Assembly: GCA_903825415.1 (NCBI GenBank)
Contig: CAIKAN010000051.1
Location: 1-51,816 of the forward strand
Length of the DNA stretch: 51,816 nucleotides
Source: an uncultured bacterium
GTDB lineage: Bacteria; Patescibacteriota; Minisyncoccia; Phycocordibacterales; PALSA-1337
Direction of reading: 5' to 3'
Shown: positions 1 to 51,816 of the stretch, piece after piece
How positions within the stretch are numbered: the first letter of the stretch is position 1
Layout of the letters: each line of letters begins with the position of its first letter
Notes under the pieces: model-generated
Databases searched by the model: none
What the model saw: the letters and a program-made list of their open reading frames with translations, nothing else
Told to the model about the DNA's origin: nothing
Position numbers and translations under genes: made by a program

Positions 1-48
1 CTTGCGTACTTGCGTACTTGCGTACTTGCGTACTTGCGCCTTGCGCAC
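1..48. repeat. tandem octamer repeat at window edge
   Basis: Read directly: CTTGCGTA x4 perfect (1-32), then CTTGCGCC (33-40) and TTGCGCAC (41-48). Confidence 0.9.
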
Positions 49-63
49 TTTTCGTTATTATTC

Positions 64-729
64 CTATTCGGCTGTTTTCAGGTCTTGTATCCCATTCACA
101 GAAACATGATGATCCTCTTTATAGATCTTTTGGCAGATCACAAAGATGGAGTATGTGATGAAGAAAGCTGCGAACACGTCTATAGAATAATGCAGGTGAG
201 CCATGAGCACGATTATGCCGAAGAAGATAGATGATAATATCGAGAAATATCTGATTATCTTATTGTCCCAGAATACGAGGGCGACCAAGAAAGGTAAGCC
301 AGTATGACTAGAGAAGAAGAGGTCATTGCCTGTGGTGAAGACTGCAAAGATACTCGTTGAGACTATGTGAATGTGGGTGGGGAATGGACCTATATGGGTC
401 AGGCTGATAAAAACGGATCGGATGAGCAGGAATATCCCAATACTTTTGAATCCGAAAGGCACTCTGTATGGTTCGTATAAGAAAGCATATACGCCGACTA
501 TGACAAAGAATATTACCGGCCCGTATATGAATATCATATCCACGTCGAATACAGGGATATTACTCAAAATGATATCAGTCACAGATGAGCTAGAACTTTC
601 CGTGGCGTAGATTATGGCAAAATATGAGGCAGTGATCCCGATGATGAGGATGATCAAGCCATATACCAAAGACGAGGCAAAACGCCAGTCCTTCCAGTAC
701 AGCCTATGTACTTGTTTGATGTAGTCCAT
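64..729 (-). CDS. PAP2-superfamily integral membrane protein (PAP2_C / sphingomyelin-synthase-like)
   Basis: 221-aa ORF with multiple hydrophobic spans. SSHTG and HYSIDV resemble the SGH and HYxxD phosphatase motifs. Confidence 0.55.
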   Translation of the reverse strand: MDYIKQVHRLYWKDWRFASSLVYGLIILIIGITASYFAIIYATESSSSSVTDIILSNIPVFDVDMIFIYGPVIFFVIVGVYAFLYEPYRVPFGFKSIGIFLLIRSVFISLTHIGPFPTHIHIVSTSIFAVFTTGNDLFFSSHTGLPFLVALVFWDNKIIRYFSILSSIFFGIIVLMAHLHYSIDVFAAFFITYSIFVICQKIYKEDHHVSVNGIQDLKTAE

Positions 730-892
730 CTTTATAGCTTAGATCCGGTTGGTAGGCTTAGTTCTGCCAAATAGGGAAATATAGCAAGACCATGCTGATG
801 ATGACTAGAATGCTCACCACCATAAAGCCCACACTGATCGCCTTTTTTGATTTTTCATGAAATAGCATAGCGTCTGTAGTATACTGTGAGAT

Positions 893-1291
893 ATGAAATA
901 CGGCAAGCATTCTTCTTGGAACAGATTCGTGGCATCAAAGACGGCCTTGATCATCGTAATTGTGCTCTTTTGCTTCATGGCGAAAGCCGCATGGACCGTA
1001 TATCAGAAATCTCATGCCAGTGAACAGAATCTGAATAAGGCCATTGCCGCTTATGCAGATCTTCAATCTAGACAAACGGATATATTGAAGAAGGTCGCTT
1101 ATCTATCGACGGATGAAGGGGTGGAAGCAGAGATCCGTTCGAAATTCAGAGCAGCCAAGGATGATGAATCCGTTGCGGTCATAATAGGAGAGCAGGGATC
1201 TTCTGGTGCCACGACGGCTCCGACAGTGCAGACTGCTTCTGTAGCCAATATCTCATGGTGGCGGAGAGTCTTGCAGATGGTGGGTCTATGA
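893..1291 (+). CDS. septum formation initiator-like (FtsB/DivIC family) membrane protein
   Basis: N-terminal TM segment (ALIIVIVLFCFMAKAAW), then a coiled-coil stretch and an EAEIRSKF...DDESV tail typical of the family. Confidence 0.45.
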   Translation: MKYGKHSSWNRFVASKTALIIVIVLFCFMAKAAWTVYQKSHASEQNLNKAIAAYADLQSRQTDILKKVAYLSTDEGVEAEIRSKFRAAKDDESVAVIIGEQGSSGATTAPTVQTASVANISWWRRVLQMVGL

Positions 1292-1418
1292 TAGTAAGAT
1301 GAAAGCAAACACAACGTGGTTGTTATTACTATGGGAACTATTTGCGGACATTGCCCGCCGTAGCTTCCGTAGGGAGCGAAGGTCCGCCGCCGCTCATAAG
1401 GAGCTTTGGCGGGACGAT

Positions 1419-1489
1419 GCGGGTATGGTTTAGTGGTAGAATGCGACCTTCCCAAGGTTGAGACGCGGGTTCGATTCCCGCTACCCGCA
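1419..1489 (+). tRNA. tRNA-Gly (anticodon CCC)
   Basis: Manual cloverleaf: GCGGGTA TG GTTT AGTGGTA GAAT G CGACC TTCCCAA GGTTG AGAC GCGGG TTCGATT CCCGC TACCCGC A. 71 nt, no encoded CCA. Confidence 0.9.
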
Positions 1490-1621
1490 CAAAATGAGCG
1501 CAGAGAATTTTGTGCGGGTAAGCAAGCCGCCTGCGCGGCTTGCGTGCGGGAATCGAAAAGTTTGAGCATGTCGCGCGCAGCGAAGCGAGCACGACGCGAA
1601 AACTGTACCGAAGCCGTAGGC

Positions 1622-1643
1622 TTCGATTCCCGCTACCCGCACA
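1622..1643 (+). repeat. exact 22-nt duplicate of the tRNA-Gly 3' end (att-like scar)
   Basis: TTCGATTCCCGCTACCCGCACA at 1470-1491 and again at 1622-1643. Confidence 0.9.
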
Positions 1644-1700
1644 CCGAATTATTATCGCGGTCAAGTTGAATTATGGTCTAAGAAATGATATGTTTAAGGC

Positions 1701-1937
1701 ATGAAAAATATCATCCAATTCTTTGTATCAAATGAAGATCACACCTATACAGCTGAGGGCGTGAATATTCCGATTGTTACCGAAGGCAAGACTTTTGAAG
1801 AACTAAAGACCAATATTCTTGATGCGGTGAAGCTATTCTTCAAAGGTGAAGATGCGACCTTGCTCGGTTTCGGTCCGACACCCTCAATTCTTACCAGTTT
1901 TGAACTCCCCGCAAATCTCCATGGGAGTAATGCTTAG
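1701..1937 (+). CDS. hicB: HicB-family antitoxin (UPF0150 fold)
   Basis: 78-aa ORF. The N-terminal pattern (FVSNEDHTYTAEGVNIPIVTEGKTFEEL) is typical of HicB and the gene sits directly upstream of a HicA-like ORF. Confidence 0.7.
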   Translation: MKNIIQFFVSNEDHTYTAEGVNIPIVTEGKTFEELKTNILDAVKLFFKGEDATLLGFGPTPSILTSFELPANLHGSNA

Positions 1938-1954
1938 AACTCTATCTGGAAGGG

Positions 1955-2164
1955 ATGTTATCAATACTGAAAGGTTTTGGTTTTGTTATGCATGATCAGA
2001 CTGGCAGCCACATCAAATTACGCAGAGTGATGCTAGGTATGAACCAGACATTGATTATTCCGAATCATGATCCTATAGCCAAAGGCACTCTCAAAGGAAT
2101 TCTGAATCAGGCTTCTAAATATATTACGCAGTCGGAGTTGTTGCCGCATTTTTATAGTAAATAA
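1955..2164 (+). CDS. hicA: HicA-family mRNA interferase toxin
   Basis: 69-aa ORF with LKGFGF...GSHIKLRR...IPNH...KGTLKGIL, the HicA dsRBD-like signature. Confidence 0.7.
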   Translation: MLSILKGFGFVMHDQTGSHIKLRRVMLGMNQTLIIPNHDPIAKGTLKGILNQASKYITQSELLPHFYSK

Positions 2165-2362
2165 ATCTGTTTGTCTCTGGTCGCCGCGACCATGGATTAC
2201 CTAACCTCCAAAGATAGTGAGCGGGGGCGAAGTGAGTGCTGTATACGAGCAACTTCTCACAATGCAAGTGATGCATGCGGATAGATACCAAGATTTTGTA
2301 AAGGTTTTCTGGTAAAAAAAGGGTAAATAAAGAGGTCAATTGGTGTTTCGAAAAACAATAAA

Positions 2363-2391
2363 CCCCCTAACGCCTGATTGCGTTAGGGGGG
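2363..2391 (-). terminator. intrinsic terminator of the 2411-2953 gene
   Basis: CCCCCTAACGC / GCGTTAGGGGG stem (2363-2373 / 2380-2390). On the minus strand it is followed by TTTATTGTTTTT. Confidence 0.75.
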
Positions 2392-2410
2392 CGGAAGATA
2401 AACTCTATCT

Positions 2411-2953
2411 TCAGGTGCTTTTGCGTTTTGTGCGTCTGTGCAGGAATACCCAATCAGAGTAGATGCTCCACCGGTAACTGTTCGGTGGACGGACAGCATC
2501 TAATGTGCGCTTACCTTTTTCCCATCTCACTTGAAAGATGCGTCGGTGGCCGAATATATCTGCAATGGGCGCTGCTCCAATAAAGAGACACCTGCCTTTT
2601 GGTAAGCCATCCTGCAAACATAGTTGCGCAGCGACTTCATGCGGACATAGCTCCAACCCGCACCTCACTGCCAAGTTGCAGATTTCGTCATCGGTAGCAC
2701 AATCTCTATAGATGCCGTATCCTGCGCAAACAGTCCCGCTCCGCATGCCAAGTTTATGGGGCGAGGTTACAATCAGTCCCACCTCTTCTTGTTTTTGGCA
2801 GACTACAAAATCTCGTTTACCGATAAGGTTCTTTGCGAAGTAGGTAACATCGTATCCGCTTCTTCGTAAAGCTTCAAGGAAGTCATTAGCCTTTTCGGGG
2901 CCAGAGCCGAGATCAATTTTCTTCAAACTTTCGAAATGAAGGCTTTCTTTCAT
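2411..2953 (-). CDS. hypothetical protein (Cys-rich, 180 aa)
   Basis: Long ORF with its own terminator. No family recognised. Confidence 0.5.
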   Translation of the reverse strand: MKESLHFESLKKIDLGSGPEKANDFLEALRRSGYDVTYFAKNLIGKRDFVVCQKQEEVGLIVTSPHKLGMRSGTVCAGYGIYRDCATDDEICNLAVRCGLELCPHEVAAQLCLQDGLPKGRCLFIGAAPIADIFGHRRIFQVRWEKGKRTLDAVRPPNSYRWSIYSDWVFLHRRTKRKST

Positions 2954-3176
2954 AGAACACTTTCCATTAGACAGTCCTTTTGACAGGCTGTATTGTTAGT
3001 CTCGATGAGACTTTTTTGCAATTCTTGCTATAAGATGGCATGTCAAGCACTATTTGTCAATATCATCACGTTTTGCAATTAAATATTTTCTTGAGAAAAA
3101 AATGTAGGCTTAGTATTATTAGGTATCTTAGACAGACAATAATTCTGAACCAGAAAGGTCCCAACTTCGTATCACA

Positions 3177-3245
3177 ACCCGCACTAGACAAGATTAGATG
3201 GTAGTTCGATTCTACCTACCCGCACTAAAACAAGATGAGATGGTA
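3177..3245 (+). repeat. two 27/28-nt direct repeats flanking a tRNA 3'-half mimic
   Basis: ACCCGCACTAGACAAGATTAGATGGTA (3177-3203) and ACCCGCACTAAAACAAGATGAGATGGTA (3218-3245). GGTAG TTCGATT CTACC TACCCGC A at 3200-3224 is a T-arm plus the tRNA-Gly acceptor strand. Confidence 0.8.
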
Positions 3246-3360
3246 ATTCACGCCACACTTGACGTGTGATGGCAAATATGATTGTATCCACAATGGAGGG
3301 CACTTGGATGACCAGGATGCTCTGCTGCTTGAAAGAACACAATCAACCAAACTCGCAAGA

Positions 3361-4029
3361 ATGAACTCAAGAAAAATGTCCGTGTACGGTCTGATCGCTC
3401 ATTTGTCGGTGCTCGCGATCTTCTCAGGTGCAGGTATCGTGCCTGCGGCCGAGACGAATCTCACGATCACAGAGATCAAGAAGTTGGTGACGGATGCAAA
3501 TCGTCTTAGCGGCGCGTTTACGGAGCTATCGAATGTTGCCCAGACGATTACTGATATGGAATCGGGGAAATGGCATATCGCTGATTTGCCGCCGGTTTAC
3601 AAGGTTGCGGTCGATTATGACCAGCCTGTGTCAAACGCGATCGCCGAAAGCGGCTGTGAGATCCCGCAAGGTTATGTCACAGCGCAGAACGTGGAATCGG
3701 TGATTTCCATGAAAGGGAAGACTAATATCCTCATCTCCCTATATCAGTTAAATGGCCCGACGACACGAGAAAAAATGTGGGGCAACATGGACAAGGAAAG
3801 CCTTCGGCCTGCTAACCTTCTCGAACTTCTCGCTTTTGCCAAGCAATTTCCTAAACAGGAGAAGGGATTCGGAGTGGTCACTTTGGGAGCAAGGGGACTG
3901 AAGGCTCCATTTCGAGACTGGCTCGTCATGGTCTCCGACGGCGGCCTTACAGGAAAAAAGGAAGTGGGCATGACTCAGTTCTTCCTCCAACCGCTACAAT
4001 GGCAATGGTTTGCGGTGGTCCGGAAATGA
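3361..4029 (+). CDS. hypothetical secreted or membrane-anchored protein
   Basis: The ORF-track start at 3259 is TTG. The first ATG at 3361 gives MNSRKMSVYGLIAHLSVLAIFSGAG, a signal peptide or anchor. A terminator follows. Confidence 0.55.
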   Translation: MNSRKMSVYGLIAHLSVLAIFSGAGIVPAAETNLTITEIKKLVTDANRLSGAFTELSNVAQTITDMESGKWHIADLPPVYKVAVDYDQPVSNAIAESGCEIPQGYVTAQNVESVISMKGKTNILISLYQLNGPTTREKMWGNMDKESLRPANLLELLAFAKQFPKQEKGFGVVTLGARGLKAPFRDWLVMVSDGGLTGKKEVGMTQFFLQPLQWQWFAVVRK

Positions 4030-4051
4030 CCGCGTGATTCGGCTTCTCAGT

Positions 4052-4086
4052 GCGCAGCTTATGCCAGCTGCGCCTTTTTTTGTTTC
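4052..4086 (+). terminator. intrinsic terminator
   Basis: GCGCAGCT-tatgcc-AGCTGCGC followed by CTTTTTTTTGTTT. Confidence 0.8.
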
Positions 4087-4135
4087 GCTCGTTCGTATCG
4101 TTTCGAGGTCTTATATGAGAGCAGTTCCTATCTAT

Positions 4136-4297
4136 CTAAACAAGTGCGGCAAAATGAGAGCCGAGAAAATATGGCCAGACGATTATAGCGAGGATCGCTT
4201 TCCAGAATCCCATTTGCAAGAATCCTATGCTGAATAGCCAGCCTATGACCCATACCACTCCAGTGAAACCATGCTGCTCGATGCGAATCTTGTCCAT
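4136..4297 (-). CDS. small (53 aa) hydrophobic membrane protein, below the ORF-track cutoff
   Basis: Hand translation: MDKIRIEQHGFTGVVWVIGWLFSIGFLQMGFWKAILAIIVWPYFLGSHFAALV*. It lies 48 nt downstream of ybjQ on the same strand. Confidence 0.4.
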   Translation of the reverse strand: MDKIRIEQHGFTGVVWVIGWLFSIGFLQMGFWKAILAIIVWPYFLGSHFAALV

Positions 4298-4345
4298 AAT
4301 ATTATTTTTGAGTAAATTTATAAGTTAGTCGATAGCAATCAGCGA

Positions 4346-4678
4346 TCATTCCACTATCACTGCTGTTCCGTAGCACAATACTTCGGTTGTCCCTTGTAGG
4401 AGCTCGGTCGTATCGTAGCGCATGCAGATGACTGCATTAGCGCCTTTTTCTGCGGCATGTTTCATCATCAGATCATAAGCTTCCTCGCGGGTCTTCTCGC
4501 AAAGCTCGGTGAAGAGGGAGATGTTGCCTCCGAGCAGAGTTTGAAGCGAACCGCCTATCGTTCCCACTATCGATCTTGAACGGACGATGATGCCTTTCAC
4601 TATGCCAAGATTCTTGACGATCTTCTTGCCAGGGATCTCCAAACCAGTGGTTGTATTGTTGTGGTCCATTGTATTCAA
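4346..4678 (-). CDS. ybjQ: YbjQ/UPF0145 family protein
   Basis: 110 aa. GIVKGIIVRSRSI...GG...REEAYDLMMKHAAEKGANAVICMRYDT...GTAV matches the UPF0145 pattern. Confidence 0.85.
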   Translation of the reverse strand: MNTMDHNNTTTGLEIPGKKIVKNLGIVKGIIVRSRSIVGTIGGSLQTLLGGNISLFTELCEKTREEAYDLMMKHAAEKGANAVICMRYDTTELLQGTTEVLCYGTAVIVE

Positions 4679-4787
4679 GTTAAAACTTTTAATGATATGG
4701 TGATTATATCATGATAGCGCTCGACATCAGTGAGGGGTTTTGGTGTTCTTTGACAGTAACCCTACATTATGTTAGTCTAAATTCAGT

Positions 4788-4976
4788 ATGAGCGAAGTCC
4801 AAAAAAAGCAGGTGCTTGCTCGCTTGAAATCGAAGATGGTTAATCAGAGGCAGTGTGCCGAAATTGCTGCTCGTCTGAAAGAGTTAAAAGAGCAGGGACA
4901 TATCTCACAAAAGGAAGTTGATGGAGTCCTAGGTATAAAACGGCGGAGGAACCAAAAGCGAGCAAAAAATAAGTAG
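4788..4976 (+). CDS. small basic hypothetical protein
   Basis: 62-aa Lys/Arg-rich ORF followed by a GC hairpin and a T-run (about 4980-5010). Confidence 0.4.
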   Translation: MSEVQKKQVLARLKSKMVNQRQCAEIAARLKELKEQGHISQKEVDGVLGIKRRRNQKRAKNK

Positions 4977-5015
4977 CCGGCGTCCGGGTGGGCGCCGTTT
5001 TTATTACTCAATGAT

Positions 5016-6074
5016 CTAGTTGTACATTGGAGATGGTCCTTCGCTGTCGGCATTAAGATCTATAGGTGTTCGTGATAGTATACTTAGGTCTCTTGCGATC
5101 TCCATGGCAAATTTATCTCCTCGGATATGCTTCTGGATCGTACCACTATCGATGCCTGCTTCTTCTGCCAATTGCAGTATGGTCGCCAGAGTCTGCCTAT
5201 ACATATCGAGAGTCCTTTGGGCGCCAGCTATCGCGACTGGAAGATGCTTAGCTTGTCTCATTTTATCGATCACTTTGCTTAGTCTACCTATGAAGACTGA
5301 CAGTTGGGCTTCGATTATACCGAACAAGACGAAACGATATGGATCAGCTTTGATCTTCTCCTTGATTGATCCAGCTTCTCCTGAATCGTTGATCATCTCT
5401 GCACTATAAGACACGAGACGGTCCAAATTCTCCTGACCAGCTCCCACTACGATTCGCGGCACCTTGAAATTACGTAACTGACCAGTTTTCTCTGAATCGA
5501 AATATTTCACCCGAGCAGAACGTCCTGAATCGATCTCGTCAAAGCATCTGGACAATTTCTGTCCGACATCAGATCTGCTTGCTGCAAAGTCAACGGCGAA
5601 TCCTATGTGCTCATAGCGGCTTGGACCTAGTTCGATCTGAGCCACTGAATCTATGCCATTCTCGAAGTCATCAAATGTGGAAGTCAGAATCATCTTGAGC
5701 TTGTCGGAAAGCCATCCATATTCTTCCAAAGCGCGCCTGAAAACAAATTCAGCGGTCAATCCGCGTTCGGATTGTTCTTTTTTATGAGGCCCCTCCTTTT
5801 CGTTGGCTTGTCGGAATAGCTGCTTTAACTCTTCGCATCTCCGCAGGTCTCGATCGATCTCATCGCTATCAAAATGAGGATGTCCTTTGAATTTTTCGGG
5901 CTTGATCCGTCTTTCCTCCATCTCATCGGAGATCTTTTCAATGTCCAGCAACCCTTGCAGGGCAGGGTCTACATAAGGGCCTTCTGTGGTTTTCATGAGT
6001 ATCATCATAGCACCTTGAAGGGAATGTTCCATAGTGATGGATGGGGAAGCAGTATTTGCTTCGTTATAGACCAT
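5016..6074 (-). CDS. hypothetical protein (352 aa)
   Basis: Long uninterrupted ORF. No family recognised. Confidence 0.6.
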   Translation of the reverse strand: MVYNEANTASPSITMEHSLQGAMMILMKTTEGPYVDPALQGLLDIEKISDEMEERRIKPEKFKGHPHFDSDEIDRDLRRCEELKQLFRQANEKEGPHKKEQSERGLTAEFVFRRALEEYGWLSDKLKMILTSTFDDFENGIDSVAQIELGPSRYEHIGFAVDFAASRSDVGQKLSRCFDEIDSGRSARVKYFDSEKTGQLRNFKVPRIVVGAGQENLDRLVSYSAEMINDSGEAGSIKEKIKADPYRFVLFGIIEAQLSVFIGRLSKVIDKMRQAKHLPVAIAGAQRTLDMYRQTLATILQLAEEAGIDSGTIQKHIRGDKFAMEIARDLSILSRTPIDLNADSEGPSPMYN

Positions 6075-6217
6075 TGAGGCTTATATATACATATATTCAA
6101 AAGCAATGTTCAAAGCTTCCTTCTTTTCTATTGTAATGAACCGTGATTTCATACGGCACAATAAGTAAGCAATAGAAGGAGGTATTGTCGAATCCTCCAT
6201 AATTAACAAAAAATACA

Positions 6218-6367
6218 ATGGATACCAGAGAACAACAGGCTAATGATAGTGCAAATAAAGCTGAAGCTGCAGCAAAGCAAGCTCGTGCGAGTGCGGACAA
6301 AGTTGCTGCAGATGAATCAAGGCAGAGAGCTGAGGCTTCACAAAGAGAAGCGAATAATAGCAAATAA
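6218..6367 (+). CDS. possible 49-aa Ala/Glu/Gln-rich hydrophilic peptide
   Basis: Hand translation: MDTREQQANDSANKAEAAAKQARASADKVAADESRQRAEASQREANNSK*. It competes with the antisense ORF 6097-6363. No clear RBS. Confidence 0.3.
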   Translation: MDTREQQANDSANKAEAAAKQARASADKVAADESRQRAEASQREANNSK

Positions 6368-6394
6368 AATCCCCGCCAGACAAGCCTAGCGGGG
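6362..6394 (-). terminator. intrinsic terminator of the radical SAM gene
   Basis: CCCCGC...GCGGGG stem (6371-6376 / 6389-6394). On the minus strand it is followed by ATTTTATTT. Confidence 0.7.
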
Positions 6395-6411
6395 TGTGAA
6401 GATGACTGCGC

Positions 6412-7986
6412 TCATTTGGGATGAGCGGCGCGATACTCTCTGATAGAGCTCGTGGTGATGGACTCGTAATGCACGAACTTGACTGCGTTGGCGACCGCTT
6501 CGGCAAAGCCGCTCGGCGCTGTAATGGTCGTCTCTGACATGAACCGGACGAATTCCCATGATGGGTGAAGGATCAGGTAGTAACAGAAGACCTTTACCAC
6601 GGTCATGAGATTCCTCAGACTGATCCGATTCTCTCGAGGGAGGCTAGCTTTGCCGAGCCTGTTCCGGAGCGTTCTGCACCTCTCAAAATAATTCCGAGGG
6701 GAGAAGAGCTTCTCCAGAAGATCGATATAAGCCTCGATCAGGGCTTGTTCATCCAGCCGAGGCACGAAATTGAAACTGAAAGCATGGGTATTGTTACCGC
6801 CGCTTTCGCCTCTCAAACGTCCCTCTTGTTGAAGCCTCAAATAGAGGGGCGTGCCGCGGAAGGCATTTAGGAGTCCTGGCATGCACTCAACGATGCCATG
6901 TTCTTGGATGAAGTGGAACAGCGCCATGATATTGGCAAGCTTTTCCATGTCGTTGCCCCAGATGAAACCGGCTGTAACCTTCAATCCAGCTTTTTGGATG
7001 ATAGCGATTTTCTCTCCTTGATCGCCTCTGTTCCGACGTTTCTTAAGCGACTCCAGAACTTCTGGATCGATCGATTCGATTCCCACGAAGACTTCATCAA
7101 AGCCGGCTTGGACCATCATATCTAAGATGTCCCTCATGTCTTCATTGGCCAGATCTATTCCGGCCTCTGTGTAGAACGAGAAGGGGTATCCGTGCTCTTT
7201 CTGCCAAGCGATGAGTATCGGCAAGAACCTCCTGACCTCGCCACGATTGCCGATGAAATTGTCATCGACGAAGAACACGGGCCCGCGCCATCCTGCTCTC
7301 CAGAGGCTTTCGATTTCGGCGATCATCTGTTCAGGTGTCTTGACCCTAGGAATGTGGCCGAACAAGCCATAGATGGCACAGAATTCGCATATATTGGGAC
7401 ATCCGCGAGAATACTGTACGGCCATGCTGGCATAGCGGCGCATCTCGAGCAGTCTCCATAATGGAATGGGTGTGATTGTGATGTGAGGTTTGAATTCTCT
7501 TGTCAGTGCGATGCTTACGCGCGATCGAACCGAAGCCTCGCTGTATATGCGAGGTGCGCGACCGGCGGCGAGGTCTTCAAGGAAGAAGCGGAGAGTAACC
7601 TCTGCTTCGCCGAGAACCAGATAGTCGGCGCCTGTTAGGACGACTTCCTCGGGATAGATAGTGGGGTATGGACCGCCCACGACCACGATCTTTCTTTGGC
7701 GCTTCGATCGTATGATGATCTCGTTGAACGAGTCCTTGTGGACTTGCATGGCGGTGACCATGACGATGTCGGCCCAAGCGATATCGCTATCGCGGAGCTC
7801 TCGAACATTCATGTCGATCAACCGCACCTCGAATAGGTCTTCCGGTAGCATAGCTGCCACGGTCACCAAGCCGAGCGGTATGAGGGCAGCACGTCGACCG
7901 CTCATGCGGACGGCTTTCTGCAGTCCCCAAAATGATGGCGGGAATTTTGGATAGACCAAAAGGACCCGCTTTCTTCCGTATTTCAT
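6412..7986 (-). CDS. B12-binding domain radical SAM protein
   Basis: N-terminal cobalamin-binding-like Rossmann region, then CPNICEFC (the CxxxCxxC radical SAM cluster motif). 524 aa, the length and architecture of class B rSAM/DUF4070 proteins. Confidence 0.85.
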   Translation of the reverse strand: MKYGRKRVLLVYPKFPPSFWGLQKAVRMSGRRAALIPLGLVTVAAMLPEDLFEVRLIDMNVRELRDSDIAWADIVMVTAMQVHKDSFNEIIIRSKRQRKIVVVGGPYPTIYPEEVVLTGADYLVLGEAEVTLRFFLEDLAAGRAPRIYSEASVRSRVSIALTREFKPHITITPIPLWRLLEMRRYASMAVQYSRGCPNICEFCAIYGLFGHIPRVKTPEQMIAEIESLWRAGWRGPVFFVDDNFIGNRGEVRRFLPILIAWQKEHGYPFSFYTEAGIDLANEDMRDILDMMVQAGFDEVFVGIESIDPEVLESLKKRRNRGDQGEKIAIIQKAGLKVTAGFIWGNDMEKLANIMALFHFIQEHGIVECMPGLLNAFRGTPLYLRLQQEGRLRGESGGNNTHAFSFNFVPRLDEQALIEAYIDLLEKLFSPRNYFERCRTLRNRLGKASLPRENRISLRNLMTVVKVFCYYLILHPSWEFVRFMSETTITAPSGFAEAVANAVKFVHYESITTSSIREYRAAHPK

Positions 7987-8112
7987 ATGTTATCCTTTGG
8001 TAAAGCGTTATGTTGAGAAGCGATCTTTTCAAAGATCAGCTCAAATTTCAGTCTAGCACAATATTATTGAAGATTGTCAATATGACAGGGAATAATGGAA
8101 AGGTAAATGGTA

Positions 8113-8146
8113 TAAAAAGAAGCACTACCCATACGCGGGCAGTGCT
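8113..8146 (-). terminator. intrinsic terminator of the oxidoreductase gene
   Basis: AGCACTACCC / GGGCAGTGCT stem with one mismatch. On the minus strand it is followed by TCTTTTTATACC. Confidence 0.6.
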
Positions 8147-8176
8147 GTGTGGCGTGATATTTCTTGCTGAAGGAGG

Positions 8177-9367
8177 TCAGATCTTCTCGGGCATCTTGAC
8201 CCAGCCGCCCTTCTTATTACTGCTCTTGACGCAGGTTTCGATGAAGGCGATGCCCATCCAGCCGTCTTCGATATTGGCGTATTTCGAACCATCATTGCCG
8301 GTATACTCGCCGGCATGCCACTTCCGCACATCAGCTTCGAAACAGCGATGCAGGCGGGCGAAGGCGTCGTGGAAGGCTTCGGGATGTCCCGCGGGAATGG
8401 TCGGTTCGGCCAAGAGGTCGGCCGGAATATCCTTGGGAATGAAACCATCGCCGGCTTTGACGTCACCACGCCAGTAGGTGCGATCGGGTTGATTTGGCAA
8501 AAGGATGGTCAATTGTTCAGGCTCCTCTTGCCGCCAACGAAGCGTGCCCTTGGTCCCAGCGATGACGATGCCCAGATCATTCTTGTAACCGATGCAGACT
8601 TGGGAAGCGCGCACCAGAGCCTTGCCACCGTTGCTCAGCTTGGCATAGATCGTGAAGTGATCGTCCAGTGGGCGGCCTTCAACGAAGGTTTCCATCTGGG
8701 CCGACAACTCGACGACATTGAGCCCGGTGACATAGCGGAGTTGCATGAGGGCGTGAGTGCCGATATCGCCGCCACAGCCGGAACCGCCAGCCATTTGGGG
8801 ATTGGTCCGCCAGGTCGCTTGCATCTGGCCGGTAGCTTCGAGCTTGGTCGCCAACCAGCCTTGGATGTAATAGCTGTCCACCCAACGGACTTCACCAAGT
8901 AAGCCGCTTTGGACGATGTAGCGCGACAGACGACTGGTCCAGTGACCGAGATAAGTGTGGGCGACACCGAAGGGGATATTCCTGTCCCTCACTTCTTTGA
9001 CCAACGCCCTGGCCTCCTTCGTGTTCAGGCAGAGCGGCTTTTCGCAGAAGACGGGGATGTTCGCCTTGATGGCCTTCATGGCCGGATCGAAGTGAACATG
9101 ATTGGGTGTGACGATGAGGATATAGTCGAGCTTTTTGTCCTCCGGAAGGGTGGCATTGGCATTGATCATCTCATCGTATGATCTGTATCCCTGGATGGGA
9201 TACGGCCATTTCGCAGCTTCTTACATGGCCACCTGTGGGTCCGGGAATAGCGCTCCCGCGGTTACCCGACGGGTGCCATCGAAGTGGATGGCTTTTTGAT
9301 GGGGTTGAACGATGAAGGCTCCTTTGCCTCCACCGACTAGTCCTACATTCAGGAGTCTTTTCGGCAT
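8177..9367 (-). pseudogene. Gfo/Idh/MocA-family oxidoreductase interrupted by one in-frame TAA
   Basis: Hand translation from ATG 9367: MPKRLLNVGLVGGGKGAFIV...FPDPQVAM*EAAKWPYPIQGYRSYDEMINANA..., continuing into ORF 8177-9169 in the same frame. The stop is at 9221-9223 and 1191 nt is 397 codons. Confidence 0.8.
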
Positions 9368-9548
9368 ACGGTGTCAGTTTGATTTCTCTGTGTCCCTGAC
9401 GAATCAGGTTGGAACTATTGAATTTTCAATTCCAGGAATGGTATAACACAGTTTTTGCAATAATGCAAAGCAAAAATGAAGGGCAACACAAAACTGAATC
9501 AAGTCAGAAAATAGAGGGCCAGTATTTCAATTAAGCGTGATACTACGG

Positions 9549-10013
9549 TTACCTCAAACTATAGAGATCATCTAATCTGACTAGAGCCCTGACCCTTTCG
9601 TCAGTGATCTTGTCCAAAGCCAGATGTCTGGGAAATAGATTATCCATATATACATCGTCGCTGTTGGCGGGAATGACGTATACATTTCCACATCCGCTTT
9701 CAGCTCCCAGCACAACTTTCATACCTTCTTGATCGAACCTGTTTAACAGTACATTTATAGGCGTGGAAAATCCGGGATAATCATCTTGTTCGGCTTTTAA
9801 TCTATCTCGAAGCCCTGATCTGGTTCCTGGAAAGGGGAAGGTCTCGTGGCTTTCGAATAGCTCCTTTGCTTTCTCGAGCAATAGAAATTTCACGCGCTCT
9901 TTTACGGGACGCACATCTTCGACAGTCGCATCTGTCACCATAAGCTGCTCGATCATCCTATCTGCAGCTTCATTTTCCAGAACGATGTTTGGGGCTCCTT
10001 CATTCATATTCAT
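9549..10013 (-). CDS. hypothetical protein (154 aa)
   Basis: ORF only. No family recognised. Confidence 0.5.
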   Translation of the reverse strand: MNMNEGAPNIVLENEAADRMIEQLMVTDATVEDVRPVKERVKFLLLEKAKELFESHETFPFPGTRSGLRDRLKAEQDDYPGFSTPINVLLNRFDQEGMKVVLGAESGCGNVYVIPANSDDVYMDNLFPRHLALDKITDERVRALVRLDDLYSLR

Positions 10014-10078
10014 GAACGTAATAGTACCCTATTCAGGTTATTAAATACAATCTTCCGTTCATTTGATAGAATAGATGC

Positions 10079-10666
10079 ATGAAAATCGAAAGACCCAGAT
10101 CCAATCAGCCCATCCCAGATGATGCGAAGCTAGTCTTCAAAGGGAAGATCTTCGACGTCTATCAATGGGAGCAGGAGATGTTCGATGGCAGCAAGGAGAT
10201 ATTCGAGAAATTGAAGAGGCCGGATACAGTCGTGATCTTTCCAGTCTTGCCGGACGGTAGGATCCTTCTCATAGAACAGGAACAGCCTGGAAAAGGGTCT
10301 TTTACAGATATTCCTGGTGGCCGAGTGGATGCTGGCGAAGGCATCCTCGATGCAGCCAAAAGGGAGCTTCTAGAGGAGAGCGGTTATGAGGCTGAGGAAT
10401 ATGTTCTGTGGAATTCGCGACATCCGACTAGCAAGATAGATTGGGTGGTCTATGTATTCATAGCGAAAAGACTGAAGAAGGTGTCCGATATGCATCTTGA
10501 TGCTGGCGAGAGGATCAAGCTAAAACCTGTCGCATTCGATGAATTCATAGAGATCGCCACGAAGGAAGGCAAGATCGCTGATATACAAGATGTCCTCTTG
10601 CAATTGATGGAAGCGAAGCTTGATCCGAAGAAGATGGAAGAGCTACGAAAGCTATTCGAATTATAA
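10079..10666 (+). CDS. NUDIX hydrolase
   Basis: Nudix box GGRVDAGEGILDAAKRELLEESGY (Gx5Ex7REUxEExGU). Confidence 0.85.
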   Translation: MKIERPRSNQPIPDDAKLVFKGKIFDVYQWEQEMFDGSKEIFEKLKRPDTVVIFPVLPDGRILLIEQEQPGKGSFTDIPGGRVDAGEGILDAAKRELLEESGYEAEEYVLWNSRHPTSKIDWVVYVFIAKRLKKVSDMHLDAGERIKLKPVAFDEFIEIATKEGKIADIQDVLLQLMEAKLDPKKMEELRKLFEL

Positions 10667-10718
10667 AAAGAGAAACCCACCAGCGAACTGAAGCCGGGAG
10701 GCTTCCTGTTCGGGCGGG
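10665..10718 (-). terminator. intrinsic terminator between convergent genes
   Basis: On the minus strand CCCGCCCGAAC...GTTCGCTGGTGGG, with an inner GAAGCC/GGCTTC hairpin, is followed by TTTCTCTTTTT. Confidence 0.65.
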
Positions 10719-10733
10719 TAATGGTGAGACGTA

Positions 10734-11306
10734 CTATGGAGTCATATCCAGCGCGCGGAAGAATTGATTTTCCGCGTCCGCATAGAACAAGACCATGGCG
10801 TTTGTTGTAGGCATCTGGCCCTCGAATAAGGCTTGCCAGTTTTTCAGGTTGGCACTGCCTTGAATTTGGTACGTGTGATTGGTGTTCGCCAACCACTCGA
10901 TGGAAACTACCCGGTGGATCGAGATCGGAACTTGTACGGGTGTAATCGGTCGTGTCCCATTGATGATCACGATGCTCACCGGAATGCTGTCGTAGTAGTT
11001 ATCGTAGATGACCAGGGTAAAGTTGGTATGACCTAAGTTACGATTCATCACGGTCCAATTGTAGCTCCCTGTGTTCGCCGTGTCGGCGGCTACCCAAGAA
11101 CCTTGGTCGGTCCCTGTCATATTGAGAGAGATCCAGACAGTTTCCGACCATTGATTGCTGGCGCATCGCCATTTGATTTCCATAGTGTCGCCGTTGTAAT
11201 AAACCTGGCCGTTCGTCGGTGACAGGATAGTCGTCGACTGCGCTTTCAGGTTGGAAGTTAGGGTGGTCGCGAACAGGATTGAGAGGAGCAGAGTTTTCAT
11301 TTTCAA
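10734..11306 (-). CDS. secreted protein with a Ser/Thr-rich Kre9/KNH-like N-terminal domain
   Basis: Signal peptide MKMKTLLLSILFATTLTSNLKAQ. The C-terminus (YQIQGSANLKNW...FFRAL) resembles that of the neighbouring 627-aa protein. Confidence 0.6.
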   Translation of the reverse strand: MKMKTLLLSILFATTLTSNLKAQSTTILSPTNGQVYYNGDTMEIKWRCASNQWSETVWISLNMTGTDQGSWVAADTANTGSYNWTVMNRNLGHTNFTLVIYDNYYDSIPVSIVIINGTRPITPVQVPISIHRVVSIEWLANTNHTYQIQGSANLKNWQALFEGQMPTTNAMVLFYADAENQFFRALDMTP

Positions 11307-11522
11307 GTTAATCGTCAGTTGTTGTTTGTTCTAGCCAAACTAGTTGGCCGTATCTCTCAAGGCGTGGGAATGCCCTCAGAGATACGGCTAACTCAATCAG
11401 TTATGTCAAAAATCAACTAGCCTAAACAATAGCATATGTGAATAGCAATGTCAAGTTATTGTGGGGTACAAAAATCGCGGAAGCAGGATGCTTCCGCGAG
11501 CGCGATAGGGGTAACGATCGCG

Positions 11523-13406
11523 TTACCAACTGACGATCCGATAGAACGCGTGGCCTTTAGCGGAGAAGTCGTTGTAGGCCGCATTGCCGAGCGGGTCGGT
11601 CGAGATGGCGCCGATCGTCGTCCATGCCTTGAGATCTGTGGTCGACTGGATCTCGAAGAGCGTATTCGGTTCGCTTGTGATGGTCAAGGCCGAATAGGCG
11701 ATCCCAGACGGTGCTTTGGTTCTCGAGACTTTGACTGAAGGCACGATATGGTGCACGGCCACATTCATGCTATTCAGAGCCGCTCGTGTGAGCGGTCCGA
11801 CAAAGCCGGTCGTGGGGATGCCATTGGCAGCTTGGAAGCCGATGACAGCCATCTTTGTCTCACTGCCGAAGTATCCTGTTTCAGGCGTGATGCCGAGAAA
11901 CCTCTGTAGGTAGATCACGTCGCTTCCTGTGCTGCCCAATGTCAGGTTGACATTGAATGTGAACATCTGTGCTTCCGCCGGAACGACGGTGACTGTCGAA
12001 CCGAACTGCACGGGGATCTGCACCTCGCTGCGTGTATGTGTGACGGTGCCGATCGCATCCAGTTGGATAGCTGCTCCATCGCACATATTGACGGTGAAGA
12101 CAGTCCCGATCGGGGTCGCACCTGAAGAGTCTGCTTTGATGCTCAAGTACGTCTCGCTGTCTTTCGGGATCAAGAGCGGAGCGCTCAGGGGGATCGCGAT
12201 AGCCAGATTCGTGTAGAGGGTCCCGTCGTTTTCGATGCTCAGGCAGTTCGTGCCGAGGTAGAGCCTGAAGTTACGGATGTTCGGGTAGACGCTACCATCC
12301 GAAATGCAGAATCTGACCGTCGGTACTAGCAGGTCTTCCGCCGAACCGTAGGTCATAAGGTCGAGACCGGCGATGGTCGCCTGTGTCGAGCCTTGAGGGA
12401 TGGTGATAGAGCCGCCGTCCGGGGTGACTACCGCATAGATCTGGGCCGTGTTGACGGGCACAAGATCGAAGTCCATGTCTCCCGACCATGGTTCGATCCG
12501 GAATCCGGAGGTAGCCCCTTCGAGCTCCCAAGAACTCAGATCGACTGGGGATGAGACTTGGATGAGCGAGTTGTGGTTGTAGCCATACCAGCTCAGCATC
12601 CCGTAGATCCGGTATTCGGAGTTCCCTTCGGGGAAGGTGACGGCGTTGGTGAAGGTGACCATCACGGTTCCATCTTCTCCATACCACGTGGGAGTCAGGG
12701 GTCCTGCCAGCACATTGCCGCTCGCGTCTGCGAGGGTTATATTGCTGATCGAACCGGATTCTCCGTAGAAGTTGCGAAAGAAGAATGTCATTCTTTTGGA
12801 AATGACGTCTTCATCGTCCCAAACATCGGCCGTGAACCGCCCTAGCTCCTGATGATCAACATTGACGAAGATCTCGCCGTTAGTCGACCGCTCCTGAGCC
12901 GTGAGCACGATATTGCCGATCTTGGGGGTTGTGGTGAATGTCACTGGTGATCCAACGATGGGTAATCCAGTGACAGTCGCACCGCTTCCAATTCCGATAA
13001 GCTTCAGGGATATGCTTTTTCCCGTGAAGACGTCCAGATCCGACCATGCCCTCAGCCATGCCGTACAGGCGATGGTTTTCTGAGCAGTGAAGTCGAAAGG
13101 GAAGCGCATGGTCGCAAAACCTCGGCCGTCGAAGAGGCACCTGCCTCGTTCGAGCCGATCTTCGTCGGTGATGAAGACGAGCTCGCCGAAGTTGTTATTC
13201 GGGAGGCTGCCTTCATACTCGAAGACAAAGTTGGTAATGTCGACCCATTCCCCGGTGAGCTCGAACTTGAGGAGGGGAACGACCGCTCTTTCGGGGATGA
13301 CGGAGGCTGTGGGGCTTTCAGGCGAGATCTTGACGTTGATTGTTTGGGCGAAGGTGAATAACCCCTGCAAAAGCAGGGCCAGCATGACTGCGAAGCACTT
13401 GTTCAT
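11523..13406 (-). CDS. large secreted protein with a peptidoglycan-binding (PG_binding_1) domain
   Basis: Signal peptide MNKCFAVMLALLLQGLFTFAQ. Also LGSTGSDVIYLQRFLG...GYFGSETKMAVIGFQAANGIPTTGFVGPLTRAAL. About 55% GC in a hand-counted line. Confidence 0.7.
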   Translation of the reverse strand: MNKCFAVMLALLLQGLFTFAQTINVKISPESPTASVIPERAVVPLLKFELTGEWVDITNFVFEYEGSLPNNNFGELVFITDEDRLERGRCLFDGRGFATMRFPFDFTAQKTIACTAWLRAWSDLDVFTGKSISLKLIGIGSGATVTGLPIVGSPVTFTTTPKIGNIVLTAQERSTNGEIFVNVDHQELGRFTADVWDDEDVISKRMTFFFRNFYGESGSISNITLADASGNVLAGPLTPTWYGEDGTVMVTFTNAVTFPEGNSEYRIYGMLSWYGYNHNSLIQVSSPVDLSSWELEGATSGFRIEPWSGDMDFDLVPVNTAQIYAVVTPDGGSITIPQGSTQATIAGLDLMTYGSAEDLLVPTVRFCISDGSVYPNIRNFRLYLGTNCLSIENDGTLYTNLAIAIPLSAPLLIPKDSETYLSIKADSSGATPIGTVFTVNMCDGAAIQLDAIGTVTHTRSEVQIPVQFGSTVTVVPAEAQMFTFNVNLTLGSTGSDVIYLQRFLGITPETGYFGSETKMAVIGFQAANGIPTTGFVGPLTRAALNSMNVAVHHIVPSVKVSRTKAPSGIAYSALTITSEPNTLFEIQSTTDLKAWTTIGAISTDPLGNAAYNDFSAKGHAFYRIVSW

Positions 13407-13609
13407 GTTTTGCTTGATTTACTGTCAATTTACTACTGAACTGCTTAAAGAATGGCTGCACTGAAGCGCAGCATTCATATGGAATCTATTAATGACCATA
13501 GCATGAAACATGTACAAATGTCAATTATGCTTGTATTTAGATTATTGGAGTAAGTATTTCTAAGCAAGAGCGGATTCCTAGTTAAACAGGACATTTTATC
13601 CTATAATCC

Positions 13610-15418
13610 ATGCACATGTTTCAAAGACGATACACCATCCAAGACTTCCTTGAAGTCTGCTCAGCCAGCAACCCTTCCTTCAATTTTGACGGAAGCAAGA
13701 TCTGCTATCTTTCCAATATCTCTGGCATGAATCAGATATATGTCGTTTCAAGCGGAGATGGCCAGGCTGAACAGATAACCTCGTATGAAGATCCAGTCTC
13801 CTTCGCCTCATTCTCGCCGGTAAAGGATGAGATCATCTTTGGTAAGTCTCATGGAGGCGATGAACAGACTCAGCTCTATCTATATTCTCTGGAAACAAAA
13901 ACAGTCAGAGCGCTCACTGATAATCCAAAGGTAAAATATAATCTCAGCCAATATTCTCGCGATGGGAGATTCATAGCCTATTCTCACAATGAGAGGAATG
14001 GTACGGACTTCGATGTTTGTATCATGGATATGGAAAGCGGAGCGGTAGAGTGCGTGTATGATAAAGGCGGCAGCTGCTATGCAGGAAGCTTTTCTCCCAA
14101 GAGCTCTTATTTGATCATCAGGAAGCAGTATTCGAATCTGGATGTAGATCTATATTTGTTATCGCTAAAAGATAAGAGTTTGAAGCTTTTAACACCACAT
14201 ACCGGCAGCGCATATTTTGGCAGCGTCTCATGGCTGCCTGATGAATCGGCTTTTTTCACAGTCTCCAATATGGGAAGGGATCTCATCGGGCTTTGCCGTT
14301 TCGACATGGCGAAGAGGGAGCTCTCATTCATCATGACTCCAAAATGGGATGTGGATGGAGCGGCTGTATCTTTCGACGGCAAGCTCCTCCTGATGACCGT
14401 GAATGAAGACGGCTATCAGAAGCTGAATATGTTCAAGGCTGATTCTCTGGAAAGGATCCCTCTCAAGGCCCTGTCAGAAAGGGGCACTGCCTATTCCGCT
14501 CGATTCTCCAAAGATTCGAAGCGGCTCGCCATGAGCATGGGCGATTCCAGACATACGACCGATGTTTGGACATATTCTCTGGAAGACCATGAATGTACCC
14601 AGATAACCCATAGCCGCCAAGGAGTGCCTCCAGAGGAATTAGTCGAGCCGGAGCTTTTCAGATACAAGTCTTTTGACGGCCTGACAATTCCCGCCTTTTT
14701 ATATCTTCCGAAGAATATCAAAGCCGGCGAGGAGATCCCTGTCGTGATAAACATACATGGAGGACCTGAATCTCAATACAAGCCTTCTTTTGCAACACTG
14801 ACCCAATTCTTTGTTTATCAGGGATATGCCGTCATTGCTCCGAATGTCAGAGGCAGCTCCGGCTACGGCAAGAAGTATCTGGCTCTCGATGATATCGAGA
14901 AGCGCTTGGATTCTGTTCACGATCTTGCCGCTCTCTATGACCATATGAAAACTATCGAGCAGCTTGATTGTAATAAGATCGCTTTGATGGGAGCGAGCTA
15001 TGGTGGCTATATGGTCCTGGCCGGCTTGGCTTTCTATCCAGATCTTTGGTCTGGGGGGATAGATATCGTGGGCATCTCCAATTTTATCACTTTCCTTGAA
15101 AAGACAGCACCATATCGAAGAGCTATGAGGGAGCCTGAATATGGTTCGTTGGAAAAGAATAGGGATCTGCTTCATTCCATCTCGCCTATCAATCATATCC
15201 AGAATATCAGAGCGCCCTTATTTATTATCCATGGCGCCAATGATCCTCGTGTTCCCTTGAATGAAGCGGAGCAGATAGTGAATAAGCTCAAGGATTTGGG
15301 AAGGGAAGCGGAGCTTCTCGTCTATGCCGATGAAGGGCACGGGCTTTCTAGGCTGAAGAATAGGTTGGATGCATATCCCAAGGTCGCGGACTTTCTGAAA
15401 AAGGTGTTTGCAAAATGA
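13610..15418 (+). CDS. S9-family serine peptidase (prolyl oligopeptidase / acylaminoacyl-peptidase type)
   Basis: N-terminal beta-propeller-like region. Catalytic GASYGGYM (GxSxGG), HGANDPRV and DEGHG motifs. Confidence 0.9.
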   Translation: MHMFQRRYTIQDFLEVCSASNPSFNFDGSKICYLSNISGMNQIYVVSSGDGQAEQITSYEDPVSFASFSPVKDEIIFGKSHGGDEQTQLYLYSLETKTVRALTDNPKVKYNLSQYSRDGRFIAYSHNERNGTDFDVCIMDMESGAVECVYDKGGSCYAGSFSPKSSYLIIRKQYSNLDVDLYLLSLKDKSLKLLTPHTGSAYFGSVSWLPDESAFFTVSNMGRDLIGLCRFDMAKRELSFIMTPKWDVDGAAVSFDGKLLLMTVNEDGYQKLNMFKADSLERIPLKALSERGTAYSARFSKDSKRLAMSMGDSRHTTDVWTYSLEDHECTQITHSRQGVPPEELVEPELFRYKSFDGLTIPAFLYLPKNIKAGEEIPVVINIHGGPESQYKPSFATLTQFFVYQGYAVIAPNVRGSSGYGKKYLALDDIEKRLDSVHDLAALYDHMKTIEQLDCNKIALMGASYGGYMVLAGLAFYPDLWSGGIDIVGISNFITFLEKTAPYRRAMREPEYGSLEKNRDLLHSISPINHIQNIRAPLFIIHGANDPRVPLNEAEQIVNKLKDLGREAELLVYADEGHGLSRLKNRLDAYPKVADFLKKVFAK

Positions 15419-15424
15419 TAATCT

Positions 15425-15466
15425 AAAAAAGACCGCCAGCGAACAGTTGAGTGTTCGGTCTGGCGG
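15425..15466 (-). terminator. intrinsic terminator between convergent genes
   Basis: On the minus strand CCGCCAGACCGAACA...TGTTCGCTGGCGGTC is followed by TTTTTT. Confidence 0.7.
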
Positions 15467-15501
15467 GGAAAGCGAGCGGAGCGGAGTGGGTGCGGCGGCG
15501 A

Positions 15502-15822
15502 TCAATTGCGGAACCTTCTGCGGATGTCTGGATCGATTAGGTCGATGCTGAGTACGAAGACGGCTATCCCTCCCAAGACGCTCATGATAAAGAAGACAAA
15601 GATTGCTCGTCGGTCATCAGTATCTGAGCTCTTATGGATCTGTATCAGTAAATCGCGCCGAAAGCTGGAATCTCTGGACTGGATGCGCATCAAGAGAATA
15701 ACGGCCAAGAATCCATGGAGGAGGTGGCAGAGCATCGCGCCTCTGATTTCCCATAACTCAATAGCCAAAATATAACTGGCAACTACCCCAGTCAAGACTA
15801 ACAGTTTAGCGATCAATTTCAT
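15502..15822 (-). CDS. hypothetical membrane protein
   Basis: 106 aa with three hydrophobic spans and its own terminator. Confidence 0.45.
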   Translation of the reverse strand: MKLIAKLLVLTGVVASYILAIELWEIRGAMLCHLLHGFLAVILLMRIQSRDSSFRRDLLIQIHKSSDTDDRRAIFVFFIMSVLGGIAVFVLSIDLIDPDIRRRFRN

Positions 15823-15961
15823 AAATAGAATGTGCTTTCAAAGCCCGCTTTGTTCGCTTAGTGGGCTGTTCGAGGTAACTTAAGCATGAAAACGTTTTGT
15901 ATGCCAATCGGACGTATATATTTTGCGTGTTTATTATTCGGATAGATGGAAGCTGTTCAAG

Positions 15962-16432
15962 TTAATTCAACTGCCAGATCGCAAAATTAAGATAACCAGC
16001 GAAGCTGACCCAAAGGAGATAGGGCAAGAGAAGCCAGACGGTCGGTCGAGAGATCTTGGCGAAGGAGATGATCGTGGCTAGAATGGCGAGCCAGAGCGAG
16101 ATGATCTCAATGAATGCCGCGCCGGGAGAATTCAAGTAGAAGAAGATGATCGACCAGAGCAGGTTGAGCGCCAGCTGGAAGCTAAAGATGCCTAGAGCGA
16201 TCTTGGCCGGCCTAGTATCGAAACCCTTCTTCCAGATTAGGAAAAGCGCTATGCCCATGAGAGCGAATAATATCGTCCACACCGGTCCAAAGATCCAATT
16301 GGGCGGAGCGATCTCTGGTTTTACGAGATAGGCATACCAACCAGCGATCGATGGCATGGTTAAGAAAGAGCCGATGATGCCTACTAGCTCTGCTATGACG
16401 ATAGAGACTATGAATTTGAGAGTGTTATTCAT
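15962..16432 (-). CDS. tspO: TspO/MBR family tryptophan-rich sensory protein
   Basis: Five TM spans with WYAYLVKPEIAPPNWIFGPVWTILFALMG and LNLLWSIIFF signatures. Confidence 0.9.
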   Translation of the reverse strand: MNNTLKFIVSIVIAELVGIIGSFLTMPSIAGWYAYLVKPEIAPPNWIFGPVWTILFALMGIALFLIWKKGFDTRPAKIALGIFSFQLALNLLWSIIFFYLNSPGAAFIEIISLWLAILATIISFAKISRPTVWLLLPYLLWVSFAGYLNFAIWQLN

Positions 16433-16502
16433 AGGATGATTTTAACATACTCTGCGATTTTATAGGGCGATTGCTTACGATCGCTAGTATCATAGTCCAT
16501 AA

Positions 16503-16964
16503 TCATCGATCCAACGATTCATTGATATCTTTGATTATCTCATCGAGCTTGTGATTGCTCTTTATGTAATATTTACTGACTCCGAGATCTACATAAGATT
16601 TGATAGTCTTGGAATTCTCTGTATTCGAGATGACGAAGATAGGGATCTTATTCCATAAGCCGCCATTGTTCTTGAGCTTCTTCATGAAATCTATTCCATT
16701 CTCTTTGCCGAGCAGATTGTGGTCCAGCCAGATCGCATCGATCTTCTCGAGGTCCTTCAAGTATTCGAGAGCTTCTTTAATGCTCTTCGAGGCGATGATG
16801 CCTAGGCCGTTCTGTTCCAGTCCGGCGTTGAAGACTTGATCGACGCTGCGCGCAGTGATGACACCAAATCCTTTTTTCATCAGGCGAGAATTAACGACTT
16901 CCAGAAGCGGCCGCTCATCTTCTATGACCAAGATGGTCTTTTTCTTATTTATATCTTTTTTCAT
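16503..16964 (-). CDS. single-domain response regulator (receiver only)
   Basis: ILVIEDERPLL...IDAIWLDHNL...IFVISN...K receiver pattern. Start moved to ATG 16964 (MKKDINKKK), which removes the overlap with the upstream gene. Confidence 0.8.
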   Translation of the reverse strand: MKKDINKKKTILVIEDERPLLEVVNSRLMKKGFGVITARSVDQVFNAGLEQNGLGIIASKSIKEALEYLKDLEKIDAIWLDHNLLGKENGIDFMKKLKNNGGLWNKIPIFVISNTENSKTIKSYVDLGVSKYYIKSNHKLDEIIKDINESLDR

Positions 16965-16974
16965 ATTTGGGTGG

Positions 16975-17382
16975 TTATTTCTCGGAATCATCTAGGAAGG
17001 CTTTCAAGTCTTTGACTATCTGATCTAGACGATGCTCGGCCTTTACGCAATATTTGCTGACCCCTAGGCTCATATATGATCGGACATTCCCGCTGCTTGC
17101 CGTATTCGAGACTATGAAGATAGGCATCTTGGCCCATTTACTTTTCGGGCCTTTGAGATAGGCCACGAAATCCAGCCCAGTCTTTTCGCCGGGCAGATAA
17201 TGGTCTAGCCATATCGCATCTATCTTTTCGATGTTCTCAAGATAATCTAACCCTTGGTCAATGGTCCTTGCCGTAACCACAATGAAACCGTTCGATTCTA
17301 GCTTTGTCTGGATAGCTTGGATGAGTGGTCTTTCATCCTCAATAACGAGTATGGTTTTAGTCATTTTTAGTTTATCTTTCAT
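16975..17382 (-). CDS. single-domain response regulator (receiver only), paralog of 16503-16964
   Basis: ILVIEDERPLIQ...IDAIWLDHYLPG...IFIVSN. Close similarity to its downstream neighbour. Confidence 0.85.
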   Translation of the reverse strand: MKDKLKMTKTILVIEDERPLIQAIQTKLESNGFIVVTARTIDQGLDYLENIEKIDAIWLDHYLPGEKTGLDFVAYLKGPKSKWAKMPIFIVSNTASSGNVRSYMSLGVSKYCVKAEHRLDQIVKDLKAFLDDSEK

Positions 17383-17387
17383 GGATT

Positions 17388-19010
17388 TTAATTATTCGAT
17401 CGCTGATATAGACGAGCGCTTGCGTCATTGTCCTTCTTTGGTTTATGAAGAGGTAAAGTCACATAGAATATCGATCCTCTATTCTCCGTCGAATCGAACC
17501 AGAGCTTTCCTCCGGCTTGCTCGACTATCGATCTTGCTATATAGAGGCCGAGACCGGTGCCTTCTGTATCTTTTCCGATCACATTGTCGGCTCGAAATAG
17601 CTTGGTGAATATCTTGTTCTGTTGGTCTTTCGGTATACCATAGCCGGTATCTCTGATCTTCATCAATATATCGCTTCCGTCTATCATGACTGTCGATATG
17701 TAGATCTTTCCGCCATCGGAGGTGTATTTCACGGCATTCGATACTATATTCTGTATGACCATGCGGAGCAGTTTTGGGTCAGTCTTTATGAGAGGTATCT
17801 TCTTGCTGAATGATGAAGTGAGGATGATCCGCTTTTCTGTTATAAGGAGCTTGTGTTCGTCTAGGACGCTTTGGGTCAATTTGACTATATTCGTCGGCTT
17901 GCTTTCGATGATGAGGGTGCCGAGCTCGATGCGCGATACATCGAGCAAGGTATTCACGAGCTCGACCATGCGCTGATTGCCGGCGTAGATCTCTTCTAGG
18001 TATTTCTTTTGATCGGGCGTGACCTTGCCAGCGTCTCCTGCGAGCAGCATCTCGCTGTACCAGTTGACGGTCGAGAGCGGGGTACGGAGCTGGTGCGAAG
18101 CGAGCGAGACGAATTCTGTCTTGGCTTTGTCGATCTCTTTTTCTTTTGTGATATCTCTGAACACTTCGACTGCTCCGACGGTCTTACCGTCTAGGATGAC
18201 TGGAGCGACTATACTGCTAGTAGGGAAGCGGCTCGTATCCTTGCGTATATAATAGAATGGATTGGTGAGGTTTGCGACGAATTTCTCTCCAGAGAGGACT
18301 TGTGTGAGTATCCTTTCCTTGAATGAGACCTTTGTTCCATGGATGTCTTCTCTGGGTACGACTTGGACCATGCTCTTGCCGATGATCTCCTCAGCTTTCC
18401 AACCGAGCATCTCTTCGAATGATTTATTTATATAGTTGATCCGGCCTTCTTTGTCTACTACTACCAGCCCGTCGCCTATGCTGGCCAAGATCGCCTCGCT
18501 CTTGGATCGGATCTGTTCGAGGTCTTTCGTACGCTCCGAGACTTTCTTTTCGAGAGTTTCATAGAGCGATTTGAGCTTCTCTGCAGTTACGACCAATTTA
18601 CGTCTGGCGCTCTCTTTCTCTTTGGCGGTCACCGCCAATTGTTTAGCTGTCACTTCGAGCTTACGCCTAGTGCTCTCTTTTTCTTTAGCTGTCACCGCCA
18701 ATGTTTTGGCAGTCACAACAAGCTTACGCCTAGTACTTTCTTTCTCTTTGGCGGTCACCGCCAATTGTTTAGCTGTCACTTCGAGCTTACGCCTAGTGCT
18801 CTCCTTTTCTTTAGCTGTCACCGCTAGCTGTTTGGCTGTTACTACCAATTTGCGCCTAGTGCTCTCCTTCTCCTTGGCTGTTACCGCCAGTTGTTTGGCT
18901 GTCACAACGAGCTTGCGCCTGATGCCTTCCTTCTCATTCGCCAAAGCCTCGAGCTTACGAGCGATGCCGTCGGCAAGTGTGTCTGTGCGTTTGTCTGGTT
19001 TCATCTGCAT
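17388..19010 (-). CDS. cytoplasmic PAS-domain sensor histidine kinase with an N-terminal 21-aa tandem repeat coiled coil
   Basis: H-box FVSLASHQLRTPLS and G-box GTGLGLYIARSIVEQAGG. A PAS-like region (ILASIGDGLVVVDKEGRINYINKSFEEMLGW). No TM segment. Confidence 0.9.
   Translation of the reverse strand: MQMKPDKRTDTLADGIARKLEALANEKEGIRRKLVVTAKQLAVTAKEKESTRRKLVVTAKQLAVTAKEKESTRRKLEVTAKQLAVTAKEKESTRRKLVVTAKTLAVTAKEKESTRRKLEVTAKQLAVTAKEKESARRKLVVTAEKLKSLYETLEKKVSERTKDLEQIRSKSEAILASIGDGLVVVDKEGRINYINKSFEEMLGWKAEEIIGKSMVQVVPREDIHGTKVSFKERILTQVLSGEKFVANLTNPFYYIRKDTSRFPTSSIVAPVILDGKTVGAVEVFRDITKEKEIDKAKTEFVSLASHQLRTPLSTVNWYSEMLLAGDAGKVTPDQKKYLEEIYAGNQRMVELVNTLLDVSRIELGTLIIESKPTNIVKLTQSVLDEHKLLITEKRIILTSSFSKKIPLIKTDPKLLRMVIQNIVSNAVKYTSDGGKIYISTVMIDGSDILMKIRDTGYGIPKDQQNKIFTKLFRADNVIGKDTEGTGLGLYIARSIVEQAGGKLWFDSTENRGSIFYVTLPLHKPKKDNDASARLYQRSNN
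18567..18920 (-). repeat. 63-bp tandem repeat (about 5.6 units) inside the kinase gene
   Basis: Encodes RRKLVVTAKQLAVTAKEKEST x5 with point variants, plus a partial sixth unit. Confidence 0.9.
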
Positions 19011-19011
19011 A

Positions 19012-19380
19012 TTATTTTAGAAGCTCTCTGACACGCGTGACGATGGTCGCTATCGGCGTATTTGATTTGATGAAGAATTCTTTCGCGCCGAATTTCTCTG
19101 CATGCTTGATATCGTTCTGCTGGCTCAGATTCGTGAGCACTAGTACGGGAGTCTTGATCTTCTCTGTCTTGAGCACGGTGAGCACCGTGAATCCATCCAT
19201 CTTGGGCATTATGAGGTCGAGAAGGATCAGGTCGAACGGGCTTTCTTTGAGCAGCTTGATGCCGTCCTCGCCATTGAATGCGAGCTTTGCCTCGAAGCCG
19301 GCGTGAGTCAGTGTCAATTCCAGGGCGCGGGCTAAGGTCTTCTCGTCTTCTATGATCAGGATCTTTTTTGGTGTATTCAT
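19012..19380 (-). CDS. single-domain response regulator (CheY-like)
   Basis: KILIIEDEKTLA...DLILLDLIMPKMDG...LTN...K. Its stop abuts the kinase start. Confidence 0.9.
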   Translation of the reverse strand: MNTPKKILIIEDEKTLARALELTLTHAGFEAKLAFNGEDGIKLLKESPFDLILLDLIMPKMDGFTVLTVLKTEKIKTPVLVLTNLSQQNDIKHAEKFGAKEFFIKSNTPIATIVTRVRELLK

Positions 19381-19683
19381 TACTTTTTCAGTCTATAGTC
19401 GCATTATTTTTTGTATCTTCAAATGCGGCTACTATATGGCCTGCAGGTGTATTGCCGTTGGACGAGCGAGTATATTACAAGCGCCGACACCATCGTTCAT
19501 GAATGTCCAATGGTGGGCGGGTAGAAGTTGTATTTTATGCTCCGAGGTTTGGAGGATATGCGAACCTGCATAATGAGTCAAAAATCGGACCTATAGAGTG
19601 CTAGAACGAAGTAAGTACTTGATTAAATAACAGTATGTTCTATCATTGTCTAAGTCAGCTAGTATCTTGCTGGATCTTATCAA

Positions 19684-20547
19684 ATGTCCTGGTTCACTCT
19701 AAATATTTTCGGGGTTCTCTCGGTCGCAGCAGCCGAGCTTTTCCAGCAGAATATATTGAATAAGGAAAAGCCGATATCGCCGCGGACTAGCTCTGTTCTT
19801 GGATACTTCATCCAGTCTCTCATCATCTTGCCATTCGCGTATCTTTCTTACAGAAACGATTTCTTTGGCGTCTTTGCTTCTCAAAGGGTCCTTCTATTTC
19901 TGGCAGTGACCATACTCGGCTCATTTGCTACGGTCTTTTATCTGAGAAGCTTCAAGGTGGAGAATATCAGTCTCTCGGGAATTTTCGGCTCATTGTCCAT
20001 AGTCGTCTCTACTATCCTTGGAATCTATTTCTTCAACGAGAGTGTGACCGGCATGAAATTCTTGGGGATAGGCCTTATCATTATCGCCATTTTCAGCTTG
20101 AACTTCAGAAATGCTGTCTTAGAAAAGAATCATTTTTTAGGCCTACTCTCTGGAGCGCTTTTCGGCATCTGCTATACGATCGACAAGGGTCTAGTCGAGA
20201 CGATACCGCCGATCGTCTACATATTCTGGAACTTCTTGTTCCTTTCCTTCTTTGCATTCATCGCGAATCCCAAGGAAGTTATCAGTTCGGCTAGGGGGAA
20301 CATCTCGGGCGTCTATAAGCTGATCATCTTTTCCGGTATCTTCTACCTTTTATATAATATCTTTACCTTCACGGCATACACGGTCGGCGGCGAAGTGGGG
20401 AAAGTCGACGCTATCAATTACGGGCAAGTATTCCTGATCATCCTCTTTGAGTATATTGTGCTCAAGCACCGCAGCTCGCTAGGCCGGAAACTAGTGGCTG
20501 CAGCTATGGCTTTTGCTGGCATCTTCATACTGGGGGTTTATCGATAG
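19684..20547 (+). CDS. EamA/DMT-family transporter
   Basis: 287 aa with about 10 TM spans in two similar halves. Confidence 0.6.
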   Translation: MSWFTLNIFGVLSVAAAELFQQNILNKEKPISPRTSSVLGYFIQSLIILPFAYLSYRNDFFGVFASQRVLLFLAVTILGSFATVFYLRSFKVENISLSGIFGSLSIVVSTILGIYFFNESVTGMKFLGIGLIIIAIFSLNFRNAVLEKNHFLGLLSGALFGICYTIDKGLVETIPPIVYIFWNFLFLSFFAFIANPKEVISSARGNISGVYKLIIFSGIFYLLYNIFTFTAYTVGGEVGKVDAINYGQVFLIILFEYIVLKHRSSLGRKLVAAAMAFAGIFILGVYR

Positions 20548-20567
20548 GAGTGGTATATTTCAAATGT

Positions 20568-21029
20568 ATGAACGATAATGAATTTCTAACACAAGCCATC
20601 GATAAAGCAAAAGAATCTGTCGCTAAGGGCGGATTTCCAGCCGGCGCGGTCGTAGTTAAGGACGGCAAGATCATTGGTTCGGGAATAAGTATAGGTAATA
20701 CATTGTTCGATCCAACAAGTCATGGGGAGATCGCCGCGATCAGAAATGCTTGCGCTAACTTGAAGATGAGCGAGCTTTCTGGAGCTGCGATCTATTCTTC
20801 AATGGAACCATGTTCAATGTGCTTCAGTGCTATTATGTGGGCTGGAATAATGAAGATAGTCTTTGCGTGCTCGAAAGGAAAAGTATCCGAAGAGTACTAT
20901 GGGGGCCACTATCATATCATGACGATAAATGATCAGTTGATTCATCCTATACAACTAGTACATATTCCTGGTGTGGAACAAGAATCTTTGAATGTTGTTC
21001 AGGGGTGGGAGAAGGCAGGGAAGATTTAA
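20568..21029 (+). CDS. CMP/dCMP-type zinc nucleoside/nucleotide deaminase (guanine or tRNA-adenosine deaminase-like)
   Basis: HGE...PCSMC zinc-binding motifs. The ORF-track start is GTG 20550 and the first ATG is 20568, so the start is uncertain. Confidence 0.8.
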   Translation: MNDNEFLTQAIDKAKESVAKGGFPAGAVVVKDGKIIGSGISIGNTLFDPTSHGEIAAIRNACANLKMSELSGAAIYSSMEPCSMCFSAIMWAGIMKIVFACSKGKVSEEYYGGHYHIMTINDQLIHPIQLVHIPGVEQESLNVVQGWEKAGKI

Positions 21030-21044
21030 CCGGGTTATGTAAAC

Positions 21045-21644
21045 ATGTTTAAGATCACATTTATTCACCGGCTGGTCATTCTGAGCTCTTTTATGAGTAT
21101 CGGTGGTTCCGCCATATATATTAGGGATACTGTCGTTGGTAGGGCCAAGCCGAATCGCATCACTTGGTTTCTGTGGGCGATCGCTCCGCTCATAGGGACT
21201 GGCGCTGCAATTACGGCCCATGCCGACCTATGGGCGACTGTACGCGTCTTTCTTGCTGGTTTTATGCCGCTTATTGTCTTCATAGCTTCATTTTTCAATA
21301 AACAAAGTTACTGGAAGCTGAGTAGATTTGATTACCTCTGTGGAGCTTGTTCGCTCGTAGCTATGGTACTTTGGCTTGCTATCGATGTCCCCCGTATAGC
21401 GATATTGTTCGCAGCACTTGGTGATGGACTAGCCGCTTTGCCGACGATCATAAAAGGATGGAAACATCCCGAAACCGAATCGGGCCTGACATTTCTGCTC
21501 GGGTTTATAGGCGTATTGCTTGTACTACCATCTATTCCGGTCTGGAATATAGAGAATTCAGCCTTTCAAATATACTTGCTCATCGCTAATTTCTTTTTGT
21601 TCTTTTCGATATATCGCAAAAGGATATTTAGAATAAAAACATGA
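21045..21644 (+). CDS. hypothetical multi-pass membrane protein
   Basis: 199 aa with 5-6 hydrophobic spans. Confidence 0.5.
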   Translation: MFKITFIHRLVILSSFMSIGGSAIYIRDTVVGRAKPNRITWFLWAIAPLIGTGAAITAHADLWATVRVFLAGFMPLIVFIASFFNKQSYWKLSRFDYLCGACSLVAMVLWLAIDVPRIAILFAALGDGLAALPTIIKGWKHPETESGLTFLLGFIGVLLVLPSIPVWNIENSAFQIYLLIANFFLFFSIYRKRIFRIKT

Positions 21645-21715
21645 AGATATGCTTGCTATTACTTTAACAGGAATAAGGTGTATTACTAAACGTTAACTTT
21701 GCTATAATCAAACCC

Positions 21716-22093
21716 ATGAAGACCAAGATCTCGACCTTGAAAGCTCCTCCCGCCACAGGCCCATTTTCGCATGGAATAATCGCGGGGAATCTGATATTCA
21801 CATCAGGACAGATACATCTGACTGGTGATGGGAAGCTGCTCGATGGTACTATCGAGGAAAAAACAACGCAGGTTATGAAGAATTTGGAAGCTATTTTGAA
21901 AGAAGCGGGCGTAACCTTCAAGGAAGTCGTTAAGACGACTATCTACGTGACGGACATGTCGATTGCTGGAAAAGTCAGTCAGGTCTATGGGACCTATGTA
22001 TCCGAACCATTTCCTGCCAGGGAAATGATCTGTGTCAAAGAATTACCATTAAAGGCTGAAGTAGAGATAAGCATGGTAGCGGTGCTTCCATAA
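21716..22093 (+). CDS. ridA: RidA/YjgF family reactive-intermediate deaminase
   Basis: APPATGPFSHGI..GNLIFTSGQI...KTTIYVTDM...PAR...V..LP..A.VEI. Confidence 0.9.
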   Translation: MKTKISTLKAPPATGPFSHGIIAGNLIFTSGQIHLTGDGKLLDGTIEEKTTQVMKNLEAILKEAGVTFKEVVKTTIYVTDMSIAGKVSQVYGTYVSEPFPAREMICVKELPLKAEVEISMVAVLP

Positions 22094-22102
22094 GCGACGA
22101 CT

Positions 22103-22825
22103 ATGAATCAAGACAATAAACAGCAATATGCCTTAAGTCGTTTCATTAATGTGATAAGGGATCTGTTGAAAAGTCAGGGGTATTTCGACTATCATCTATA
22201 CTCAACGACGAAGTATAGGATTGAAAATACGGATACATTCAAGGTTAAAGATGATCTGTATTTGCGGTATAATCCAGAACCGGATATCTGGCAGGTAGGA
22301 TCGGTTCACGACAAGTTCTTCTGGATAGGGAGCATGTTCAGGGACGAGAAGAAGATCGATAAGCTGCATAGCAATGAATTTACCGTAGTCGATATCTACC
22401 AGTCCCATGGGACGATGGAGCAGGTCGTTGATAAATATCTTGAGATATTAAGAACTTTGGAAAAGGAATTGAAGTTGCCGAATCTCTCCTTGCTGGAGGT
22501 TGATCATATTAGTCACAAAGAATTTTCCAAGTTGGGTAAAGGCAAATCAAATGATAAGCACTGGTTGGTCGTTACGGAATATCCGACAAGGGAGTCGTTC
22601 TATGATCTTCAAGGTGAGTATACTGAGAATACTTTGAAGTTCGAAATATTTTACGTTGATGGCGATAGAGTGATTGAAATTGCAGCTTGTGGCAATCTTG
22701 GATAAAACTTGAATATAACCAATTATATTTCGGGTGAGGCCGATTTCCTAAACAAGGATATCTTACAGAAAAAATTCATAGGTTTTGGCATAGGTTTGGA
22801 AAGATTGGTAAGTCTCTACTATTAA
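22103..22825 (+). pseudogene. minimal class II aminoacyl-tRNA-synthetase-like catalytic core (subclass IIb/EpmA/AsnA-like) interrupted by one in-frame TAA
   Basis: Motif 2-like FRDEKKIDKLHSNEFTVVD lies before the stop at 22703-22705. After the stop the same frame reads NLNITNYISGEADFLNKDILQKKFIGFGIGLERLVSLYY*, with GFGIGLERL as class II motif 3. 723 nt is 241 codons. Confidence 0.7.
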
Positions 22826-22865
22826 AGGTATTGGATATAGAACCTATCTATTATCTACTCCGCTA

Positions 22866-23468
22866 TTAACTCTTTAATAATGTTGGTTGCGCTTTCTCAA
22901 ACTCAAAGAGCTCGGAATCGCGTATCAGGATCGTCTTATTTGTTGTGTATGAGATGCCCTTATTTGGTTGTGTCTCGAAGCCTAAGTACAAACAACTTAT
23001 TTTGCGCCGACGGATCTCCTTGATTGCTGGTTGTAAATCAGAATCCGAGCTTGTCAATATGATCTCCATGACCTTCTTGTCGCAAGCAAGGCTTACCATG
23101 TCCACGGCAATTTTCACATCGACACCCTTTTCTTTAAATACCAATACTTTCTTTCCGTCGTAGCCGTCTTCCATTTGGCCTCTTACTCTGCCGCTTAGTA
23201 TGACCTCAAAACCCTGCGCTTCAAGATGGGTCTTGAGTAGGCGTTGCTCCTCTATAAGCTCCTTTGATTTTTCAATGCTCCGCTCATGCTCTTTGATACG
23301 AGCAAAATAAAATACTTTCTTGTCTATCTTTATATCTTTGAGCACTTTATCAAAAAGACCTCTGAAATCGTATTCGTTCCATACAATCATGGGCTTGCGA
23401 GCCTCCTTGAAGACGGTACGCATTTTGCCTTTTAGATTCTCGCCATCAACCAACAAGATTGTTTGCAT
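22866..23468 (-). CDS. NYN-domain (LabA/DUF88-like) protein, putative RNase
   Basis: ILLVDGENL...GVDVKIAVDM...ILTSSDSDLQPAI pattern of NYN/PIN-like nucleases. Confidence 0.7.
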   Translation of the reverse strand: MQTILLVDGENLKGKMRTVFKEARKPMIVWNEYDFRGLFDKVLKDIKIDKKVFYFARIKEHERSIEKSKELIEEQRLLKTHLEAQGFEVILSGRVRGQMEDGYDGKKVLVFKEKGVDVKIAVDMVSLACDKKVMEIILTSSDSDLQPAIKEIRRRKISCLYLGFETQPNKGISYTTNKTILIRDSELFEFEKAQPTLLKS

Positions 23469-23494
23469 GGCCGTATTCTATCAATAAGTAACGC

Positions 23495-23780
23495 AAAACC
23501 CCAGCGGACCGTGAGGCTGGCTGGGGCGTGTATGTCTACACTCTACTCTTTTGTCTACAAAAGTCAATTGAGTGATTAGGGTTGTGTATACCAAAAGAAT
23601 GCCTGATGGTACTTGGCAGTACCTCTTTTGCTTGCTCCGAGAGCGGGATTCGAGTCTTACAGACTCTGTTCAGGTTTCCCATTTCTTCGCATCCTCCGCT
23701 ATCGCTACGGTTGCTTAGAAATATGGGAAACCTTTTCGAATCCTGACGCGAGTGCCGCAGGGCACTCGCTTCTCCCTCGC
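23495..23780 (-). ncRNA. candidate structured RNA of unknown class, bounded by two terminator hairpins
   Basis: No credible ORF. Minus-strand hairpins at 23748-23769 (9 bp), 23673-23732 (14 bp with a 2-nt bulge) and GAGTC-TGTAA-GACTC. GGATTCGA and TCGAATCC are complementary 8-mers at 23736-23743 and 23646-23653. It ends in CCCCAGC...GCTGGGG TTTT (23495-23526). Confidence 0.3.
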
Positions 23781-23820
23781 AAAATATAAAAAGCACCCTT
23801 TGGGATGCTTTTTATATTTT
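23781..23820 (-). terminator. intrinsic terminator of the island cargo operon
   Basis: AAAATATAAAAAGCA...TGCTTTTTATATTTT palindrome, including a GC-containing core stem and a T-run. Confidence 0.7.
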
Positions 23821-23946
23821 GCTCCGCGTTGCGAATGAAATATCTACCTACTTTAAGACCACAAAGGAGTACCATTACATCCCAAATTTGAAGGATGGCA
23901 TCTATGAACTTACCCGGCCGACGACAGAACAGTTGGCAGCAATCAG

Positions 23947-24219
23947 CTAGTCTTTGAGAGAAATAACCTGCAAGCCCTTGCTATCAATATCTTCTCGAGA
24001 CCAGAATTTTGTAAGATCATCAATTTTCCACTTACCGACATAACCGACAGTCTTCTCGAGTGTTCTACCGGTGTAGTTTTTTGTATTAGGGTCCCATTCG
24101 TTAAGTACAAGAGTGTCTCCTTCAGAAATATCAAAATCATTAAGCCTTAATTCAAAGGTCTTTTTACCATCGACTATTTGCTGAAAGTATTCAGGCCAGA
24201 CTTTTTTCTCTATTTTCAT
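23947..24219 (-). CDS. ASCH-domain protein (DUF3850-like)
   Basis: KVWPEYFQQIVDGKKTFELRLNDFDISEGDTLVLNEWDP...YTGR matches the ASCH/DUF3850 pattern. Confidence 0.7.
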   Translation of the reverse strand: MKIEKKVWPEYFQQIVDGKKTFELRLNDFDISEGDTLVLNEWDPNTKNYTGRTLEKTVGYVGKWKIDDLTKFWSREDIDSKGLQVISLKD

Positions 24220-24239
24220 GATTAAGCTATTCTAGCATT

Positions 24240-24545
24240 TTATTTTTCCTTGCGTGGTCCCCACTGCCAGCGTGGTCTTTCTCCTTTCTTGTAGCAGATA
24301 AAAATAAGAAGAGTGGTCAGTACAATGATCGGCAATCCGAATACCAAGAGATTGCTTCCTGAATCAGGATTTCCTGGTATAGCTTCTTCTCTGTTGAACA
24401 CGAGGGCTATGATTAGCGCGACATATGCAAGAATCACAAGCCAACCCTGCCATTTGACCGGAACCCAGCCCCAGCCATAGAGTTTGGCTTTAAACCAGTG
24501 GCCTTGCGGGTTGTCTTTCAAATATTCTATGTATTCTTTAATCAT
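24240..24545 (-). CDS. small membrane protein (2 TM)
   Basis: 101-aa ORF, 5 nt from the upstream gene. Confidence 0.5.
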   Translation of the reverse strand: MIKEYIEYLKDNPQGHWFKAKLYGWGWVPVKWQGWLVILAYVALIIALVFNREEAIPGNPDSGSNLLVFGLPIIVLTTLLIFICYKKGERPRWQWGPRKEK

Positions 24546-24550
24546 AGTTT

Positions 24551-24862
24551 TTATTGATCCAGTTCACCATCAGTGAATTGGCTATCGATGACTGCTTTAC
24601 GGTACTTCAACATTTCGAGGTCTTTTTTAAGCTCGGCATTTTGCTGTTGCTCCTGTGCGATTACTGTTTCGAGCCCCTGAAGGGAATAGGTAAAACCTTC
24701 CTTCAAGTGTTCTTTGAGGTCTTGCATACCCAATGTTTTCTTTTCAACTTTGAGCCTTGCACCTAAAACAGCCAGCTCCTCATCTGACATTTTTATGTCA
24801 TTTTCTTTTGCGGCAATTTCTGCTATGGCCTGATCGATTAAATGTTGTTTGAGATTTTTCAT
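24551..24862 (-). CDS. coiled-coil hypothetical protein
   Basis: 103 aa, charged, with heptad-like sequence. Confidence 0.5.
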   Translation of the reverse strand: MKNLKQHLIDQAIAEIAAKENDIKMSDEELAVLGARLKVEKKTLGMQDLKEHLKEGFTYSLQGLETVIAQEQQQNAELKKDLEMLKYRKAVIDSQFTDGELDQ

Positions 24863-24946
24863 GGAAGTAAGAAAAGTTGATACGACTATTCTATCACGGA
24901 TGACGAAGATGAAGATTCGTAAGTTATCGTTCGGATAAAATATCAG

Positions 24947-25237
24947 CTATTGAGTAACTGTAACAACCAACCCAATACTTCCCAACACCTTAGCTACCTT
25001 TTCACATTTCTCATTTGAACCTTCACATACTATTACACTTCCAGTACGGTCAGCAAAAAATGCTAGATTATCAGCCCTCTCTTTTGTGCATTGGATAGCT
25101 CTTATAATCTGTAGAGTAACAGCTTCAAAGGTATGACAATTACAATTAAATAAAATAGTTTTCCAACCCGATGAATGGGTCGGATCAGTTGTTAACGTCA
25201 TATTTATCGGACCTATTTTGGTGCCGTCTGTACTCAT
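24947..25237 (-). CDS. ClpS-like (N-degron adaptor fold) protein
   Basis: WKTILFNCNCHTFEAVTLQIIRAIQCTKERADNLAFFADRTGSVIVCEGSNEKCEKVAKVL parallels the ClpS core (v.l.NDd.t.fe.V...l......A......h..G.a.v). Confidence 0.5.
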   Translation of the reverse strand: MSTDGTKIGPINMTLTTDPTHSSGWKTILFNCNCHTFEAVTLQIIRAIQCTKERADNLAFFADRTGSVIVCEGSNEKCEKVAKVLGSIGLVVTVTQ

Positions 25238-25244
25238 AATATTT

Positions 25245-25865
25245 TCAATCTTTCTTTAACATTTTATAAATGCGCTCAGCAGATATAAGTTTATTTTCCT
25301 CATCTACTGCGCTCATTTGACCTTGCACATAATTCACCAAGGCTTCGTCGTTATTACCAACCACTTCTTGTAATGCTCCAAGTGCATAAGCAACTATACT
25401 TTGTCCCTCTTTCTCTACTTTTCCTTGTGCCATTTTTAATATTCCCACAGCCAGTTCATGATCACCCATCTTTTGAGCACTTAGAGAAGCCATACACCAA
25501 GGCGCAGCTTTATAGGGTATTAGGGCAATTTCTTCTGTGAAAGCTTCGTAGGCTTCCTTGTATTTTTCTAGTTCTGTATAGTCTTCACCAATATAACTCC
25601 ATATATAAGGGAAGCGAGGTTCAATTTCTATAACTTTTTTATAGTGTTGAATTGCAGTCTCATAATTTTTTTCTGATTCAGCGATTTTGCCCAGATAAAT
25701 GTAGGCAATACCGTTATTTGGATTGGGTATTAAAAAATTAATACATTTTTCTTTACAGGTATTGTATTCCTTATTCTTAAAATCATCGACGATATCATCA
25801 GGCAAATCTCCTAAAGATTTAAATGTTCCGGTATTGCTCATACACTGAATTTTACTCGATGACAA
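25245..25865 (-). CDS. TPR-repeat protein
   Basis: Repeated A..Y.G.......Y..A...Y.KA.E..P-type 34-aa units (for example YLGKIAESEKNYETAIQHYKKVIEIEP). Confidence 0.8.
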   Translation of the reverse strand: MSSSKIQCMSNTGTFKSLGDLPDDIVDDFKNKEYNTCKEKCINFLIPNPNNGIAYIYLGKIAESEKNYETAIQHYKKVIEIEPRFPYIWSYIGEDYTELEKYKEAYEAFTEEIALIPYKAAPWCMASLSAQKMGDHELAVGILKMAQGKVEKEGQSIVAYALGALQEVVGNNDEALVNYVQGQMSAVDEENKLISAERIYKMLKKD

Positions 25866-25904
25866 GAGCTAAAGTAAAGGATATGAATATGGACTGGATC
25901 ACCA

Positions 25905-26147
25905 CTATGACTTTGCTTTTTCTTCCTCCATATCAAGTAATATTTTCTCGACAACCTTACCCATAGTACTTTTCCTACGTGCTTGGGTGAAATCGTATTC
26001 CTCCTGGGTCATTGGTTTGTAGACTGCCTTCATGAGAGTCAAAAGCTGCGTACCTTTTGCGAGAGCTTCAGCGCGAGAAATATCCTTATTGAAATGCTTT
26101 TTATACAGCGCCTGAAAACTTTTGAGATCCTTATCAGTTAATTGCAT
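25905..26147 (-). CDS. hypothetical protein (80 aa)
   Basis: ORF tightly packed within the operon. Confidence 0.45.
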   Translation of the reverse strand: MQLTDKDLKSFQALYKKHFNKDISRAEALAKGTQLLTLMKAVYKPMTQEEYDFTQARRKSTMGKVVEKILLDMEEEKAKS

Positions 26148-26153
26148 ATATTT

Positions 26154-26462
26154 TTATGGGCGTTGCCACCACGCAACGATTTTACCGACGATTAATAACA
26201 ACACGCCATATCCTGCGAGAGTGACTCCGTACAACATGCCTGGTATATGTAAATCAATACCGCCTTGAACTGGGGCATTGTTACCGGCCCAGGCAAGTCC
26301 GCCCAAAATCATCAGAACAGAAACAAGGATTAGTAGCTTTCCGGTTTTCTTAACTTTGTGACCGCCTTCAACGCGCACTTTCGTGGAGCCGCCAAGACCA
26401 AGCCAGGCCCCTAAAATTAGGACCACAAGACCTCCAACCACGGTAATAAATAATTCGCTCAT
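26154..26462 (-). CDS. small membrane protein (3 TM, Gly-rich)
   Basis: 102-aa hydrophobic ORF. Confidence 0.5.
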   Translation of the reverse strand: MSELFITVVGGLVVLILGAWLGLGGSTKVRVEGGHKVKKTGKLLILVSVLMILGGLAWAGNNAPVQGGIDLHIPGMLYGVTLAGYGVLLLIVGKIVAWWQRP

Positions 26463-26504
26463 GTGGCAACATTATTCCTAGAAGTCAAAAAAGTAAAGAG
26501 TCAA

Positions 26505-28040
26505 TCAGGACGGGAGTTTTCTTGATGTTTCCTTTTCAACACGCAAGATACAGCCTCGAAATTTAGATGTGTCGGGGAATATTTGGAAACCGCAGTTACT
26601 AAATAGCTTCTCAAGACCACTCTGGGTATATTCATCAAAAGAATCTTCTGCGGAAATCCAACCAGAAATCCTGTTAACATTATTCGCCTCAGCAAGGAGT
26701 GTAAGAACTTTAAGCATTTCCTTAGCCCATCCACAATTTCTATTTTTGGTATCAACAAAAAGATCTTCAATTTCAATTTGTTTTTCTTTTACACTGAAAT
26801 GTAGCCAACCCCCTTTCTTCTTGTCTTTATCACGCTTGTCAAAGAAATTGATGATGAAAAAATTACCACGATTTGGATTTATCGCTGGAACGTTTAATAT
26901 TTCATAAATTACATCAACTGATCTTTTATCTTTCCACGAGCCAGTCCTTATTACTTTCCGTTCCTTCCTGGTTTTGAAAAAAGTCTTCCAGACTCTTAGG
27001 TTGAATATACGGTCCCAAGAAAGTGTGCGCACAAACATATTCTGTGCCCAAGACTCAATTAAATATTTGTTGATATAATCCCAAGTGAAAAAACCTACGC
27101 CATTATCTCCCCAATCTCGTCCCCAGGAATTAGCAAAATAAATACCATCTTTGTCATAACCAATTGCAACAACGCAGTGTTGTCCCATGGATCTTTCTCC
27201 TTCTACTGGCATCGGTACGTGTCCTTTTGGAGCAGATATAATACTTTCAAAAATATCAATTGAAATAGATGCTGCATGAAAATGATATATAGCGTATCTT
27301 ATTTCTTCTGCATTATAGAGCCGCTGATAGTATTCGATTCTGTGTTTCAACGCATTTTTGGTGGCGGCCTCGGGTATCTTTGTATTCATTAGCTCCCATT
27401 CAGTCTCGTATTCTTTGTGGGGAAAATATTTCTCCTCACAAATACCATACAGCTTAGTGGTTCTAACCGTAGTGATAACGCTCATGCCGCGATTTGTTTT
27501 CATTTCTTGCGGATTTTGAGTGTCCCACTTTCCATTAATAAATTTAACTAACACCGCATGTTTGCCTCGATATTTGAGTACCTCTCTTCGTATTACACCT
27601 AAAGCTCCGGGCATTGAGTTGAGAGCTGATCCAAGACTATCCTTCGAATTCAGCGTCGAAATAAGAAAACATGTTCTAAGTGGAAAATCATCCATTCTTT
27701 GAATCTCAGATACTAAAAGTATCTCGGCATTTCTCCCTTTGTTCTTTAGATTTTTTATCCAGGATGTGATTTTGTTGTAGTGATCAGCACCAGCTTGGCC
27801 GACTATTCCAGCAAAGTAGCTGGTTACAATAAAAACAGCGGCATATTTTGTGTAATCAAGAAATTCGATAATCTGCGCTGGAGCTGCAGATCGCACCTTA
27901 GATTCTAAAAGCCCTCTCTTTGTCTCAAAGGCTAAAACACCGTCTTTTCTCAGCTCTTTCTTAAAAACATTTAGTTCATCAGAAAATGCTGGATCAATGT
28001 GTGGAATTTCTATGAAAACTTGCGTTGACTTGCGGTTCAT
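26505..28040 (-). CDS. multidomain protein: unknown N-terminal domain, papain-like (C1) peptidase fold, GNAT-like C-terminal domain
   Basis: QHCVVAIGYD...ANSWGRDWGDNGVGFF is the His/Asn-Trp half of the papain fold. The C-terminus (IEDLFVD...NCGWAKEMLKVLTLLAE...GWIS...LFSNCGFQ) is GNAT-like. Start set to ATG 28040 (MNRKSTQ) rather than 28202. Confidence 0.6.
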   Translation of the reverse strand: MNRKSTQVFIEIPHIDPAFSDELNVFKKELRKDGVLAFETKRGLLESKVRSAAPAQIIEFLDYTKYAAVFIVTSYFAGIVGQAGADHYNKITSWIKNLKNKGRNAEILLVSEIQRMDDFPLRTCFLISTLNSKDSLGSALNSMPGALGVIRREVLKYRGKHAVLVKFINGKWDTQNPQEMKTNRGMSVITTVRTTKLYGICEEKYFPHKEYETEWELMNTKIPEAATKNALKHRIEYYQRLYNAEEIRYAIYHFHAASISIDIFESIISAPKGHVPMPVEGERSMGQHCVVAIGYDKDGIYFANSWGRDWGDNGVGFFTWDYINKYLIESWAQNMFVRTLSWDRIFNLRVWKTFFKTRKERKVIRTGSWKDKRSVDVIYEILNVPAINPNRGNFFIINFFDKRDKDKKKGGWLHFSVKEKQIEIEDLFVDTKNRNCGWAKEMLKVLTLLAEANNVNRISGWISAEDSFDEYTQSGLEKLFSNCGFQIFPDTSKFRGCILRVEKETSRKLPS

Positions 28041-28105
28041 AATATTGAGTATTATATTCTTTTTACGATTTGATATAAAGCTAGACTTCTCCTGGACCTT
28101 CCGGT

Positions 28106-28330
28106 ATGTTCGTGTGTGTGAAAAAAGTATTTGTAAAAGCAACACCGAAAGACATAAACGGCACAGGTTTTGTCGGATATCTCCAAGTCTCATACGAGGC
28201 ACTCTTTAACTCTTTCAGCTTTCCCAACGATCGTACCCGAGAAGATGAATGGAGATCAGGCGACCAGAAGACTCGGGTAGAATGGGCATTCAAGACAAAG
28301 GGCAAGAAGCCGACCGTCATAACAATTTAG
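28106..28330 (+). CDS. small hypothetical protein, first gene of the rightward island operon
   Basis: 74-aa ORF divergent from the cargo operon. Non-repetitive, protein-like sequence. Confidence 0.4.
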   Translation: MFVCVKKVFVKATPKDINGTGFVGYLQVSYEALFNSFSFPNDRTREDEWRSGDQKTRVEWAFKTKGKKPTVITI

Positions 28331-28400
28331 GAAGCGATCAAACTCCTGACAGTCTTCGACTACATCTATCGGCCTATCAAGAAGGTGTGGCTCAAAGACT

Positions 28401-29408
28401 ATGAACGACGATATAAAGATTTTCCAGGAGTGGTCACAGCCGGAGAAGAAGAAAGTGCAGATAGCGCACGCATACCACAAAGCGAAGATCGAGGAACTGA
28501 AGAATCAGATTGACCGAGCGGTCCTTCGCGGCAAGAGAAAGCCTACTCGCTTTTTCATGGAGAATGAATTTGTGGAGCATGGCTATATGGGAAAGTTACC
28601 GAAACTCTGCACGCTCGTCTATTGCGCAATTCTAAAGCATGGCAATACCGAGACACAGGTCGCCTGGCCAAGTTTGACTACCATTCAAGATCTGACCGGC
28701 GAGAAAAACAGAAACTATGTTGCCAATGCGGTCCGGCTTCTTGTTGAGTGCAGTATTCTTGGTGTGGTCCAAGCAAAAACTGGCTTTAAGACCTTGAACC
28801 TCTACTACTTCAAGTCGGTCGATTTTTGGAAAAGCATCGCTCATGTTAGCAAGCGTCTGAAGCTCAAGGATTCAGTTGCGCAGTATCCAGATGTGCGTCT
28901 CCGTAGTATCCGAAAGCGCAGAAACCGTAGTATTAACGTAGATACTCTAACTAACCAAAATAATAAATCTCCTAATTCTTTAACTAGCATCGGAGATTTC
29001 TTAAAAGGAAGAATGCAGAAATGGCAGATACCGCCTGCAGTTGCTATTCCAGAGGCTTCTGGGCATAGTGTCGTTCGGACAGAAGAAGAAAGACAATACC
29101 CTTGGAGACAGAAACAAGAGGGTCCCTATGAAGGAGTAGATTCTCCTGATAGATCAGGAGAATTACAGGATAATCGCAGTATCGTAGAAGATACTACGGT
29201 CATTCCCGTAAATACGGGTAATTTACGGGAACCAAACTCTGTTGAGACCCCCGAAGAACCACCACTCGGTAGTATCTCACTCGATACTGCGGAACCACCA
29301 TTTAAAAACGGTGGAAAAGCGGTCGAGAGCGCATTTGAGACCCACACAGAATTAAGCCTGGACGACATAACCCAAGAAGACCTTGGACCAGGAAAAGCAA
29401 CATTATGA
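28401..29408 (+). CDS. winged-helix (HTH) protein, replication-initiator or DnaD-like in mobile elements
   Basis: LCTLVYCAILKHGN...AWPSLTTIQDLTGEKNRNYVANAVRLLVECSIL. 4-nt ATGA overlap with the recombinase gene. Confidence 0.5.
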   Translation: MNDDIKIFQEWSQPEKKKVQIAHAYHKAKIEELKNQIDRAVLRGKRKPTRFFMENEFVEHGYMGKLPKLCTLVYCAILKHGNTETQVAWPSLTTIQDLTGEKNRNYVANAVRLLVECSILGVVQAKTGFKTLNLYYFKSVDFWKSIAHVSKRLKLKDSVAQYPDVRLRSIRKRRNRSINVDTLTNQNNKSPNSLTSIGDFLKGRMQKWQIPPAVAIPEASGHSVVRTEEERQYPWRQKQEGPYEGVDSPDRSGELQDNRSIVEDTTVIPVNTGNLREPNSVETPEEPPLGSISLDTAEPPFKNGGKAVESAFETHTELSLDDITQEDLGPGKATL

Positions 29409-31057
29409 ACCCAAAGATAAACGCACCAATTAAATACTTTCTCTATGCCCGAAAATCGAGCGAGGCTGAAGATCGCCAGGCAGCATCAATCGATGCCCAA
29501 AAAGACGAGCTTTTGAAGATTGCCAAGGATCAAGGCTTAAACGTCATCGGTATCCTTGAGGAATCACAATCGGCAAAGAAACCAGGGAGAAAGATTTTCA
29601 ACTCCATGCTCGAGAGAATCTATAAGGGTGAAGCTAACGGCATCCTGTGTTGGAAATTGGACCGACTCGCGCGCAATCCTGTAGATGGCGGACAGATAAG
29701 CTGGATGTTGCAGCAGAGTGCGATATCTCAAATTGTCACTTTCGGCAGAACATACTATCCAACAGACAACGTCCTCATGATGCAAGTGGAACTTGGCATG
29801 GCCAATCAATTTATTCGTGACCTCTCTGTGAACGTAAAGCGAGGTCTGCAAAAGAAAGTGAGAGATGGCTGGATGCCGAGCGGCGCACCTGTCGGCTATC
29901 TCAACACGCCAAATAAGCAGAAGGGATACAAGACCCTGGAGAAGGATCCTGAGAGATTTCCATTAGTTCGAAGGCTCTTTGACCTTGTACTTACCGGCAA
30001 CTATTCGATTGCGCAAATCTGGAACATCTCCCGAAAGAAATTGAACCTGACAACAGTGCCGCGTAAAAACATTGGCGGTAAGCATCTCTCACGATCAGGA
30101 ATCTATGCACTCCTAAGCAACCCGTTTTATTACGGCTGGTTTGAGTTTCCACTGCATAGCGGTGAATGGCACAAAGGCAGTCATGAGCAGATGATAACCA
30201 AAGAGGAGTTTGATCGGTGCCAGAAGATTATGGGCCGTACCAGTCAGCCTCGGCCGAGAGAAGAAAGACTCTTTGCTTTTACCGGCATGATGAAGTGTGC
30301 AACGTGCGGTTGTAGTATTACCGCCCAAGCGAAAGTAAAACGCCAGAAGAATGGCAATGTTCACCATTACACCTATTATAATTGCACCAAAAAGAGATAC
30401 GATGCCGAATGTGATGAGAAGCATGTCGAGGTAAAACTTCTACATTTCCAAATCGGAGCGGTACTCCAGGATATACGAATTTCAGAGGAGTATCGTGATT
30501 GGGCCATTCGTCATGTTCATGAGGTCCGCAAGAATGAGGCTGAAAGTAATTCAATGGCACTCAAGACAAAACATAAGGAGTGCGAAGAAGTAACACAGCA
30601 GCTGCAGTCATTGACCTTGAATTTTACTGGACCAACTAATAAGGATCGAACCATCATCAGCGATGAGGAGTATCAAGCTCTCAAGTCGGATTTACTCAAA
30701 AGAAAGGGTGTCCTAGAGGACGATTTAAAGTTTAAGAATAAGGCTGTAGAACAATGGGCTGAACTTTCAGAGCAAACCTTTGACTTTGCCTGCTATGCCC
30801 ACCTTTGGTACGAAAATGGGGACGAAAAGATCAAAAGAGCGATACTCGCATGCCTTGGCTCGAACCTCACCATAAAGGGCAAAAAACTCCAGATTTCCTA
30901 CACTTCTTTCTTTTTGAGCCTCATAAAAGCACGAGATGCTATTGAGCAGGAAATTGAGCACGCTCGAACCTATAAATATCCAAGCCTGACAAAACAAAAC
31001 AGGCATGATGTGCCTGTTTTGTCACTAGGGCTCCGGAGACAGGATTCGAACCTGTGA
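29405..31057 (+). CDS. large serine recombinase
   Basis: Catalytic YARKSSEAEDRQ and LDRLARN (resolvase domain), a recombinase domain, a zinc ribbon (CATCGC...YYNCTKK) and a coiled coil. The last 27 nt overlap the tRNA-Asn 3' end. Confidence 0.9.
   Translation: MNPKINAPIKYFLYARKSSEAEDRQAASIDAQKDELLKIAKDQGLNVIGILEESQSAKKPGRKIFNSMLERIYKGEANGILCWKLDRLARNPVDGGQISWMLQQSAISQIVTFGRTYYPTDNVLMMQVELGMANQFIRDLSVNVKRGLQKKVRDGWMPSGAPVGYLNTPNKQKGYKTLEKDPERFPLVRRLFDLVLTGNYSIAQIWNISRKKLNLTTVPRKNIGGKHLSRSGIYALLSNPFYYGWFEFPLHSGEWHKGSHEQMITKEEFDRCQKIMGRTSQPRPREERLFAFTGMMKCATCGCSITAQAKVKRQKNGNVHHYTYYNCTKKRYDAECDEKHVEVKLLHFQIGAVLQDIRISEEYRDWAIRHVHEVRKNEAESNSMALKTKHKECEEVTQQLQSLTLNFTGPTNKDRTIISDEEYQALKSDLLKRKGVLEDDLKFKNKAVEQWAELSEQTFDFACYAHLWYENGDEKIKRAILACLGSNLTIKGKKLQISYTSFFLSLIKARDAIEQEIEHARTYKYPSLTKQNRHDVPVLSLGLRRQDSNL
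30990..31022 (-). terminator. terminator hairpin downstream of tRNA-Asn, lying inside the recombinase ORF tail
   Basis: CAAAACAGGCA-tgatg-TGCCTGTTTTG. On the minus strand it is followed by TTTTGT. Confidence 0.65.
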
Positions 31058-31068
31058 CCAATCGCTTA

Positions 31069-31637
31069 CATTGCTCCTATTGTTACTAATAGGGATGGAC
31101 TATATCATTCCCGTGTTCTTGATTGTTCAAGAGTTTAGGGACGAGGGGCTTCGTTCCTCGACTATGCTCGGAACTACTCCTGAAAAGGATAGTCTCTACA
31201 CCTTCCTAGTCCGTTTGAAATGACTAGGCTCGGCTCGGGATTGCCCCAAAGCTATTAACTTCTGGGTTTCCCCGAATTCACCTCGTTTTCGACCAAGATT
31301 TCTCTTGGAAGCTGCAAGATGCCTGCTTCAACTTCACAATGACAGTTGGCGCATAAAAGGATGCATTTATCTAATTCTGCTCTTACTTTTGTCCAAGAAC
31401 GCGTATAGCCTTTGTCACCGATACCAAAGCTCTTTTCGTCTTTGTTGATATGGTGAAGTTCTAATGCATTCTGACATCTGTTGTAATTGCAAATCTGACA
31501 TTTGCCACCTTTATATTCTATCGACAAAGCTTTTACCTTGCGTCGCCTTTTGGCAACAGCCTTGATAAGTGCTTCACGTCGATCGGCATATTTTCGATTG
31601 TCTGACATAATTACATTATATCAAACAGTCTAAGTTT
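31069..31637 (-). mobile_element. group I intron (IC3-like core) with an embedded homing-endonuclease ORF
   Basis: The exon ends in U and the intron ends in ...GGAGCAAUG. GGGGCAAUCCCGAGCCGAGCC lies at 31247-31227 and GAAGGUGUAGAGACUA at 31205-31190, with a GACUAU/AUAGUC P7-like pairing. Confidence 0.75.
31255..31608 (-). CDS. HNH homing endonuclease (intron-encoded)
   Basis: CQICNYNRC...LELHHINKD...LLCANCHCEVE (CxxC...HH...CxxCH). Confidence 0.8.
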   Translation of the reverse strand: MSDNRKYADRREALIKAVAKRRRKVKALSIEYKGGKCQICNYNRCQNALELHHINKDEKSFGIGDKGYTRSWTKVRAELDKCILLCANCHCEVEAGILQLPREILVENEVNSGKPRS

Positions 31638-31755
31638 ACAGGCGACTGCTCTACCGCTGAGCTACTCCGGAATATGTTTCTTTTAAAGAACGGGCATCTG
31701 GAAATGTACCATATCTAGCTGTGCAAATCAAAATGCGATACATTATAGGGATAGC

Positions 31756-31983
31756 ATGAAAGAAGCCATCAAACTCATCAAGATCCGCGCTCATGTCGAT
31801 TCGACCAAGGAAACGATCGAGGTCGTTTCGCCTGACAAGCTAGATATCCACCTGAAAGAACCCGCTGCGGACAATCGCGCCAATAAGCGGATCATGGAGA
31901 TAATGCGCTCGATGCATAAGGGCCGAGCGGTGAGGATGATAAAAGGGCATCATTCGGCGAGCAAGATCATTTCTGTGGCATAG
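31756..31983 (+). CDS. DUF167 (YggU-like) protein
   Basis: KIRAHVDSTKETIEVV...LDIHLKEPAADNRANKRIMEIM...VRMIKGHHSASKII matches the DUF167 pattern (..P..G.AN...i..l......v.i..G..s..K). Confidence 0.6.
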   Translation: MKEAIKLIKIRAHVDSTKETIEVVSPDKLDIHLKEPAADNRANKRIMEIMRSMHKGRAVRMIKGHHSASKIISVA

Positions 31984-32030
31984 TGAGGCGGAGATATATT
32001 CAAGGGAACTGGATATGATAAAATATACGC

Positions 32031-32645
32031 ATGAATAGGGAAAGGCTGATCATCTTCCGCACCACGATAGCGATCGTTCTCGTAATCCTATTATCGATAG
32101 CGGCGTTTCTGTATTTGAAAGATAATATCTCATCAGGTGAGAGATCAAGCAGCTCAAATAATCCTAAACTTGATATGAATAACGATACATATCCCGCAAG
32201 TTCGCTCAAGCTCACAAGTCCCGCTTTCGAAGATGGCTTTATGTTGCCCGTCGAATACACCTGTAATGGTAGCGATATTCAGCCGGGTTTTTTCATATCT
32301 GGGGTACCCAAAGGCTCCGCTTCTCTAGCTTTTACGCTCGAGGATCCTGATACTTCGATCGGTACATTCGATCATTGGGTGAAGTTCGATATGGATCCAG
32401 CTCCCAAAGAGATCAAAAAGGGCATAGAGCCTGACGGGGTCCGCGGCAGAGCTACCAATGGCGAGCTCGGATATGTGAGCCCTTGTCCGCCTTCCGGGAT
32501 CCATCGCTATATCTTTACCCTATATGCTCTCGACAAGAAGCTCGGTCTGGCAGAGGGTTCGACCAAGCAGGAAGTCTTGAGCGCGCTGAAGGGACATGTA
32601 GTCGGAGTGGCGAAGCTGACGGGGAGGTATGGTAGGGATAAGTGA
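32031..32645 (+). CDS. YbhB/YbcL-family PEBP (Raf kinase inhibitor-like) protein with an N-terminal anchor
   Basis: LTSPAFEDGFMLPVEYTC...DPD...FDHWV...GYVSPCPPSGIHRYIFTLYALD. Confidence 0.85.
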   Translation: MNRERLIIFRTTIAIVLVILLSIAAFLYLKDNISSGERSSSSNNPKLDMNNDTYPASSLKLTSPAFEDGFMLPVEYTCNGSDIQPGFFISGVPKGSASLAFTLEDPDTSIGTFDHWVKFDMDPAPKEIKKGIEPDGVRGRATNGELGYVSPCPPSGIHRYIFTLYALDKKLGLAEGSTKQEVLSALKGHVVGVAKLTGRYGRDK

Positions 32646-32725
32646 ATGTGATACAGTGCGCGTCCAATGAGAGCGGTGATCGAATGTGAGAGGTCTCGGC
32701 CTGATTAAAAATTAAGAGAAAAAAG

Positions 32726-33094
32726 ATGAATACAAACATCAAGACCACGAACATCACATTATCAGCCTCTATCTCCGAATATACGGAAAAGAGATTGAAT
32801 AAGATCGCCAAATTCCTCGATGATGATCCAGCTACGCAGTGCGATATCGAGCTAGCCAAGACGACCGAGCATCACAAGAAAGGAGACATATTCAAGGCGG
32901 AGATCCACATAGTCGGTTCGGGCAAGAATCTCTACGCTACCGCTGAGAGGGAAGATCTATATGCCGCCATCGATGCTGTGCGAGATGAGATATTACAGGA
33001 ATTGAATGCCAGGAGAGAGAAGAGGATATCGTTCGTCAGGCGCGGCGGAGCTAGGGTGAAAGCGATGGTGAAGGGTATGTGGCCTTGGAAGTAG
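32726..33094 (+). CDS. hpf: ribosome hibernation promoting factor / RaiA family (short form)
   Basis: NI.I...NI.LS..I.EY...RL.K..KFL.......I.L......HKKGDIFKAEI.I...GK.LYA.AE.EDLYAAID.V.D. Confidence 0.85.
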   Translation: MNTNIKTTNITLSASISEYTEKRLNKIAKFLDDDPATQCDIELAKTTEHHKKGDIFKAEIHIVGSGKNLYATAEREDLYAAIDAVRDEILQELNARREKRISFVRRGGARVKAMVKGMWPWK

Positions 33095-33440
33095 GTGGAT
33101 AACTCAAGTTGAATACAAAGGTTCGGAGCACTATAATCAATAGTACGTGTATATTTCGTTAGTTGGATGAAATTATAAATATCAGTTCAGCTCCTAATCA
33201 TAGTGAATAAAAACCCCTCGTTCTTTAGTCTGGCCGAATTGAAACAGCCGGTCAATCAGTGGATCTGTATAGCATTTTTAGGCGTCTGGTGCTTTTGGAT
33301 GGCGCTATATTATGTCGCGCAAAAAGCGCAAATAATAGGAGAGAATTTTGTCAGCCAGACATTGCCGACTCAAACTCATAAACATAGCATCAAAAAGTGA
33401 TCGTCTGATCATTTCAGTTGATGTTTGAAGTTCGTATTCA

Positions 33441-34325
33441 TCATCCCGGATGATTTTTTCCGTAGCCTTTCAAGAAATCACTAAAATTCATTTCCTTGCT
33501 TCCTTCGGGTACCACTCTTTCTGGGGTGAATCTCCCATCCTTGAATGAAGAATCGATGACTTTCACGCGGATCTTTTTTCCTGCATGCTTTACGAAGAAG
33601 AACGCTTGCGGCCATTCATGATAGGCCTGGACTTTCCTGAAGTTGAGATAAGGGTCACTGTTGAGGTCGATGAGTCCGTCTTCTTTTTCTACTTTTCTAG
33701 TGAAAGTCGCCTTTGAATGATCTTGTTCCTCCTCATTGATCTCATCAGATATCCAAGCGGGGATGGTCTTTGCCAATAGCTGGCCACCTATTCTAGCCAT
33801 CATGTCTTCGAAATCTTCATAGACAGGCCATTCTCCTATGCTGGCATTCTCTTGGGCGACTATAGGACCATGATCCATCAGTTCATCCATTCTCATAATG
33901 GTCACGCCAGTGTCTTTGGTATCATCGAGTATGGCACTTTGGAGAGGGGAAGCGCCACGGTATTTTGGCAGAAGAGATGGATGGACATTCAAGGACTTGA
34001 ATTTGGGTATGGCCAAAACAGCCGCTGGTATTATTTTCCCGTAAGAAGCGACTATGAAAAGGTCGCAGCTATATTCATTTGAAGAATAATGACAGGTTGA
34101 ATCTAGTTTTTTTACGAACTCGTCGTCCAACTTAGCTGGATCGAGAAATGGAATGCCTTCTTTGATAGCCCATTCTTTGACAGGTGTAGGAGTCAAGACT
34201 AGTTTCCTGCCTTTTGGCTTGTCTGGGGTTGTTATTATTAAAGATGGGATAAGACCAGCCTTCTTCAATTCCTGAAGGACTATGACGGAGAAGCGCGAAG
34301 ATCCAAAGAATGCGAAGCGTGGCAT
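33441..34325 (-). CDS. fmt: methionyl-tRNA formyltransferase
   Basis: FFGSS.FS...L..L, HPSLLPKYRGASPLQSAIL, and a C-terminal OB-like domain. Start set to ATG 34325 (MPRFAFFG), 1 nt after the def stop codon (34327-34329). Confidence 0.9.
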   Translation of the reverse strand: MPRFAFFGSSRFSVIVLQELKKAGLIPSLIITTPDKPKGRKLVLTPTPVKEWAIKEGIPFLDPAKLDDEFVKKLDSTCHYSSNEYSCDLFIVASYGKIIPAAVLAIPKFKSLNVHPSLLPKYRGASPLQSAILDDTKDTGVTIMRMDELMDHGPIVAQENASIGEWPVYEDFEDMMARIGGQLLAKTIPAWISDEINEEEQDHSKATFTRKVEKEDGLIDLNSDPYLNFRKVQAYHEWPQAFFFVKHAGKKIRVKVIDSSFKDGRFTPERVVPEGSKEMNFSDFLKGYGKNHPG

Positions 34326-34326
34326 A

Positions 34327-34857
34327 TTATTTCTTTTGTAGCTCGGCGATCTCTTCTGCCGACATCTCCCAGACTTCATTGGCTTTGTCCGTGAATAGGA
34401 TGCCGTTCAGATGATCGCATTCATGCTGGAAGATCTGAGCCAATAATCCGGATGTACCGCGCTTTACGATCTTGCCGTTCTCGTCATACGCGGTCAGGCT
34501 GACTCGAGTAGAACGACTGACCTTGCCGTACAACCAGCGCACAGAAAGGCAGCCTTCTTCCATGCCAGCCTTGTCTCTTGATAGCTTCGTGATCTTGGGA
34601 TTGATGAAGACCAGATCGCTGCCGTCTCCTTTGAAGTCAGGATCGGCTTTTTTGAGCAGAGGCCCTGAGATGACGAAGATCTGTAGCGATTCTCCGATCT
34701 GCGGAGCGGCGATGGCGACACCATCTTTCTGGGCATGCATAGCGATCTTCATATCATCTATGACCTTCTTGATCTTCGGAGAATTGATCTCGGAAATAAG
34801 TACTGGCTTGGCATGATCCCGCAGGATGGTGTTGTCTCGTTGGACGATGTCTTTCAT
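34327..34857 (-). CDS. def: peptide deformylase
   Basis: GVAIAAPQIG, EGCLSV and HECDHLNG motifs. Start set to ATG 34857 (MKDIVQRDN). The ORF-track extension covers the 42-nt repeat. Confidence 0.95.
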   Translation of the reverse strand: MKDIVQRDNTILRDHAKPVLISEINSPKIKKVIDDMKIAMHAQKDGVAIAAPQIGESLQIFVISGPLLKKADPDFKGDGSDLVFINPKITKLSRDKAGMEEGCLSVRWLYGKVSRSTRVSLTAYDENGKIVKRGTSGLLAQIFQHECDHLNGILFTDKANEVWEMSAEEIAELQKK

Positions 34858-34918
34858 GGGGAAACTATAACCTTTTGTCGGAAAGGCGGCAAGGGTGAGT
34901 GCGGGATGGTATTCACTC

Positions 34919-34960
34919 GAATTTTCAATTTTCAAATTCCAATTTACAATCAATTTTCAA
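34919..34960 (+). repeat. 42-nt intergenic repeat, copy 1
   Basis: GAATTTTCAATTTTCAAATTCCAATTTACAATCAATTTTCAA, identical to 45542-45583. Confidence 0.95.
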
Positions 34961-35040
34961 GGCTTTAATTTTCAATTGACCAAATATGGCACAATTCATC
35001 TTGAATACAGATAATCTTTGAAAATTAAAAAACATTGGAT

Positions 35041-35073
35041 CATTGTAAATTGGAATTTGAAAATTGAGAATTC
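35041..35073 (-). repeat. inverted, slightly diverged copy of the first 33 nt of the 42-nt repeat
   Basis: The reverse complement reads GAATTCTCAATTTTCAAATTCCAATTTACAATG (2 mismatches in 33). Confidence 0.9.
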
Positions 35074-35093
35074 ATGTAAATACACCCCCGTCA

Positions 35094-37136
35094 TCACAAA
35101 AGGCTCTCCGGATCCACCCTCACCGCCACCGCCGGAGGCAGGGCTTTGAGCTTGGATATCAATTCAAGGTCTGGCCATTCTTTGGGAGGAATCTTGAGAA
35201 GGCCGTGAATGATATGGTTATTGCGCACGGTAGCCGTGAAAGCGGGGAATATATCGATCTCCCTGGGCCCGAGCATAGTCTGTATATCAGCCATCATCAC
35301 TGCTATGTCATCTTTCTTGCCGGTTATAGATATCTTCACCAAAACCTTGAATGGCGGATAGTCGAATCTCTTGCGGTCTTCCAGAGTAGTCCGATAGAAA
35401 TCGCTGAGATTACCTTTGAGAGCGAAATCGAAGATCGATTCGTTTGCACGCCGTGTTTGGACGAGGAGAGATCTAGCGGCCATAGAGCGCAATCTCACCA
35501 GGAGATAGATGACTTTTTCCGGGATGCGGAAATCTGGCAAGGCGAATAGTGTATCCATAGAAGCGATAGCGATATTCTCGATCTTTTCTGGTAGACGTGT
35601 CACTGCGAATTCCGTGCCTATCAAGATGCTTCCCGGCTTTTCAAGGAATCTGCTCATGACGAGCTCGGCCTGCTTGGCATTCTTGGTGGTCACTGTATCC
35701 ATTTTGAAGACATCTATATCGGGGAATCTCTCTTTGATCTCTTCATATATCCTATCTATGCCTATGCCGAGAGGAGTCAGTCTCCAGCTATCGCAATTCT
35801 TGCAGGTCTCGGTCGCTGATCGGCGCTCGCCGCAGAGATGGCACATGAAATAATTCCTACTAGTCTTACTCGTCGGTGGGCCGGTCTCTTTCGAGGCATG
35901 CAAGACCACAGGCGAAGAGCAATTATTGCAGGAAACGACAGCTCCGCAATCATCGCAAGTGGTAGTGGGGGCTAGGCCTTGGCGAACAGCGAAGATGAAT
36001 AAGTGAGTGCTGTCTTCGCGATTCTTCTGTATCAAAGCTTCCAATTCTCTTGAAATAGCTCTAAAGGGAGATTTGGATTTGCGCTCACTATCATCGGAAT
36101 CAGTATTATCATATGGTTTCTCTTCTTGTCCGGTTTCAGGAAGAGCATTCTCAGTATTCGCAATATCTGGGTTCTGAATTGGTGGCTCGGTTATCATCGA
36201 ACCTTTGTGAGCCACCATATCTATCAGAGAACATTCAGCCGTAGAGATAGATCGCCATTTGAAAGGAGAGCCTTGGGATATCTCATGCTCATCTAGCCTC
36301 TTCAAGGTCTCAGTCGAAAGCAGGCAATCAGAGCGGTAGACATTCTGTCCATTTCCACGAGCAATAGTCTCTAGAGCATGGCGCATATCGAGATACGGCG
36401 CTTTGAGCGATCTCCAGCCGCGGCCATTCTCTCGTTCGATGATGACAGTCTCTATATCCGATCTGGGCAGGATGGAGAATGAGCCTGTAGAGATGACTAC
36501 TATAGGATGCTCTGATCTGGCGATGGCTTGCCAGACCATCACGATCTCTTTCTTTGCAAGGTTTCCGTGAAGGACGAAAATATAGTCTTCGATGCCCTTT
36601 GTAAGCGAGCCCCTCGCTCTCATGGCATCTTCGATGGTTGGGACATATATCGCCAAGGATTTCTTTCTGGCAAATTCCTGACGGACCAAGCTCCTCCAAG
36701 CGCTCATTCTGTCTTCATCATCGCCTTGTATAGCATAAGTCTCGCCGAAGCCGGCTCGGAATTCTTTGGAGACAAGAGGCAGGGGCGGAGCGATCTTATT
36801 CGCATTGACTAGCAGGGTGTCGGCTACAAGCGAGTCTATTACTGATCCAGCATTGGCGGCATAATATGTGCCTAGCTTATTGCAAGCAACCATGAATGAA
36901 GCGGGGAAGAAAGCGGAAGCTCTGATCGTACCGATGCGGCGTATCTCAAAAGGAGCATTCTTGATATCAGCTTTTAATTCCTGGGCAGGCTGGGTCTCCA
37001 TGACTATGGCGTGAATAGCTTTTGACCTGAGGGGGACTTCTATGATGGCACCTATTGGCACGTCAGAAGAGGTGAAATATGACAATGTCTCGGCGACCTT
37101 GGAGCGGGTGAGGGGGATGACGGTAATGAGATTCAT
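35094..37136 (-). CDS. priA: PriA-like primosomal protein N' with degenerate ATPase motifs
   Basis: N-terminal 3'-DNA-binding-like region, Cys-rich zinc region (CDDCG..CNNC...CHLCG...CKNC) and a PriA-type C-terminus. No GxGK[ST] anywhere. Start set to ATG 37136. Confidence 0.75.
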   Translation of the reverse strand: MNLITVIPLTRSKVAETLSYFTSSDVPIGAIIEVPLRSKAIHAIVMETQPAQELKADIKNAPFEIRRIGTIRASAFFPASFMVACNKLGTYYAANAGSVIDSLVADTLLVNANKIAPPLPLVSKEFRAGFGETYAIQGDDEDRMSAWRSLVRQEFARKKSLAIYVPTIEDAMRARGSLTKGIEDYIFVLHGNLAKKEIVMVWQAIARSEHPIVVISTGSFSILPRSDIETVIIERENGRGWRSLKAPYLDMRHALETIARGNGQNVYRSDCLLSTETLKRLDEHEISQGSPFKWRSISTAECSLIDMVAHKGSMITEPPIQNPDIANTENALPETGQEEKPYDNTDSDDSERKSKSPFRAISRELEALIQKNREDSTHLFIFAVRQGLAPTTTCDDCGAVVSCNNCSSPVVLHASKETGPPTSKTSRNYFMCHLCGERRSATETCKNCDSWRLTPLGIGIDRIYEEIKERFPDIDVFKMDTVTTKNAKQAELVMSRFLEKPGSILIGTEFAVTRLPEKIENIAIASMDTLFALPDFRIPEKVIYLLVRLRSMAARSLLVQTRRANESIFDFALKGNLSDFYRTTLEDRKRFDYPPFKVLVKISITGKKDDIAVMMADIQTMLGPREIDIFPAFTATVRNNHIIHGLLKIPPKEWPDLELISKLKALPPAVAVRVDPESLL

Positions 37137-37223
37137 AGTATAGTTATACCTTTTTTGAGGAAATGAGGCGAGGTCTAAAGTCATTTGAAAATATATGAAC
37201 TTCTATGTTACAATGCATTTGTT

Positions 37224-37433
37224 ATGAGCCGAATAACCATATCAAAAACTGAATATAGCAAGCTCAAAAAACAAAGCAACGCTTATAGAGCAGTGGCGGC
37301 TAAATTGCTTGAATTATTGGTAAAAGACCCTGTCAAATCGGTTATGGATGATTTTCGTAACGTTGGTTTGTATTCGAAAGAATTTTTGGCGGAAATGGAG
37401 AGCGGATTGATGAAATCTTCATACGGCAAGTAA
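37224..37433 (+). CDS. putative antitoxin partner of the RelE/ParE-like toxin
   Basis: 70-aa ORF from ATG 37224, 10 nt upstream of the toxin-like ORF. Confidence 0.45.
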   Translation: MSRITISKTEYSKLKKQSNAYRAVAAKLLELLVKDPVKSVMDDFRNVGLYSKEFLAEMESGLMKSSYGK

Positions 37434-37443
37434 TTCAATCATA

Positions 37444-37695
37444 ATGGAAATAAAGCCACTTCGTCAGGATCTGCTTGATTATCTTTCAGATCATAATTTG
37501 GTTGCCAGATGGAAAAAGGCTGTAAAATTGTTTTCATCAAACATTAGACATCCTTCTTTGCATACAGAACTTCTTGAACCGAAGTGGCATGGTTTATACT
37601 CATTTCGAATCGGTAGGAAATATAGAGCATTATTTTTCTTTGTGAAAGAAGAAGTAATCGAAGTCTTTCAGATCACCAATCATTACAAAAAATAG
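37444..37695 (+). CDS. RelE/ParE-superfamily toxin-like protein
   Basis: 83 aa. LHTELLEPKWHGLYSFRIGRKYRALFFFVKEEVIEVFQITNHY fits the ...L.g....ys.Ri...yR..y......i.v..i..H pattern. Confidence 0.6.
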   Translation: MEIKPLRQDLLDYLSDHNLVARWKKAVKLFSSNIRHPSLHTELLEPKWHGLYSFRIGRKYRALFFFVKEEVIEVFQITNHYKK

Positions 37696-37710
37696 CTCGA
37701 TATTTTCATT

Positions 37711-39060
37711 ATGAATTCAAAAGAACTATTCCTCATCGAAGGCCTAGCGGGCGAGAAGAAGCTGAAGGGCCGAGTTTCCATTAATGGCGCCAAGAATGCC
37801 GCTCTAAAGGCTATGGCGGCGGCGGTCTTATTCAAGGAACCTGTAAAACTGGAGAATATCCCTGATACCGATGATATACATACCTTGACTGAAATCTTGA
37901 AGAAGATGGGGGCGACTGTGACCTGGACTGACTCAGAACAAGGCAAATATTCAAAGATGACCATCGATACAAGCGACATCTCTTCCACAGATATTGATAA
38001 AAAGATGGGTGCGGCTATGAGAGCCTCGGTGGTTTTAACCGGACCTCTTTTGGCACGATTTGGTAATGTAACCTTGCCTTCTCCTGGCGGTTGCGTCATA
38101 GGAGCTAGGCCGATAGATCAATTCATAGAAGGCTATGAGAAGATGGGCGCCAAGACCATATTCAAGGATGGCGTCTATGAAATGAAGAGTGTTGGTGATT
38201 TGAAAGGCGGTGATATACTCTTTTCAAAGGTGACTGTCGGTGGGACCGAGACTCTTATGATGGTGGCTGTGCTCGCTCATGGAAAGACCTATTTGAGCAA
38301 CTGCGCCATGGAGCCGGAGATAGTGAATGTGGCGGAATGGTTGAATGCTTGCGGGGCCAAGATTAAAGGTGCCGGTACGCCTACTATGGAGATAGAAGGC
38401 AGAGGCGGCGAATTATTGGAGGCGAAAACCCCATTCGTGACTATACCTGATCGCATAGAAGCGGGAAGTTTTCTTATTTTGGGAGCGCTTTGTTGCGAGG
38501 AATTGATCATAGAGAATTGCAGGCCGGATCATTTGAAAGCGACGATAGATTTATTGAAGGGGTCAGGGGTTAATCTGGAGGTCCGACCTCCAGATTCCGG
38601 GATGTCGGACCTCCAGATTCGAGTCTTTAACGATCCCAAGAAGAATACAGTTTTCAAAACCTTCAATATCTGCACTCGCGAATATCCCTATTTCCCAACC
38701 GATCTGCAATCTCCTATCGTCACCTTTCTCACTCAAGCAGAAGGGGAATGTAGTGTCGATGAAACGATCTTTGAGGGAAGGTTCAAATATGTGGATGATC
38801 TCATAAAAATGGGAGCCGATATCAAGGTCATGAATTCTAGGGAGATCGAGGTGAAAGGCCCTACTCTTTTAAAGGAATTGAAAGATGGAGGCGAGCTTTG
38901 CGCGCACGATATCAGAGCTGGCTTTGCCGTCGTATTGGCGGCTCTGGTGGGCAAAGGTAAATTCAAGGTCAATAATGTACATCTTATAGATAGGGGGTAT
39001 GAGAAACTAGAGGAGAGGTTGAGGGGTCTTGGGGCGAGAATTGAGAGGGTGAGGAGATAA
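37711..39060 (+). CDS. murA: UDP-N-acetylglucosamine 1-carboxyvinyltransferase
   Basis: I.GAKNAALK, active-site GGCVIGARPID, FPTDLQ and LIDRGYE..E..L..LGA. Confidence 0.95.
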   Translation: MNSKELFLIEGLAGEKKLKGRVSINGAKNAALKAMAAAVLFKEPVKLENIPDTDDIHTLTEILKKMGATVTWTDSEQGKYSKMTIDTSDISSTDIDKKMGAAMRASVVLTGPLLARFGNVTLPSPGGCVIGARPIDQFIEGYEKMGAKTIFKDGVYEMKSVGDLKGGDILFSKVTVGGTETLMMVAVLAHGKTYLSNCAMEPEIVNVAEWLNACGAKIKGAGTPTMEIEGRGGELLEAKTPFVTIPDRIEAGSFLILGALCCEELIIENCRPDHLKATIDLLKGSGVNLEVRPPDSGMSDLQIRVFNDPKKNTVFKTFNICTREYPYFPTDLQSPIVTFLTQAEGECSVDETIFEGRFKYVDDLIKMGADIKVMNSREIEVKGPTLLKELKDGGELCAHDIRAGFAVVLAALVGKGKFKVNNVHLIDRGYEKLEERLRGLGARIERVRR

Positions 39061-39074
39061 TGCAGCGATCAATT

Positions 39075-39119
39075 AAGAGAAACCCGCCAACGAAAGGAGG
39101 GTTTCTCCTGTCGGGCGGG
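39075..39119 (-). terminator. terminator between convergent genes
   Basis: GAGAAACCC / GGGTTTCTC 9-bp stem plus an outer CCCGCC / GGCGGG pairing. Confidence 0.55.
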
Positions 39120-39149
39120 CGGCATGGGAACTCTGATCGGTGAACTCGG

Positions 39150-39512
39150 TTATACCTCCTCTTTCATTGTCGGGTGATACGAGAGAGTCATGACAGTGAA
39201 TCCTCCCTTCACGAGCTTGGGTTTTTCGAATAGCCAGAACTTTTCTTCTGGGAGTTGAAGTTTGAGCAGGAGGCTATTCATGCTTTGATGAGTCGTGAGA
39301 AGGGCCTCGTGTCCATTGGCTATCACGAGTTGGACCTTGAGGCATCCAGTACGGAGAAAGTTAACAGCCATCACCGTTTCCGCCCAACCTTCTTTGCTTT
39401 TGATTAGGATAACCGGTACTCCCCTAGATCGCACAGTTACCGTTTGGTTTCCGGCTTGAGTCACTAAACTTGTCTTTTTCATTGTCAAATCCTTTTTGCT
39501 CTGAACAATCAC
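39150..39512 (-). CDS. hypothetical protein
   Basis: 120-aa ORF with a downstream hairpin. The start may be the internal MKKTSLV. Confidence 0.45.
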   Translation of the reverse strand: MIVQSKKDLTMKKTSLVTQAGNQTVTVRSRGVPVILIKSKEGWAETVMAVNFLRTGCLKVQLVIANGHEALLTTHQSMNSLLLKLQLPEEKFWLFEKPKLVKGGFTVMTLSYHPTMKEEV

Positions 39513-39627
39513 TCTGAAAGTTCAGGTTTACCGTTTCAAATCTAACTTGTTTTGTTAATAATATCAAGGATACTATAATAAATCTAAAATTCATTTTAAT
39601 TTCTGTATTTTATGCTATATTGCACCT

Positions 39628-40641
39628 ATGTCCCTCTTCTCCTCCAAACTAGGCATCGATCTCGGTACCGCCAATACCCTAGTATTCATGCCTGGCAAAG
39701 GCATAGTCTTGAACGAGCCTTCCGTGGTAGCCGTCTCTGAAATAGACCGCAAGGTCCTAGCTGTTGGAGTAGAAGCCAAAGAGATGGTCGGACGCACTCC
39801 TGACAATATCATCGCTTATCGCCCTATGCGCGACGGGGTGATCGCTGACTATCGCGTGACCGAAGCCATGCTCCGCTATTTCATCGACAAAGCTCTCGGC
39901 CGCTTCAATCTATTCAAGCCTGATGTCATGGTCTCTGTTCCCGCAGGAATCACTTCCACCGAGCGTCGAGCTGTCATCGAAGCCGCTATCCGCGCCGGTG
40001 CCAAGAATGCCTATGTCGTGAAAGAGCCAGTGCTCGCCGCTATTGGCGCAGGCATTCCTATCAATGAAGCTCGTGGTCATATGGTAGTCGATATAGGAGG
40101 AGGAACCACTGATGTGGCTGTTATTTCTTTAGGAGGCATCGTGTCTTCGACTTCTGTTAAGTGTGCGGGAAACAAAATGGATGCGGCGATTGCCGACTAT
40201 ATCAAAAAGACATTTAACCTGGCGATCGGCGATCATATGGCCGAGAATATCAAGATCAATATCGCATCTGCTATCCCTTTGGAGCAGGAATTAGCCATGA
40301 ATGTGAAGGGCCGCGATTTTGTCACTGGTTTGCCACGCTCCGTCGAGATCAAAACAAATGAAATGGTCAAAGCCATCGCCTCTCCTCTCCGCGATATGGT
40401 CAAGGCTGTGAAGGATGTGCTTCAAGAAACCCCTCCCGAATTGGCGGCTGATATCATCGATCAAGGCATCACTTTGACGGGCGGGACTTCACTTCTTCGA
40501 AACTTGGCGGAATTGATATTTAGAAGGACTGGCGTGAAGGCGCAGGTCGCTGATGAGCCTCTTCTTTGTGTGGCAAAGGGAACAGGGTTGGCACTAGAAC
40601 ATTTGGATGTTTATAAGAAGGCAATGATGGCGAAACGATAA
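39628..40641 (+). CDS. mreB: rod shape-determining protein MreB
   Basis: GIDLGTANTLVF, VVAV, DIGGGTTDVAVISLGG and LTGGTSLLRNL actin-fold motifs. Confidence 0.95.
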   Translation: MSLFSSKLGIDLGTANTLVFMPGKGIVLNEPSVVAVSEIDRKVLAVGVEAKEMVGRTPDNIIAYRPMRDGVIADYRVTEAMLRYFIDKALGRFNLFKPDVMVSVPAGITSTERRAVIEAAIRAGAKNAYVVKEPVLAAIGAGIPINEARGHMVVDIGGGTTDVAVISLGGIVSSTSVKCAGNKMDAAIADYIKKTFNLAIGDHMAENIKINIASAIPLEQELAMNVKGRDFVTGLPRSVEIKTNEMVKAIASPLRDMVKAVKDVLQETPPELAADIIDQGITLTGGTSLLRNLAELIFRRTGVKAQVADEPLLCVAKGTGLALEHLDVYKKAMMAKR

Positions 40642-40656
40642 GGGGAATCATTCAAA

Positions 40657-40778
40657 ATCAAAAATTAAAAATCAAATATCAAAAATACAGATGAAAATAG
40701 TCAAAAATAAAGCATATTGTAGCTGGATTTTTAACTTTATTGCTTTGTATTTTTGATATTTGATTTTTAATTTTTGAT
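40657..40778. repeat. perfect 33-bp inverted repeat separated by 56 bp (MITE-like or long hairpin)
   Basis: ATCAAAAATTAAAAATCAAATATCAAAAATACA (40657-40689). Its exact reverse complement lies at 40746-40778. Confidence 0.95.
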
Positions 40779-40792
40779 ATAAAATCATACCC

Positions 40793-41560
40793 GTGAATAT
40801 CAGTCTAAAATCATTAAAATTCACCCACCACGCCTACTGCCTCATCGGTTCCGACTCTCTTCGCCTTGAATTGATCCCAATTCTCGAAAAGCGCTTCAAA
40901 ACTTCATCTAGAGCCAATGTCGACTTCTTTGAAAAGAAATATGAAGTCTTTACTATAGATGATGCCCGCGAAGTGAAGCTGTCTCATGAGATGATGCCAA
41001 CTGATTCATCTGGTAAGAAATTCTTTATTCTGTCGATGGACGGCATCACAATTGAAGCACAGAATGCTTTGCTTAAGCTCCTTGAAGAGCCGTCCGAGTA
41101 TGCTCATTTCTTTTTGATAATTCCATCTGCTCATTTATTATTACCAACCGTTAAATCGAGGTTGGAGATCGTTGATTTGAGAGATACAAAAACATTCAAT
41201 TCAAAGAAGAATCAAGGTGCGGATGGCGCGGTCGATTCAAAGGGATCAAAGAACGGAAGCGCCGTGAATTCAAATGTCGAGCAAGATGAATCTATCAAGG
41301 AGGCGTTACAATTCACAGCAATGTCTGTGCCCAAAAGGCTCGATTTCATCAAATCATTCATGGTTGAAATTGATAAGGAGAAGAAGAGCAAACAGGACGC
41401 CATCGTCTTTTTGGATGCGCTTGAATCGCTAGTCCGTGAGCAGAAGGGCATCAAGGGCAATCTGAAAGCTCTTGAAGCTATAGAGAAAGCTAGAGATTAT
41501 GCTGATGACAGAGCGCCATCGATGAAGATGCTGCTGGAGTATGTGGCGATGAATATTTGA
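40793..41560 (+). CDS. holB: DNA polymerase III delta' subunit-like (HolB) protein
   Basis: NALLKLLEEP and PTVKSR (sensor) motifs. GTG start. Confidence 0.65.
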   Translation: MNISLKSLKFTHHAYCLIGSDSLRLELIPILEKRFKTSSRANVDFFEKKYEVFTIDDAREVKLSHEMMPTDSSGKKFFILSMDGITIEAQNALLKLLEEPSEYAHFFLIIPSAHLLLPTVKSRLEIVDLRDTKTFNSKKNQGADGAVDSKGSKNGSAVNSNVEQDESIKEALQFTAMSVPKRLDFIKSFMVEIDKEKKSKQDAIVFLDALESLVREQKGIKGNLKALEAIEKARDYADDRAPSMKMLLEYVAMNI

Positions 41561-41635
41561 TTTTGCATTTCATTCGCCACATCATAGTTAAAGATGGCGC
41601 ACAATATTGCGCTTCTGTTTATGGGCGATACAATT

Positions 41636-42448
41636 ATGGCATCGATTATGGATAAGATAGCGATATTCAAAGGTAAAAAGATCCGCAGGATCATTCACAA
41701 GAATGAATGGTGGTTTGTAGTTGTCGATGTGATAGAAGCCCTAACCGATTCTTTGCAACCTGATGGGTATATAAAAGATATGAGACGCAGGGATCCAGAA
41801 CTTGCGAAAGGGTGGGGGCAAATTGCCACCCCCCTTTCAATAAACACTGAAGGTGGGCCACAGAATCTCAACTGCTCCAACACTGAAGGCGTTTTCCGTA
41901 TCATTCAATCCATCCCTTCTCCGAAAGCTGAACCTTTCAAGCGCTGGTTGGCGAAAGTCGGATATGAGCGAGTGCAAGAGATCGAAGATCCTGAACTGGC
42001 CTCAAAGCGCACGAGGATGCTTTACAAGCTCAAAGGTTATTCAAATGATTGGATAGAAAAGAGGATGCGGGGCATAGTCATCCGCGAGGAATTGACCGAT
42101 GAATGGAAAGAGCGCGGCGCGCAAGATGAGAAGGATTATGAGATCCTCACAGCGGAGATCTCCAAAGCCACATTCGGCATCACTCCGGCTGAGTACAAAG
42201 AATTGAAGGGGTTGAAGAGACAGAATCTGCGCGATCATATGGACGACTTTGAATTGATCTTCACCATGCTCGGTGAGCGCTCGACTACGGAGATACATCG
42301 CAACGAAGATTCTCGAGGCCTGAAGAAGCTTTCTTCGGATGCTAGGGCGGGAGGAGATATTGCGGGTGTGGCCAGGAAGAAACTGGAGAAGAGGTTGGGG
42401 AAATCCGTGGTGACGGGGAGAAATTTCTTGAAGGGGAAGAGGGGGTGA
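41636..42448 (+). CDS. Bro-N domain protein (phage antirepressor-like N-terminus)
   Basis: F.GKKIRRIIHKNEWWFVVVDVIEAL... is typical of BRO-N. The start is uncertain (41594, 41636 or 41648). Confidence 0.6.
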   Translation: MASIMDKIAIFKGKKIRRIIHKNEWWFVVVDVIEALTDSLQPDGYIKDMRRRDPELAKGWGQIATPLSINTEGGPQNLNCSNTEGVFRIIQSIPSPKAEPFKRWLAKVGYERVQEIEDPELASKRTRMLYKLKGYSNDWIEKRMRGIVIREELTDEWKERGAQDEKDYEILTAEISKATFGITPAEYKELKGLKRQNLRDHMDDFELIFTMLGERSTTEIHRNEDSRGLKKLSSDARAGGDIAGVARKKLEKRLGKSVVTGRNFLKGKRG

Positions 42449-42462
42449 GGAATAGAATGTGC

Positions 42463-43257
42463 TTACTTCCTTACCTGATCAGATTTCCAAACCAACTCGA
42501 ATATCATCTTGAACATATCGTGGATGAGCTTGTCGTCGATCACGACGCCGACCAGCCTGTCTCCGCGCAGCTTTGTTATGGCCAGCTTTGATTCTCCGTA
42601 AAGCGTCATTTCCGCTTCAAAAGGGAAGACCTCTGCCGGCACATAGCGGATATCAGGCCAAACGCTCTTTTTGACGCCTTTGAATACATTCTCATTATAT
42701 TTGCGATTGTCCTCTGTGTCCGGCACGATCGCTCTGGTGGTGATGCCGTTCTTTTCTTTGGCTTGCACGAATCTCTGCAAGGCTTTCTGATTCAAATATT
42801 CCTTGAATGCCTGGCCGTGAGAAAAGGAGATCATCTCGTATCTCTTCTCTTTGACCATATCCTCGTAGATGGAAGCTATGCCGTCGGCATTCGAAAAATA
42901 CCGGATGATCGGTTTATGAGGATTGGCGGCAAAAAGGCCTTCCAATTCAGGGACCAGCTCACGAGTTTTTTCGTACGCTTCCTGAGCAAGGTCGGCCTGA
43001 TCTCTGGTGAATCGTACGAGCTTCTCCGGCTTCTCCACTTGATAGTAGAGCTTTTTGCCGCGCTCTACTTCCGTGATCAAACCCTTGATGGATAGGTCCA
43101 AAAGGATCTTGTAGACCGTGCTCCTATTGAGCTTAGTGGCTTCCGATAGGGCGGAAGGGTAGGCGCCTCCCATTTCAAGGAGGGTCGAATAGATAATCGC
43201 AGATTTGCCGCTTAAGCCTATCTTCTGAAGATGCTTGGTGATATTTTCGTTTGTCAT
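42463..43257 (-). CDS. TrmB-family transcriptional regulator
   Basis: wHTH LQKIGLSGKSAIIYSTLLEMGGAYPSALSEATKLNRSTVYKILLDLSIKGLI plus a C-terminal TrmB-like domain. Start set to ATG 43257. Confidence 0.75.
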   Translation of the reverse strand: MTNENITKHLQKIGLSGKSAIIYSTLLEMGGAYPSALSEATKLNRSTVYKILLDLSIKGLITEVERGKKLYYQVEKPEKLVRFTRDQADLAQEAYEKTRELVPELEGLFAANPHKPIIRYFSNADGIASIYEDMVKEKRYEMISFSHGQAFKEYLNQKALQRFVQAKEKNGITTRAIVPDTEDNRKYNENVFKGVKKSVWPDIRYVPAEVFPFEAEMTLYGESKLAITKLRGDRLVGVVIDDKLIHDMFKMIFELVWKSDQVRK

Positions 43258-43434
43258 ATGTATACAATAATAGCAAATCATTGTACATTTGTCACTTCTT
43301 ACGAACAAAATACTGTGGATAGCGAAATAGCCATGAGTATAGCCACATAATTGATGATATATAGATGATTTACATAAACATGTAAGTGTTTTCTGGTAAG
43401 GTGCAGTGGTACGCATTAACCATTAATCAATACC

Positions 43435-44562
43435 ATGAATAATCGTAAATCAATCATTATTATATTAGCAGCAGTCATTATAATAGCCATGGCGGCTGTG
43501 TTTATTGGAATAAGCCGTAGTAAATCGGCACAGCCAAACACAAGCAAGCAGACGATAGTGATAGGGATAACCCTGCCTCTCACCGGCGATGTGGCTATGC
43601 TCGGACAGAGCGCCAAGAATGCTATCTTACTGGCGCAGAAACAATTGCCCAAAGACCTCAAATATGACTACAAGCTAGTCTTTGAAGATGATCAATTCAG
43701 GCCTGCCTTGGGTGCGACCATAGCGAATAAGCTGATCAGTATAGACCATGCCGACGCTCTCATCTCATTCGGTTCGCCGGTGGGGAGCGTCATCAGCCCT
43801 ATTGCGGAAAGGGCGCAGATACTTCACGTGAATGATTTCGCTTCGGCTTCCCATGTGGCCGATGGCGAATTCAACTTCGTGGACTATACGCCTCCTTATG
43901 AAGATTCAAAGCTTTTCGTCCAAGAATTGGAGAAGCGCAATATAAAGAAGCTCGTCTTCTTTGCCCAGCAGGATAATCAGGGCGTGGCTTCTATTATCAG
44001 CAACTTTGAAAGGGATATGAAAGGCACCTCTATAGCCATCTTGTCTACGCAGAAATTCAATACAGGGACAAGAGATTTCAAGACAAATATCGATGAAGTG
44101 AAGAATCTGGGTGCAGACATATATGTCTTGGAAGCGACTACTCCTGAATTGGAAATCCTCACAAAACAGATACGCCAAGCGGGTATCACCGCGCCGGTGA
44201 CTACCATGGAAGCTTTTGAATTCTCCGATCAGCTGTCTCTCTTCGAGGGTATGTGGTATGTGAATGGAGCTGATCCTACTCAACAGTTTGTGGATCAATA
44301 TACACTAGAGTATGGGCAGATCCCTAAATTCGGCGCTGCCAATGCTTATGATGTGCTCAACCTGGTTGTGAAAGCTGTTGAATCCGCAGGGAACGGTACA
44401 CTCAAACCGACGCGCATCGAGATCAAAGATGCCATGGCAGCTATCCCTGAATTCGATGGGGCGCTCGGCAAGCATCTTACGATCGATTCGAATGGAGTCG
44501 TCGATTCAAAGGCGGTGGTCAGAATGATCAAGGATGGGAAAGCGGTAACGATAAAGCCGTAG
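43435..44562 (+). CDS. ABC transporter substrate-binding protein (Leu/Ile/Val-type, Peripla_BP_6)
   Basis: N-terminal anchor, then IGITLPLTGDVAMLGQSAKNAILLAQ. Confidence 0.8.
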   Translation: MNNRKSIIIILAAVIIIAMAAVFIGISRSKSAQPNTSKQTIVIGITLPLTGDVAMLGQSAKNAILLAQKQLPKDLKYDYKLVFEDDQFRPALGATIANKLISIDHADALISFGSPVGSVISPIAERAQILHVNDFASASHVADGEFNFVDYTPPYEDSKLFVQELEKRNIKKLVFFAQQDNQGVASIISNFERDMKGTSIAILSTQKFNTGTRDFKTNIDEVKNLGADIYVLEATTPELEILTKQIRQAGITAPVTTMEAFEFSDQLSLFEGMWYVNGADPTQQFVDQYTLEYGQIPKFGAANAYDVLNLVVKAVESAGNGTLKPTRIEIKDAMAAIPEFDGALGKHLTIDSNGVVDSKAVVRMIKDGKAVTIKP

Positions 44563-44667
44563 TGTTTGGAGGTAATTAACAAAGAACCGATCCTTGGGGC
44601 GGTTTTTTGTTTATTTGCGATATGCTATCCTTTAACGTATAACCTCACACATACAGGCATTTAATTC

Positions 44668-45534
44668 ATGGACATCCTCCCTCAACTGATCTTGAATAGC
44701 ATCATCGCCGGAGCCATCTATGCCATGATCGCTCTAGGCTTCAACCTCATCTATGGCACCACCAAATTCTTTGATTTGGGATACGGCGCTCTCACGGCCG
44801 TCGGCGGATATGCCGTATTCTATTTTTACAAGACTCTCGGATTGGATCTCTATGTCTCGGTTCTGTTCGGGATATTGATCGCTGGTACGATCGGAATGGT
44901 CATATACAAGCTGGTCTATTCTCCCTTGAGGAAAAAGAAATCTTCAGGCATGGTCCTCCTCGTCGCTTCTCTTGGCGTGCTCACAGCCATGCAGGCGATC
45001 ATCGCCATCCTCTTCACCAGCCAATTCCAGACGCTATCGCAGAATGCTGGTTCAGAGAGAGTCTTCAATATCTTGGGAGGGGTGATTACACAGACTCAAT
45101 TGATCACTCTGGTGATCGGGCTCCTGATCATGGTCGCTATCGCTCTAGTCTTCCGATTCACCCTCTTCGGCAAAGCGGTCAAAGCCATAGGCGACGATGA
45201 AGAGGTCTCCAAGATCGTGGGCATCAATACCAATAAGATAGTCAGCCGAGTATTCTTCATCGGTTCAGCCATCGGCGGTCTGGCGGGCATACTCATAGGT
45301 TTTGATACGGGAATAGAACCCACCATGGGATTGTCCTTGCTTTTGAAAGGAGTGATAGCCTGCATCATTGGCGGCATAGGCAATGTCTATGGCGGAGTGA
45401 TCGGAGCCTTCCTTCTGGCCTTCATCGAGAATTTCGGAATCTGGAAGATATCGGGAGAGTGGAAAGATGCGATAGCGTTTGCGGTGCTGATATTGTTTTT
45501 ATTATTTAGACCCCAAGGAATTTTACGGAAGTAA
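44668..45534 (+). CDS. livH: branched-chain amino acid ABC transporter permease (LivH type)
   Basis: 288-aa polytopic protein, NSIIAGAIYAMIALGFNLIYG.... Confidence 0.85.
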   Translation: MDILPQLILNSIIAGAIYAMIALGFNLIYGTTKFFDLGYGALTAVGGYAVFYFYKTLGLDLYVSVLFGILIAGTIGMVIYKLVYSPLRKKKSSGMVLLVASLGVLTAMQAIIAILFTSQFQTLSQNAGSERVFNILGGVITQTQLITLVIGLLIMVAIALVFRFTLFGKAVKAIGDDEEVSKIVGINTNKIVSRVFFIGSAIGGLAGILIGFDTGIEPTMGLSLLLKGVIACIIGGIGNVYGGVIGAFLLAFIENFGIWKISGEWKDAIAFAVLILFLLFRPQGILRK

Positions 45535-45541
45535 ATTACAT

Positions 45542-45583
45542 GAATTTTCAATTTTCAAATTCCAATTTACAATCAATTTTCAA
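45542..45583 (+). repeat. 42-nt intergenic repeat, copy 2 (fills the livH-livM spacer)
   Basis: Identical to 34919-34960. Confidence 0.95.
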
Positions 45584-45589
45584 TAAATC

Positions 45590-46456
45590 ATGGAATACTT
45601 GATTCACATCGCCATACTGATCTCCATCTACGCCATCCTTGGCCTTTCCTTAAACCTGGTCATCGGCTATACCGGCCTGCTTTCTATTACCCAAGCCGCC
45701 TTCTACGGTATAGGCGGTTATGTGACAGCCATACTCCTCACTTCAACAGGCATGAATTTCTTTTTGGCTCTGATCATCGGCATGATCATCACTGGAATTT
45801 GTAGCTTGGTCATCGGTTTCGTTCTTTCCAAATTCAATGACGACTATTACGCTCTAGGCTCATTCGGCTTCAACGTCATTATCTATAGCATCTTTCTTAA
45901 TTGGCAATCTCTTACCCGAGGCCCGCTTGGCATTCCGGGGATTCCCAGACCATCGCTTTTCGGCTTTACATTTTCGGAGAATTTCTCATTTTTGATACTT
46001 TCCCTAGTCTTCCTTGTCATCATCTATTATATCTCCCGATTCATAACCACCTCTTCTTTCGGTAGAGTATTGAAAGCGATCAGGGAAGATGAAGAAGCGA
46101 TCTCGGTCTTCGGCTATCATACTCTCTGGTTCAAGCTCGCTATCTTCGTCGTGAGCGCCATGATGGCTGCAGTAGCCGGCTCTCTATTCGCCAGCTATAT
46201 AACTTTCATCGATCCTTCGAGCTTCACTCTGACCGAATCGATCTTCATCCTCGCTATAGTCATCCTTGGCGGATTGGCGAACAATAAAGGGGCGATGCTC
46301 GGTGCCGTCTGTCTCATCCTGCTTCCGGAGATATTGCGCTTCGTGGGATTCCCCGACGATATCGCGGCGCAGATGAGGCAGGTCACTTATGGAGTCATCT
46401 TGATAGTGCTGATGATGTATAGGCCGCAGGGGCTTATCGGAGAATATAGGCTATAG
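45590..46456 (+). CDS. livM: branched-chain amino acid ABC transporter permease (LivM type)
   Basis: GYTGLLSITQAAFYGIGGY and a polytopic profile. Confidence 0.85.
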   Translation: MEYLIHIAILISIYAILGLSLNLVIGYTGLLSITQAAFYGIGGYVTAILLTSTGMNFFLALIIGMIITGICSLVIGFVLSKFNDDYYALGSFGFNVIIYSIFLNWQSLTRGPLGIPGIPRPSLFGFTFSENFSFLILSLVFLVIIYYISRFITTSSFGRVLKAIREDEEAISVFGYHTLWFKLAIFVVSAMMAAVAGSLFASYITFIDPSSFTLTESIFILAIVILGGLANNKGAMLGAVCLILLPEILRFVGFPDDIAAQMRQVTYGVILIVLMMYRPQGLIGEYRL

Positions 46457-46476
46457 TGGTTTATCGATATATCTTC

Positions 46477-47067
46477 ATGACCAAACCTTCCAAGAAAAAG
46501 ATAGGCATAGATTTCGACGATGTCATATTCGGCTTCAATAGGGCTTTCATAGTATTCCAAAAAGAGAGATATGGCATCGATCTGCATTATGAAGACATTA
46601 TTACTTTCGATATAAATCAGGTTTGGAACATGAGCAAAGACGAGAGCTTTCGTCGCGTAGATGAATTCCTCATGTCTCCGTATCACGATATGGCCAAGCC
46701 TGTTCCTGGAGCAGCGGAGGCGATAAATATCTTAAAAGAGAGGCATGAGCTTCATATCGTCACTTCAAGGAAGGAAGAGGTGCGTGGCAGGACTATCGCC
46801 TGGTTGGACAAAGCATTTCCTGGAGCCTTTGCCGGCGTGCATTTCACTGGTCAGTTCTCCAAGGGCGGCGGTAAGGTTTTGAAATCAGAAGTCTGCAAGC
46901 AGCTCCTTGTTGATACATTCGTGGAAGATGCTCTGGTATATGCTCATGAGATTGCTGAAGCAGGCATCGATGTATTCCTGCTAGATTCTCCATGGAATCA
47001 AGAACGGACTATGCCAACTGTTACCCGCGTCAAGTCTTGGGATGAAATCGTGGAGAAGATGGATTGA
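46477..47067 (+). CDS. HAD-superfamily 5'(3')-deoxyribonucleotidase-like (NT5C) protein
   Basis: IGIDFDDV (DxD nucleophile motif) and IVTSR. The ORF-track GTG start at 46456 is the alternative. Confidence 0.65.
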   Translation: MTKPSKKKIGIDFDDVIFGFNRAFIVFQKERYGIDLHYEDIITFDINQVWNMSKDESFRRVDEFLMSPYHDMAKPVPGAAEAINILKERHELHIVTSRKEEVRGRTIAWLDKAFPGAFAGVHFTGQFSKGGGKVLKSEVCKQLLVDTFVEDALVYAHEIAEAGIDVFLLDSPWNQERTMPTVTRVKSWDEIVEKMD

Positions 47068-47071
47068 GCTA

Positions 47072-47100
47072 TAAAAAATACACCCAGCCGAAGCTGGGTG
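47072..47100 (-). terminator. intrinsic terminator between convergent genes
   Basis: CACCCAGC-cgaa-GCTGGGTG. On the minus strand it is followed by TATTTTTTAT. Confidence 0.75.
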
Positions 47101-47123
47101 ATGCGGTTATGGGTTGGTCGTCG

Positions 47124-47546
47124 CTAGACGAGACGGATGCCGTATCGTTCTTGGACGACTCCGGGGAATCTCGACAAGTCATTGCCACAGTCATTCGTCA
47201 GAACCGTGTTCAGGTCGATATGTTTGACGATGACTAGAACTGTGCCCAGGCACCAGACGCCGAAGATTTCCAAGGCGCTTTGAATCGTCGGCACCTGTTT
47301 CGGATAACAGATGAACGGGCGTTCCCCATTTCGAGATGGGTGAATGTGCAGCCTCTGTTGACTTAGTAGAGTGGCGTTCGGTTCGACAAGCTCAAGCTCG
47401 TGATGCATGCCTTGCGGCACTTCCCCGAATCTTTTGTAGAAATCCTCCGGATCCAGATGGAGTTGGGCAGTGGAATTCGAAGTGTGGACTATTGCCGTGA
47501 AGCAGTGACGCTCGCGGCCAGATACTACATTGATGATCATTCTCAT
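47124..47546 (-). CDS. hypothetical protein (140 aa)
   Basis: ORF with its own terminator. No family recognised. Confidence 0.45.
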   Translation of the reverse strand: MRMIINVVSGRERHCFTAIVHTSNSTAQLHLDPEDFYKRFGEVPQGMHHELELVEPNATLLSQQRLHIHPSRNGERPFICYPKQVPTIQSALEIFGVWCLGTVLVIVKHIDLNTVLTNDCGNDLSRFPGVVQERYGIRLV

Positions 47547-47645
47547 AAATTATTATCTCTCGAGCAAATACTATGCCAAAAATCATTATTGTCAAGGCAA
47601 CGTCGCTGCTGTAAGATATACGCTGTATCAATATGTCGCATCTCC

Positions 47646-48731
47646 ATGTCTAAAAAAATAATCTGGTCTCTTGTCCTGGTTATCATCATAGTCATAGCTT
47701 TCACCGCCATGACGAATGTCCATTTTGGCCATGAAAAATATTCCGGCGTGAAGATGGGCGTGATCATACCTATGACAGGCGATTATGCCGCTATAGGTGA
47801 AGAATTGCAGAGAGGCATAGAGCTCGGCGTCGATCGGCTCAATTCACAGGGAGTGAATATCACAGCGGTATATACTGATGACGGATTCGATCCAAAGAAT
47901 GCCGTCTCTGCCGCTAATAAGCTCATCTCGGTAGACAAGGCGGATTTTGTTGTCCTCTTTTCTGTAGAAGAAGCTAGGCCAGTGATTTCGATATTCGATA
48001 AGGCCAAGATCCCGCTCGTGGTCCTTTGGGACAGCAATTCATTCTTGGAAAGCGCCGGACCGTATATCTATAGCAATGGATATTCTACGGAAAAGAGCGG
48101 ACAGAAGATGGCCGATTTTGCTTTCAATGATCTCAAGATGAAGAAGGTAGCTGTTGTAAGCCATATCGATGCTTGGTCGGATATCATTTCTAGAGCATTC
48201 ATAGAGAGATTCGAAGGGGTAGGCGGCACGATAGTCTTTAATGATCCTGAACCTGTAGGAACTTCTGATTTCAAGGCGGTTATCGCCAAGGTTAAATCAA
48301 ATAACCCGGACGGGATATATGCCCCGCTCATACCTCCGGATTCTATATCATTCATAAAACAAGCAGATCAATATGGTTTAAAGGCATCTGTCATGAGCGG
48401 AGATGCCTTATTGCAGGATGTCATCGATGCAACAGGAAAAGCATCGGATGGTATATATTTCACCAACGCATATGTTGAGAACCCTGAGTTGTCAGTCTTT
48501 TATGAGCGATCGTATAGGAAGCAGCCTGCTTATCTCGTCTATGTGGCTGCTGGCTATGACGGAATATTGAAGATAGGCGATGCTCTCAAGCCTTCGGAAG
48601 ATATCAAGACTACGCTAGATGGATTATTCGGCGATGCGAGAGTCGCTGATAGGGAAGAGAAGCTGTATCAGGTGAAGTCAGGGAAAGCGGAGGAGGTGAT
48701 AGCGACGAGTACGGATATGAGCGGTCTATAG
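47646..48731 (+). CDS. ABC transporter substrate-binding protein (Leu/Ile/Val-type)
   Basis: Start set to ATG 47646 (MSKKIIWSLVLVIIIVIAF). Also GVIIPMTGDYAAIGEELQRGIELG. Confidence 0.8.
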   Translation: MSKKIIWSLVLVIIIVIAFTAMTNVHFGHEKYSGVKMGVIIPMTGDYAAIGEELQRGIELGVDRLNSQGVNITAVYTDDGFDPKNAVSAANKLISVDKADFVVLFSVEEARPVISIFDKAKIPLVVLWDSNSFLESAGPYIYSNGYSTEKSGQKMADFAFNDLKMKKVAVVSHIDAWSDIISRAFIERFEGVGGTIVFNDPEPVGTSDFKAVIAKVKSNNPDGIYAPLIPPDSISFIKQADQYGLKASVMSGDALLQDVIDATGKASDGIYFTNAYVENPELSVFYERSYRKQPAYLVYVAAGYDGILKIGDALKPSEDIKTTLDGLFGDARVADREEKLYQVKSGKAEEVIATSTDMSGL

Positions 48732-48733
48732 GG

Positions 48734-49564
48734 CTAGTCTTTGATATCTTTCAAGATATCTCTCATGGCCCGATTATGGTCGATTTTCCGGCTGCCTTCT
48801 TTAACGAAAGAGAACATATCTTTTAGGAATGCCGTCATATTCCTATTCGTTATCTCTATTGCGACTTCTTCATGCCAATTGATCAGTAGGGAAGTGTCCT
48901 TGAATAGCCATAGCTCGGAATCATGATCGAAGCTGTCGTCTCTGAAAAAAGAATAGTCCGCCATGCGCCCCTCCAAGCTCTTGATCGAGGCTCTGAACTT
49001 CTTCGGATCTGCCGCGATCTCTTTCTTGTACGCATTGTATGCGCTCTCGTTCAGGATTCCATCGATGATCAGGCGATTCTTTTTGATGGTCTCATTGAAT
49101 CTCACCAGCTGTTTGGGAGTGATCCTCTCTAGGAGCTTATTGTATGATCGGTGGTGCTGAATAGCTCGGATGCGCTCGTCTTTGTTCTCCGAAGCGATGC
49201 GCTCGTATGCGGGAATGATCTCTTTGACTCCAACATGAATTATGAACTCATCCTCCTTTGAGGTCTTGATCCTGGCGCCCTGTCTCTTAGTGTTAGATCC
49301 CCTCATTCCGTCGAGAGCTCTTTGCAGTTCATCCATCAATTCCTCATCAGTCAAAGCTACATATGACCTGCGCTTGCCTTTCCTAAGTATCCGAATAAAG
49401 CCTCTTTCCGCGAGGTGGTCGAGACAATAGTTTACACCAGTCCTAGATATACCAGTCTCTCCGGAAATGATCCGCACATTTTTTGGGGCTGAAAGCGCAT
49501 TCAGGATGTCTCTTTCTGTTCGGCTTAAGCCGAGGATGTCATGTATGGCTGAAGTGGAATTCAT
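48734..49564 (-). CDS. TrmB/MarR-like wHTH regulator (paralog type 2)
   Basis: LSRTERDILNAL...ISGETGISRTGVNYCLDHLAERGFI plus a long C-terminal domain ending like the other two regulators. Confidence 0.6.
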   Translation of the reverse strand: MNSTSAIHDILGLSRTERDILNALSAPKNVRIISGETGISRTGVNYCLDHLAERGFIRILRKGKRRSYVALTDEELMDELQRALDGMRGSNTKRQGARIKTSKEDEFIIHVGVKEIIPAYERIASENKDERIRAIQHHRSYNKLLERITPKQLVRFNETIKKNRLIIDGILNESAYNAYKKEIAADPKKFRASIKSLEGRMADYSFFRDDSFDHDSELWLFKDTSLLINWHEEVAIEITNRNMTAFLKDMFSFVKEGSRKIDHNRAMRDILKDIKD

Positions 49565-49705
49565 GGAAATAGTATAACAAATGACTAATAATTAGGCAAT
49601 TGCAAACTGCAATATGTCGCTATAAATGAGGGCGTATTCAAAATACATCTGAAACTAGTATACATTATATGCAACACAAACAGTGCCATGTATACTATTA
49701 TGACT

Positions 49706-50809
49706 ATGAATAAAACAAGCAAAATAGCGATCGGTGCGGTTGCGATAATTCTACTTATTATTGGTATTAAAGCAGCAATTAAACCTAAGGAAGCAGGTGT
49801 ATTGAAGATAGGTGTGATCTCTTCTTTGACTGGAGATTATGCGGCCATTGGTGAGAATATGGTCAAAGGTATAAAGGTGGCGGAATCAGTATATGAAGCC
49901 AAGACTGGCAAAAAGATCGATTTGGTCATCGAAGATGATGCCGGCGATGGAGCCAAGGGTTTGGCAGCTTTCCAGAAGCTTTCACAGATCGATCATGTCC
50001 AAGGTTTGATCAATCTGCTTACTCCGACTATGGACACTATCTATGGACCTGCTAAAGCTGCAGGATATCCAGTGATGATGGAAGCCTTCCAGGCTCATAA
50101 TGTAGCGGATGATTATGTTTTCCAAATGACTCCCGGAAACGATGCGGTCTGGCCGAAATATGCCGACCATATCAAGAATAGCGATTATGATCTGAGTAAT
50201 GTGGTTCTGGTCTATTCAAACGCTGCAGCCCAGGAATCCTTCGCTAAGTCTTTTGCTGGCTATTTCGGTATGAAGACGAGCTCTTATCCGGTCTCGTCGA
50301 ATAAGAATGACTTGCGATCTGATGCGGCAAAGATCGTCTCCATGAAGCCGACGACGATCATATTCTTTATGACTCCGGATGATGGCGCTCTGCTCACCAA
50401 GGCCTTGCTTCCCATCAAGAGTCAGACGACTAGATTGATCTATGACATACAGCTTGTGACAGGCGTGTCTAATTACAAGAAGATCTTAGGAGGATTGAAT
50501 GGTATCGATGGCGCGATCACTCTTAGTCCCGAAGGAGACCGCGATCAACAGTTCATCGATGCCTATCATAAGATCTATCCTAACGAAGACCCGGGCTTCC
50601 TGTCTGATTTCGGCTATGACACTTTCATGGTCTACATGGATAATTATGACAAGGACAATGCCAAATGGATCGCCAATCTTCGCACGGTCGATACGAAAGG
50701 CGCGAGCGGGCAGATCAGGTTCGATAAGGATGGGATACGATTGCCGGACTTGGTAATCAAAAAAGTGGTAGATGGCGAACTACAGAATGTGACGAGATTG
50801 AAGTTTTGA
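49706..50809 (+). CDS. ABC transporter substrate-binding protein (Leu/Ile/Val-type)
   Basis: Start set to ATG 49706 (MNKTSKIAIGAVAIILLIIG). Also IGVISSLTGDYAAIGENMVKGIKVA. Confidence 0.8.
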   Translation: MNKTSKIAIGAVAIILLIIGIKAAIKPKEAGVLKIGVISSLTGDYAAIGENMVKGIKVAESVYEAKTGKKIDLVIEDDAGDGAKGLAAFQKLSQIDHVQGLINLLTPTMDTIYGPAKAAGYPVMMEAFQAHNVADDYVFQMTPGNDAVWPKYADHIKNSDYDLSNVVLVYSNAAAQESFAKSFAGYFGMKTSSYPVSSNKNDLRSDAAKIVSMKPTTIIFFMTPDDGALLTKALLPIKSQTTRLIYDIQLVTGVSNYKKILGGLNGIDGAITLSPEGDRDQQFIDAYHKIYPNEDPGFLSDFGYDTFMVYMDNYDKDNAKWIANLRTVDTKGASGQIRFDKDGIRLPDLVIKKVVDGELQNVTRLKF

Positions 50810-50876
50810 AGGGGAGGATTTCCTATCGCTGATAAGCAGCCTCACTCTCAAATGGCAGTCGTCAGTCGGCTGCCAT

Positions 50877-51623
50877 TTATCGTTTGTTATAATTTTTCCA
50901 CATGAGATCGAATATCTCTTTGATTGTTTTCGCTAGATCCCTGTTCTCTATCACCACGGCCTGATTGTTGCGATTCAACATGATCCTTACGATATTTGAG
51001 AATGTATCTATGGATACAGACGATGAATATACGGAATAGGGAAGTATGACGGCCAAGCGCTTGAATAGAGCATCGGTCTTTCGGAATCTCGCAAGCGACG
51101 GATGATCAGGGACGAAGACTTTCAGTGAGATATCGTTCTTTGCGCACCATTCGCTGTATTCCTCGCAGATAGTCAGAAGCTTGGGTGACATATCCTTGGC
51201 TTCAGCGTAGAAGCCGACTATCTCTTTGCCCTTGCATTCCTCCATCCCATAATACAGAGCCTCTTTATAAGCCTTCAGTCCCTCAAAGTGAAGGACGTTC
51301 ATTTTTTCCGGCCTCGATCCGCCCATGGATTTTAGAGATGGCAGCAGCTGCTCGGTATCGTTCAAACGCTGTTTGGCATCGCGCAGAAGAGCATCAGGGG
51401 GCACTGGCTTGTACAGCCTTTTTGTCGCTCTGGGTATGCGGAGCGCCGCTCCTTTGTCTACTAGCTCATCGAGGATGACATAAGCAGTCGGCTTCTTGAG
51501 CCCGGACTGTTCGGATATGGCATATGCCGAACCTTTTCCAAGCCTGAGAAGGGCTAGATAGACCTGCGCTTGCTTCTCATTGAAACCGAGATTGGCCAGA
51601 CCGGAGATGAGTTGATTTTCCAT
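50877..51623 (-). CDS. TrmB-family transcriptional regulator
   Basis: LANLGFNEKQAQVYLALLRLGKGSAYAISEQSGLKKPTAYVILDELVDKG. Confidence 0.75.
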   Translation of the reverse strand: MENQLISGLANLGFNEKQAQVYLALLRLGKGSAYAISEQSGLKKPTAYVILDELVDKGAALRIPRATKRLYKPVPPDALLRDAKQRLNDTEQLLPSLKSMGGSRPEKMNVLHFEGLKAYKEALYYGMEECKGKEIVGFYAEAKDMSPKLLTICEEYSEWCAKNDISLKVFVPDHPSLARFRKTDALFKRLAVILPYSVYSSSVSIDTFSNIVRIMLNRNNQAVVIENRDLAKTIKEIFDLMWKNYNKR

Positions 51624-51816
51624 GGATCATATAGTATGCCGTCGCGACGTATTAGTCAATAATTTTGATGACCAGTTATCATGAATAGCATTATTATCAC
51701 TAGGATAAAGGCTTTTATAGAAATATGCGCTATTCAAACTTTGTAACCTAATTTGCTATAGAAAGACAACCACGCTATGATTGCTTGCATTAATCAAGTA
51801 AATCCTATGAGGGATA

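Follow-up and report, generated by a model that had tools for sequence, protein, structure and literature searches.

The stretch of DNA analysed here (the window; 51,816 nt) comes from an uncultured bacterium whose genome of ~1 Mb looks like that of a member of the Patescibacteria. We describe in it an integrative element of ~7.2 kb (~23827-31035) at the extreme 3' boundary of a tRNA-Asn gene. This element very probably arrived by means of its own large serine recombinase (LSR), which recombined an attP located within the 3' end of its own open reading frame (ORF) with an attB at the tRNA end. The evidence comes from both junctions, the splitting of the ORF, naturally uninterrupted versions of the gene, occupied and empty sites of relatives, family-wide recurrence and the coding-type evolution of the displaced tail. 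The features are collected in the table.

Table. Features of the integrated element and its tRNA-Asn target (window coordinates)
Feature	Position	Strand	Basis
Displaced native tRNA-Asn 3' trailer (CGGAGC-AAAATAT...) and original terminator	23775-23826	-	Like empty sites in genus relatives
Left junction core GCTCCG (hybrid att site)	23821-23826	+	Same hexamer at 31030-31035
Displaced LSR ORF 3' end: R544, 40 codons (VANEISTYFKTTKEYHYIPNLKDGIYELTRPTTEQLAAIS) and TAG	23825-23949	+	Joining and homologous tails
ASCH/DUF3850 protein, 90 aa, cargo	23947-24219	-	Pfam PF12961, E = 1.5e-19
Two small cargo proteins, 101 and 103 aa	24240-24862	-	ORF calls
ClpS-like protein, 96 aa, cargo	24947-25237	-	Pfam PF02617, E = 4.9e-10
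TPR protein, 206 aa, cargo	25245-25865	-	Pfam TPR_1, E = 2.6e-14
Conserved small protein of the element family, 80 aa	25905-26147	-	Homologs in related loci
Cargo protein, 102 aa	26154-26462	-	ORF call
Papain-like (Peptidase_C1) cargo protein	26505-28202	-	Pfam PF00112, E = 2.3e-7; phrog_16701 peptidase
Relic of a second conserved-small-protein copy, C-terminal half (EAIKLLTVFDYIYRPIKKVWLKDYE)	28331-28405	+	tblastn
HTH_36 (winged-helix) protein, 335 aa, conserved LSR partner gene	28401-29408	+	Pfam PF13730, E = 2.9e-8
LSR, integrated-state ORF, 550 aa	29405-31057	+	Pfam Resolvase, Recombinase, Zn_ribbon_recom; phrog_95 integrase, E = 3e-66
Element-borne replacement terminator for the tRNA	30995-31021	-	Antisense within LSR codons 531-540; fold -19.3 kcal/mol, z = -4.65
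Right junction core GCTCCG	31030-31035	+	Occupied and empty sites diverge straight after ...CGGAGC
Target tRNA-Asn(GUU)	31031-31671; exons 31638-31671 and 31031-31068	-	Rfam RF00028 and intron-less joint

The tRNA-Asn target and the two junctions

The tRNA-Asn gene is split by a group I intron (RF00028, 52.1 bits, match 31076-31339, minus strand) of 569 nt (31069-31637) which carries a 117-aa ORF, and for this reason the gene was not called by ARAGORN. In three lake-water runs (X2-X4), a contig joint 31068->31638 at high depth represents the intron-less tRNA-Asn and fixes the bounds of intron and exons. From these exon bounds it follows that the LSR stop codon (31055-31057) lies 27 nt within the tRNA. 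Both the intron and this reading of the ORF into the tRNA had been proposed in an earlier note made from the sequence, and both were borne out.

Because the core GCTCCG is common to both junctions, the element can be bounded at ~23827-31035. At the right junction, the core corresponds in antisense to tRNA positions 69-74, i.e. the last four acceptor bases, the discriminator G73 and C74; the earlier note had placed this junction just left of ~30990. The left end, which it had bracketed between 23469 and 23946, was found inside that interval, and its statement that long direct repeats are lacking agrees with our search, in which no direct repeat longer than the core flanks the element. The copies in the window share 6 bp, and the family-wide minimal core is the 4-bp GCTC. 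Of 79 metagenome loci, 71 have GCTC directly before the displaced tail, as do L012, L066, L033 and L019. No excised circle or empty site of the window's own strain was seen.

Relatives provide the comparison with empty sites that the earlier note had suggested. Among genus genomes with an identical tRNA-Asn 3' 22-mer, nine have an empty site, with native trailers and terminators that resemble 23775-23826. Five others carry an antisense LSR directly after the CGGAGC of tRNA-Asn, and one (G065) has a ~70-nt LSR 3' relic alone.

These sites also bear on the hairpin at 30995-31021. It had been read as the host tRNA's own terminator, with the att junction left of ~30990 and ~20 host-encoded C-terminal residues. 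The hairpin is real and terminator-like for the minus-strand tRNA, directly after which it lies, but a host origin is very improbable. It occupies LSR codons (KQNRHDVPVLS) whose conservation extends through homologs of 45-98% identity; homologs at other tRNAs and uninterrupted forms likewise keep the codons over it as far as SLGL. Moreover, the empty tRNA-Asn sites of relatives have unrelated terminators, whereas the occupied ones have the LSR-encoded hairpin. Finally, the native terminator was located in displaced position, as a 20-bp hairpin (23779-23822, -27.2 kcal/mol, z = -7.4), and the architecture of the displaced trailer (CGGAGC-A..., then hairpin) matches empty tRNA-Asn sites of genus relatives. 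Of the proposed host-side tail, the templating by the tRNA stands, but it amounts to 6 residues only (RQDSNL, 545-550), antisense to the T-arm; residues 1-544 are element-encoded. An element-borne hairpin is thus the preferred reading. In 43 loci, the equivalent hairpins have a mean of -14.4 kcal/mol vs -7.9 kcal/mol in antisense controls from the same genes, and their stem sequences vary between lineages.

The same arrangement recurs throughout the family. The LSR stops in an antisense tRNA (Asn, Ser, His, Lys, Ile, Ala, Gln or Trp) in 39 of 75 related loci, or in 42 of 75 if ORFs crossing the entire tRNA are counted too (adding Leu, nine tRNAs in all), although these loci are phylogenetically non-independent, so that counts and P values overstate the support. 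Two further such LSRs are found in the same genome, at tRNA-Arg and tRNA-Gln, and LSRs of the same broad family occur in 68 of 92 other genus genomes. Clade members belong to Patescibacteria and also to metagenome-assembled genomes labelled Omnitrophota, Elusimicrobiota, Ignavibacteria and Gammaproteobacteria. The earlier note would have counted homologs elsewhere sharing the tail against its idea. Three homologs (P0009, P0015, P0017) do end in RRQDSNL, because these LSRs too abut tRNA-Asn, and this supports the idea.

It is extremely improbable that the island was brought in by another recombinase, e.g. a tyrosine integrase working in trans, with the LSR as a passenger. Such an origin could be considered since tRNA 3' ends are classic targets of tyrosine integrases (PMC4383910), three tyrosine recombinases are encoded in the genome, and tRNA 3'-end duplications are present in a small repeat beside the left junction. 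However, Pfam detects no tyrosine recombinase among the element's genes, its two ends bear no duplicated piece of the tRNA (the 4-6 bp core alone is common to both), the position and orientation of the LSR relative to the junction are fixed in dozens of loci at nine tRNAs, and the split falls in the LSR's own ORF. The shared core, the split ORF and this locked position instead support an element mobilised by its LSR, as the earlier note had suggested.

The recombinase and its exchanged tail

The LSR matches serine-recombinase families only (Pfam, PHROG, NCBIfam), the nearest in NCBIfam being XisF and Ccr, below cut-off. The catalytic domain (PF00239, E = 3.5e-20, residues 12-155) contains the R-x-S nucleophile motif, with R16 and S18 invariant in an alignment of 30 homologs. 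It is accompanied by a Recombinase domain (PF07508, E = 6.7e-9) and a zinc beta-ribbon (PF13408, E = 1.1e-7), and Cys298/301/327/336 are invariant in the homolog alignment. In an AF2 model of P0021, a homolog 69% identical to the window LSR that was used in its place, a coiled coil is inserted in the zinc-ribbon domain (helices 359-406 and 418-469 between ribbon strands, pLDDT ~85). Together with the short att sites, these are the hallmarks of an LSR. Recombination of attP with attB is predicted from sequence for the window LSR, and the 550-aa integrated form is presumably active. The ORF, the Pfam domains and the HTH_36 gene upstream, overlapped through ATGA at 29405-29408, agree with the gene as first noted.

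When 29405-31035 is joined to 23827 onward, a 584-aa ORF results. Its 42-residue tail aligns with the tails of two natural uninterrupted homologs, P0006 (584 aa) and P0021 (582 aa). An uninterrupted 584-aa LSR, 86% identical to that of the window and with an HTH_36 gene upstream, is also present on a 10.9-kb contig without tRNA (L162); circularity of this contig is not demonstrable and it could be a tandem-array unit. Attachment-site junctions resembling attP occur in chromosomal tandem arrays too (L171, L169).

Tail pieces on the LSR strand lie 5.5-8.8 kb upstream in L012, L066, L033, L019 and L056, and the core stands in front of each. Between L012 and L066, pN/pS of the tail is 0.15 overall and 0.09 past codon 12. 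By this measure, purifying selection acts on the tail in relatives, and the tail is evolving as coding sequence. Some of its conservation could concern the DNA itself, since the presumed attP half-site overlaps the first ~12 codons of the tail; the Thr codon, for example, is ACC in six of six sequences. The conserved motif reads ...[ML][LV]x[DE][IV][RG]T[FY][FW]..., then ...YIPNLKDG.Y...PT.... In many tail-bearing metagenome loci the LSR is absent within 10 kb downstream; therefore, some elements are longer than 10 kb or decayed.

We propose, as the very probable course of events, that an attP within the 3' part of the LSR's coding sequence recombined with an attB formed by the tRNA acceptor end, the discriminator, C74 and the first trailer bases, with the crossover falling within GCTC (+ strand) and placed to 4 bp only. 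The tRNA body (positions 1-74) has remained host-derived and intact, the native trailer and terminator now lie 7.2 kb away, and the element's antisense hairpin substitutes for them. The ORF is split in the integrated state. Because the LSR gene spans the attachment site, its last 40 residues are exchanged for 6 from the tRNA T-arm, the free form encoding 584 aa and the integrated form 550 aa. Excision would rejoin the 40 displaced codons, held at the element's far end, to the LSR ORF. The predicted circle junction is ...CACTAGG-GCTCCG-CGTTGCG..., and the predicted empty site ...TTTATATTTT-GCTCCG-GAGACAGG....

The AF2 model of P0021 is confident to ~residue 519, and pLDDT drops below 50 over residues 519-571, which cover the linker and the greater part of the tail; therefore, the tail swap leaves every folded domain intact. 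Tentatively, the swap could serve as a built-in integration-state sensor, in which the C-terminal motif of the 584-aa form, lacking in the 550-aa form, tunes activity, stability or partner binding; we regard this as possible, though not the likelier outcome. If true, the recombination product itself would control the directionality or the expression of recombination. It would be a serine-recombinase counterpart to the SSV 'suicidal' integrases and to integration-dependent immunity, in a widespread clade landing at tRNA 3' ends.

An immobile relic, with the ORF run-on and tail piece as functionless leftovers of a recombinase that no longer excises, is unlikely. Relics do exist in relatives, e.g. 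the LSR 3' stub at the G065 tRNA-Asn and truncated LSRs in tandem arrays, and the window element itself contains the decayed small-protein copy 28331-28405. In the window, however, both cores are intact, and so are the LSR ORF and the 41-codon tail piece; in relatives, purifying selection acts on the tail. Furthermore, P0001, a 98% identical LSR, abuts a slightly different tRNA-Asn (tail RGQDSNLRPIP vs RRQDSNL and stop), implying recent movement between hosts. The window copy is thus better seen as an element presumably still competent for excision.

Cargo and accessory genes

The earlier note spoke of a low-GC island with a particularly AT-rich cargo operon. Low GC is confirmed for the cargo operon, whose 38.8% falls at the 0.1 percentile of the genome's 4.5-kb windows (mean 46.2 +/- 2.0%), but not for the mobility genes, whose 45.5% is ordinary for the genome. 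A small repeat with tRNA 3'-end duplications adjoins the left junction; its tRNA-like fragment (23635-23653) is separate from the element.

In the case of the 101-, 102- and 103-aa cargo proteins, no match was found in Pfam, PHROG or NCBIfam; the 101-aa protein has one homolog, beside the displaced tail in L066. The Peptidase_C1 gene probably starts at the ATG at 28040, ahead of which lies a promoter-like site (28079-28051, minus strand).

The 80-aa conserved small protein, likewise without a family match in Pfam, PHROG or NCBIfam, has homologs in 29 related loci (24 with a stricter cut-off), where they precede the LSR by 0.2-4.4 kb on its own strand; one of them, in L055, is fused to an HTH_36-like domain. 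It is a candidate accessory or directionality factor. The relic of its second copy is 67-68% identical over 24-25 aa to the members in L030, L032 and L034 (tblastn, E ~1e-11).

Of the mobility module in the earlier note, the HTH_36 and LSR genes stand. The 74-aa ORF at 28106-28330 is doubtful and may not be a gene, having no homolog in any related element. In 22 related loci and in L162, an HTH_36 homolog immediately precedes the LSR; the protein is possibly a replication initiator or regulator.

Comparison with known systems

Serine integrases are workhorses of genome engineering and are thought to favour sites within genes, and tRNA genes are regarded as a preserve of tyrosine integrases. 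The present clade of serine integrases is large and easily recognised, and its landing site is exactly the 3' boundary of the tRNA. As the ORF runs through the junction, sequence alone reveals attB and attP of each member, and the clade offers many natural integrase/site pairs directed at conserved sequences. The self-splitting ORF is a simple possible route to state-dependent control of recombination, and ORF-crossing junctions give exact bounds for the hard-to-map mobilome of ultrasmall bacteria.

The window LSR resembles known serine integrases (phiC31, Bxb1, A118/LI, TnpX/TndX, CcrAB, XisF) in its Resolvase, Recombinase and zinc-ribbon architecture with a long coiled coil in the ribbon, and in its short att sites with a very short common core and no long direct repeats. 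Those integrases enter protein-coding genes or intergenic sites, whereas the window element enters at a tRNA 3' boundary, for which no report as a serine-integrase target was found in the literature searched. Unlike them, its attP lies in its own coding sequence and the element brings a replacement terminator. In the integration-dependent immunity of mycobacteriophages, reportedly described by Broussard et al. in 2013, a phage gene is said to contain attP in its 3' end, and integration thereby alters the C-terminus and behaviour of its protein. The affected gene is reportedly a repressor, the integrase a tyrosine recombinase, and the functional consequence was shown; in the window it is the integrase itself that is altered, with a hypothesised functional effect.

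According to the accessible part of the preprint, the Tycheposons of Prochlorococcus (bioRxiv 10.1101/2020.12.28.424599) are likewise small cargo-carrying elements at tRNA-adjacent islands with replication-type genes, and a minority of them (27 of 937) encode an LSR. They differ in host phylum and gene content, and that part of the preprint contains no description of LSR-type att sites or an ORF-spanning attP. Islands of the Islander type, made by tyrosine integrases (PMC4383910), share integration at the tRNA 3' end, preserved tRNA function and an integrase gene adjoining the tRNA. They carry a copy of the tRNA's 3' part, so that a displaced fragment marks their other end, and the identity spans tens of bp; the window element has no such copy, shares 4-6 bp and restores the terminator rather than the 3' part of the tRNA.

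Closest by analogy are the 'suicidal' tyrosine integrases of the SSV type, known from archaeal viruses and plasmids (PMC7253208, PMC8371274). They, too, have attP within their own ORF and use a tRNA gene as target; their gene is partitioned on integration and is intact only when free. The window LSR shares an attP inside the integrase ORF and a gene partitioned on tRNA integration, but it lacks the tyrosine-recombinase fold; it is alike in one respect and not a member. The hosts are archaea in one case and a bacterium in the other, and the enzyme families are unrelated. SSV integration yields two inactive gene parts and a duplicated tRNA segment, whereas in the window a 40-residue, probably unstructured tail is exchanged and the folded domains stay together in one ORF.

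Recombinase, target tRNA and gene content

On every sequence feature tested, the window protein is a large serine recombinase (LSR), and its start overlaps the end of the HTH_36 gene through an ATGA, as described in the earlier note. The closest records carry the labels Paceibacterota, Taylorbacteria and Minisyncoccia, i.e. Patescibacteria/CPR, and the genome holding the contig comprises 1.05 Mb in 99 contigs. ARAGORN called no tRNA around 31000. Both halves of a tRNA-Asn(GUU) are readable in the sequence flanking a group I intron. In contigs from three lake-water runs, the intron-less tRNA was present at high depth with a joint from 31068 to 31638, which sets the intron limits. The discriminator base falls on 31031, so that the LSR ORF ends 27 nt within the tRNA, and both this end and the location of the element at tRNA-Asn were confirmed as first noted.

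Regarding the intron itself, it splits the tRNA between anticodon positions 35 and 36. The same samples of lake water are rich in intron-less forms (joint depth 38-79), and the own genome holds a second tRNA-Asn.

The low-GC island of the earlier note holds for the cargo operon, with a GC content of 38.8% (0.1 percentile; genome 46.2 +/- 2.0%), and not for the HTH_36 and recombinase genes, which at 45.5% are ordinary for the genome. Neither the small cargo proteins nor the HTH_36 protein nor a conserved 80-aa protein could be given a function from PHROGs, NCBIfam, PADLOC or the protein atlas. The 80-aa protein has homologs close to an LSR in some 29 loci (24 at a stricter cut-off) and may serve as an accessory or directionality factor. 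A 25-codon relic of this conserved small-protein family (EAIKLLTVFDYIYRPIKKVWLKDYE) lies directly 3' of the stop of a 74-aa ORF that has no homolog, and overlaps the HTH_36 start. Cargo acquisition seems to have disrupted an ancestral order of small protein, HTH_36 and LSR. An inovirus reading was dropped, as the element proteins showed no matches to a morphogenesis ATPase or other phage structural families.

Coordinates of features in the window, in other contigs of the same genome and in genus genome G108
Location	Position	Strand	Feature	Remarks
Window	22103-22705		class II aaRS-like ORF	in-frame TAA at 22703
Window	22103-23468		left flank, outside the element	aaRS-like and NYN genes; GC 39.8%, 0.6 percentile
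Window	23635-23765		hairpin-rich repeat	between NYN gene and displaced terminator
Window	23821-23826		left core	GCTCCG
Window	23947-28202	-	cargo operon	
Window	25905-26147		conserved 80-aa protein	
Window	28331-28405		small-protein relic	
Window	28401-29408	+	HTH_36 gene	
Window	29405-31057	+	LSR	550 aa; Resolvase, Recombinase and Zn_ribbon_recom domains
Window	31030-31035		right core	GCTCCG
Window	31069-31637	-	group I intron	569 nt
Window	31076-31339	-	group I intron, Rfam match	
Window	31255-31608		intron-borne ORF	117 aa, without family match
C54	12232-14061	-	LSR	across tRNA-Arg(gcg)
C54	14261-14836		tyrosine recombinase	just upstream of tRNA-Arg LSR
C18	489-2099	+	LSR	reading into tRNA-Gln(ttg)
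C89	688-762		second tRNA-Asn	uninterrupted
C90	27539-27619		repeat copy	
C90	27289-27315		repeat copy	
C13	8063-8152		repeat copy	
C54	12350-12469		repeat copy	
C86	7218-7314		repeat copy	
C16	14654-14694		repeat copy	
G108, C19	10773-10794		tRNA-Asn 3' 22-mer (L116)	
G108, C19	16425-16446		tRNA-Asn 3' 22-mer (L117)	

Ends of the element and proposed integration

The LSR C-termini of 120 homologs (45-98% identical) are conserved through ...KQNRxxxPxLSLGL and diverge right after. At least 33 of them go on with ..DSNL, ..DSNPRPIG or similar, 47 end within a few codons, and about 14 have a different long tail, alike among themselves. The DSN-type tails are the universal tRNA T-arm in reverse complement, GATTCGAAC being translated D-S-N. 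The hairpin at 30995-31021, earlier taken for the tRNA-Asn terminator with a junction left of about 30990, lies within the conserved LSR codons and is therefore part of the element. The junctions were corrected to the hexamer GCTCCG, which is present twice.

From 23825, the reading frame encodes RVANEISTYFKTTKEYHYIPNLKDGIYELTRPTTEQLAAIS followed by a stop. Joined across the core, the ORF amounts to 584 aa, matching the lengths of homologs P0006 (584) and P0021 (582), with whose tails it aligns over 42 residues. Outside the left core, on the tRNA strand, CGGAGC is followed by AAAATAT and a 20-bp hairpin (-27.2 kcal/mol, z = -7.4). This sequence is the original tRNA trailer and terminator, moved by 7.2 kb. 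A relaxed-threshold Rfam search of 23300-24000 found nothing credible; both junction hairpins rest on RNAfold, and neither was listed by a simple terminator scan. Altogether, the arrangement with the corrected junctions is well supported by comparative sequence evidence.

We propose that attP, located within the 3' coding end of the LSR gene, is joined by the LSR to the end of the tRNA made up of the acceptor end, the discriminator and C74, and that the strands cross over somewhere in GCTC. The tRNA body would be left whole and supplied with a new terminator, and the last 40 LSR residues would be swapped for RQDSNL. Excision would regain the 584-aa ORF. The predicted circle junction is ...GTCACTAGG-GCTCCG-CGTTGCGAATG..., and the predicted empty-site junction ...TTTATATTTT-GCTCCG-GAGACAGGATTCG.... 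Logan contigs of four runs, at about 5x, contained no joint skipping or circularising the element; such contigs lose rare variants, hence this has no bearing on excision.

The AlphaFold model of P0021 is confident to about residue 519, covering the catalytic, recombinase, zinc-ribbon and coiled-coil parts. Over residues 519-571 the pLDDT falls under 50 and a single short helix covers the conserved motif, so that the swap would take off a flexible extension and not a folded domain. In the case of the closest displaced-tail pair, loci L012 and L066, 12.8 synonymous and 8.2 nonsynonymous differences were counted (pS 0.54, pN 0.08, ratio 0.15); the ratio was 0.09 for codons 13-36, past any plausible attP half-site. 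In this small sample, where more distant pairs are saturated, the pN/pS of one tail pair points to expression of the joined ORF.

Related loci, tRNA-Asn sites and other repeats

Species-representative genomes yielded 80 related loci, 75 of them with the LSR stop in reach. This stop lies inside an antisense tRNA in 39 of the 75 (Asn 15, Ser 10, His 8, Trp 2, and Lys, Ile, Ala and Gln 1 each); three more LSR ORFs cross a whole tRNA, one of them tRNA-Leu. Two further LSRs of the family in the own genome read into tRNA-Arg (C54) and tRNA-Gln (C18). Five loci (L012, L066, L033, L019 and L056) carry a displaced tail on the LSR strand 5.5-8.8 kb upstream, each preceded by the core. In L056, at tRNA-Ser, our reading of the junction sequences gives a shared core GCGGAG at tRNA positions 69-74, as for Asn. 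Searching metagenomes for the tail peptide gave 79 loci, with GCTC directly before the tail in 71.

Locus L162 (10.9 kb, without a tRNA) holds an uninterrupted 584-aa LSR, 86% identical to that of the window, with an HTH_36 gene upstream and defence-like cargo (EcoRI-type methylase, GmrSD/HNH nuclease, hydrolases). Among 20 whole-contig loci, none had terminal overlap or was demonstrably circular. L171 and L169 are tandem arrays of relic and active element at tRNA-Asn, so that attP-like junctions are possible in chromosomes too. The viral-contig collection held four relatives only, all distant.

The replacement terminator was compared by folding. Over 43 loci, the 55 nt past the tRNA 3' end, which are element DNA antisense to LSR codons, averaged -14.4 kcal/mol, versus -7.9 kcal/mol for control antisense 55-mers within the same genes; these loci are related and the P value is thus inflated. 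The hairpin and the T-rich run after it persist across lineages, while stem sequences vary. The peptide over the hairpin is K/Q/N/R-rich because the sense strand is A-rich.

In sixteen other genus genomes, a tRNA-Asn 3' end differs from the window 22-mer by at most two mismatches. Five are occupied by an antisense recombinase right after ...CGGAGC, with an LSR-encoded hairpin, and one (G065) retains only a recombinase 3' stub of about 70 nt. Nine without recombinase have a native trailer, in most cases CGGAGC-A..., together with a terminator unrelated in sequence; in G108 the tRNA end adjoins the contig end and gives no information. Empty sites, which the earlier note had suggested looking for, thus exist at species level rather than strain level. 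Neither local synteny around the element nor the NYN gene as an anchor is conserved in the genus, and a left-flank DNA search gave nothing beyond a dispersed repeat and a single match without synteny.

LSRs of the broad family are very abundant in genus genomes of ~0.5-1.4 Mb: matches at E <= 1e-30 occur in 68 of 92 other genomes, with a maximum of 11 per genome.

The dispersed repeat (~120-150 nt) is located 3' of tRNA and tmRNA genes. In each copy the first 20-22 nt duplicate a tRNA 3' end, from the T-loop TCGAA to the acceptor end, and a 5-bp hairpin with covarying stems comes next. This tRNA-end copy matches the neighbouring tRNA exactly in C86, C54 (tRNA-Arg) and C13 (tRNA-Val); that of the window has no matching tRNA in its own genome. 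In C54 this repeat separates the end of the LSR from the tRNA. The repeat has no Rfam match and may be a miniature integrase-less element aimed at the T-loop; the repeat-bearing left flank is matched in 43 of 92 genus genomes. In G108, two near-perfect tRNA-Asn 3' 22-mers (GCTTCGAATCC..., one T-stem mismatch) lie on the same strand 5.6 kb apart, away from the real contig-edge tRNA-Asn end, and could bound another element.

Foreign DNA that arrived earlier at this hot spot may account for the left flank. Its NYN protein matches HEC-09, a PADLOC candidate (E = 8.7e-11). The stop in the aaRS-like ORF may reflect assembly or strain variation and not a true truncation, position 22703 being G for T (GAA) in the covering contigs, of which runs X1 and X3 gave one each at full depth.

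Comparison with known systems

A tRNA-end LSR system is relevant to research into the CPR mobilome and into site-specific recombination. We found no published account of a serine integrase that targets tRNA 3' ends and has its attP within the ORF; our literature coverage is incomplete and an earlier description is possible. A review of IMEs places serine-recombinase sites within genes (PMC5704250), and compared with these the tRNA 3' end is an unusual target. In the case of the ORF-spanning attP, the nearest analogue is provided by the archaeal SSV-type 'suicidal' tyrosine integrases (PMC7253208).

Follow-up and report, generated by a model that had tools for sequence, protein, structure and literature searches.

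Cassette accretion as the probable origin of a co-oriented eight-gene array carrying candidate conflict genes in a Patescibacteria genome

We analysed eight same-strand genes (g1 to g8) in a 51,816-nt stretch of DNA from an uncultured bacterium, the whole of which is referred to here as the window, and conclude that they are probably a co-oriented array that grew by accretion of at least five cassettes. The original prediction had proposed a single undescribed system made of all eight; their cassettes are shuffled independently in related genomes, which argues against a single eight-gene machine. The array occupies a locus of variable, defence-island type in a Patescibacteria (CPR) genome, by a serine-recombinase unit that abuts tRNA-Asn. 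Two of its parts, g1 and the TPR/ClpS-like pair formed by g4 and g5, can each be regarded as an uncharacterised candidate conflict gene.

An ORF check recovered all eight minus-strand ORFs at the positions, in the order and with the 5-84 nt spacing described previously, the individual gaps from g1 to g8 being 42, 6, 63 (or 39, depending on whether g4 starts at ATG 25841 or TTG 25865), 7, 84, 5 and 20 nt. The first gene, g1 (26505-28040, 511 aa from ATG), lies behind a promoter-like site on the same strand (28051-28079; TTTATA-17-TATAAT, 10 of 12 matches, a consensus match only) which ends 11 nt 5' of the g1 start codon. It is followed by g2 (26154-26462, 102 aa), g3 (25905-26147, 80 aa), the TPR gene g4 (25245-25841), the ClpS-fold gene g5 (24947-25237, 96 aa), the putative coiled-coil gene g6 (24551-24862, 103 aa), g7 (24240-24545, 101 aa) and the DUF3850/ASCH gene g8 (23947-24219, 90 aa). 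The mechanical ORF of g4 opens at TTG 25865; the ATG at 25841, which gives a protein of 198 aa, agrees better with the homologues. Three hydrophobic segments were found in g2 and two in g7, as expected from their earlier description as 3-TM and 2-TM proteins. All eight genes look real, judging from protein-level homologues of g1-g7 in other contigs and from the strong family matches of g8. At the end of the array, where a terminator had been placed at 23781-23820, we found a hairpin (23779-23822; 20-nt arms, 95% complementary, T/A runs on both sides) that is absent from the output of a simple terminator scan and is best described as a putative bidirectional terminator-like element. Given their co-orientation, short gaps and one shared hairpin, the eight genes may be co-transcribed here by read-through and may have some functional coupling.

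The closest relative, contig L001 (94% DNA identity), keeps g1, g2, g3, g6 and g7, is missing the TPR, ClpS-like and ASCH genes, and has three other genes between g6 and g7 (TspO, a 172-aa gene and a cupin). Identity between the window and L001 is 96% over 28329-26156, 74-81% over g3, 89% over g6 and 80-84% over g7; relative to L001, g4 and g5 lie in a 1047-nt insertion and g8 is a single-gene insertion of 311 nt. The DNA shared with L001 ends in a tail block (23821-23924) that is 98% identical to L001 14268-14371. Besides the window, g1, g2, g3, g6 and g7 occur together only in this near-identical contig, which is too close for their linkage there to be read as a sign of selection. Neither the ClpS-like nor the ASCH gene is present in eight other g1 loci, the genes downstream of g1 homologues are unrelated from locus to locus, and the TPR/ClpS-like pair, which occurs in seven loci when the window is counted, is found without g1 in the six others. 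A lack of co-occurrence outside this contig had been named in advance as an outcome that would refute the one-system proposal, and this outcome was observed: among the contigs compared, the fusion, ClpS-like and ASCH genes occur together in the window only. At least five independently assorting cassettes can be distinguished: g1 with g2 and g3, g4 with g5, g6, g7, and g8.

The smaller genes show the same range of distributions individually. Sole homologues of g2 and g6 are those in L001 (93% aa identity in both cases; 89% DNA identity for g6), homologues of g3 occur in L001 (87% aa) and L013 (57% aa), and those of g7 in L001, L014 and L041, in differing contexts. Small membrane proteins are encoded downstream of g1 in the window, L001 and L002. 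The assignment of g8 to ASCH/DUF3850 was upheld, with scores above the Pfam thresholds for DUF3850 (PF12961, 70.4 bits against 22.9) and ASCH (PF04266, 28.7 against 21.2), and g8 also matches PHROG 986 'RNA-binding protein' (E 1.4e-20); it would be a stand-alone small ASCH-type protein that probably binds RNA.

Upstream of g1, a truncated gene of a small family (28106-28330, plus strand, 74 of about 120 aa) is followed by an HTH_36 gene (28401-29408, plus strand), 360 nt from the array, and by a large serine recombinase gene (29405-31057, plus strand), 1.4 kb from the array and 69% identical to its counterpart in L009/L020. The recombinase ORF overlaps at its end with the 3' end of a tRNA-Asn(GUU) gene (31028-31672, minus strand), which is split by a 569-nt group I intron holding an HNH-type ORF, and homology to the L020 element stops exactly at this overlap, at about 31035. 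From this arrangement it is possible, if on balance unlikely, that the array is the cargo of an integrative element, moved by the serine recombinase and inserted at the tRNA-Asn 3' end. Such an element would fit three further observations: the flanks of the L001-shared segment (23821-28329) differ between the two genomes at either end, G+C is lower (0.36-0.41) over 22-28 kb, and ClpS-like genes in L009/L020 and L013 have relatives of the recombinase close by. However, a search for a further att site or for direct repeats found none, in L020 the ClpS-like gene falls outside the presumed element, on the far side of the recombinase, and L001 has the same array backbone without a recombinase. The small family of the truncated gene recurs beside these cassettes in L001, L013 and L015-L017, with all of which homology stops at about 28329-28332; this break truncates the gene, the remainder of which is absent from the window, so that a secondary rearrangement fits better than a clean insertion. 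Carriage by an integrative element is compatible with a mosaic array and bears on how the array travels, not on its function.

The g1 protein was predicted to be a fusion of papain-fold and GNAT-like parts, with which its AlphaFold2 model (pLDDT 88.3, pTM 0.87) and Foldseek comparisons agree. An alpha/beta domain that matches no known family occupies its N-terminal part (about residues 1-180), a Cys-less papain-fold domain follows (about 185-335), and a GNAT domain forms the C-terminal part (about 365-505). The papain fold is matched by xylellain (3ois, E 4e-9) and also by papain, 1pad and cathepsin B, in an alignment that spans about two-thirds of the fold, and the Peptidase_C1 profile matches in its C-terminal half only (E 2.5e-7, profile positions 79-199 of 220). 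With the papain family (MEROPS C1/PF00112), g1 shares the R-domain beta-barrel and its preceding helix, as well as the His and Asn-Ser-Trp-Gly motifs (GQH288C...ANSWGRDWGDNG), His288 and Asn304 aligning to papain His159 and Asn175 of the NSWG motif. In contrast, the Gln19-Cys25 helix segment of papain is undetectable in g1, where the Pfam match starts at profile position 79, and helix 188-197 with the following YGICEEKYFP aligns to papain 67-91 rather than to the Cys25 helix. Across all 153 aligned sequences (g1 and 152 family representatives), His288 is present in 152 and Asn304 in 145, and none has Cys at aligned positions 186-187. By alignment, the papain-like half thus has no detectable nucleophile Cys, which makes the proposal of a peptidase that creates new N-termini doubtful; a non-canonical nucleophile may lie near His288. 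Instead of acting as a classical protease, this truncated half could bind the substrate or provide non-cysteine catalysis.

The GNAT part resembles 3d8p, GCN5, RimI and NatD in fold (Foldseek E 3e-7 to 1e-5, TM to target 0.5-0.6), but its Pfam score is below threshold (Acetyltransf_7, 15.3 bits against a gathering threshold of 27). Acetyltransf_1 is matched at E<=0.01 by 32 of 39 g1 relatives. The acetyl-CoA pyrophosphate-binding motif Q/R-x-x-G-x-G/A is present as R434-N-C-G437-W-A439 and, among the 95 representatives that carry a GNAT domain, its first position is R in 83 and Q in 7, its second conserved position is G in 86, and its last is G in 72 and A in 17. The g1 protein would act alone as an acetyl-CoA-dependent acyltransferase. 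The large, uncharacterised family of Cys-less papain-fold/GNAT fusions comprises 396 clusters at 50% identity (E<=1e-10), and its CPR long form carries the 180-aa N-terminal domain in addition; a papain-like and GNAT fusion is not a described architecture in Pfam, NCBIfam, PADLOC or PHROGs.

The labels given earlier to g4 and g5 also held, both proteins exceeding their Pfam thresholds (g4: TPR_1 52.7 bits and TPR_2 47.3 bits; g5: ClpS, PF02617, 39.5 bits against a gathering score of 23). The g5 protein fails the NCBIfam ClpS equivalog (best score 23 bits, cutoff 86), and its PDB sequence matches are Plasmodium ClpS (4o2x) and UBR2, whose LFNDEVHTYE its core LFNxxxHTFE resembles. In E. coli ClpS, the residues Asn34, Asp35 and His66 bind the free N-terminal alpha-amino group of the substrate. 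In the hhalign register, where g5 position p corresponds to E. coli ClpS p+3, Asn34 is kept as Asn31, whereas Asp35 is replaced by Cys32, which is invariant in the g5 family, and His66 by Asp63. With these contacts replaced, the link drawn earlier between the ClpS-like gene and N-degron reading is weakened. The family has an invariant ILFNCxCH motif together with near-invariant Cys50 and Cys78, from which we infer that the N-degron pocket has become a CxCH...C...C site that probably binds metal; we would not expect its ligand to be a free hydrophobic N-terminus. The family further differs from ClpS in its context: a TPR gene is the partner in the closest relatives, no Clp ATPase gene is found among the Pfam-annotated neighbours of the ClpS-like gene in four CPR loci, and no ClpA-sized or ClpA-like ORF adjoins it in the ORF lists of the Elusimicrobia loci, where the family occurs in ordinary chromosomal contexts. 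The module formed by g4 and g5, with g4 as its first gene, is common to L013-L017 and L021 at 84-87% DNA identity. It brings its own promoter-like site (25849-25878, minus strand; TTTACT-18-TAAAAT), and of the six other copies five retain this site. We suggest that g4 and g5 form a separate pair, in which a TPR scaffold would partner a ClpS-fold protein.

Both units recur beside defence genes. In five of the eight other g1 loci the neighbours are, respectively, type I RM, AbiE and Shedu; EcoRI methylase, GmrSD and AbiE; a methylase and GmrSD; EcoRV RM; and DpnII RM. All six other TPR/ClpS-like copies adjoin AbiEii/AbiEi, HsdM, Fic, SNF2 helicase, EcoRI methylase or RT genes, these associations being drawn from a dozen short metagenomic contigs without a statistical background. 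The recurrence of g1 beside restriction-modification and Abi genes suggests that g1 takes part in conflicts with phages or mobile elements. In being swapped as whole genes between close relatives, and in recurring beside RM, AbiE, GmrSD, Shedu, Fic and RT (retron-like) genes, the modules of the array resemble defence islands with gene-sized cassette turnover. The window differs from such islands in that no classical defence gene adjoins the array, apart from an NYN protein that matches the PADLOC candidate HEC-09, and none of g1-g8 has a significant model match in PADLOC-DB 2.0. The conflict or defence function originally suggested for the eight genes is consistent with the neighbours of the g1 and TPR/ClpS-like homologues, but not as the property of one integrated system. 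That at least one of the g1 protein and the pair of TPR and CxCH ClpS-fold proteins provides an undescribed CPR anti-phage or anti-mobile-element function is a tentative reading, to which we give a rather low probability.

Other functions can be considered for g1. MccE has a GNAT domain alongside the peptidase MccF, and bleomycin hydrolase occurs alongside the acetyltransferase BlmB; by analogy, a peptidase-fold domain fused to an intact-looking GNAT, with the small membrane proteins after g1 in three loci serving the same trait, could point to self-protection against, or detoxification of, a peptide-like or aminoacyl antibiotic. This is improbable, since biosynthetic or transporter genes were not found near the g1 loci, the genes downstream of g1 are not conserved, and g1 is surrounded by RM/Abi genes, not by antibiotic clusters. 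Five g1 loci have a methylase or RM system directly beside g1, which could instead indicate an enzyme of nucleic-acid acyl modification tied to adjacent RM genes, its GNAT domain acylating a base by the logic of Mom, in which DNA is acylated by a GNAT-superfamily enzyme (PMC7824862). We consider this highly improbable, as the RM partner is different at every locus, no RM gene adjoins g1 in the window, and Mom is not among the structural matches, which are protein and small-molecule GNATs. Finally, the eight genes are most unlikely to be one system in which a peptidase/GNAT enzyme would process and acetylate protein or RNA, the ClpS-like protein would read the new N-termini and the ASCH protein would act on acetylated RNA: co-orientation, short gaps, a single terminal hairpin and confirmed domain labels speak for it, but the fusion, ClpS-like and ASCH genes meet in the window only, three of the eight genes are missing from the nearest relative, the catalytic Cys is absent from the papain-like half, and the ClpS N-degron contacts are lost.

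Reading the eight genes as an array of accreted cassettes corrects an attractive but unsupported account of a peptidase/GNAT/ClpS/ASCH system for N-terminus processing, and illustrates that cassette accretion can produce gene adjacency in CPR variable islands. The analysis isolates two concrete units: the Cys-less papain-fold/GNAT fusion family, whose CPR long form is a repeated neighbour of RM and Abi genes, and a TPR-paired ClpS-fold subfamily with a remodelled, Cys-rich pocket. If our reading of the latter is correct, the ClpS fold would no longer read N-degrons but would have been turned into a metal-dependent sensor or adaptor. By guilt by association, either unit could add a new type of effector or sensor to the defence repertoire of Patescibacteria, a poorly studied group.

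The eight minus-strand genes of the array (23947-28040) are present as the original prediction described them, separated by 42, 6, 63, 7, 84, 5 and 20 nt when the fourth gene, g4, is counted from the ATG at 25841, the start codon favoured by its homologues, and closed by a hairpin with 20-nt arms and flanking A/T runs 125 nt past the end of the array (23779-23822). A promoter-like site with a good consensus match (TTTATA-17-TATAAT) lies just upstream of g1. In transcription order the genes encode a papain-fold/GNAT fusion (g1), a 3-TM protein (g2), an 80-aa protein (g3), a TPR protein (g4), a ClpS-like protein (g5), a 103-aa protein (g6), a 2-TM protein (g7) and a DUF3850/ASCH protein (g8). 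These domain labels agree with Pfam, which matched g1 to the C-terminal half alone of Peptidase_C1 (E 2.5e-7, with GNAT sub-threshold), g4 to TPR, g5 to ClpS (39.5 bits against a cutoff of 23) and g8 to DUF3850 (70 bits) and ASCH; the expected three and two hydrophobic segments were found in g2 and g7. None of the eight proteins matched a PADLOC defence model. No close genome emerged when a protein of housekeeping size was used as the query, and the CPR placement is therefore taken from the organism names of the modules' homologues.

Several features lie on the g8 side of the array. The 300-nt intergenic region between the terminator hairpin and an NYN-domain gene (23480-23780) folds far better than its shuffles (z of -13.4 on the minus strand and -9.7 on the plus strand), and matched no Rfam family and had no exact match in the genome collection. 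The NYN-domain protein (22866-23468, minus strand) matches the PADLOC candidate HEC-09 (E 9e-11), and NYN genes also occur near ClpS-like genes in loci L006 and L021. A 200-aa ORF (22103-22705), located where G+C is low, resembles class II aminoacyl-tRNA synthetases of the D/K/N type over their N-terminal part only and is perhaps a fragment or a paralogue. Five tandem 63-nt copies, 61-84% identical to the reference copy, lie at 18583-19004 within a 540-aa ORF (17388-19010).

The eight genes do not hold together as one conserved unit. The nearest relative, contig L001, carries a g1 that is 99% identical and shares window positions 23821-28329 in blocks of unequal identity (g1-g2 96%, g3 74-81%, g6 89%, g7 80-84%, tail 98%). 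The differences are gene-sized: L001 lacks a 1047-nt segment bearing g4 and g5 and a 311-nt segment bearing g8, and between g6 and g7 it has genes for TspO, a 172-aa protein and a cupin. Other g1 homologues (85-37% identity) are followed by unrelated genes, which encode a 5-TM protein, a 188-aa soluble protein, GmrSD or a small secreted protein. The g4-g5 pair is also present in six contigs that have no g1 (84-87% DNA identity), and the TTTACT-18-TAAAAT element upstream of the pair is conserved. More distant ClpS-like genes stand alone or with other partners, and g7 (L014 and L041) and g3 (L013) are found separately. The best-supported reading, which we consider reasonably probable, is that the array arose as independently mobile cassettes accumulated in a variable locus of the defence-island type. 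An integron-like cassette array was rejected: no integron integrase is present, attC sites would not fit into gaps of 5-84 nt, and the cassette junctions all differ. The tail block (23821-23924, between g8 and the hairpin) is 98% identical to L001, against 80-89% for the neighbouring genes; a 43-aa ORF in it (23819-23950, plus strand) has the appearance of a gene remnant.

A family of small genes of about 120 aa, with the motif FVGYLQ..SFSFPNDRTR.DEWRSGDQKTR and without a match in Pfam or PHROG, recurs at module borders (window 28106-28330; L001 9567-9935; L015 2183-2605; L017 3137-3490). The window copy breaks off after codon 74 (28328-28330), at the very point where L001, L013 and L015-L017 cease to be homologous. 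In L015 and L017 the gene directly upstream of this one encodes a reverse transcriptase (RVT_1, about 330 aa), and the two may form a retron- or DRT-like pair.

The truncated copy is followed at once by an HTH_36 gene and then by a large serine recombinase, whose ORF overlaps at its 3′ end with the 3′ end of a gene for tRNA-Asn(GUU) (31029-31059). A group I intron of 569 nt (Rfam RF00028, 52 bits), which contains a 117-aa HNH-type ORF (31255-31608), splits the anticodon loop of this tRNA gene (31028-31672, minus strand); default ARAGORN missed the gene. In L020, whose element has a recombinase 69% identical to that of the window, DNA homology (L020 6784-6860) stops at the tRNA end (...GTCACTAGGGCTCC), pointing to a probable att boundary near 31035. 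That the array is cargo of this serine-recombinase element is compatible with an accretion of cassettes, but as an account of the array we hold it only tentatively. No direct repeat of the tRNA 3′ end was found as a second att site, the ClpS-like gene of L020 lies on the opposite side of the recombinase, and L001 has the array and lacks the recombinase. An inverted 22-nt, 77% match at 23735-23756 was judged to be due to chance.

Only five close homologues of g1 were found in a set of 5.8 billion proteins, and an exhaustive search of 50%-identity representatives extended the family to 396 clusters at E<=1e-10. Many members are about 320 aa long and span g1 residues 180-503, so that they have both C-terminal domains and lack the first 180 residues. 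Among 39 aligned members, Pfam recognized Peptidase_C1 in 35 and Acetyltransf_1 in 32. An AlphaFold2 model from these 39 sequences (pLDDT 88.3, pTM 0.87), which replaced a discarded six-sequence model (pLDDT 49), was compared with the PDB using Foldseek; the middle domain matched xylellain (E 4e-9), papain and cathepsin B, and the C-terminal domain matched GCN5, RimI, NatD and other GNATs. By this modelling g1 is a genuine papain-fold/GNAT fusion. In BFVD, g1 matched C1 peptidases and acetyltransferases of phages and giant viruses, a few phage proteins aligning across both domains; its IMG/VR matches were ordinary C1 peptidases of giant viruses, and cultured phage genomes and plasmids gave no match. 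The g1 homologue in L003 (256-1765) is decayed, a frameshift splitting it into 449 and 65 aa.

The fold assignment was thus upheld by model and Foldseek, but a classical papain mechanism is not supported. Among 153 g1-family representatives, the GNAT acetyl-CoA motif R-x-x-G-x-[GA] is intact, and His288 and Asn304 are kept in 152 and 145, respectively. None has a cysteine at aligned positions 186-187, just before helix 188-197, because this segment corresponds to papain residues 65-78 onward: G185, the helix and YGICEEKYFP of g1 register with G65-G66, helix 67-78 and YGIHYRNTYPY of papain. The Peptidase_C1 match begins at profile position 79, and together with this register it follows that the Gln19/Cys25 helix segment is absent or unrecognisable in g1. 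In the short forms its role may be taken by an hS-x-x-[FY] motif conserved at the N-terminus. Ser187, a position occupied by S/T in many relatives, was rejected as a substitute nucleophile because its helix registers with papain residues 67-78. A non-canonical nucleophile may exist elsewhere in g1.

The protein g5 has the ClpS fold, with an altered pocket, and scores far below the NCBIfam ClpS equivalog cutoffs. Its sequence matches include Plasmodium ClpS and the ClpS-homology domain of UBR2. In ClpS, Asp35 and His66 contact the alpha-amino group of the substrate; aligned with the E. coli protein, g5 retains Asn34 and has Cys32 for Asp35 and Asp63 for His66. The family (19 clusters and 31 genome loci, from Taylorbacteria/Parcubacteria-type MAGs and Elusimicrobia) has an invariant ILFNCxCH motif and near-invariant Cys50 and Cys78. 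At the loci examined, no neighbouring gene was seen to encode a Clp ATPase, and viral sequences gave no match. The Elusimicrobia members (L022-L043, 41-54% identity) lie in ordinary chromosomal neighbourhoods with glycosyltransferases, aldo-keto reductase and rplM-rpsI, so islands are not the only setting of this variant of the fold. The ClpS-like gene of L021 (5001-5171) is decayed, being truncated to 56 aa.

Defence genes accompany g1 in five of its eight other loci: type I RM, AbiE and Shedu in L001, EcoRI methylase, GmrSD and AbiE in L002, LexA-S24-methylase and GmrSD in L044, EcoRV RM in L045 and DpnII RM in L047. In each of its six other copies (L013-L017 and L021), the TPR/ClpS-like module adjoins AbiEii/AbiEi, HsdM and Fic, SNF2 helicase, EcoRI methylase or reverse-transcriptase genes. 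From these neighbourhoods, about a dozen short contigs taken without a statistical background, we infer a putative defence role for the modules.

The activities of the array proteins are likewise those that we infer. Most likely, g1 would act alone as an acyl-CoA-dependent transferase whose papain-like half is likely to bind a peptide-like substrate and not to cleave it; g4-g5 would form a TPR/ClpS-fold pair of their own, probably with a metal site, and g8 a putative stand-alone ASCH-type protein. It is unlikely that g1 is an antibiotic-detoxifying enzyme, and we regard an RM-linked nucleic-acid acylase as quite improbable. A single undescribed eight-gene system, as originally proposed, is very improbable, as the fusion, ClpS-like and ASCH genes occur together only in the window among the loci examined, the outcome that the original prediction itself had named as refuting it.

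Mosaic variable islands are an already known kind of structure. Neither the Cys-less papain/GNAT fusion nor the CxCH ClpS-fold protein is described in Pfam, NCBIfam, PADLOC, PHROGs or the literature searched, and that literature contained nothing specific on ClpS or papain-GNAT fusions in defence contexts. The fusion, with its CPR-specific N-terminal domain, and the CxCH ClpS-fold protein, with its TPR partner, are uncharacterised variants of known folds.

Follow-up and report, generated by a model that had tools for sequence, protein, structure and literature searches.

A Patescibacteria tRNA-Asn(GUU) gene split by a group I intron with an HNH open reading frame

The split tRNA-Asn gene and its intron

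The window (the whole stretch of DNA that was analysed, 51,816 nt) carries on its minus strand a tRNA-Asn(GUU) gene whose exon 1 (31671-31638) and exon 2 (31068-31031) are separated by a 569-nt intron (31637-31069). The gene, the intron and the open reading frame (ORF) within it comprise the following features, in which the start-codon motif is a candidate promoter.

31638-31671, minus strand: tRNA-Asn exon 1, 34 nt (acceptor 5' strand, D arm, anticodon stem 5' strand, loop CUGU), called by ARAGORN
31069-31637, minus strand: group I intron of 569 nt, lying between U35 and U36 and ending in G31069, the terminal (omega) G (ARAGORN, RF00028, core covariation)
31599-31628, minus strand: 13-bp hairpin burying the ORF start codon, CUGUUUGAUAUAAU-GUA-AUUAUGUCAGACA (folding, comparison with relatives)
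31615-31623, minus strand: TGATATAAT, candidate promoter within the intron, resembling an extended -10 box and lying 6 nt before the ATG
31255-31608, minus strand: HNH endonuclease ORF, 117 aa, with its ATG at intron nt 30 (homologues, PHROG)
31031-31068, minus strand: tRNA-Asn exon 2, 38 nt (UAA, anticodon stem 3' strand, variable loop, T arm, acceptor 3' strand, G73), called by ARAGORN

Joined, the two exons give a 72-nt tRNA-Asn(GUU) with a cloverleaf, a 7-nt anticodon loop, the anticodon GUU and the G73 discriminator, and exon 2 does not encode CCA. This 72-mer is identical at 72 of 72 positions to the uninterrupted tRNA-Asn gene of another genome (L140). In intron mode ARAGORN called the gene as tRNA-Asn(gtt) and placed a 569-nt intron, i(36,569), between its positions 35 and 36, and the joined 72-mer was also called tRNA-Asn; in default mode the split gene was missed. 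The first-pass annotation had described two tRNA halves lying 569 nt apart on the minus strand and forming a 72-nt cloverleaf, with a 5' exon ending in U and an intron ending in G, and had proposed an intron-aware ARAGORN run. The coordinates, the intron-mode call and the split after U35 with its terminal G all agree with that description. The junctions follow the group I rule, in which U-1 of CUGU^ (the caret marks the splice site) forms a U.G wobble with GCAG, and G31069 lies just before the 3' splice site.

In the related loci, the acceptor and anticodon stems co-vary between the exons across the intron and stay perfectly complementary (67 loci), and CTGT and GTAA junctions occur in about 73 of 80 loci. 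The tRNA-Asn gene is the host at all complete loci found with the HNH query. ARAGORN calls of 'Thr' or 'His' in about 20 related loci are junction artefacts, as each such locus shows CTGT...G^TAA and is tRNA-Asn. The match of the boundaries, and of the joined tRNA to an intact gene, is far above chance expectation. No att-type repeat matching the 3' end of the tRNA was found within the window.

Core helices and P1 of the predicted ribozyme

The helices of the intron, with pairing and covariation taken over related introns, are listed in transcript order, the P1 strands being predicted.

31636-31641, minus strand: P1 5' strand CUGU^AA (last 4 exon nt and first 2 intron nt), partner UUGCAG at 31317-31312, with U-1 in the U.G wobble
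31309-31317, minus strand: P1 3' strand (internal guide sequence UUGCAG) and J1/2 (CUU); GCAGCT in 66 of 66 introns
31293-31308, minus strand: P2 hairpin CCAAGA-GAAA-UCUUGG; 98.5% of cells paired, both-side changes in 5 of 6 pairs
31235-31285, minus strand: P3 5' strand (31285-31279), J3/4, P4 (31275-31270 with 31240-31235) and P5/L5 (31266-31245), by covariation
31200-31234, minus strand: P6 and P6a; both-side changes in 7 of 7 P6a pairs
31190-31194, minus strand: P7 5' strand GACUA, part of GUAGAGACUA, invariant in 66 sequences; partner 31102-31098
31153-31189, minus strand: P7.1 (31189-31178) and P7.2 (31174-31153), extra hairpins between P7 and P3', by covariation
31142-31148, minus strand: P3 3' strand CCCCUCG, by covariation alignment
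31109-31141, minus strand: P8; outer 4 pairs 95% paired, 3 of these co-varying
31098-31102, minus strand: P7 3' strand UAGUC, within the invariant GAUAUAGUCC, by covariation alignment
31076-31093, minus strand: P9 hairpin, loop containing GUAA; 85% paired, 4 of 6 pairs co-varying

The Rfam group I intron model RF00028 matches 31339-31076 on the minus strand with 52.1 bits (E = 1.9e-10), a match that is full-length for the model and only 2 bits over the gathering score of 50. Among 19 sampled relatives, 12 score 52-89 bits and 7 fall under the threshold. Covariation in 66 related introns covers 57 pairs in 11 helices, with 92% of cells paired versus 35-51% when slid; 39 of the 57 pairs have both-side changes, and values as high were obtained in 0 of 500 shuffles. 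The P3-P9 core, including the P3/P7 pseudoknot, is backed by this covariation, with P7 itself invariant. In the same introns pairing reaches 99.5% in P4, where 5 of 6 pairs covary, and 93% in P3 (with one U-C mismatch in the window intron); P7.1 and P7.2 are 99.6% and 87% paired, with both-side changes in 9 of 9 pairs. P10 is weak, at 2-3 bp. A helix GAAGUUG/CAGCUUC taken from the Rfam alignment was rejected, as it has a C-A mismatch in most relatives and compensating changes are absent; CAGCUUC is invariant because the guide sequence lies within it.

The model match, which comes from the covariance-model search suggested in the first-pass annotation, and the core covariation bear out the group I intron in tRNA-Asn(GUU) that had been proposed there from the letters. 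Both core strings pointed out at that time are present, but AUAGUC occurs twice in the intron, and the relevant P7 3' strand is the GAUAUAGUCC copy at 31102-31098 and not the copy within P7.2 near 31164. The proposed IC3 likeness stands only in part. The core strings resemble those of Azoarcus and Anabaena, P2 has a GAAA loop, P9 has a GUAA loop, and the J3/4, J6/7 and J8/7 strings match those of the Azoarcus and Synechococcus seeds. The IC3 subgroup is defined by a compact core with nothing between P7 and P3', whereas two covarying hairpins lie there in the window intron. A plain IC3 assignment is therefore unsupported, since the Azoarcus and Leu.3Ug seeds are without P7.1/P7.2 and have other insertion positions. 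Pairwise alignment to seven published seed introns did not separate the subgroups (scores 124-179, the top ones being seeds with extra hairpins).

The weak P1 drawn earlier (U.G plus AAAC/GUUU) is probably wrong, and a P1 based on GCAG is better supported. The GUUUG of the earlier helix forms part of the 5' arm of the start-codon hairpin, and the invariant GCAG beside P2 fits better. Covariation links intron nt +1 to the base just before GCAG in 58 of 66 introns (G-C 45, A-U 12, G.U 1; mismatch 8). The ORF-less intron of a relative (L069) has a compact P1, CUGUC-GGUUA-GGCAG, and a P1 pairing of the window type is also curated in the Tyr.4Ug and Asp.4Ug seeds. As the guide GCAG adjoins P2 and the P1 strands are about 320 nt apart, the ORF is placed in the P1 loop; the distance that P1 has to bridge counts against the structure.

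Two other readings of the intron have to be weighed against this structure. The real P1 could be the local hairpin in the first 20 nt (U-1.G plus AAAC/GUUU), with the ORF between P1 and P2. A helix of at least 3 bp beside a G can be drawn in 45 of 66 introns, the mean helix length is 3.0 versus 2.64 (sd 0.10) in a permuted control, and a local UGUA/UGUA was aligned as P1 in the Pam37.Asn.4Ug seed (Williams, bioRxiv 10.1101/2020.01.27.920355). We nevertheless regard this local P1 as quite improbable: the helix is missing or at most 2 bp long in 21 of 66 introns, GCAG beside P2 is invariant with a covarying fifth pair, the ORF-less L069 uses GGCAG, and Pam37 too has GCAGCC just 5' of its GNRA hairpin. 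The local P1 would also compete with the start-codon hairpin, because its 3' strand is the U-rich 5' arm of that hairpin. That the locus is a disrupted, non-functional tRNA pseudogene with a decaying intron can hardly be upheld. The marginal RF00028 score and the U-C mismatch in P3 of the window intron would fit such decay, but the exon halves are perfectly complementary despite sequence divergence across 67 genomes, the ligated product equals an intact gene, the ribozyme helices co-vary and the ORF has a dN/dS of 0.09. Moreover, circularised CPR genomes have a complete tRNA set only when intron-split tRNAs are counted (PMC8172020), so that these tRNAs are needed there.

The HNH protein, its expression and its spread

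The 117-aa HNH ORF had been placed about 29 nt into the intron by the first-pass annotation, in agreement with the ATG at intron nt 30 and with the match of the window protein to PHROG HNH families (E = 2e-26). Against Pfam PF01844 the window protein reaches 13.7 bits versus a cut-off of 21.4 (E = 0.07), and 17 of 20 homologues (68-85% identical) match this family at E <= 0.01, the best at 3.8e-08. Over 20 sequences, the residues C40, H52, H53, C86, N88, C89 and H90 of the motif CxxC...HH...CANCH do not vary, and C37 hardly does. The window protein has every zinc-ribbon/catalytic signature residue (CxxC ... HH ... N ... CxxCH), and carries Cys at one position where at least 90% of relatives carry Arg. 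The conserved part of the protein spans about residues 1-100, of which the N-terminal 30 are highly basic and invariant; from about residue 99 the reading frame runs through the guide sequence and P2 to P5, ending at a stop codon in L5. Purifying selection on the HNH family is strong, with a median dN/dS of about 0.09, and 65 of 66 introns have kept the ORF intact. A protein identical to that of the window is present in JGI samples 3300022555 and 3300009502. A PDB sequence search gave no more than an insignificant match (E = 0.15), with a group II intron maturase at its HNH-like end.

The HNH-bearing intron is found at tRNA-Asn in at least 67 Patescibacteria genomes, and an intron-less allele with the same anticodon arm in at least 112 related genomes, both mostly in genomes labelled Patescibacteria or Paceibacterota. 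No assembly prefix is common to the intron-bearing and intron-less sets. Intron-plus and intron-minus alleles of one site thus coexist in related genomes, a pattern that suggests mobility of the intron. In two relatives the HNH gene is free-standing beside tRNA-Asn: L069 has an ORF-less intron with an adjoining free-standing HNH gene, and L135 has a free-standing HNH gene beside tRNA-Asn. A variant core, GAUAACGGUG, occurs among the loci here only in L056, L069, L076 and L077. A pattern scan for ORF-less introns (GCCTGTN{4,30}GCAGCTTYC) gave, among the matches listed, chance matches in unrelated taxa and no split tRNA-Asn.

The ORF start codon is paired within the hairpin at 31599-31628, which includes the GUUUG of the earlier P1 and has an MFE of -11.2 kcal/mol (z = -6.3) in the window. 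In 47 of 62 relatives the AUG is fully paired in this hairpin; 75% of cells are paired versus 33-51% when slid, with one covarying pair. A conserved TGnTATAAT lies 6-8 nt upstream of the ATG, and the spacer sequence varies. A perfect TATAAT is present in 50 of 66 introns, mostly with TGn in front, and the distance from hexamer to ATG is 6-8 nt in 47 of the 58 introns having a hexamer match, which is the usual spacing of a -10 box to the transcription start. A promoter scanner that requires a -35 box made no call at TGATATAAT, and the 6-nt spacer before the ATG has no visible Shine-Dalgarno sequence. In L135, whose HNH gene is free-standing, the hairpin persists but the hexamer has decayed to TATACC. 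As a candidate promoter inside the intron, TGATATAAT would give rise to a leaderless HNH mRNA.

These observations make it very probable that a mobile group I intron with an HNH ORF in its P1 loop and the guide UUGCAG splits the tRNA-Asn(GUU) gene of this Patescibacteria (CPR, Paceibacteria-like) bacterium. In the mechanism that we propose, transcription would give a precursor of about 640 nt, whose intron would fold as a group I ribozyme from P1 to P9 with the two extra hairpins between P7 and P3'. The guide (31317-31312) would pair with CUGU^AA at the 5' splice site and form the U.G wobble, and guanosine-initiated splicing would join CUGU^UAA (ligated junction CUGU^UAAGCGAU) into a normal 72-nt tRNA-Asn. 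The 354-nt HNH ORF would be a P1-loop insertion whose non-conserved C-terminal tail reads through the guide and P2-P5 and stops in L5. In the precursor the AUG would be concealed within the 13-bp hairpin, and the putative extended -10 promoter TGATATAAT would yield a leaderless mRNA starting from or near the AUG, without the 5' arm of the hairpin. The HNH protein is most likely a homing endonuclease that would cut intron-less tRNA-Asn alleles and so spread the intron.

For the protein and for its promoter, other roles have been considered. The HNH protein might no longer, or not only, be a homing endonuclease, and might be kept as a maturase-like splicing aid or for another host function. An intact and strongly constrained ORF in 65 of 66 introns exceeds what a simple invade-then-decay homing cycle predicts, and the basic, invariant N-terminal 30 residues point the same way. 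We hold this role to be unlikely, as the catalytic HNH residues are invariant, close relatives carry the intron patchily, and free-standing HNH copies stand beside an intron-less tRNA-Asn and beside an ORF-less intron, where a maturase role is impossible or unnecessary. Much closer to an even choice is the view that TATAAT is not a promoter and is conserved solely as the RNA partner of the start-codon region, the ORF being translated from the precursor or the excised intron. Its TAU pairs with AUG in every sequence, L135 retains the hairpin in spite of its TATACC, and the scanner detects no -35 box. Against this view, AAT is conserved, and so is a T, where C could stand, facing the G of AUG, although in 12-16 of 33 sequences the partners of the conserved bases vary or leave them unpaired; the TGn in most introns, the clustering of the ATG distance at 6-8 nt and the lack of a visible Shine-Dalgarno sequence in the 6-nt spacer also favor a promoter.

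If the motif is a promoter, the HNH gene could be a cassette complete in itself, in which an extended -10 promoter gives a leaderless start and a hairpin silences read-through transcripts, and which passed from a free-standing position (L135) to one beside an ORF-less intron (L069) and then into the P1 loop. This order is put forward tentatively, and we would sooner doubt it than rely on it. If true, the loci would be living intermediates on a proposed route by which group I introns gain mobility, in a cellular lineage (CPR) whose sole tRNA-Asn gene relies on a ribozyme. Asparagine decoding in many ultra-small CPR bacteria apparently relies on a predicted self-splicing ribozyme in what is probably the only tRNA-Asn gene. 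Split tRNA genes of this kind escape default tRNA finders, and genomes can therefore seem incomplete. The family, with dozens of divergent, covarying introns, both ORF-less and ORF-bearing, and with HNH genes intronic or free-standing by the tRNA, is a good natural data set on the association of endonucleases with group I introns and on the overlap of an ORF with a ribozyme core.

Comparison with known systems

The IC3 introns of Azoarcus tRNA-Ile(CAU) and cyanobacterial tRNA-Leu(UAA) resemble the window intron in their anticodon-loop position, short P1 and GNRA-capped P2 and P9, and have near-identical J3/4-P4, P4'-P6 and J6/7-P7 strings (AAUUCGGGGAAA, CAAUCCCGAGCC, GGUGUAGAGACUA, AUAGUCC). 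In the seed alignment they differ from it in having neither P7.1/P7.2 nor an ORF, and in their insertion positions. The group I intron of Synechocystis tRNA-fMet encodes the homing endonuclease I-Ssp6803I, of the PD-(D/E)XK class. It is likewise a group I intron in the anticodon loop of a bacterial tRNA with its own homing endonuclease, but the enzyme is not of the HNH type, and the host tRNA and phylum are others.

HNH intron endonucleases such as I-HmuI are known from phage group I introns, and in the T4 td intron the expression of I-TevI is controlled by start signals hidden in a hairpin of long transcripts and by an intron-internal promoter. The window family is similar in its HNH gene within a group I intron, its hairpin-hidden start and, as proposed here, its internal promoter. 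Unlike the phage systems, it belongs to a cellular (CPR) genome and resides in a tRNA gene, and its activities are predicted ones. Free-standing endonucleases are reportedly associated with ORF-less introns in 'collaborative homing', as is said to have been described by Bonocora and Shub and by Zeng et al.; as in L069 and L135, the free-standing endonuclease gene of phage systems adjoins its target gene.

The Tyr.4Ug and Asp.4Ug seeds (Mba143, Wba81) have the curated P1 helices CUGUAA/UUGCAG and CUGUC/GGCAG, as in the window and L069, followed by CUU and a GNRA-capped P2, as in the window. The CUGU 5' half of the anticodon loop is common to the Tyr.4Ug, Asp.4Ug and Asn hosts, and the Mba143 seed has the variant core GAUAACGGUG. 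These seeds are unlike the window intron in their host tRNAs and in being without an ORF.

The host and site had been thought unusual in the first-pass annotation, a view that does not hold given the HNH-bearing introns of the Patescibacteria and the Asn.4Ug seed of 2020. Asn.4Ug is among the 21 types of intron-split bacterial tRNA in that work, which also remarks that introns above about 400 bp may hold protein genes (Williams, bioRxiv 10.1101/2020.01.27.920355). The window intron is assigned on sequence features to the Asn.4Ug class: its host is of the Asn isotype, it interrupts the loop after nucleotide 4, the base at -1 is U and the omega base is G. The Asn host and insertion site have been on record since 2020, and the known range of bacterial group I intron sites is unchanged; the new details are the ORF tail that extends into the ribozyme to L5, the start-codon hairpin, TGnTATAAT and the free-standing HNH genes in two relatives. 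The Pam37.Asn.4Ug seed is the same as the window intron in host tRNA, in insertion after the fourth anticodon-loop nucleotide (CUGU^UAA) and in its U at -1 and G at omega, and in each of the two, extra hairpins separate P7 from P3' and GCAGC stands just 5' of a GNRA-capped hairpin. The seed is about 275 nt long and ORF-less, whereas the window intron holds a 354-nt HNH ORF in its predicted P1 loop.

The split tRNA-Asn gene and its surroundings

Direct reading of the sequence showed a tRNA-Asn gene interrupted by a long insert, with these parts:

31671-31638, minus strand: tRNA-Asn exon 1, TCCGGAGTAGCTCAGCGGTAGAGCAGTCGCCTGT
31637-31069, minus strand: insert, 569 nt
31068-31031, minus strand: tRNA-Asn exon 2, TAAGCGATTGGTCACAGGTTCGAATCCTGTCTCCGGAG

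ARAGORN missed the gene in default mode; in intron-aware mode it placed a 569-nt intron between positions 35 and 36 of a tRNA-Asn(gtt). The joined 72-mer was identified as tRNA-Asn as well. A full-length match to the Rfam group I covariance model spans 31339-31076 of the minus strand, scoring 52.1 bits (E = 1.9e-10), above the gathering score of 50. The ligated exons are identical at 72/72 positions to an uninterrupted tRNA-Asn of another genome (locus L140), which fixes the junction at CUGU|UAA. The split tRNA-Asn with its 569-nt insert, as proposed in the first-pass annotation, is thus borne out by the sequence, ARAGORN, Rfam and the L140 identity. Apart from this gene, the 51.8-kb window contains a single tRNA gene, for tRNA-Gly(CCC) (1419-1490, plus strand), and no second tRNA-Asn was found within it. 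A terminator-like hairpin, AAAACAGGCA-CATCA-TGCCUGUUUU followed by GUUUUG, was seen by eye 10 nt past the tRNA 3' end (30991-31020, minus strand); it was not among the calls of the scanning tool.

The neighbouring genes are ordinary bacterial ones, encoding a ribosome hibernation factor, a PEBP-family protein, a YggU-like protein and a serine recombinase. The last, a large protein with Resolvase, Recombinase and zinc-ribbon domains (29405-31057, plus strand), is convergent with the tRNA-Asn gene, its ORF overlapping the 3' exon by its final 27 nt. Beside it, the 22.8-29.4 kb region has a lower GC content (0.38-0.42) and many small ORFs, which makes it a candidate integrated element; a search of the window turned up no repeat of the tRNA 3' end. 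At 18583-19004, a 63-nt unit occurs five times in tandem and encodes 21-aa repeats (KEKESTRRKLVVTAKQLAVTA), which sit N-terminally in a 540-aa sensor histidine kinase-like ORF (17388-19010, minus strand).

Intron-bearing and intron-less loci

With one genome scanned per GTDB species, relatives of the HNH ORF were found at 145 loci; 80 of these were kept, most of them labelled Patescibacteria or CPR MAGs. Relatives of the intron ORF number more than 2,700, and the few named by taxon are Candidatus Paceibacterota, Pacebacteria or Taylorbacteria. The ORF is flanked by a 5-nt stem plus CTGT and by G|TAA plus the complementary stem at about 73 of the 80 loci. At 67 loci, the window included, the 7-bp acceptor and 5-bp anticodon stems pair perfectly across the intron; the others are truncated by the end of the contig or carry a single mismatch topping the anticodon stem. 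Both acceptor stems (e.g., TCCGGAG/CTCCGGA, TCGGGAG/CTCCCGA, TCCCCTG/CGGGGGA) and anticodon stems (e.g., GTCGC/GCGAT, ATCGA/TCGAT, GCTCC/GGAGT) diverge widely among these 67. Perfect pairing despite such divergence indicates that the halves evolve as one functional tRNA, and therefore that the intron must be removed. The 'Thr' and 'His' labels given by ARAGORN at some loci are junction artefacts. A few intron-bearing contigs (loci L027, L048, L052 and L080) are titled Simkania, Gammaproteobacteria, Peribacteraceae or Eubacteriales, and many are titled 'Saccharibacteria', yet the latter have the same type of tRNA, intron and HNH as Paceibacterota-labelled loci; the odd labels probably reflect mis-binning or loose labelling of MAG collections.

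A scan for the uninterrupted tRNA-Asn anticodon arm gave at least 120 loci, most of them from MAGs with a Patescibacteria or Paceibacterota label, and at least 112 of them are intact tRNA-Asn(GTT). None of the 80 intron-less loci listed shares an assembly prefix with the intron-bearing set. A homing intron would be expected to leave such a patchy distribution. Free-standing relatives of the endonuclease also occur. One, at 56% identity (tblastn E = 2e-27), is found in a Kerfeldbacteria MAG (L135:2538-2977), where an intact tRNA-Asn lacking the intron follows about 75 nt downstream. In L069:1495-2106, a free-standing HNH gene (1495-1812) lies directly upstream of a tRNA-Asn (1844-2106) carrying an ORF-less 190-nt group I intron. 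Both loci look like intermediate stages. The L069 ribozyme has a variant core (GGGAUAACGGUG, without P7.1/P7.2), common to loci L056, L076 and L077.

Ribozyme structure and the HNH reading frame

For 66 introns, the 3'-terminal 300 nt were aligned and used to test a structure with P2, P3, P4, P5, P6, P6a, P7, P8 and P9, plus two extra hairpins lying between the 5' strand of P7 and the 3' strand of P3. Standard pairs fill 92% of cells, against 35-51% when partners are slid by 1-3 columns; both sides change at 39 of 57 pairs, and none of 500 shuffles matched the observed values. P7 is invariant, and the extra hairpins (31189-31178 and 31174-31153) covary at 9/9 pairs. The core strings earlier likened to IC3 introns are real and common to Azoarcus and cyanobacterial introns, but a plain IC3 label is unjustified given the extra hairpins: this position is empty for the Azoarcus and cyanobacterial IC3 introns of Williams's seed alignment, whereas several of his newer tRNA introns, the Asn seed included, have hairpins there.

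The P1 drawn in the first-pass annotation, U.G plus AAAC/GUUU, is a window-specific helix in competition with the start-codon hairpin, and GCAG is a better candidate for the pairing strand. The sequence GCAGCT occurs in 66/66 introns; it abuts P2 on the 5' side and is some 320 nt away from the 5' splice site. Exon CUGU pairs with GCAG, including a U-1.G wobble, and intron base 1 covaries with the base 5' of GCAG (G-C 45, A-U 12, G.U 1, mismatch 8). In the window, CUGU|AA pairs with UUGCAG over 6 bp; the ORF-less L069 intron begins CUGU|C-GGUUA-GGCAG-CUUU, in which the same guide closes a compact P1 hairpin. The curated P1 helices of Williams's Tyr.4Ug and Asp.4Ug seeds, CUGUAA/UUGCAG and CUGUC/GGCAG, match the window and L069, and CUU and then a GNRA-capped P2 were noted after the guide in both seeds. 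Because the guide beside P2 pairs with exon CUGU, the ORF occupies the P1 loop as an insertion. P10, at 2-3 bp, is weak. The Tyr, Asp and Asn seed introns are all inserted after CUGU with the same GCAG guide; in this three-way comparison CUU follows it in Asp and Asn and C alone in Tyr. One intron lineage may be moving among tRNAs with G34-U35 anticodons.

The window protein alone falls below the Pfam HNH cut-off (E = 0.07) and matches PHROG HNH families with E = 2e-26; 17 of 20 homologues (68-85% identical) match PF01844, and the CxxC...HH...CANCH signature is invariant among homologues. With a median pairwise dN/dS of 0.09 (codons 1-95) and an ORF of at least 100 aa in 65/66 introns, the protein is maintained, not decaying. 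Past about residue 100, the C-terminal end differs from homologue to homologue. The ORF also reads into the ribozyme: an invariant Gln-Leu is GCAGCU translated, and the window protein's tail, VENEVNSGKPRS, is J2/3, P3, P4 and P5 translated, with the stop codon in L5. Codon 91 (31336-31338), directly after the metal-binding His, is Cys in the window (CANCHCEV) versus Arg in at least 90% of relatives (CANCHREV).

Upstream of the ATG, a perfect TATAAT is present in 50/66 introns, mostly after TGn, at 6-8 nt with a freely varying spacer. As RNA, this stretch pairs with the start codon and the two codons that follow, supplying the 5' arm of a hairpin (in the window, 13 bp at -11.2 kcal/mol; z = -6.3). 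In 47/62 introns every base of the AUG is paired, pairing holds in 75% of cells against 33-51% when slid (gap-free subset), and the one freely variable pair covaries (G-C 15, A-U 9, G.U 3). The hexamer's last three bases are conserved although their partners vary or stay unpaired, so pairing does not account for their conservation. We therefore propose a promoter combined with the hairpin: an internal extended -10 promoter would start a leaderless HNH mRNA without the hairpin's 5' arm, and the hairpin would keep ribosomes off the precursor. The promoter scanner, which needs a -35 box, did not call the motif. The free-standing L135 homologue keeps the hairpin, but its hexamer is TATACC.

Comparison with known tRNA introns

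The tRNA-Asn gene of the window thus carries a real and conserved mobile group I intron that encodes an HNH endonuclease and is almost certainly functional. No published description was found of the P1-loop ORF position, the ORF/core overlap, the start-codon hairpin with TATAAT or the free-standing relatives, all of which a recent preprint may cover; these architectural details are worth following up. Intron-split bacterial tRNA types have grown from the four classical ones to 21, and genes may be present in introns longer than about 400 bp (Williams, bioRxiv 10.1101/2020.01.27.920355). The host and site, at first considered unusual, are already in that seed alignment: Pam37.Asn.4Ug has the same tRNA and site, U at -1 and omega G (bioRxiv 10.1101/2020.01.27.920355). 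Group I introns were also present in some tRNAs of circularised CPR genomes (Lui et al., PMC8172020). With these precedents, host and site are not new, and the window intron belongs to an already catalogued class.
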